64,000 nucleotides of DNA. Source: Eledone cirrhosa (Eukaryota). Position 1 is the first letter of the stretch. Every line of letters begins with the position of its first letter. A program made the position numbers and the translations under genes. The stretch spans positions 10,416,001-10,480,000 of the forward strand of contig OZ024763.1 of the NCBI GenBank assembly GCA_964016885.1, read 5' to 3'. The notes under the pieces are model-generated. The model worked only from the letters and a program-made list of their open reading frames with translations, was not told where the DNA came from and did not search any database. Positions 1 to 64,000 of the stretch are shown one piece after another.

Positions 1-12829: not shown

Positions 12830-15680
12830 GACCAATATGATTTCCACTAGTTGCGAACACAGGGCTAACACTAGTCATGTTAATGCTGTGCATGGTAGTG
12901 GGATGGCTAAAGTAGCTATGTGCGAGAACCCCTCGACTGTCATCAAGCAATCACACACCCACTTTCTCTTTCAGGTACATAGAACCTCTCATCAAAGACG
13001 TAATAACTATCAAGGTACAAATCTCAGGACTGCTACCCTCAATTTCACCTGAAAAGCAAATCAGGTGAAATTGTGGAACTGTTAGAAAGATGAGAAGAGG
13101 ATGTATGATGTGTACAAGAAGTGAGATGGAAGGGTGCCTCAGTGAGACTAATCACAGACAAACAACTTAGATATAAACTCTACTGTGTAGAAAATGACAA
13201 TGGTGTGTCTTAATAGCTGAGAAATGGATACATAAAGTGAGGTATTTAAAATGACAGAATCATCAAGATTAGATTAACTAATTAAGAAAATAGACTGGCG
13301 ACAATCACATCTACCTTTGCTCTGCGGGCAGGACTGGGTAAAGAACAAAAGGATAGGTTCTATGAAGGACTTTTACAGGTATTGACAAAAGAGATATCAT
13401 CCTGGCAGGCAACTTCAATGGACATGTGGGACAGTACCAGGATGGATTTAGTGGAGTTCATGGCAGCTATGGTTATGGCTCAAGGAATGAAGAGGAGCTG
13501 AGACTCCTGGAATTCTGTGAGGCAAATGAACTAACAATCTGCAACACAAATTTCAGGAAACCAGCCAACCACCTGATTTCATATCAATCAGGTGAACACA
13601 CAAATTGATTACTTACATGTTAGACAAGGCAAATGGGCTGTAATAAATACTAAAGCCTTCCCTAAGGAAGAAAACACTGCCCAGCACAAGTTAATTATTA
13701 GTGACATCAAAATAAAGGCCCTACAGGATGCATTGGTTGAGAGGGATGACAAGTTAGATACATATAACAGAGGACAACAGGAAATTCTTACACGACAACC
13801 TTTTGCAAACTACTTACAAGACTTGTGGCTAGAGTAAAGCACTAGCCAGACAGAGGGTGGCCTGGTGATAGAACAGCACAGTGGATAGAGCCATTAAAGT
13901 TAAGAGGCAGGCATGGAAAGACTGGGAAAATGAGGACAACAGAGACCAGTACCAGGTAGCTAAGAAAGAAGTCAGGTGACAGGTATACACAGCCGAGAGA
14001 GACTGAAGAAAGTAAATTTGCCAATGTCTTGAGACGTGAGGACCAGAAACGTGAAGTGTTCCGTATTGTAAGGCTGTGTGTTAGTGTAAATTGAGATGTT
14101 GTTGGGGGAAAATGTATTAGAAATGACGCTGGTGTTCAAAAGAAAGAGGCCTGGAAATGTTACTATGAGAGATTAATGAAGTAGAGAATGAATGGGAAGA
14201 AGACAAAATATCCCCAACTTAACCAAAGAAAGAACCAGATATTGAAGTTGATAGTTTTAGGGTCAAAGACGCAATCAAGGAGTTGAAGAATGGTAAAGCT
14301 GCGGGACCATCAAAAATAGTTGCTGAGATGCTAAAAGCATGGGGAAAAGTAGGAGTCAAAGTAGTAACCCGTATCGAACAAGTAATACAGGATGGAATCA
14401 TACCCAATGACTGGCACAGCAGTACAAGACGTTCCTAGCCAAAAATAAACCATTATATTTAGCTTTTGTTGATCTAGAGAAGGCCTTTGACAGAGTACAT
14501 TGATCTATTATCTGGTGGTCCTTAAGGAAATTAGGTGTAGAAGAATGGCTTGTGAGAGTAAGAAATGAGTTAAGCGAGGAATTCAAAGCACAAGTAGGAG
14601 TTCAAGGTTCAGTTCTTAGCTGTTCATCATAGTTCTTCAGGCCATAACAGAAGATTTTAAAATAGGCTGCCAATGGGAACTTCTCTATGCAGATGATTTG
14701 GCCCTTATAGCTGAAACCAAGCAAGAGCTAGAAAATAAATTCCGATTATGGAAACTGAATTTGGGATCAAAAGGTCTGAGAATAAAAACGTAGCCAAAAC
14801 TAAAGAGCTAGTGAGTAGGAGAAAAGTCAGGACCCAAATTCCTTCAAGGAAGTGGCCATGCTCAATATGCAGAAAGGAAGTAGGCATAAACTCCGTACAA
14901 GGTACACAATGTAAATCTTGGGTACACAAAAGATGTAGTGGGGTAACAAGTAGACTAACAGGAAGAGAAAACTTTGCTTGTAGAAGATGCACAGGAGAAA
15001 TTGAGAGGAAGAGTACTTATGATATAAACCTTTTCCAGTCACAGGAAGAATCCATAGACATGGTTGATAACTTCTGCTATCTAGGTGATCTAATTAGCAG
15101 TGGAGGAAGGTGTGCCTAGAGTATAATAGCTAGAATAAGGATAGGATGGAAGAAGTTTAAAGAACTACTCCCACTGCTGATAACAAAAGGTTTCTCCTTA
15201 CGTACAAAAGGATGACTGTATGACACCTGTGTTCAGTGTGCAATGCTGCATGGTAGTGAAACATGGGCTGCGACTGCAGAGGACATGCATAGACTGGAGA
15301 GAAATGAAGCAACCATGTTTCATTAGATGTGCAATGTAAATGCGAGAGAAAGGCAGAGCTTGGACAAGCTGAGGGAGAAGCTGGGTTTAAGGGGAATCTG
15401 AGATGGTTTCAGAAGAGAAGACTGCGTTGGTATGGACAAGTGATGTGCATGGACAATGACCGATGGGTGAAGAAATGCCAGGAAATCCCAGTGGAAAAAA
15501 ACCACAGTAGAGGAGGACCAAGGAGGACCTGGACAGAGGTTGTGAAAGCTGATCTCAAATCGTTAAGACTGACAGAGGAGATGATAAATGCAACAAGTGG
15601 AGAGATGCCATGCAGAGAAGGATTCGTCCAATCCATGCAAGCATGGAAAAGCAGATGTAAAAACGATGATGATGATGATA
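12830..15680 (+). mobile_element. Near full-span degenerate RTE LINE (APE, RT, C-terminal Cys-rich region) with (GAT)n tail
   Basis: APE motifs (LLEFCEANELTICNTNF, QIDY), RT (LEKAFD, YADD), KWPCSIC..CKSWVHKRCSG, RRLRWYG; ends in gatgatgatg. Many stops and deletions. Confidence 0.9.
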
Positions 15681-15703
15681 ATGATATATATATTCATATA
15701 TAT

Positions 15704-16005
15704 ATCATCATCATCATTTTACGTCCGCTTTTCCCTGCTTGCAAAGATGGGATGGGAACTGATTTCTACAGCTGGATGCCCTTCCTAACACCATCCTCAT
15801 TTACAGTGTGGGCTGGGTGCTTTTTTTGCCATGGCCCCTCCACGACCACTTTGCAGTGGAATGATAGGGGCCCCAGTCCTGTCATCTCATTTCCACAGCT
15901 GAGTAAACTGGAGCAATGTGAAATAAAGTGTCTTGCTCAAGGAAACAACACATCACTCGGTCTGAGAATTGAACTCACAACCTTTCGACTGTAAGTCCAA
16001 TGCTC
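15704..16005 (-). mobile_element. SINE family B (tRNA head, CORE-like domain, RTE-type 3' tail)
   Basis: Reverse copy of the 42760-43105 element. Confidence 0.85.
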
Positions 16006-16142
16006 GCAATCGAATATATATATATATATGAGATGACGAAGGACCATGACAAGTGGAGAGATGCTGTGGTGAATAGGACCCGTCCCACCCTTGCAAGCAG
16101 GGCAAAGGGGACGTAAAATGATGATGATGATGATATATATAA

Positions 16143-16950
16143 TCTACTATATAAATGGCAATTTCTGTCTGTGTGTAACCAGTTGGCGTCTAAACCACTG
16201 ATCCGATCCTGATGAAACTTTACACACGTTAAGCTAATATTGAGGAACTGGACCGGCTAATTGGATTTCAATAATGGAACCCCTGGGGACTTTAAACCCT
16301 CCCTCCTTCCCACTACTCCCCTTCCTCTTCCCACAACTCAGTCCTCCAAAACGAGGCAACAACTTATTTGTTTTTTTGTTCTTCATTCTGTAGAGAAAGA
16401 GAGGGGATAAAAGAGAGGAGATAAGAGGGAAAGAGAGGGGATGAGAGAGAGAAAGAGCACCAAAGAGAGAGAAAGAGCGCCAAAGAGAGAGAAAGAAAAC
16501 AGAAAAATGATAGCATAGTTCGATAACTAACTTTTATTTATTTATTTTTTAAACACTTCTTTAACTAACTCCTTTCTTAACGTTACTTCTCTTTCTCTCT
16601 CTCTTTCACAAAAGTTGTAATGAGACTGTGTGTGTATGTGAGTGCACGTGTGTGTCTCGGCGTTCTTAAATTAGAGACAAGTATGCGTGTGTATGTGTTT
16701 ATCACCGTACTTAAGTAAGAGACATATATATCCCATTATATATGCTGACTGTAATAGGGAGCAGTATTAAAAAAAAAAAAATCACCACTGGACAAAACTA
16801 ATATTTTTATCTACATGATTTGCTTTAAACAAACGGCAATAAATATTCTGCTATAATTCCTACTTTAGTTAAAATTGAGCAATCATATTTCAATGGTCAA
16901 CTATTGTAACTTTAATAAAATACCCGGGAATCACCGTGTAGCTCAGCTAG
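16143..16950 (+). mobile_element. Non-autonomous Helitron
   Basis: 5' TCTACTATATAAA, subterminal GC hairpin (ccgggaatcaccg) and 3' CTAG, inserted between A and T. Confidence 0.7.
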
Positions 16951-17094
16951 TATACATATATATATATATAATATACATATATGATATATATATATATATA
17001 TATATATTATAATATATATATATATATATATATGTGATATATATATATATATATTATAATATATATATATATATATTATAATATATATATATAT

Positions 17095-17142
<48 letters not shown>

Positions 17143-17639
17143 TATATATATATTTCCTTTTTGTTCAGTTATATATATATAATATAATATATATATATAT
17201 TTAATATAGATATATTTATATATCATCATCACTGTTTAACATCCATTTTTTCATGCTCTTATGAGTTATATGAGTTGTCCTGTTGTGAGAAATGCCAGCG
17301 CAAGTGACCATGGCTTGGTTTCTAAAGCTGGATGCCCTTCCTAACACCAACCACATTTACAGTGTGGGCTGGGTGCCTTGTGCCGTGATACCTACACGAC
17401 CACTTTACAGTGTGGGCTGGGGCCTTTCGTGGGAGAGGTGGAGTGTTAGGACGTATGAGGTAAATAGAAGTGGGTGGAGATGAAGGTGGTGCAGACTAGA
17501 TGTATGTTTCAGCCTGTGCTCATGGGAAGTGTATGGAAGGGGGTGGGGTGGAGGTGGTGCATACTGTATGTGTGCTTAAGCCAGTGCTCATGGAGAGGCA
17601 GGTCTGCATGGCACCAGTGACCTCAGTCAAGTGTCACTG

Positions 17640-18265
17640 TCTTTGAGATGTGCAATTGTGCAAGGTCAGCTTTTATCAACTCCTCCCAAGTCTTCCCATT
17701 CCAAGGCTTCCATCAAATTTGAGTGCTCTGCACCTTTTTATACAGTTGTCATCCTTCACATACATCACACATCTATACCAACGCAGTCTCCTCTCCTGCA
17801 CCTGATTCCTCTTATGCCTAGTTTCTCTCTCAGTTCGTCCATGCTTTACCATTCATGTATATTATTATTACACATCCATTGAGGCATCATTTCTTTCCAA
17901 TCTTTTCAGGTCCTCTGTACAGCTTCCATGTCTCACTACCATGCAACAGGCTTTCATTTTGAGGGGAAAACCTTTTGCAACTAGCAGTGGCTCCCTGAAC
18001 TTCTTCCATCCCATTCTCATTCTGGCTACTGTACTTTCGAACACTCGGAATTTGGTCACCCAGGTAGCAGAAGCTGTCTACTGCATCTACTGAACCTTCC
18101 CAGAATTTGATAGTGCCTGATTCCTGTGGTCACTGCTTACTGCTCCAGAGTAACAGCTACATGTAAAGCCTATATTTTTAGCTAAACTACCATTTTTAGC
18201 TAAACTACATTTCTTGGATACATATAGTTTGTATTTGGGACACCTTTCCTACACACTGAGCAGAG
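17640..18265 (-). mobile_element. Degenerate RTE LINE 3' fragment
   Basis: RMRMGWKKFRE..KGFPL..LKRLERNDASM. Confidence 0.8.
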
Positions 18266-18314
18266 AGGATCAATATATATATATAATATAATATATTACA
18301 CATATATATATAAT

Positions 18315-18572
18315 CATCATCATCATTTTACGTCCGCTTTTCCCTGCTTGCAAGGGTGGGATGGAAACTGATTCTGGCTTGATTTCTACAGCTGGATGCC
18401 CTTCCTAACACCAACCTCATTTACAGTGAGTGCTGGGTGCTTTTTTGCCGTGGCACCTCCAGCTGAGTAAACTGGAGCAATGTGAAATAAAGTGTCTTGC
18501 TCAAGGAAACAACACATCACCTGGTCTGAGAATTGAACTCACAACCTTTCGATTGCAAGCCATGTGCCTCCA
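18315..18572 (-). mobile_element. SINE family B copy
   Basis: Similarity to 42760-43105. Confidence 0.85.
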
Positions 18573-18648
18573 TATATAATATATATCTATAACATAAATA
18601 TATAATATATATATATACATATTCATTTTATAAAGGCTAAATAGCGAG

Positions 18649-18697
18649 TCTTGTTACTCCGGAGTTTCGCCTGTTTATCACAGGGTCATCAGACAAG

Positions 18698-18698
<1 letters not shown>
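18649..18698 (-). ncRNA. Minimal type I hammerhead ribozyme motif
   Basis: Minus strand tcttgt-CTGATGA-ccctg-tgataaa-caggc-GAAACTCCGGAGTA-acaaga; 6-bp stem I, palindromic stem III, GUA cleavage triplet. Confidence 0.8.
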
Positions 18699-18737
<39 letters not shown>

Positions 18738-19027
18738 GAAATTTTTATTTTCTTTCCTAAACACTTGTCTTGCATCCTACACGCAGAGAGCACAATGCCC
18801 TCCTTACTACTGGTATTTAATTCTCACAAACTAATCTTTAATCTCTCTTTTTTTGGATTTAATAAGAACAAATATAGATATAGTCGCTATAATAGCAACA
18901 TGTCTCTTCTCACTGTACTCGCTTTTCTTTGGTGAAGATGTTTAATCTTCTGAAGAAATACAAACTCCTTTAAACACTAACTAGTGTATATACATTATTC
19001 CTCTTGTTTACATTATTATTAACATTA

Positions 19028-19215
19028 ATTGGCAGTATCGGTAGAGGGTCGAACGGCGTGCTTTGCAGCATGGAGTTACGGCCCTTTACAGTCCGAGTTC
19101 AAATCCAGCCAAGGTTAACTTTGCCTTTCATCCGTCCGGGGTCGATAAAATAAAGTACCAGTAATGCAGTGGGGTAATTGCTGGCCTTGTGGCAAAAGTA
19201 GAAACAATTATATTA
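19028..19215 (+). mobile_element. SINE family A copy
   Basis: tggcagtatcggtagagggtc..gagttcaaatcc..gtcgataaaataaagtaccag. Confidence 0.88.
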
Positions 19216-19838
19216 TTACGATTACATTTGCATAGTTGTGTGTAAGGGTTAAACTATGTAAGAACCTACATCTGTCATCCTGGTGTGTTTTACACATATG
19301 TGGGAGCATTTCATATGAAAATGACTACAACTATTTGATTCGCGTTGAAATCATGAAGAATATATACATATTCGCCTATGATGGTGGGGTGTTTTCATAT
19401 ACGTACCAGTCAAGTTCTTGGGTTGATGTAACTAACCCACTAACTGTGAGTGTGCAGAAAATGATAAATCAGCGATTATTTAATCGGTGGGGCCACGGGG
19501 CGACCGTGATCTAAATTCAATATTTCAAGTACTCTTGTCATGTTAAAAACATAATATACACAAACTATTGGGTATCCATTATTTTCTAAATATAAACATT
19601 TCTCTCTTGTTGTTCTTACTAGGAGGGGTGGGGAGTAATTGTCGTTGGTAGGGGTGGGGATCCGTAAGGACAAATTCATTTTAAAAAATAAAAGGGGGTC
19701 GTAGGTTCGCGAAAATGTTAAGACCCCCACCCCCTCAGTATAAACAGATAAATATAGTTGCTAGCCAATGATAAAATCCTAAGCTGCCTGTCTATCAGTC
19801 TACCTATCTGACTGTGTCTATATATCTACCAATTTCTC

Positions 19839-19875
<37 letters not shown>

Positions 19876-20410
19876 CATATATACACACACACACACACGC
19901 ATACTTGTCTGTTTATCTCTTTATCCATCTATATGTCTCTCTGTATGTTTGTCTGTCTGTCTGTCTACCCACCTGTCTATATATATATATATATGTCTAT
20001 CTATATTCGTATGTACGGATTAAAATGTAGTGTAAGTACGTATAACGGATGGAGTTGTGTACGAAAGAAAAAAAGTGTTTGTTTTCACCTCCAAACATTT
20101 CATATTTTAAAAATGACATCAATCAAGAAATCAGTTTTATTTATGGTAACAAGTGTCAATGATAACTAGTGCGTGATAATTAGCGTAATGGGTTTATATT
20201 AGAAGAAATAAAATATACATTAAAATATTTGACAATTGTTGTGATTGTCACAGTACTGCTTCTTGTAATATACATAAGTGCGTATAGTGTATATACATAT
20301 ATGTGTATAAGCATATACATACATAGGACAAAAATGTAAGTGTACATATGTGAATACATATATATATTCGTAAATGTGTATGTGTGTACGTGTACACTTG
20401 TATGTATACA

Positions 20411-20455
<45 letters not shown>

Positions 20456-22532
20456 TAAATGTGTGTATATATATATATACATATATATATATATGTGTAT
20501 ATACACACACACATGTATATATGTGTCGCCAACACTGACCTTTGTGCGAAGTCTCCGCTGACTCCAGTGGACCAAATTCATTCAAGTCAGTCATTATGGA
20601 ATAGGGGGTAATGTTTGTTATAGTGTTGTTGTTGTTGTGCTGGTGTAGTTATTACTGTTATTATTGTTGTTATTATCACCAGCCGAGGTAACCATTTCTC
20701 GGAGATGTTGGCGTTTTAGCTTGCACGGCATCCATACGTCATTAACGATGAGCACGCCCTCTGCTTCCGATTGTCATTCAAGGGAGGTAACTCTGCTTGC
20801 ATGTTGCATTTTATTTGGAAATAATTGTCACCATACAACAATGCTACACACATATACTACATACCACAACACTGCACACGTATTACACCGCATTATATAC
20901 TTTACACACTCTCTCTCTATATACATCACACACCACACACTCTCTATATATATACATTACACACCATACACTTTATATATATTACACATTCTCTATAAAC
21001 ACACCACATACTCTCTCTCTATATATATATATATACTTTACACAATCTCTATACATACATCACACACTCTCTATATATACATCACACACTCTCTATATAT
21101 ACACCACACATTCTCTATATATACATCACACACCACACACTCTATATGTGTGTATATTACACACCACACTATGTATAAACTAAACACTATATATACCACA
21201 CACTGTATATACACAGTATATATACACCACACGCTATATATATACACACCAAACACTATATATACACTCCACACACAAGGCACTCTATATATAACCTATA
21301 CTTAATATCCACCACACTATATATAAACTACACATTCTGTATATACACCACTCTATAAACACACTGCACATTATATATACACAACACACTCTATATACTC
21401 ACTACACCCTATAAACATATATACACCATACACTATATAAATAAACTACACACTTTCTATATGTATACACTACTTTATATATATATACACCACACTACAT
21501 ACACACGAAATATACATTACACATGCTCTAAATATACATTACATACAAACACAGTATATATACACAATAAACATTTTATATATACATATATCATCATCAC
21601 CTTTTTACGTCCGTTCTTATACGCTAGCATGGGTTAGACGGGTTGTCCTGTTGTGGGCAGTGTCCAGTCGGCTGACCATGTCTTGCTCATACGGGAACTG
21701 ATTCTGGCTTGATTTCTACAGCTGGATGCCCTTCCTAACAACAACTACATTTACAGTGAGTGCTGGGTGCTTTTTTGCCGTGGCGCCTACACGTCCACTT
21801 TGCAGTGTGGGCTGGGTGCTTTTTTTTTGCCGTGGCACTCCCATATATATATATATATACATATATATATATGTAAATAGGGAGGAAAAACAATTATTAG
21901 GAAGAAAATCTTTTTTTTTTCCTTTATTTTTTTTCTCTTTTTTCTGGGTTAGAAAATGTTTAAAACAAAATATTTAACTTTGTGTGATGTGTTAAGGTAT
22001 TTGTTAATTTATTTATTAATTAACAAAAGCATTGATTTATTTATTTATTTAATTATTTAATAATTATCAATTACCGGTTTCAGCATTTTATGCATTTTCA
22101 AATTATGTTAGCAGGAGAGAAAAAAAATGGGGGAATTTGTATTGGTATAAAATGTAGGAGAGAAAATAAGGTGATGTTGGACATGTTATTGAAATGGGAA
22201 AGAAAGAATAATATTATTTACAAACAATATATATATATATATATATATACTCTAGAGACACTAAATATATACATTACATGCTCCATACATAGACTACAAA
22301 CATGGCAGTGTTGTTGTTGTTACATCTATGGCAGTATATATATATATATATATATATAATATAAGATCAAAAGATGGTTAAAAGAGTTCCAAGTATTTTA
22401 ACCATCTTTTGATCTTATATTATTTATACTCCAGTCCTACAAACTGTAGAGTGCTACTTATCCGATATTTGCATTGCTTTATTGTGCTACAATAAAACTC
22501 ATCTCCTACATATATATATATATATATATATA

Positions 22533-22738
22533 TAACGGAGGAAATATGGTAAGGAACCAGGTGGACCATAACGCACCAAAGTACTCAATACTTAGGGTAG
22601 TAGAGTGGGTAATAGGAACGAGTAGGACCCCGACGGCTGAGCTCAAGCCGTTTCGACGGCTAATTCTGGACTGAATTAGCCAGAATTAGCCGTCGAAACG
22701 GCTTGAGCTCAGCCATCGGGGTCCTACTCGTTCCTATA
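22533..22738 (-). mobile_element. PLE pLTR remnant (tail, partial pLTR and inverted partial pLTR), same family as 37521-39876
   Basis: Reverse copy of the 39735-39876 end plus an inverted ccagaattagccgtcgaaacggc...gttcc arm; flanked by TA repeats. Confidence 0.88.
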
Positions 22739-22895
22739 TATACATATATATATATATATGTATGTATGTATATATATATATATATATATGTATGTATATA
22801 TATATATGTATGTATATAGATATATGTATGTATATATATATATGTATGTATATATATATATGTATGTATGTATATATATATATGTATGTATGTAT

Positions 22896-22929
<34 letters not shown>

Positions 22930-22986
22930 GCATATATATATATATATGTGTATATATATATATGTGTGTATATATATATATATGTG

Positions 22987-23052
<66 letters not shown>

Positions 23053-23140
23053 CATATATATGTATATATATGTATATACATATATACATATTCATACATA
23101 TATGTATGTATATGTATACATACATATATATATATATATA
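22736..23140. repeat. (TA)n/(TATG)n microsatellite
   Basis: Direct inspection. Confidence 0.95.
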
Positions 23141-24500
23141 TTTACTGCAGGCTACTGATGAAACTTGTGGCTGGAGCAGAAATTCTTCCATCAGCACTTT
23201 AACCACAACACATCTTCCTTGTACTGTCAGCTTACTGCTACCTATACTGGTTTGTACATTCTGAAACAACTTGTCACTTTGTAATGTAACATAGCATAAT
23301 AAAAGCATTTTCTTTTTTCTTTTAACTGAAGTGAAGTAAAGTTCCATACCTAACCCAAATTATTATATTTGTCACATTTATCATCCTCTGTCATTAACAA
23401 CCACTAACTTCATTTCATATATAGAAGAGAGTGAGGTAAACTAGTTTACAGATTTAGAAGCGGTCTAGACAAACTAAAATTAAATATTAAGTTGAAAAAC
23501 CAGGTATTCCCATAAAAGCCCTAATTAGTCGAACATATACTTTTTTTTAAAAAAACCTGCACCAATAACAAATTAAGCCCACATATTAACTGTATAATTA
23601 GGAATGCAATATATAGCATAAGATGTACTGAGGGACAGTACAGAAATAAGAAAACAACATACATACATAGCTGAGACAGTCCGTAGCATAGGAAAATAAG
23701 TGAACACTGTCAACAACTCCAAGATGGGAAGAACTCATCAGTACTCCACCAACATAGCAGAATAGAACATAGGGGCACATTAGAGAACATAGAGATAAAG
23801 ATCATATCCACACACAGAACAGACGCAATGCTTAGACAAATTACAGAAGCCACAAACATAAACACACTCCAACCAAAATTAAACAGAAAATACGAGTGTA
23901 ATAGCAACAACATCACAACTAGTAATTAAGCACAAGATAAAGACATACAGAGAGACATACAAAAACTAAACTAACAAAACAAACCACGCACACAGATAGA
24001 ACAAGCAACCTACTAGTGACAAGTAAATAAATGTATAAATAAATAAATAAAAACACACACACACACCCAAATATAAAGCATTCACAACCCAAATACACAG
24101 CACACAGCTCACAAAAACAACATGGTGTAGGACAGAAAACAAAATAATAAATTAGTCACTGAGGAGCTCACGGAATGTGTCATGAAAGAGCTTTGATAAT
24201 AAATACACAACAATTCGGTTATTAAACCAACCAACTGGAAATTTGTAATAAATTGAAATGAAAACCAACAGGTGCATGTGTTTTTATTGGCAGCATGACA
24301 CCTTCTCAAAGTATAACAATAAATATATATATATATATATATATTAGAAAGGGATGAAATCGAAAATGCAACTGGAGTCTTATTTTTTTAAAAATATATA
24401 ATAAATATATATATATTTTTTTAAATAAGACTCCAGTTGCATTTTCGATTTCATCCTTTTCTAATATATATATATATATTTTTTTTTTAATATAGATGAG

Positions 24501-24541
24501 ATTCTACAGAACTGTTTCATTCTTGAGAAATCATCAGGATT
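24501..24541 (-). ncRNA. Hammerhead motif, same family as 28013
   Basis: Minus strand tc-CTGATGA-tttctcaagaat-GAAACAG-tt-CTGTA-gaat. Confidence 0.6.
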
Positions 24542-24771
24542 CCTGATGATAAGCTTTTTGCTTATGTATGCCCTCACTTGCTTCCGCCTCTTGTGAAAAA
24601 ATCTGCCTGAACCCTAACATATAGCTGTAGTGTTGAATAACAACCCCATTATGCACTCTCTCCATACTCCCCATTTCCAATCTCCCTCTTGTTACCCTCT
24701 ATTGTATTTCTAATGTTCATATGACTAAGCTTCGTAGAGCTTATACTCAGCACTGTATTTTTGTTTATAAA

Positions 24772-24816
24772 GCTCTGATGATTCCTGCCCCATAGTATGG
24801 ATGAAACATTGTCAGC
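24772..24816 (+). ncRNA. Minimal type I hammerhead motif
   Basis: gct-CTGATGA-ttcc...ggat-GAAAC-att-GTC-agc. Confidence 0.7.
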
Positions 24817-24866
24817 AAATAAAAATTGTATGAGTATGTAGGTGTTCTTTGATTTCTTTTACATAT

Positions 24867-25268
24867 ATCATCATCATCATCATCATCATTATTTCATTTT
24901 ACGTCTGCTTTTCCCTGCATGCAAGCGTGGGACAGTAACTGATTCTGGCTTGATTTCTACAGCTGGATGCCCTTCCTAACACCAACCTCATTTACAGTGA
25001 GTGCTGGGTGTTTTTTTACGTGGCGCGTACACGTTCACTTTACAGTGTGGGCTGGGTGCTTTTTTGCCATGACACCTCCACGACCACTCTACAGTGGAAT
25101 GATATGGACCCCAGTCCCTATCATCTCATTTCTACAGCTGAGTAAACTGGAGCAATGTGAAATAAAGTGTCTTGCTCAAAGAAATAACACATCACCCAGT
25201 CTGAGAATTGAACTCATGACCTTTCGATTGCAAGGCCAATGCTCTAACCACTAAGCCATGTGCCTCCA
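24867..25268 (-). mobile_element. SINE family B full copy
   Basis: Similarity to 42760-43105, (CAT)n tail. Confidence 0.88.
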
Positions 25269-25287
25269 TATATATATATATATATAT

Positions 25288-25432
25288 AACGAAGGAGGTG
25301 TGGTAAGGAACCAGATGAACCATAACGCACCAGAGTATTCAATACTTAGGGTAGTAGAGAGGGTAATAGGAAAATGTTTAATCCCGACGGCAGAGCTCAA
25401 GCCGTTTTGACGGCTATTTTGGGACTAAATTA
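25288..25432 (-). mobile_element. Diverged PLE pLTR/tail fragment
   Basis: aacgaaggag..ggaaccagatgaaccataacgcacc..gagctcaagccgttt. Confidence 0.8.
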
Positions 25433-25476
25433 GAATTTTTAGCGTTTTTGCTCGCCTGTTCAACACTGACAAAGGA

Positions 25477-25519
25477 ACGCTGTACTAGTTTCAAGCTTAT
25501 TAGCTATCGTCAGCAACGT
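25477..25519 (-). ncRNA. Minimal type I hammerhead motif (inverted copy)
   Basis: Reverse complement of 25854-25896. Confidence 0.78.
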
Positions 25520-25853
25520 ATACCTTTCTCTGCCAGATTGTTGAACGTATATACTTACCTTATGCATATTAACGGCTGAGTAGCCCAATTTGCATATTGA
25601 GTGGGTTAATCGGCCGGGTGCACCGAAAACGATAAACGGAAAAAATGAAACAAAATTTCATTTCCCACTCTTAGTACGGCTGTTACTTAAATATAAGTAT
25701 GTACACATTGGAAATGAAATTTCGTTTCATTTTTTCCGTTTATCGTTTTCGGTGCACTCGGCTGATTAACCCACTCGATATGCAAATTGGGCTACTCAGC
25801 CGTTAATATGCATAAAGTAAGTATATACGTTCAACAATCTGGCAGGAAGGCAT

Positions 25854-25896
25854 ACGTTGCTGACGATAGCTAATAAGCTTGAAACTAGTACAGCGT
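25854..25896 (+). ncRNA. Minimal type I hammerhead motif
   Basis: acgttg-CTGACGA-tagc-taataa-gctt-GAAAC-ta-GTA-cagcgt; palindromic stem III ACTAGT. Confidence 0.8.
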
Positions 25897-26180
25897 TCCT
25901 TTGTCATTGTTGAACAGGCGAGCAACGATGGTTGCTGGACACTGCGGCTTAATACGGGATGTTTGTTTACAGACACACCGAGCATTGTAATAAATGTTTG
26001 GTGAATCCATACGTACATATATATATGTGTGCATGTATGTATATAAATATACATACTACTGTACGTCTGTATACATATATGTATGTACGTGTACATACTT
26101 ATATTTAAGTAACAGCCGTACTAAGAGTGGGAAATGAAATTTCGTTTCATTTTTTCCGTTTATATATATATATATATTTA

Positions 26181-26573
26181 TACAATGATATTAAATAAAT
26201 GGAAACTATATTTATAAAACCATATTTATTCTATTATATATATTTCAAGGGTACCAAAATCTTTGGTACGCTTACATCAAATAAAATACAAAGAGTGTTT
26301 TATAAATACCCAAGTAATATTCAACTGATAAGGTATGTTTTTCTTGGCTATGTCAAAATTTATAAAACACTCTTGTATTTTATTTGATGAAAGCGTACCA
26401 AAGTTTTTGGTACCCTTGAAATATATATAATAGAATAAATATGGTTTTATAAATATAGTTTCCATTTATTTAATATCATTGAATATTTACTCTAGTAAAC
26501 TGTCGAGTGCTCTGAATCAGTTATAAACATTTAAATTTGTTGAATTTCCAACAAATTAAATATCCCTTCTACT
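26181..26573. mobile_element. Fold-back PLE-like non-coding insertion with one-sided tail
   Basis: ~125-bp inverted arms 26181-26306 and 26358-26481, followed by a unique tail; TA flanks. Confidence 0.75.
26378..26435 (+). ncRNA. Minimal hammerhead motif (UUGAUGA variant); core-mutated inverted copy at 26229-26286
   Basis: ttttat-TTGATGA-aag.gtacca..tggtac.ctt-GAAAT-atat-ATA-atagaa. Confidence 0.72.
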
Positions 26574-26630
26574 TATATATATATTTATATATATATTTAT
26601 ACATTTATTTCTCTCTCTCTCTCTCTCTCT

Positions 26631-26674
<44 letters not shown>

Positions 26675-26921
26675 GGGGGGGGGGTCCCGTAACTCCTGAT
26701 GCAGTCGTAAGGGGTGATGCATTGACCTACGGTGTTTCTTGGGCATTTTCAAGCCTGGTGGAAGCTATCGCTCTCCAGGTCCGAATACAGCAGATTTATT
26801 CCACCGAAAGATAGAAAGTGAGAGAGAGGGGAAGTGAGAAAGAGATAGAGAGGAAGAATCCACCCCACGACTAGACTGGTACTATTTTATCGACCTCGAA
26901 AGGATGAAAGGCCAAGATATA

Positions 26922-26958
<37 letters not shown>

Positions 26959-27769
26959 GGTCAAAGGGAGTTAACTCATGCAAGAATAAATTTAACGAGC
27001 TACAAAGATGTATATACGTATGTATATCTCATGTCGCTGTTTAGCGCTACTGTCAACATGTAACCTAGTACAACCTAGTTGGGTCGTCAGGGTCAAAACA
27101 GGCAACCCCATCATACTGGCTTGGTGAGGAGAGTGACTTTTGGACCCCATGCAGGATGGAAAGCAAAACCTGTCACAGGACCGTGGAACTCAATAGAGTC
27201 AACGGCCATCCAATAAAGTATGTACATATGTATATATATCTTTATATATTTTTATATGCATTTATTTTTATAAATACATTTTAATTTTCCTTTTCCCATC
27301 TTTTTTTCTTTTTTTAAACTTTTAAACTATGTGTGTGTGTGTGTGCACGCGCGCGCAGCGTGCGTATGCATGACTGTGTGTGTGTGTGTGTGTATTATGC
27401 CCAAGGGAGACTACTCTTCATGGCTCTGGTCACCTAATTCCTGGATGACTGGATGACTACCTTCACGTGGTGCCCTTGTTTCAAACAAAATGTTATTTAG
27501 AGCTCAAGTAAGGGACGGCATATTCCCTGGGCCATGTCCAAGGCGACAGTTTACTGGTACTCTATTATGTGAGGGATATCATTAGGTGAGGAGGAAACTG
27601 TGTTAAACCTGCGGTGGAAGCAACTCCCAGTCATCTTACTTCGGCATGTCACTGGACATTAGTAGCAGATACTCGTAGAGTATCTGCTACTAAAGTCGTC
27701 GTACTGCTACTACTCGTGTAGTAAAAATGTTTGTCCCCCCCCCCTTACATACACAGACACTCTCACATC

Positions 27770-27800
<31 letters not shown>

Positions 27801-28012
27801 AGCTCGTTTGTATGTATATATATTGCTATTTTATAATTATTATATATATATATATATAGCTCGTTTGTATGTATATATGAATATATATATATATGTATAT
27901 ATATATATGTGTGTATAAACTTTTGTATATATATGTATGTAAATATTTGTATATATATATATGTGTGTGCACATATTTTTGTATGCGTATATATATATAT
28001 ATATATATAAAT

Positions 28013-28059
28013 ATTCCTGATGATTTCTAAAGAATGAAACAGTTCTAGTCCTGTAGAAT
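28013..28059 (+). ncRNA. Type I hammerhead motif
   Basis: attc-CTGATGA-tttctaaagaat-GAAACAG-ttctagtc-CTGTA-gaat, embedded in TA repeats. Confidence 0.72.
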
Positions 28060-28143
28060 CTCATCTATATTAAAACTTTTATACTCTGCAATGTATTGAG
28101 TACCTTACTTACTGTGGTTACCTCCGATTCAACCCGGAATAAC

Positions 28144-28193
<50 letters not shown>

Positions 28194-28628
28194 CAATGTG
28201 ACTAAATCCCTTATTGTATACATAGAGATGTCTCTTACAGCTTTCTTTATATCTCTCGTTTTGTTTGTGAAGTCCTGTAGCGATAGAGAAGTGGTGACAT
28301 GTGCAGAAGCATATAGCCACAACTCTGCACACAGGCAGCTTGAATTTCATCTTAACATACTTGTTGTGTCTTCATTTGACAGGGACCACTTCTGTGGAAA
28401 CTCTTGCATCTGGGCACTCCTATTTCAGGAGAACACTGCTCGCCCAGATTCTTGGAAAAATGCTAGAAAAGGTGTACTAAAAATTGTCTGTCATACAAAC
28501 TCTGGTTTGTTTACTGCAGCTAATGAGGTTCACTGAAGCAGGAACAAGAATAATACAAAACATAAAATATCAGCAAAAGATCAAAAGAAATTCTGTTGTT
28601 GGAAAGTTAGAATCTTCCTGGACAGAAG

Positions 28629-29812
28629 CCTCTCTGGACAGCCTAGAACTGCACTTGGGACAAAGTTAGCCTCTCTGGACAGCCTAGAACTGTACTTGTG
28701 ACAAAGTTAGCCTCTCTGGACAGCCTAGAACTGCACTTGTGACAAAGTTAGCCTCTCTGGACAGCCTAGAACTGCACTTGGGACAAAGTTAGCCTCTCTG
28801 GACAGCCTAGAACTGCACTTGTGACAAAGTTAGCCTCTCTGGACAGCCTAGAACTGCACTTGTGACAAAGTTAGCCTCTCTGGACAGCCTAGAACTGCAC
28901 TTGTGACAAAGTTAGCCTCTCTGGACAGCCTAGAACTGTACTTGGGACAAAGTTAGCCTCTCTGGACAGCCTAGAACTGCACTTGTGACAAAGTTAGCCT
29001 CTCTGGACAGCCTAGAACTGCACTTGTGACAAAGTTAGCCTCTCTGGACAGCCTAGAACTGCACTTGTGACAAAGTTAGCCTCTCTGGACAGCCTAGAAC
29101 TGTACTTGTGACAAAGTTAGCCTCTCTGGACAGCCTAGAACTGCACTTGTGACAAAGTTAGCCTCTCTGGACTGCCTAGAACTGCACTTGTGACAAAGTT
29201 AGCCTCTCTGGACTGCCTAGAACTGCACTTGTGACAAAGTTAGCCTCTCTGGACAGCCTAGAACTGCACTTGGGACAAAGTTAGCCTCTCTGGACAGCCT
29301 AGAACTGTACTTGTGACAAAGTTAGCCTCTCTGGACAGCCTAGAACTGCACTTGTGACAAAGTTAGCCTCTCTGGACTGCCTAGAACTGCACTTGTAACA
29401 AAGTTAGCCTCTCTGGACAGCCTAGAACTGCACTTGTGACAAAGTTAGCCTCTCTGGACAGCCTAGAACTGCACTTGTGACAAAGTTAGCCTCTCTGGAC
29501 AGCCTAGAACTGCACTTGTGACAAAGTTAGCCTCTCTGGACAGCCTAGAACTGCACTTGTGACAAAGTTAGCCTCTCTGGACAGCCTAGAACTGTACTTG
29601 TGACAAAGTTAGCCTCTCTGGACAGCCTAGAACTGCACTTGTGACAAAGTTAGCCTCTCTGGACAGCCTAGAACTGCACTTGGGACAAAGTTAGCCTCTC
29701 TGGACAGCCTAGAACTGCACTTGTGACAAAGTTAGCCTCTCTGGACAGCCTAGAACTGTACTTGTGACAAAGTTAGCCTCTCTGGACAGCCTAGAACTGC
29801 ACTTGTGACAAA
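28629..29812. repeat. 41-bp minisatellite, ~29 copies
   Basis: Unit cctctctggacagcctagaactgcacttgtgacaaagttag. Confidence 0.97.
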
Positions 29813-29814
29813 AG

Positions 29815-31250
29815 AACTTTAAAGATGGAACATAGACATAGCAGCTTTGACAAAAACACATTTGGCAGGAGAAGATCAATTAACTGAAGTATCATTATGT
29901 TTCTCTCTTTTTGGAGGTAGGTAAACCCAAATCTAAAGGAGAGAGGGTAGTGTTAGCTTTACATCCCTGCTCAACTGTATGGAATGTCCTCCTGGTGTAA
30001 CCAATCACATTATGAAGCTTTGTATTCCTCTGATGGCCATCATGTAATACTCTTATCTATCTATGTGCCAACCTTGATTCTTTCTATGAGTCTCTTCATG
30101 CTGACATTGTATCCACATCTGTCAGTGATAACTTATTGTTTCTTGGTGATTTTAATGCTCGTGCGGGTAGAGACCATGAGACGTGGGGCGCACTTGGTCC
30201 ATTTGATATTGGTAAAATGAATACCAGTGGCCTGAGGTTGCTTGAATTCTACTCAGAACTCAACTTAACCATCTGCAACACTCTTTTCCATCAAAAGCTC
30301 AAACATAAAGCTATTTGGTTCACTCAAGATCCAATCATGGTCACATGATTGATTATATTATCACTTATAAATGAGATCTAAGTGACATGTGTATGGTGCA
30401 TTTGCTGCATAGTGCAGAATGTGGTACTGACCAGAAATTAGTGCGAGTATCTGTAAAAAGATTCATAAGGGTAAAGTGAAAGCACTGAAACACATTAATG
30501 TCACCAAACTGAAGCAAGTAGATGTATGTGTAACCTTAACTGAAAGGCTTAATAGTCTTGACATTGATGGCATCTGAGAAAACTTGAGAGGTTTATTCAG
30601 TGGGAACTGGGGTACTTGGTTTCAGTGGAAACTGGGGTACTTGGTTTCAGTGGGGGCTGAGGTACTTGGTTTCAGTGGGAACTGAGGTACTTGGTTTCAG
30701 TGGGAACTGGGGTACTTGGTTTCAGTGGAGGCTGAGGTACTTGGTTTCAGTGGGAACTGGGGTACTTGGTTTCAGTGGGAACTGGGGTACTTGGTTTCAG
30801 AAACAAGAAACACCAACTGGTTTGATGACAACGATCCTAATGTCAATCAGCTACTGAGAACCAAGCACACATGTCATGAAAAGCTCTTGAATCAGAATCC
30901 TGTAGAACAAATTGTTGAGAAAACCTACAAAGATTAAGTCGACCCTGCAACGTGAAATACACAGGATGAAAAATGGTTGCTGGAGAAATGTCTCTTCAGA
31001 AATTGGCTTTTAATATTCAAAGTCATTTTACTCATTGATGTGTCTTTGGCACACAAACATCTTCAGTAACCTCTCCGAGGTCTAAAAACGACATCAATAC
31101 CATCAAAGAGCCATAACAAATCCTTCATTATTAGGAAGAACACTTTACACCTGTTGACAGTTGATTTTGGAGTTATAGCGAGCCTTCTTCAATGTGAAAT
31201 AGTGCGCTATATAGATTAACTTTCTGCTATCAAAGTAAACAAAAACTGGC
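29815..31250 (+). mobile_element. Old RTE (BovB-like) LINE APE/linker fragment
   Basis: FLGDFNARAG..GKMNTSGLRLLEF..LTICNTLF; WFDDND. Confidence 0.8.
30596..30800. repeat. 25-bp tandem repeat, ~8 copies, within the LINE fragment
   Basis: Unit ttcagtgggaactggggtacttggt. Confidence 0.92.
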
Positions 31251-31294
31251 AATCAAACAGTGAAACTGCTGAAAGTTGGAAGTGATAATGTAAT

Positions 31295-31985
31295 GGAAGT
31301 GATATGCAGAAAAGGAACTGGCATAAATTCTATAAAATGCACACAATGCAGATCCTGGGTACACAAGAGATGTAGTGGGATAGCAGGCAAACTAACAGGT
31401 AGGGAGAAATATGTATGCAGTAGATGTACAGGGAAATTAGACAGTAGAAGTCGCATTGATAGACACATTTTTCAAATGCAGGCGGGCGCTATAGAAGTGG
31501 TGGATAGCTTCCGGTACCTAGGAGATCAGATTAGCATGGGAGGAGGGTGTTCCGAGGCCATAGTATCTAGAATAAGGACGGGTTGGAAGAAGTTTAGGGA
31601 GCTGCTTCCTCTGCTGACGAAGAAGGGTTTCTCCCTGCGTACGAAAGGCCGGTTGTATGATGCTTGTGTGAGGAGCGCGATGCAGCATGGTAGTGAGACA
31701 TGGGCAGCAACTGCAGAGGATATGCAACGGCTGGAGAGAAATGAGGCAAGCATGCTCCGTTGGATGTGCAGTGTAAATGTGCGTGAACGACCCAGCATGA
31801 ATATGTTGAGAGAGAAACTGTGTCTGAGAGGGATAGAATGTAGTGTACAGGAGAGGAGACTGAGGTGGTATGGACATGTGATGCACATGGAGGATGACCG
31901 ATGGGTGAAGAAGTGCCAGGAAATGCCAGTTGAAGGAAGACGTGGTAGAGGTAGACCATGAAAAACATGGGCGGAGGTGATAATG
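31295..31985 (+). mobile_element. RTE LINE 3' coding fragment (well preserved)
   Basis: CTQCRSWVHKRCSG, FRYLGD, GWKKFRELLPLL, GSETW, RRLRWYGHV, GRRGRGRP. Confidence 0.92.
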
Positions 31986-32125
31986 GGTTTTTAAACCCGA
32001 AAATATTTGGGATCGTTAAATTTGCTGAGGTAAGATTCTTTTGTTATCTTAGCAATTTAATGTTCTTCCTAACGCATTGTTTTGGTTTTCAAAATTATTT
32101 AAATATATATATGTGTGTGTATATA

Positions 32126-32185
<60 letters not shown>

Positions 32186-33304
32186 TTCTGTTGTGAGATG
32201 GGTTCTGTTGTGAGATGGCCTGTCCCTCCTCATGGTGGAGCCATCCAGTCCCACACCATAAATCTGGTTGCTGTTAGGAACAGCAACCAGCTGTAAAATA
32301 CCTGGCCAAATTTACAAACCTCGCTGAAGTAAGGTGCAACAAGGCCAGACTTGCCTCCCGGTGTGGATGAGTCGTCTAACCCATGCAAGCTTGGAAGAAT
32401 TGACACTAAACAGAAATGGTGATGATGATATATATATATAAAGCAGTTATGTTTTCTATTAACAGAAATATTGTGATGACTTGTCAGGACACAGGCGTAG
32501 AGCCCTACTGATGGAGGCACAGTTCCCCTACCATTGACCTGATCATAAGTTCCTAGGTTAACAAGTACCAAAAACTGAGACAACTGTTTATAGGTTCCCT
32601 TTTCACCACAATCACCATTTTTGCTTCCCAAATTGATCTTTGCATAATCCTACATGGGAGGCTGCCAGATACTATGCCTTGCCAAAGGGCAGCTTGGGGT
32701 TTGGTCCAGGGCTACTTATTCAATATATTCACAGCTAGCCTTCATATCTGAAGGTTGTTCCTCTATCTACCACCTGAGGACCTGATGTTTTGGGAGTTAT
32801 CTTCTCCACAAACACTAATTTATTTAAGCAAATAAATCGCTCTACGACTCACACCTTCACCTTTCTGACATCATATGGTATAGGAGGCTCACATTAGCTG
32901 GGCATGTGAAACATCACAATGAACCTGCTGGCAGGGTTCTTTTCTGGAAACCTGATGTGTGCAGATCAGTTGGGAGACCAACTACCACCCTAAGGATGTT
33001 CTTGAAGATGTCACTGGGTTGGAAGCAGGGGAATTCAGATGGCAATGTTGGACAGTTTAAATAAATGTATGCATATATATATATATATGGATCAAAAGGA
33101 GTTAACCAATGCATGAGTAAATTTGATGAAAAATAACGATATATATATGCATATGTATATATATATATATAAGTGTGTACATATATATATATGCATATGT
33201 ATATATATATATATGTGAGTGTGTACATATATATATGCATATATATATATATATGTGAGTGTGTACATATATATATGCATATATATATATATATATATAT
33301 ATAT

Positions 33305-33417
33305 AACGAAGGAAATGTGGTAAGGAACCAGGTGGACCATAACGCACCAAAGTACTCAATACTTGAGGTAGTAGAGTGGGTAATAGGAACCAGTAAGACC
33401 CCGGGGTCTTACTGGTT

Positions 33418-33422
<5 letters not shown>
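33305..33422 (-). mobile_element. Minimal PLE remnant: tail plus perfect 40-bp palindrome
   Basis: ataggaaccagtaagacccc|ggggtcttactggttcctat; same family as 37521-39876. Confidence 0.85.
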
Positions 33423-33464
<42 letters not shown>

Positions 33465-33510
33465 AAGTTAAATAAAAAGTCAAATGTTTAAAATTTAGCT
33501 TTGTTTACTG

Positions 33511-33563
33511 CTGCTATATATATTTCAGTGACAGCCATCTTTGGCTGTGACCTCTTCAGGCAG
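33511..33563 (-). ncRNA. Minimal type I hammerhead motif
   Basis: Minus strand ctgc-CTGAAGA-ggtcacagcca-aaga-tggctgtcact-GAAAT-atat-ATA-gcag. Confidence 0.77.
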
Positions 33564-33996
33564 TCCGAATTAGTGTGGTATTGACAAGTACATATGTTGT
33601 TGAGGTGTATAATTTTGTCAATACTCTGATATGTCCAGTTCCTGGTTGGGTCGTTATTTCACTGAGGAACTGGAATCAACCCTCAAAATCTATCTATCTA
33701 TATATATATATATACACATATATAGTGTACTGAATTTTTTATATCAAAAGTTACCAGAGCACTCAGTCTGAGGATGAGTTGTAATATACAAAATTAGGTT
33801 AAATTCACATTTTCATCTATTGTTTTGCTGTGAGATTAATTCTGCACCTCAACAAAATATGAGTTCAACGACCGAACAATGGAACATCTTAAGACGGTTT
33901 CATTCCATGAAATCACGCTTTAATACAAGGGCCATTTTTTCAATCACTGCCCTCATGTGCTGAAATACATTCTACATAATTTGAAGAACCCTAGTG

Positions 33997-34179
33997 CAGG
34001 CATGTCAAACTGAGGGGCCTCTGAGGTCCACATGGGTCACACATGTGTTGTCTGAGGGCCACACATTACAACTAATTTCTTTTTATTTTATATTACAAAG
34101 ATAAAACATGCTCCATCGTAAAAACCTCTGTGCGGGCCGCAGGTGTGCTTGTAAAGGGACCGCATGTTTTACATGCCTG
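33997..34179. mobile_element. hAT-type MITE
   Basis: TIRs caggcatgtcaaac / gttttacatgcctg; 8-bp TSD ccctagtg / ccctagag. Confidence 0.8.
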
Positions 34180-34383
34180 CCCTAGAGAACACCAGGGCAG
34201 CCACTATCTACAAACCTTGCACTCTGAGCTTATCCCCCACCCCTCATTGCAAAACTTTCACCTCTATAAATTCTTTTTAACACACTAAATAAAAAAAAGC
34301 AAAAAAAGAGCACTCCTTTGAAGCCCCAATTTCTATAGCATCTATCTTTAAGTTAAATACCTTGCTATAACGTCACAACTTAA

Positions 34384-34575
34384 ATAATTGTTTCTACTTT
34401 TGGGACAAGGCCAGCAATTACCCAGTGCATTACTGGTACTTTATTTTATCGACCCCGTAAGGATGAAAGGCAAAGTTAACCTCGGCGGGATTTGAACTCA
34501 GACCACAAAGGGCCGGAACTCTTTGCTGCAAAGCATGGCGTCCGACCCTCTACCGATACTGCCAATCCACTGCCT
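34384..34575 (-). mobile_element. SINE family A copy
   Basis: Similarity to 4052-4237. Confidence 0.9.
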
Positions 34576-34867
34576 TAAATAATGCATTCTATAACCATAA
34601 AGTACTGCCAATCCATTCTATAACCATAAAGTACTGCCAATCCATTCTATAACCATAAAGTACTTCTAATTTCTATAAGCCTAAATAAGAGTTATCCCCC
34701 CTTATTTAACTGGTAACCAAATACCACAACTCACCTTCCATAAGAACACTATAGTTGAATACATATCTTGTCGACATACATTTCATTTCAGGACGGTGAA
34801 AATAATCCCACAGCAAAACGCAGCATTCAACAGATGAAATATGAAGTTAACCTAATTTTGTATATAT

Positions 34868-35838
34868 ATATGAAATATTGAGTTATAAACTCGAAATAGT
34901 CTTTTATAGCTCAAAGAAGGGAATATTTCTGAGCCGTGTAATACAAATGAATATATGAGGGATGAATATCTATACAATTATAGAAGTGTTCAGATTGTAA
35001 ATGACCAAGTTAGCTAGGTTGAAACAATACTAATTTAACATATGGTTTGCTTGTCTCGATTTAAAATAATAAATCAATAAAAATAACAAACCTATATTGG
35101 CAATGGCCGTGATACCTGGACAAATTCTAAATCTGTTTGACAAATTTTAAATTTGTTTTGCAACAATTAAGTGAAAGTTACTATTCCTGTGCTCTTCTGC
35201 AGGTAACCAGAAATTGGTACCTTCCACTTCAAAATACTTAAGAAGACTGAGAAACATGTGTTGTTGAACGCACATGTGTCCCAGCACCTAACTCGTCTCA
35301 TATCCGTGCCGCTAAAAATAGCAGTCGGTTTTATGGGACTAAAAATTAGCTCAACGCATGGAGCCGTCAATATGAAATATTGAGTTATAAACTCGAAATA
35401 GTCTTTTACAATTAAATAGCTTAAAGAAGGGAATATTTCTGGGCCCTGTTTTTTAGTCCCATAAAACCGACTGCTATTTTTAGCGGCACGGATATGAGAC
35501 GAGTTAGGCGCTGGGACACACGTGCGTTCAACAACACATGTTTCTCAGTCTTCTTAAGTATTTTGAAGTGGAAGGTACCAATTTCTGGATACCTGCAGAA
35601 GAGCACAGGAATAGTAACTTTCACTTAATTGTTGCGAAACAGATTTAAAATTTGTCCAGGTATCACAGCCATTGCCAATATAGGTTTGTTATTTTTATTG
35701 ATTTATTATTTTAAATCGAGACAGGCAAACCATATTATGTTAAATTAGTATTTTTTCAACCTAGCTAACTTGGTCATTTGCAATCTGAACACTTCTATAA
35801 TTGTATAGATGTTCATCCCTTATATATTCATTTGTATA
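34868..35838. repeat. Terminally redundant ~500-bp unit plus ~390-bp inverted copy
   Basis: 34868-34939 repeated at 35370-35449; 34940-35345 inverted at 35449-35838. Confidence 0.85.
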
Positions 35839-36089
35839 AATATATATATTAATTTCATTAAAATAACAGGAGACCAGACTGGTATTATTCCTTTAAAGTT
35901 ATATTGTTGCAAAAAACACTATATATATATATTTATATTTCAATGGCCTGGCGACATCATCAGGAGCGGATTGCATAATTAGTTAAACAATAAAGGAATT
36001 ACGGCAAACACAAACAGAAAATAGAGAAAATAGTTGATTTGGAGATGGCCAGCAAAATAGGTGTAGACCAAAATTGCTGCAGACCACCT

Positions 36090-36532
36090 CCATCATCATC
36101 ATCATTGCTTTTACGTCCATTTTTCCATGCTGGCATGGGTTGGATGGGTTCTTTTCAGCACAGCATTCTTTGTTATCTCCTCGGTGAGTCTTAGCTATTT
36201 GAGGTCAGCTCTCATCATCTCTGCCCAGGTCTTTCTTGGGCTACCTCTACTGCAGCTTCCATCCACTGGCATTTCAGTACCAACACAGTCTTCTCTCCTG
36301 CACATCACCTCGAATTCTTCTTAAACCCAGCTTCTTCCTCAGCTCATCCAAGCTCTGCCTTTCTCTCACATCTACATTGCATATCCAATGAAGCATGGCT
36401 GCTTCATTTCTCTCCAGTCTACGCATGTTTTCTGCAGTCACTGCCCATATTTCACTAACATGCAGCATCGCACTTCACACACAGACATCATACAGTCATC
36501 CTTTTGTATGGAGGGAGAAACCTTTTGTTGTT
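36090..36532 (-). mobile_element. RTE LINE 3' end fragment with (GAT)n tail
   Basis: MRRLERNEAAMLHWIC..RRLCWY. Confidence 0.85.
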
Positions 36533-36736
36533 ACATATCATCATCATCATCATCATCACCGTTTTACGTCTGTTCTTCCACGCTAGCATGGGCTAGATGA
36601 GTTGTCCTGTTGTGAGCAGTGTCCGGTCGGCTGACCTTGTCTTGCTCCTACGGAAACTGATTCTGGCTTGATTTCTACAGCTGGATGCCCTTCTTAACAC
36701 CAACCTCATTTACAGTGAGTGCTGGGTGCTTTTTCC

Positions 36737-36777
<41 letters not shown>

Positions 36778-37612
36778 AACTGCCACTTCTTTACAGGAGA
36801 GAGCCATTCCTTCAAATTTCTCCTGCTATTATGAACCACTGCCAATCACAGGCTTCTGGCCAGTTTGATGACTGAACAGACTTTGTTTAGGTCACCTTTC
36901 CTTGACCCTTCCCATGTGGTATGGTTGAGCAGTACATCCCTACAAAAGCTGCTCAGATGCTCAAGACTCTGCCGAATCATGTTGCTGTTCAGTTTACAGT
37001 GCAGCAACTTTAGGATAAGACTTGAGCCACCCACATGTAGATTTGTGACTATGTGCTTCTAACTAGTCGTGTCAGCACACATTGCCATTCCTCCACCGCT
37101 GTCGGACTTGTGAAGAAATATCTCCACATAAAGATGACAATGCTATGTGCTTGTGATAGCACCAAGTCCATCCCTGCAGCTATGTGTCTACTGACAGAAC
37201 AGTTATGAGGATCGCATGTGTTATTGTTATGGAGTTTAATCTCTACAGGGGTCTAGCTGTACTCACCATGCTTGGCTAATTGCAGGCTGGTGAGGATATT
37301 TAACCCAGTTATATATATATATCTATACATATATAGATATAGATATATATAGATATTGTTATACTTGGGGAGAGTCATATTTGTGTAATATTGCCAGAAT
37401 TAATAATTCTGGCAATATTACACAAATATGACCCTCCCCAAGTATAACAATATTTGTTTCGACACACGATTTCATATCAAAAACCTCGCAAAACTATATA
37501 TATATATATATATATATATAGGAACGAGTAGGACCCCGACGGCTGAGCTCAAGCCGTTTCGACGCCTAATTCTGGACTAAATGAACATTTTTATCCTGGT
37601 AAATGAATAGCC

Positions 37613-38644
37613 CTACAAACGTCCCTAACCCGAGTAAACTTCCTGGATGTTACCCTTGACCTCGATAATGATCTGTACTACCCATACAGGAAACCAAACG
37701 ATAACCTGCACTACATCCACCGCCGGTCAAACCATCCTAGAAACATCACCAATAACCTGGTTAAAAACATCTCCCTCCACATATCTTGTTTGTCCGCTAA
37801 TGAGCAGATATTCGATGAACATGCGCCTTATTACAACCAGGCCCTCAGGCAGAGTGGCTTCTGGGAGGAAATATCCTACTGTCCAGCTTCCATTAGCGAA
37901 ACAAGCAGGCGACACCGCCGCTCACGCAACGTAACATGGTTCAATCCTCCCCACAATGCCGAGGTGACAACTCCTATCGGGAAAATCTTCTTTAGGCTCA
38001 TCGAAAAACACTTCCCACTACAACACCGCTACCACAACATAATCAACAAAAATACCATCAAACTCTCCTACAGCACCACACCTAACTTTGCACAAAACAT
38101 CGTCTCCTCTAACAACAAAAAACTCAACCCCTATGGAAGAAATAACCTAGATAGGAGTGGAGAGCCGACCAGGTGTAACTGTCCTGTTGGATCCATTTGC
38201 CCCCTCGACAACAAATGCAGAGATCGTAATGTGATCTACCAGTGCAATGTGAGGACGGACACCTCCAACAAAGCTTATATTGGATTAACCGCTTGTGACT
38301 TCAAGACCCGGCTATACCAACACAGACATACTTTCCGAAACTTGGCCCGGCGTCACGCCACTACACTTTCGGGCCACATCTGGGACCTTAAAGATAACAA
38401 TATTACCTATGATCTCACTTGGAGCTTACTGTCCAGAGCCAACTCTTACACGGGAGGACGCCGTCCGTGTAACTTATGCTTGGAGGAAAAATTACAAATG
38501 CTGTTTTCGACGGACCAACTCCTAAACAAGAAAGACGAACTGGTAACTGCATGCAAACACAGATTGCGTAGGACTTACCTCGCCCTCAAACCCCATAATG
38601 ACCCCGGGGGGGGGGCTGTAACACCCCACTTGCGGACTTTGTAA
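37613..38644 (+). CDS. PLE polyprotein C-terminal part (RT thumb plus GIY-YIG endonuclease), probably Nematis-type; no start codon (truncated)
   Basis: VNFLDVTLDL..PYRKPN..YIH..SNHP; WFNPP..KHFP..KLSYS; CNC..CPL..C; VIY..YIGLT..FKTR..H; CNLCLEEK..LLNKKDE; uninterrupted frame. Confidence 0.9.
   Translation, partial: LQTSLTRVNFLDVTLDLDNDLYYPYRKPNDNLHYIHRRSNHPRNITNNLVKNISLHISCLSANEQIFDEHAPYYNQALRQSGFWEEISYCPASISETSRRHRRSRNVTWFNPPHNAEVTTPIGKIFFRLIEKHFPLQHRYHNIINKNTIKLSYSTTPNFAQNIVSSNNKKLNPYGRNNLDRSGEPTRCNCPVGSICPLDNKCRDRNVIYQCNVRTDTSNKAYIGLTACDFKTRLYQHRHTFRNLARRHATTLSGHIWDLKDNNITYDLTWSLLSRANSYTGGRRPCNLCLEEKLQMLFSTDQLLNKKDELVTACKHRLRRTYLALKPHNDPGGGAVTPHLRTL

Positions 38645-64000: not shown

Follow-up and report, generated by a model that had tools for sequence, protein, structure and literature searches.

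The window analysed here is a 64,000-nucleotide stretch of Eledone cirrhosa DNA (contig OZ024763.1, positions 10,416,001 to 10,480,000), to which all coordinates refer unless a locus is named. On its minus strand, at 33304..33422, lies a short remnant of a Penelope-like element (PLE), inserted within a (TA)n target microsatellite whose tracts flank it on the tail side (33268..33303) and on the inverted-arm side (33423..33459). Positions in the element are numbered from the cut predicted for a hammerhead motif in a longer copy, +1 being the first G past the GUC (39779) and −1 the preceding C. Read along the minus strand, the remnant runs from (TA)n through a 20-nt inverted arm (+20 to +1; 33403..33422, plus strand) and a 99-nt sense arm (+1 to +99; 33304..33402, minus strand) to the second (TA)n tract, the sense arm ending with a 79-nt one-sided tail and the inverted arm extending up to TTCCTAT, a fixed outer end of the family. 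The two arms are joined at the predicted GUC/GGGG cut and form a perfect 40-bp palindrome (33383..33422, centre 33402/33403), as the preliminary description had stated; with its 20-bp arms it is the only GC-containing perfect palindrome in the window with arms of at least 10 bp, the others having arms of 8, 9, and 9 bp. The start at the predicted site was likewise confirmed: in the longer copy GUC occupies 39776–39778 and GGGGT follows from 39779, and the minus strand of the remnant (33403–33290) aligns with 39778–39891 at 93%. The remnant's sense arm is identical to 39779–39877 at 91/99 positions, and to +1 to +99 of another copy, L318, at 99/99. A C precedes GGGG both in the native sequence and in the remnant's inverted arm; the CCCC/GGGG junction is ambiguous, since an identical sequence would result from blunt ends at +1 and from CG microhomology between two ends at −1. 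Four further family copies in the window all lack such a junction, so the single remnant proves little.

One of these four is a long, 5′-truncated copy on the plus strand (37518..39877), belonging to a different subfamily from the remnant, and it served as the reference copy. It comprises an inverted arm (37518–37612), an ORF remnant (37607–38644) encoding the end of the reverse transcriptase (RT), a Cys linker, and a GIY-YIG domain, a 3′ region, and a pLTR; its one-sided tail (39799..39877, +21 to +99) lies between the two fixed outer ends of the family, +20 for the inverted arm and +99 for the sense arm. The other three copies lie on the minus strand: a stub of the common type (22513..22737), with a sense arm from A(−41) and an inverted arm to about −38 separated by a short templated insert; an older stub (25264..25441) with a sense arm alone, starting near −45 to −55; and a tail-less arm (46974..47016) from about −9 to +20, flanked by TA runs. 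Genome-wide, the tail pattern gave 26,223 exact matches, hence at least 26,223 copies.

The coding region was examined in L318, in which a 3,118-bp tandem unit is present and the pLTR derives from partial tandems. Its 786-codon open frame, read by eye, contains what we take to be RT motifs (FDIESYY, YRDDGL, FLDVTL) followed by a presumed C-terminal GIY-YIG endonuclease (VIY...YIG). A Pfam search of the family ORF returned no match, and 660 homologues of the L318 ORF, mostly unnamed, were found at E ≤ 1e-20. Where the CCHH motif of EN+ PLEs has two cysteines between GIY and YIG, one Cys was seen by eye between VIY and YIG in P0001, followed by more His and Cys residues, and a zinc-finger-like Cys motif, CNC-x4-C-x5-C, occupies the linker between RT and endonuclease, ahead of the latter. 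Such a motif in this linker is given as a trait of the Neptune/Nematis clade in the consulted part of PMC8557442. By its sequence features (RT and GIY-YIG, pLTR, inverted arm, one-sided tail) the family is identified as an endonuclease-containing (EN+) PLE, and it fits the Neptune/Nematis type as that source describes it, judged by the Cys motif. A non-LTR retrozyme, with tandem non-coding units and complete hammerheads, was not seen among the 30 cut-site palindrome loci sampled, all 30 being single stubs without a complete ribozyme.

Several other features were observed in and around these copies. Eight of 29 long copies (L006, L008, L013, L014, L015, L020, L023, and L025) end within 38996–39067, either at a poly-G tract (39009–39025) or immediately 3′ of it, and the tract is a possible RT block. 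Diverged hammerhead-like pLTR fragments, from older related families, adjoin young copies in the upstream flanks of L056 and L087. The window also contains two more fold-back (self-inverted) inserts that are unrelated to the pLTR (34941–35837 and 37353–37453), and several GC-richer tandem arrays with units of about 30–96 bp (40492–41600 and 59795–62530).

The long copy carries in its pLTR a hammerhead motif of type I (39688..39783, plus strand), with the cut predicted at 39778/39779. Stem I pairs ACCCC (39688–92) with GGGGT (39779–83), stem II pairs CGGCUA with UAGCCG, and stem III has 6 bp; the core consists of CUGAGAA (39693–99), with a C3·A8 mismatch, GAAA (39756–59), and GUC (39776–78). 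A C3·A8 core is expected to be weak. The preliminary description had used this copy as its reference and had placed GUC/GGGGT correctly, but the core is mismatched and the unconstrained best fold differs from a hammerhead. By contrast, L318 carries the core UUGAGAA, that is U3·A8, and its unconstrained best fold is identical with the hammerhead-constrained fold (−23.8 kcal/mol). Together with its C3·A8 core, the reference copy falls into a group that we call subfamily A; the hammerhead was the best fold in none of the 18 distinct subfamily A sequences folded, and pair probabilities for stems II and III were 0.5–0.9 in the GAT type, to which L318 belongs, versus 0.0–0.3 in C3 copies. Genome-wide, 4,333 arms contain the motif's 5′ half, and among the first 100 listed, scored by eye, 80 were U3·A8 and 20 C3·A8. 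In an unbiased sample of arms, those readable at both ends combined the remnant's marker with U3·A8 in 15/15 cases and a second marker with U3·A8 in 4/4, and subfamily A included five C3·A8 and three U3·A8 arms.

The U3·A8 arms thus contain the type I core in sequence (N3-UGA-N-N8-A ... GAAA ... UH with a Watson–Crick 3–8 pair), and three stems are predicted around it. Cores with U3-A8 are natural and active in vitro according to the portions consulted of PMC3088659 and PMC4209133, and the C3G/G8C result in the available text of PMC11167929 also underlies the view of C3·A8 as weak. Rfam searches of the window and of the U3·A8 motif gave no match at the gathering score or at E ≤ 10, possibly because of the long loop II and the U3·A8 pair. 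Within the young family, covariation analysis revealed one-sided changes only and no double compensatory change. In the remnant's subfamily, ACCAG in loop II (L318:3332–3336) is complementary to CUGGU in an internal loop of stem I (3398–3402), a possible loop I–loop II tertiary pairing, to judge from its sequence, that is absent with the other markers. The subfamily with the mismatched, misfolding C3·A8 core (39693–39699) has thousands of copies, and an intact ribozyme is therefore seemingly unneeded for spread.

We mapped arm ends in an unbiased sample, namely the first 100 listed of the at least 26,223 tail matches, all on contig C1; for a few inverted arms, internal indels caused the automated mapping to underestimate their length. 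Most ends fell at a main 5′ wall of the family (39736..39742, plus strand; loci L031–L117): 57 of the 100 sense arms ended at −33 to −47, nine beyond −47, and three at −1 to +2, and among the inverted arms, found in 75 copies, 55 ended at −33 to −47 and four at −1 to +2. The commonest end was A(−41), reached by 11 sense and 16 inverted arms, and no perfect cut-site palindrome occurred among these 100 copies. A(−41) corresponds to 39738 and lies inside hammerhead loop II, within TTAGTCC (39736–39742), which we take to be an initiator-like word. The sequence evidence suggests that the wall is likely a transcription start inside loop II, at which the cDNA runs off, and that this run-off likely accounts for miniature fold-back stubs, nearly identical to one another and numbering well above ten thousand. 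The base at −42, tabulated in 60 short arms as a check for a cap-derived G, was T in 30, C in 15, G in 12, and A in 3. A splice acceptor (TTTAG/) was rejected as the source of the wall: the AG is retained and there is no constant upstream exon. A precedent for an internal promoter is the Penelope element of Drosophila virilis, for which the part of PMC2377424 available to us places the transcription start within the pLTR. Six copies (L327, L334, L335, L342, L343, and L346) begin either at the −41 wall or close to the cut, extend a short distance into the ORF, and then adjoin another piece of pLTR, and we read them as serial template jumps; L334 has an additional G preceding A(−41).

A second, smaller peak was detected at the predicted cut. 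A pattern selecting sense arms that break between −9 and +5 gave 1,710 matches, versus 16,368 read-through arms. Of the first 100 of these matches, 99 were recovered, and after removal of 30 that read through or ended beyond −9 and of one slippage case, 68 ends were left: four at +5, one at +4, three at +3, five at +2, 22 at +1, nine at −1, one at −2, four at −3, two at −4, seven at −5, one at −6, eight at −7, and one at −9. The excess at +1 (22/68 within a 14-nt window) has a binomial p of 1e-9 against a uniform distribution, and the nine ends at −1 approximate the share of true +1 ends that would match the C by chance or overlap. When three non-native bases were demanded ahead of the arm, clean starts genome-wide numbered 254 at +1 compared with 23 at −4, an 11-fold difference that rests on this one control position and on a control pattern 4 nt longer. 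The inverted arms behaved similarly: the corresponding break pattern gave 1,583 matches, and in the rows read by eye, 32 read-through, slippage, or duplicate rows were dropped and 68 ends kept, with 16 at +1 and 10 at −1 (p = 2e-5). Sense arms starting at −1 to +2 had a partner ending at −1 to +3 in 12/25 cases, compared with 4/75 in the unbiased sample and 4/23 for other nearby breaks. The base preceding G+1 in the 22 +1 ends was T in 16, A in four, and G in two; decay of a CpG was rejected as the source of the peak, as such decay at −1 was seen in only 4/62, too rarely for T in 16/22. Scaled up, the +1 class comprises about 380–535 sense arms or 2–3% of arms, a rough figure because the patterns differ. 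The preliminary description had expected a peak of truncation points at ggggt and had named a uniform distribution as the contrary outcome; the ends are far from uniform in both the unbiased 100 and the 68-end window, and the peak is present and sharp (22/68; 254 versus 23), but it is minor, the main peak lying at about −41.

The junctions in this class are varied. Where both arms stop at +1, they may be separated by non-templated spacers (TA, TT, AA, CTG, AAG, AAGTT, or AGTAAG), and copies without any inverted arm also begin at +1. Among the first 100 of the 254 clean +1 starts, 31 read CC-A/T-GGGG, 14 read TAT-GGGG with a direct join to the TA target, 14 read TCT-GGGG, consistent with GG microhomology to an arm ending at −38, and four represent a lost C. 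Perfect palindromes on the CG of the cut site gave 95 pattern matches at 94 loci genome-wide. At other CGs, perfect palindromes were absent at −19/−18, where a 6-nt stem III overlap competes, and were found at 38 loci at −27/−26, nearer the main wall. All 30 cut-site palindromes sampled share the remnant's anatomy; their flanks differ and they bear several subfamily markers, which points to many independent events. The preliminary description had conceded that cccc/gggg microhomology alone could explain the junction; for the family this explanation fails, given the many joins in which non-templated bases intervene or an inverted arm is missing. As the 38 loci indicate, a CG palindrome class arises without any cut, and the remnant may belong to such a class.

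The relation between core genotype and end position was examined by counting subfamily A, about half of which is C3·A8 and misfolds, by eye, with its frequency among read-through arms as the reference (34/100, the first 100 of 16,368; 28/96 among whole-motif arms). Subfamily A was depleted among cut-site palindromes (14/95; Fisher p = 0.003 against 34/100 and 0.02 against 28/96) and among rows with a one-base spacer (4/31; p = 0.025 against 34/100), and made up 11/23 at the control position −4. Its share of 15% among palindromes approximates the 13/80 expected were only U3·A8 copies cutting. The depletion was absent among +1 ends as a whole (8/22, p = 0.8) and among clean starts (25/100, the first 100 of 254, p = 0.21). 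Overlaps specific to subfamily A inflate its share there, and the depletion emerges only once rows of the microhomology and deletion types are removed, by a division drawn post hoc and by eye. The subfamilies also differ beyond the core. The evidence for an effect of core genotype on the +1 class is suggestive rather than decisive.

Taken together, the end positions make it probable that the +1 class records self-cleavage of the hammerhead, the 3′ product serving as RNA template. By analogy with the anole element, as described in the consulted text of PMC11167929, the element's protein would cut both strands of the TA target and prime two cDNAs at RNA sites +99 and +20, and both cDNAs would then be extended until the template physically ends at its 5′ side. 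In most copies this end would be the transcription start at −41, inside the ribozyme; such an RNA, missing stem I as well as the CUGA half of the core, could not cut in cis. RNAs reading through the whole pLTR would hold a full ribozyme, and a minority of them would be cut, the 5′-OH product retaining both initiation sites and yielding +1 stubs. The two cDNA ends would be joined bluntly, via CG microhomology, or with 1–6 added bases. A check of 22 tail-to-ORF matches (21 loci) found no long copy starting at +1: 11 loci have a whole upstream pLTR, three begin at the −41 wall and contain short pieces of the ORF, and the remaining loci are rearranged, one having a cut-site palindrome joined to another piece. 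Since no such long copy was found and thousands of arms cross the whole hammerhead motif, cutting would be partial rather than obligatory. The ribozyme is therefore likely, on this sequence evidence, a leak or brake whose products are dead stubs, and not an obligatory maker of templates. As to the remnant itself, which the preliminary description had regarded as a fossil of the cleavage product, one copy is insufficient, but the statistics of the family lend support, and we favour, with modest confidence, the view that this very copy records ribozyme cleavage.

A sequence or structure stop, or an end-joining preference, at the 5′ edge of GGGG could place ends at +1 with no RNA cleavage, by RT falling off as it leaves the G run or when it reaches the foot of stem III, or by repair that trims to the GC clamp. 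The +1 position does edge the only G4 run between −41 and +99, for which no like-for-like control exists, with a pyrimidine ahead of it and stem III beginning at −2; GG and CG microhomologies explain part of the rows, and the 8/29 long copies ending near the poly-G tract of the 3′ region would fit such a stop. However, the ends associated with that tract lie mostly 3′ of it and are scattered across 70 nt instead of sharing a single base. In the predicted fold of an RNA starting at −41, the G run is paired whereas C(−1) is mostly not, and a stop caused by structure would be expected before the G run rather than after it, and a stop at stem III should leave C(−1) copied, whereas 22 ends lack it and nine, about the chance share, have it. 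The two arms moreover coincide, copies with no inverted arm also start at +1, and subfamily A has the same G run yet fewer palindromes. We regard such a stop as unlikely.

In the snap-back route proposed by the preliminary description, a single cDNA of the cleavage product would fold back and copy 20 nt of itself. Perfect spacer-less palindromes and short-loop hairpin junctions do occur, and self-priming was proposed for PLE palindromes in the consulted part of PMC3846280. Against this, the outer end of the inverted arm stays at +20, nearly without exception, whatever the junction. Comparing the reach of the arms in 75 copies, the inverted arm extended more than 3 nt further 5′ in 22, several by 40–80 nt, which a fold-back of the tail-bearing cDNA could give only with later deletion; the reverse held in 20, and the arms ended within 3 nt of each other in 33. 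In another PLE, two RT initiation sites were used and both target strands were extended in vitro, according to the available text of PMC11167929. The route is accordingly disfavoured, and we consider it quite unlikely; two separately target-primed cDNAs joined at their 3′ ends are the likely origin of the palindromes as judged from the arms.

Alternatively, G+1 might be a weak second transcription start (pyrimidine–purine, C/G), with cDNA run-off at a capped end that happens to coincide with the predicted cut. The −41 wall indicates that run-off at an RNA start is a normal fate in this family, and a fixed RNA end would account equally well for the concordance of the two arms. Coincidence with the cut to the base would nevertheless be required, the surrounding sequence is not initiator-like, and the association with core genotype would go unexplained; nor is there an excess of a cap-derived G (T 16, A 4, G 2), an argument weakened by the −42 counts at the main wall. 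A second start at this base seems decidedly improbable. Ordinary random truncation, with junctions set by CG or CCCC/GGGG microhomology and no special site, could produce the 38 perfect palindromes on another CG and is compatible with a 2-nt CG overlap at the remnant's junction, where it keeps some plausibility for that copy, but it is very improbable overall and largely refuted for the family by the 11-fold local excess of clean starts, the spacer-bearing joins at the same base, and the absence of palindromes at the intermediate CG, although the 6-nt stem III overlap competes there.

Returning to self-cleavage, a tentative joint reading, to which we give somewhat less than an even chance, is that the DNA of the family records two RNA 5′ ends, one from a start inside the hammerhead, which would disarm the 5′ ribozyme, and the other from a cut in read-through RNA, which would lead to stubs; the genome's natural comparison of wild-type with core-mutant copies would then show cutting in the germ line and a brake on transposition. 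There is no in vivo evidence for PLE hammerheads according to the accessible text of PMC4209133, and their function is called unclear in that of PMC8557442. A base-exact excess of heritable insertions at the predicted bond, with concordant arms, would constitute in vivo evidence both for cutting by the ribozyme and for reverse transcription of its 5′-OH product. Cutting would not be the main route, as the majority of templates terminate 41 nt upstream and the long copies are of the read-through kind. Mapping the ends of stubs offers a cheap assay for any genome rich in PLE copies, and the C3·A8 and U3·A8 subfamilies provide ready-made test and control RNAs. The two-armed layout is already known for PLEs; we found no PLE paper reporting a base-exact secondary peak at a hammerhead cut, subscription journals and supplements aside, and the part consulted of a preprint (10.64898/2026.07.22.740005) has nothing on insertion ends.

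The family shares with the complex insertions of EN+ PLEs (Craig et al. 2021, PMC8557442; Arkhipova et al. 2013, PMC3846280), as far as the consulted text of these papers extends, an inverted, truncated 5′ arm, a palindromic junction, a one-sided tail, a (TA)n target, partial tandems (here in L318), and RT with GIY-YIG. The tail is 30–40 nt in those insertions and 79 nt here, and the mapping of junctions to two fixed RNA positions (−41 and +1) is undescribed in the same portions of both papers. With the Anolis Poseidon element PAc studied in vitro (Frangieh et al. 2024, PMC11167929, in the text available), it probably has in common a pair of internal RT initiation sites on either side of the tail and the cutting and extension of both target strands; in each, the hammerhead lies a short way upstream of the tail, close to where the ORF begins. 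The PAc ribozyme needed protein and was dispensable for insertion in vitro, and no RNA-seq reads from the cut were reported there, whereas here a few percent of genomic arms start exactly at it. Like PLE hammerheads, among them the U3-A8 variant of Schistosoma Cercyon (Cervera and de la Peña 2014, PMC4209133, in part), the motif is of type I, lies in the pLTR, and has a U3-A8 core, a short stem I, a long stem II, G10.1-C11.1, and a palindromic loop 3; unlike the hammerheads in the sections consulted, it has a stable 6-bp stem III and a loop II of 37–40 nt, and monomeric folding is predicted. In the D. virilis Penelope element (Schostak et al. 2008, PMC2377424, in part), the transcription start lies upstream of the intron and hammerhead, whereas here it would lie inside loop II. 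Finally, in R2 elements with an HDV-like ribozyme (Eickbush et al. 2013, PMC3774820, in the portion available), genomic 5′ junctions also follow the cut site; there the cut defines the full-length template, whereas in this family it would mark a minority of dead stubs.
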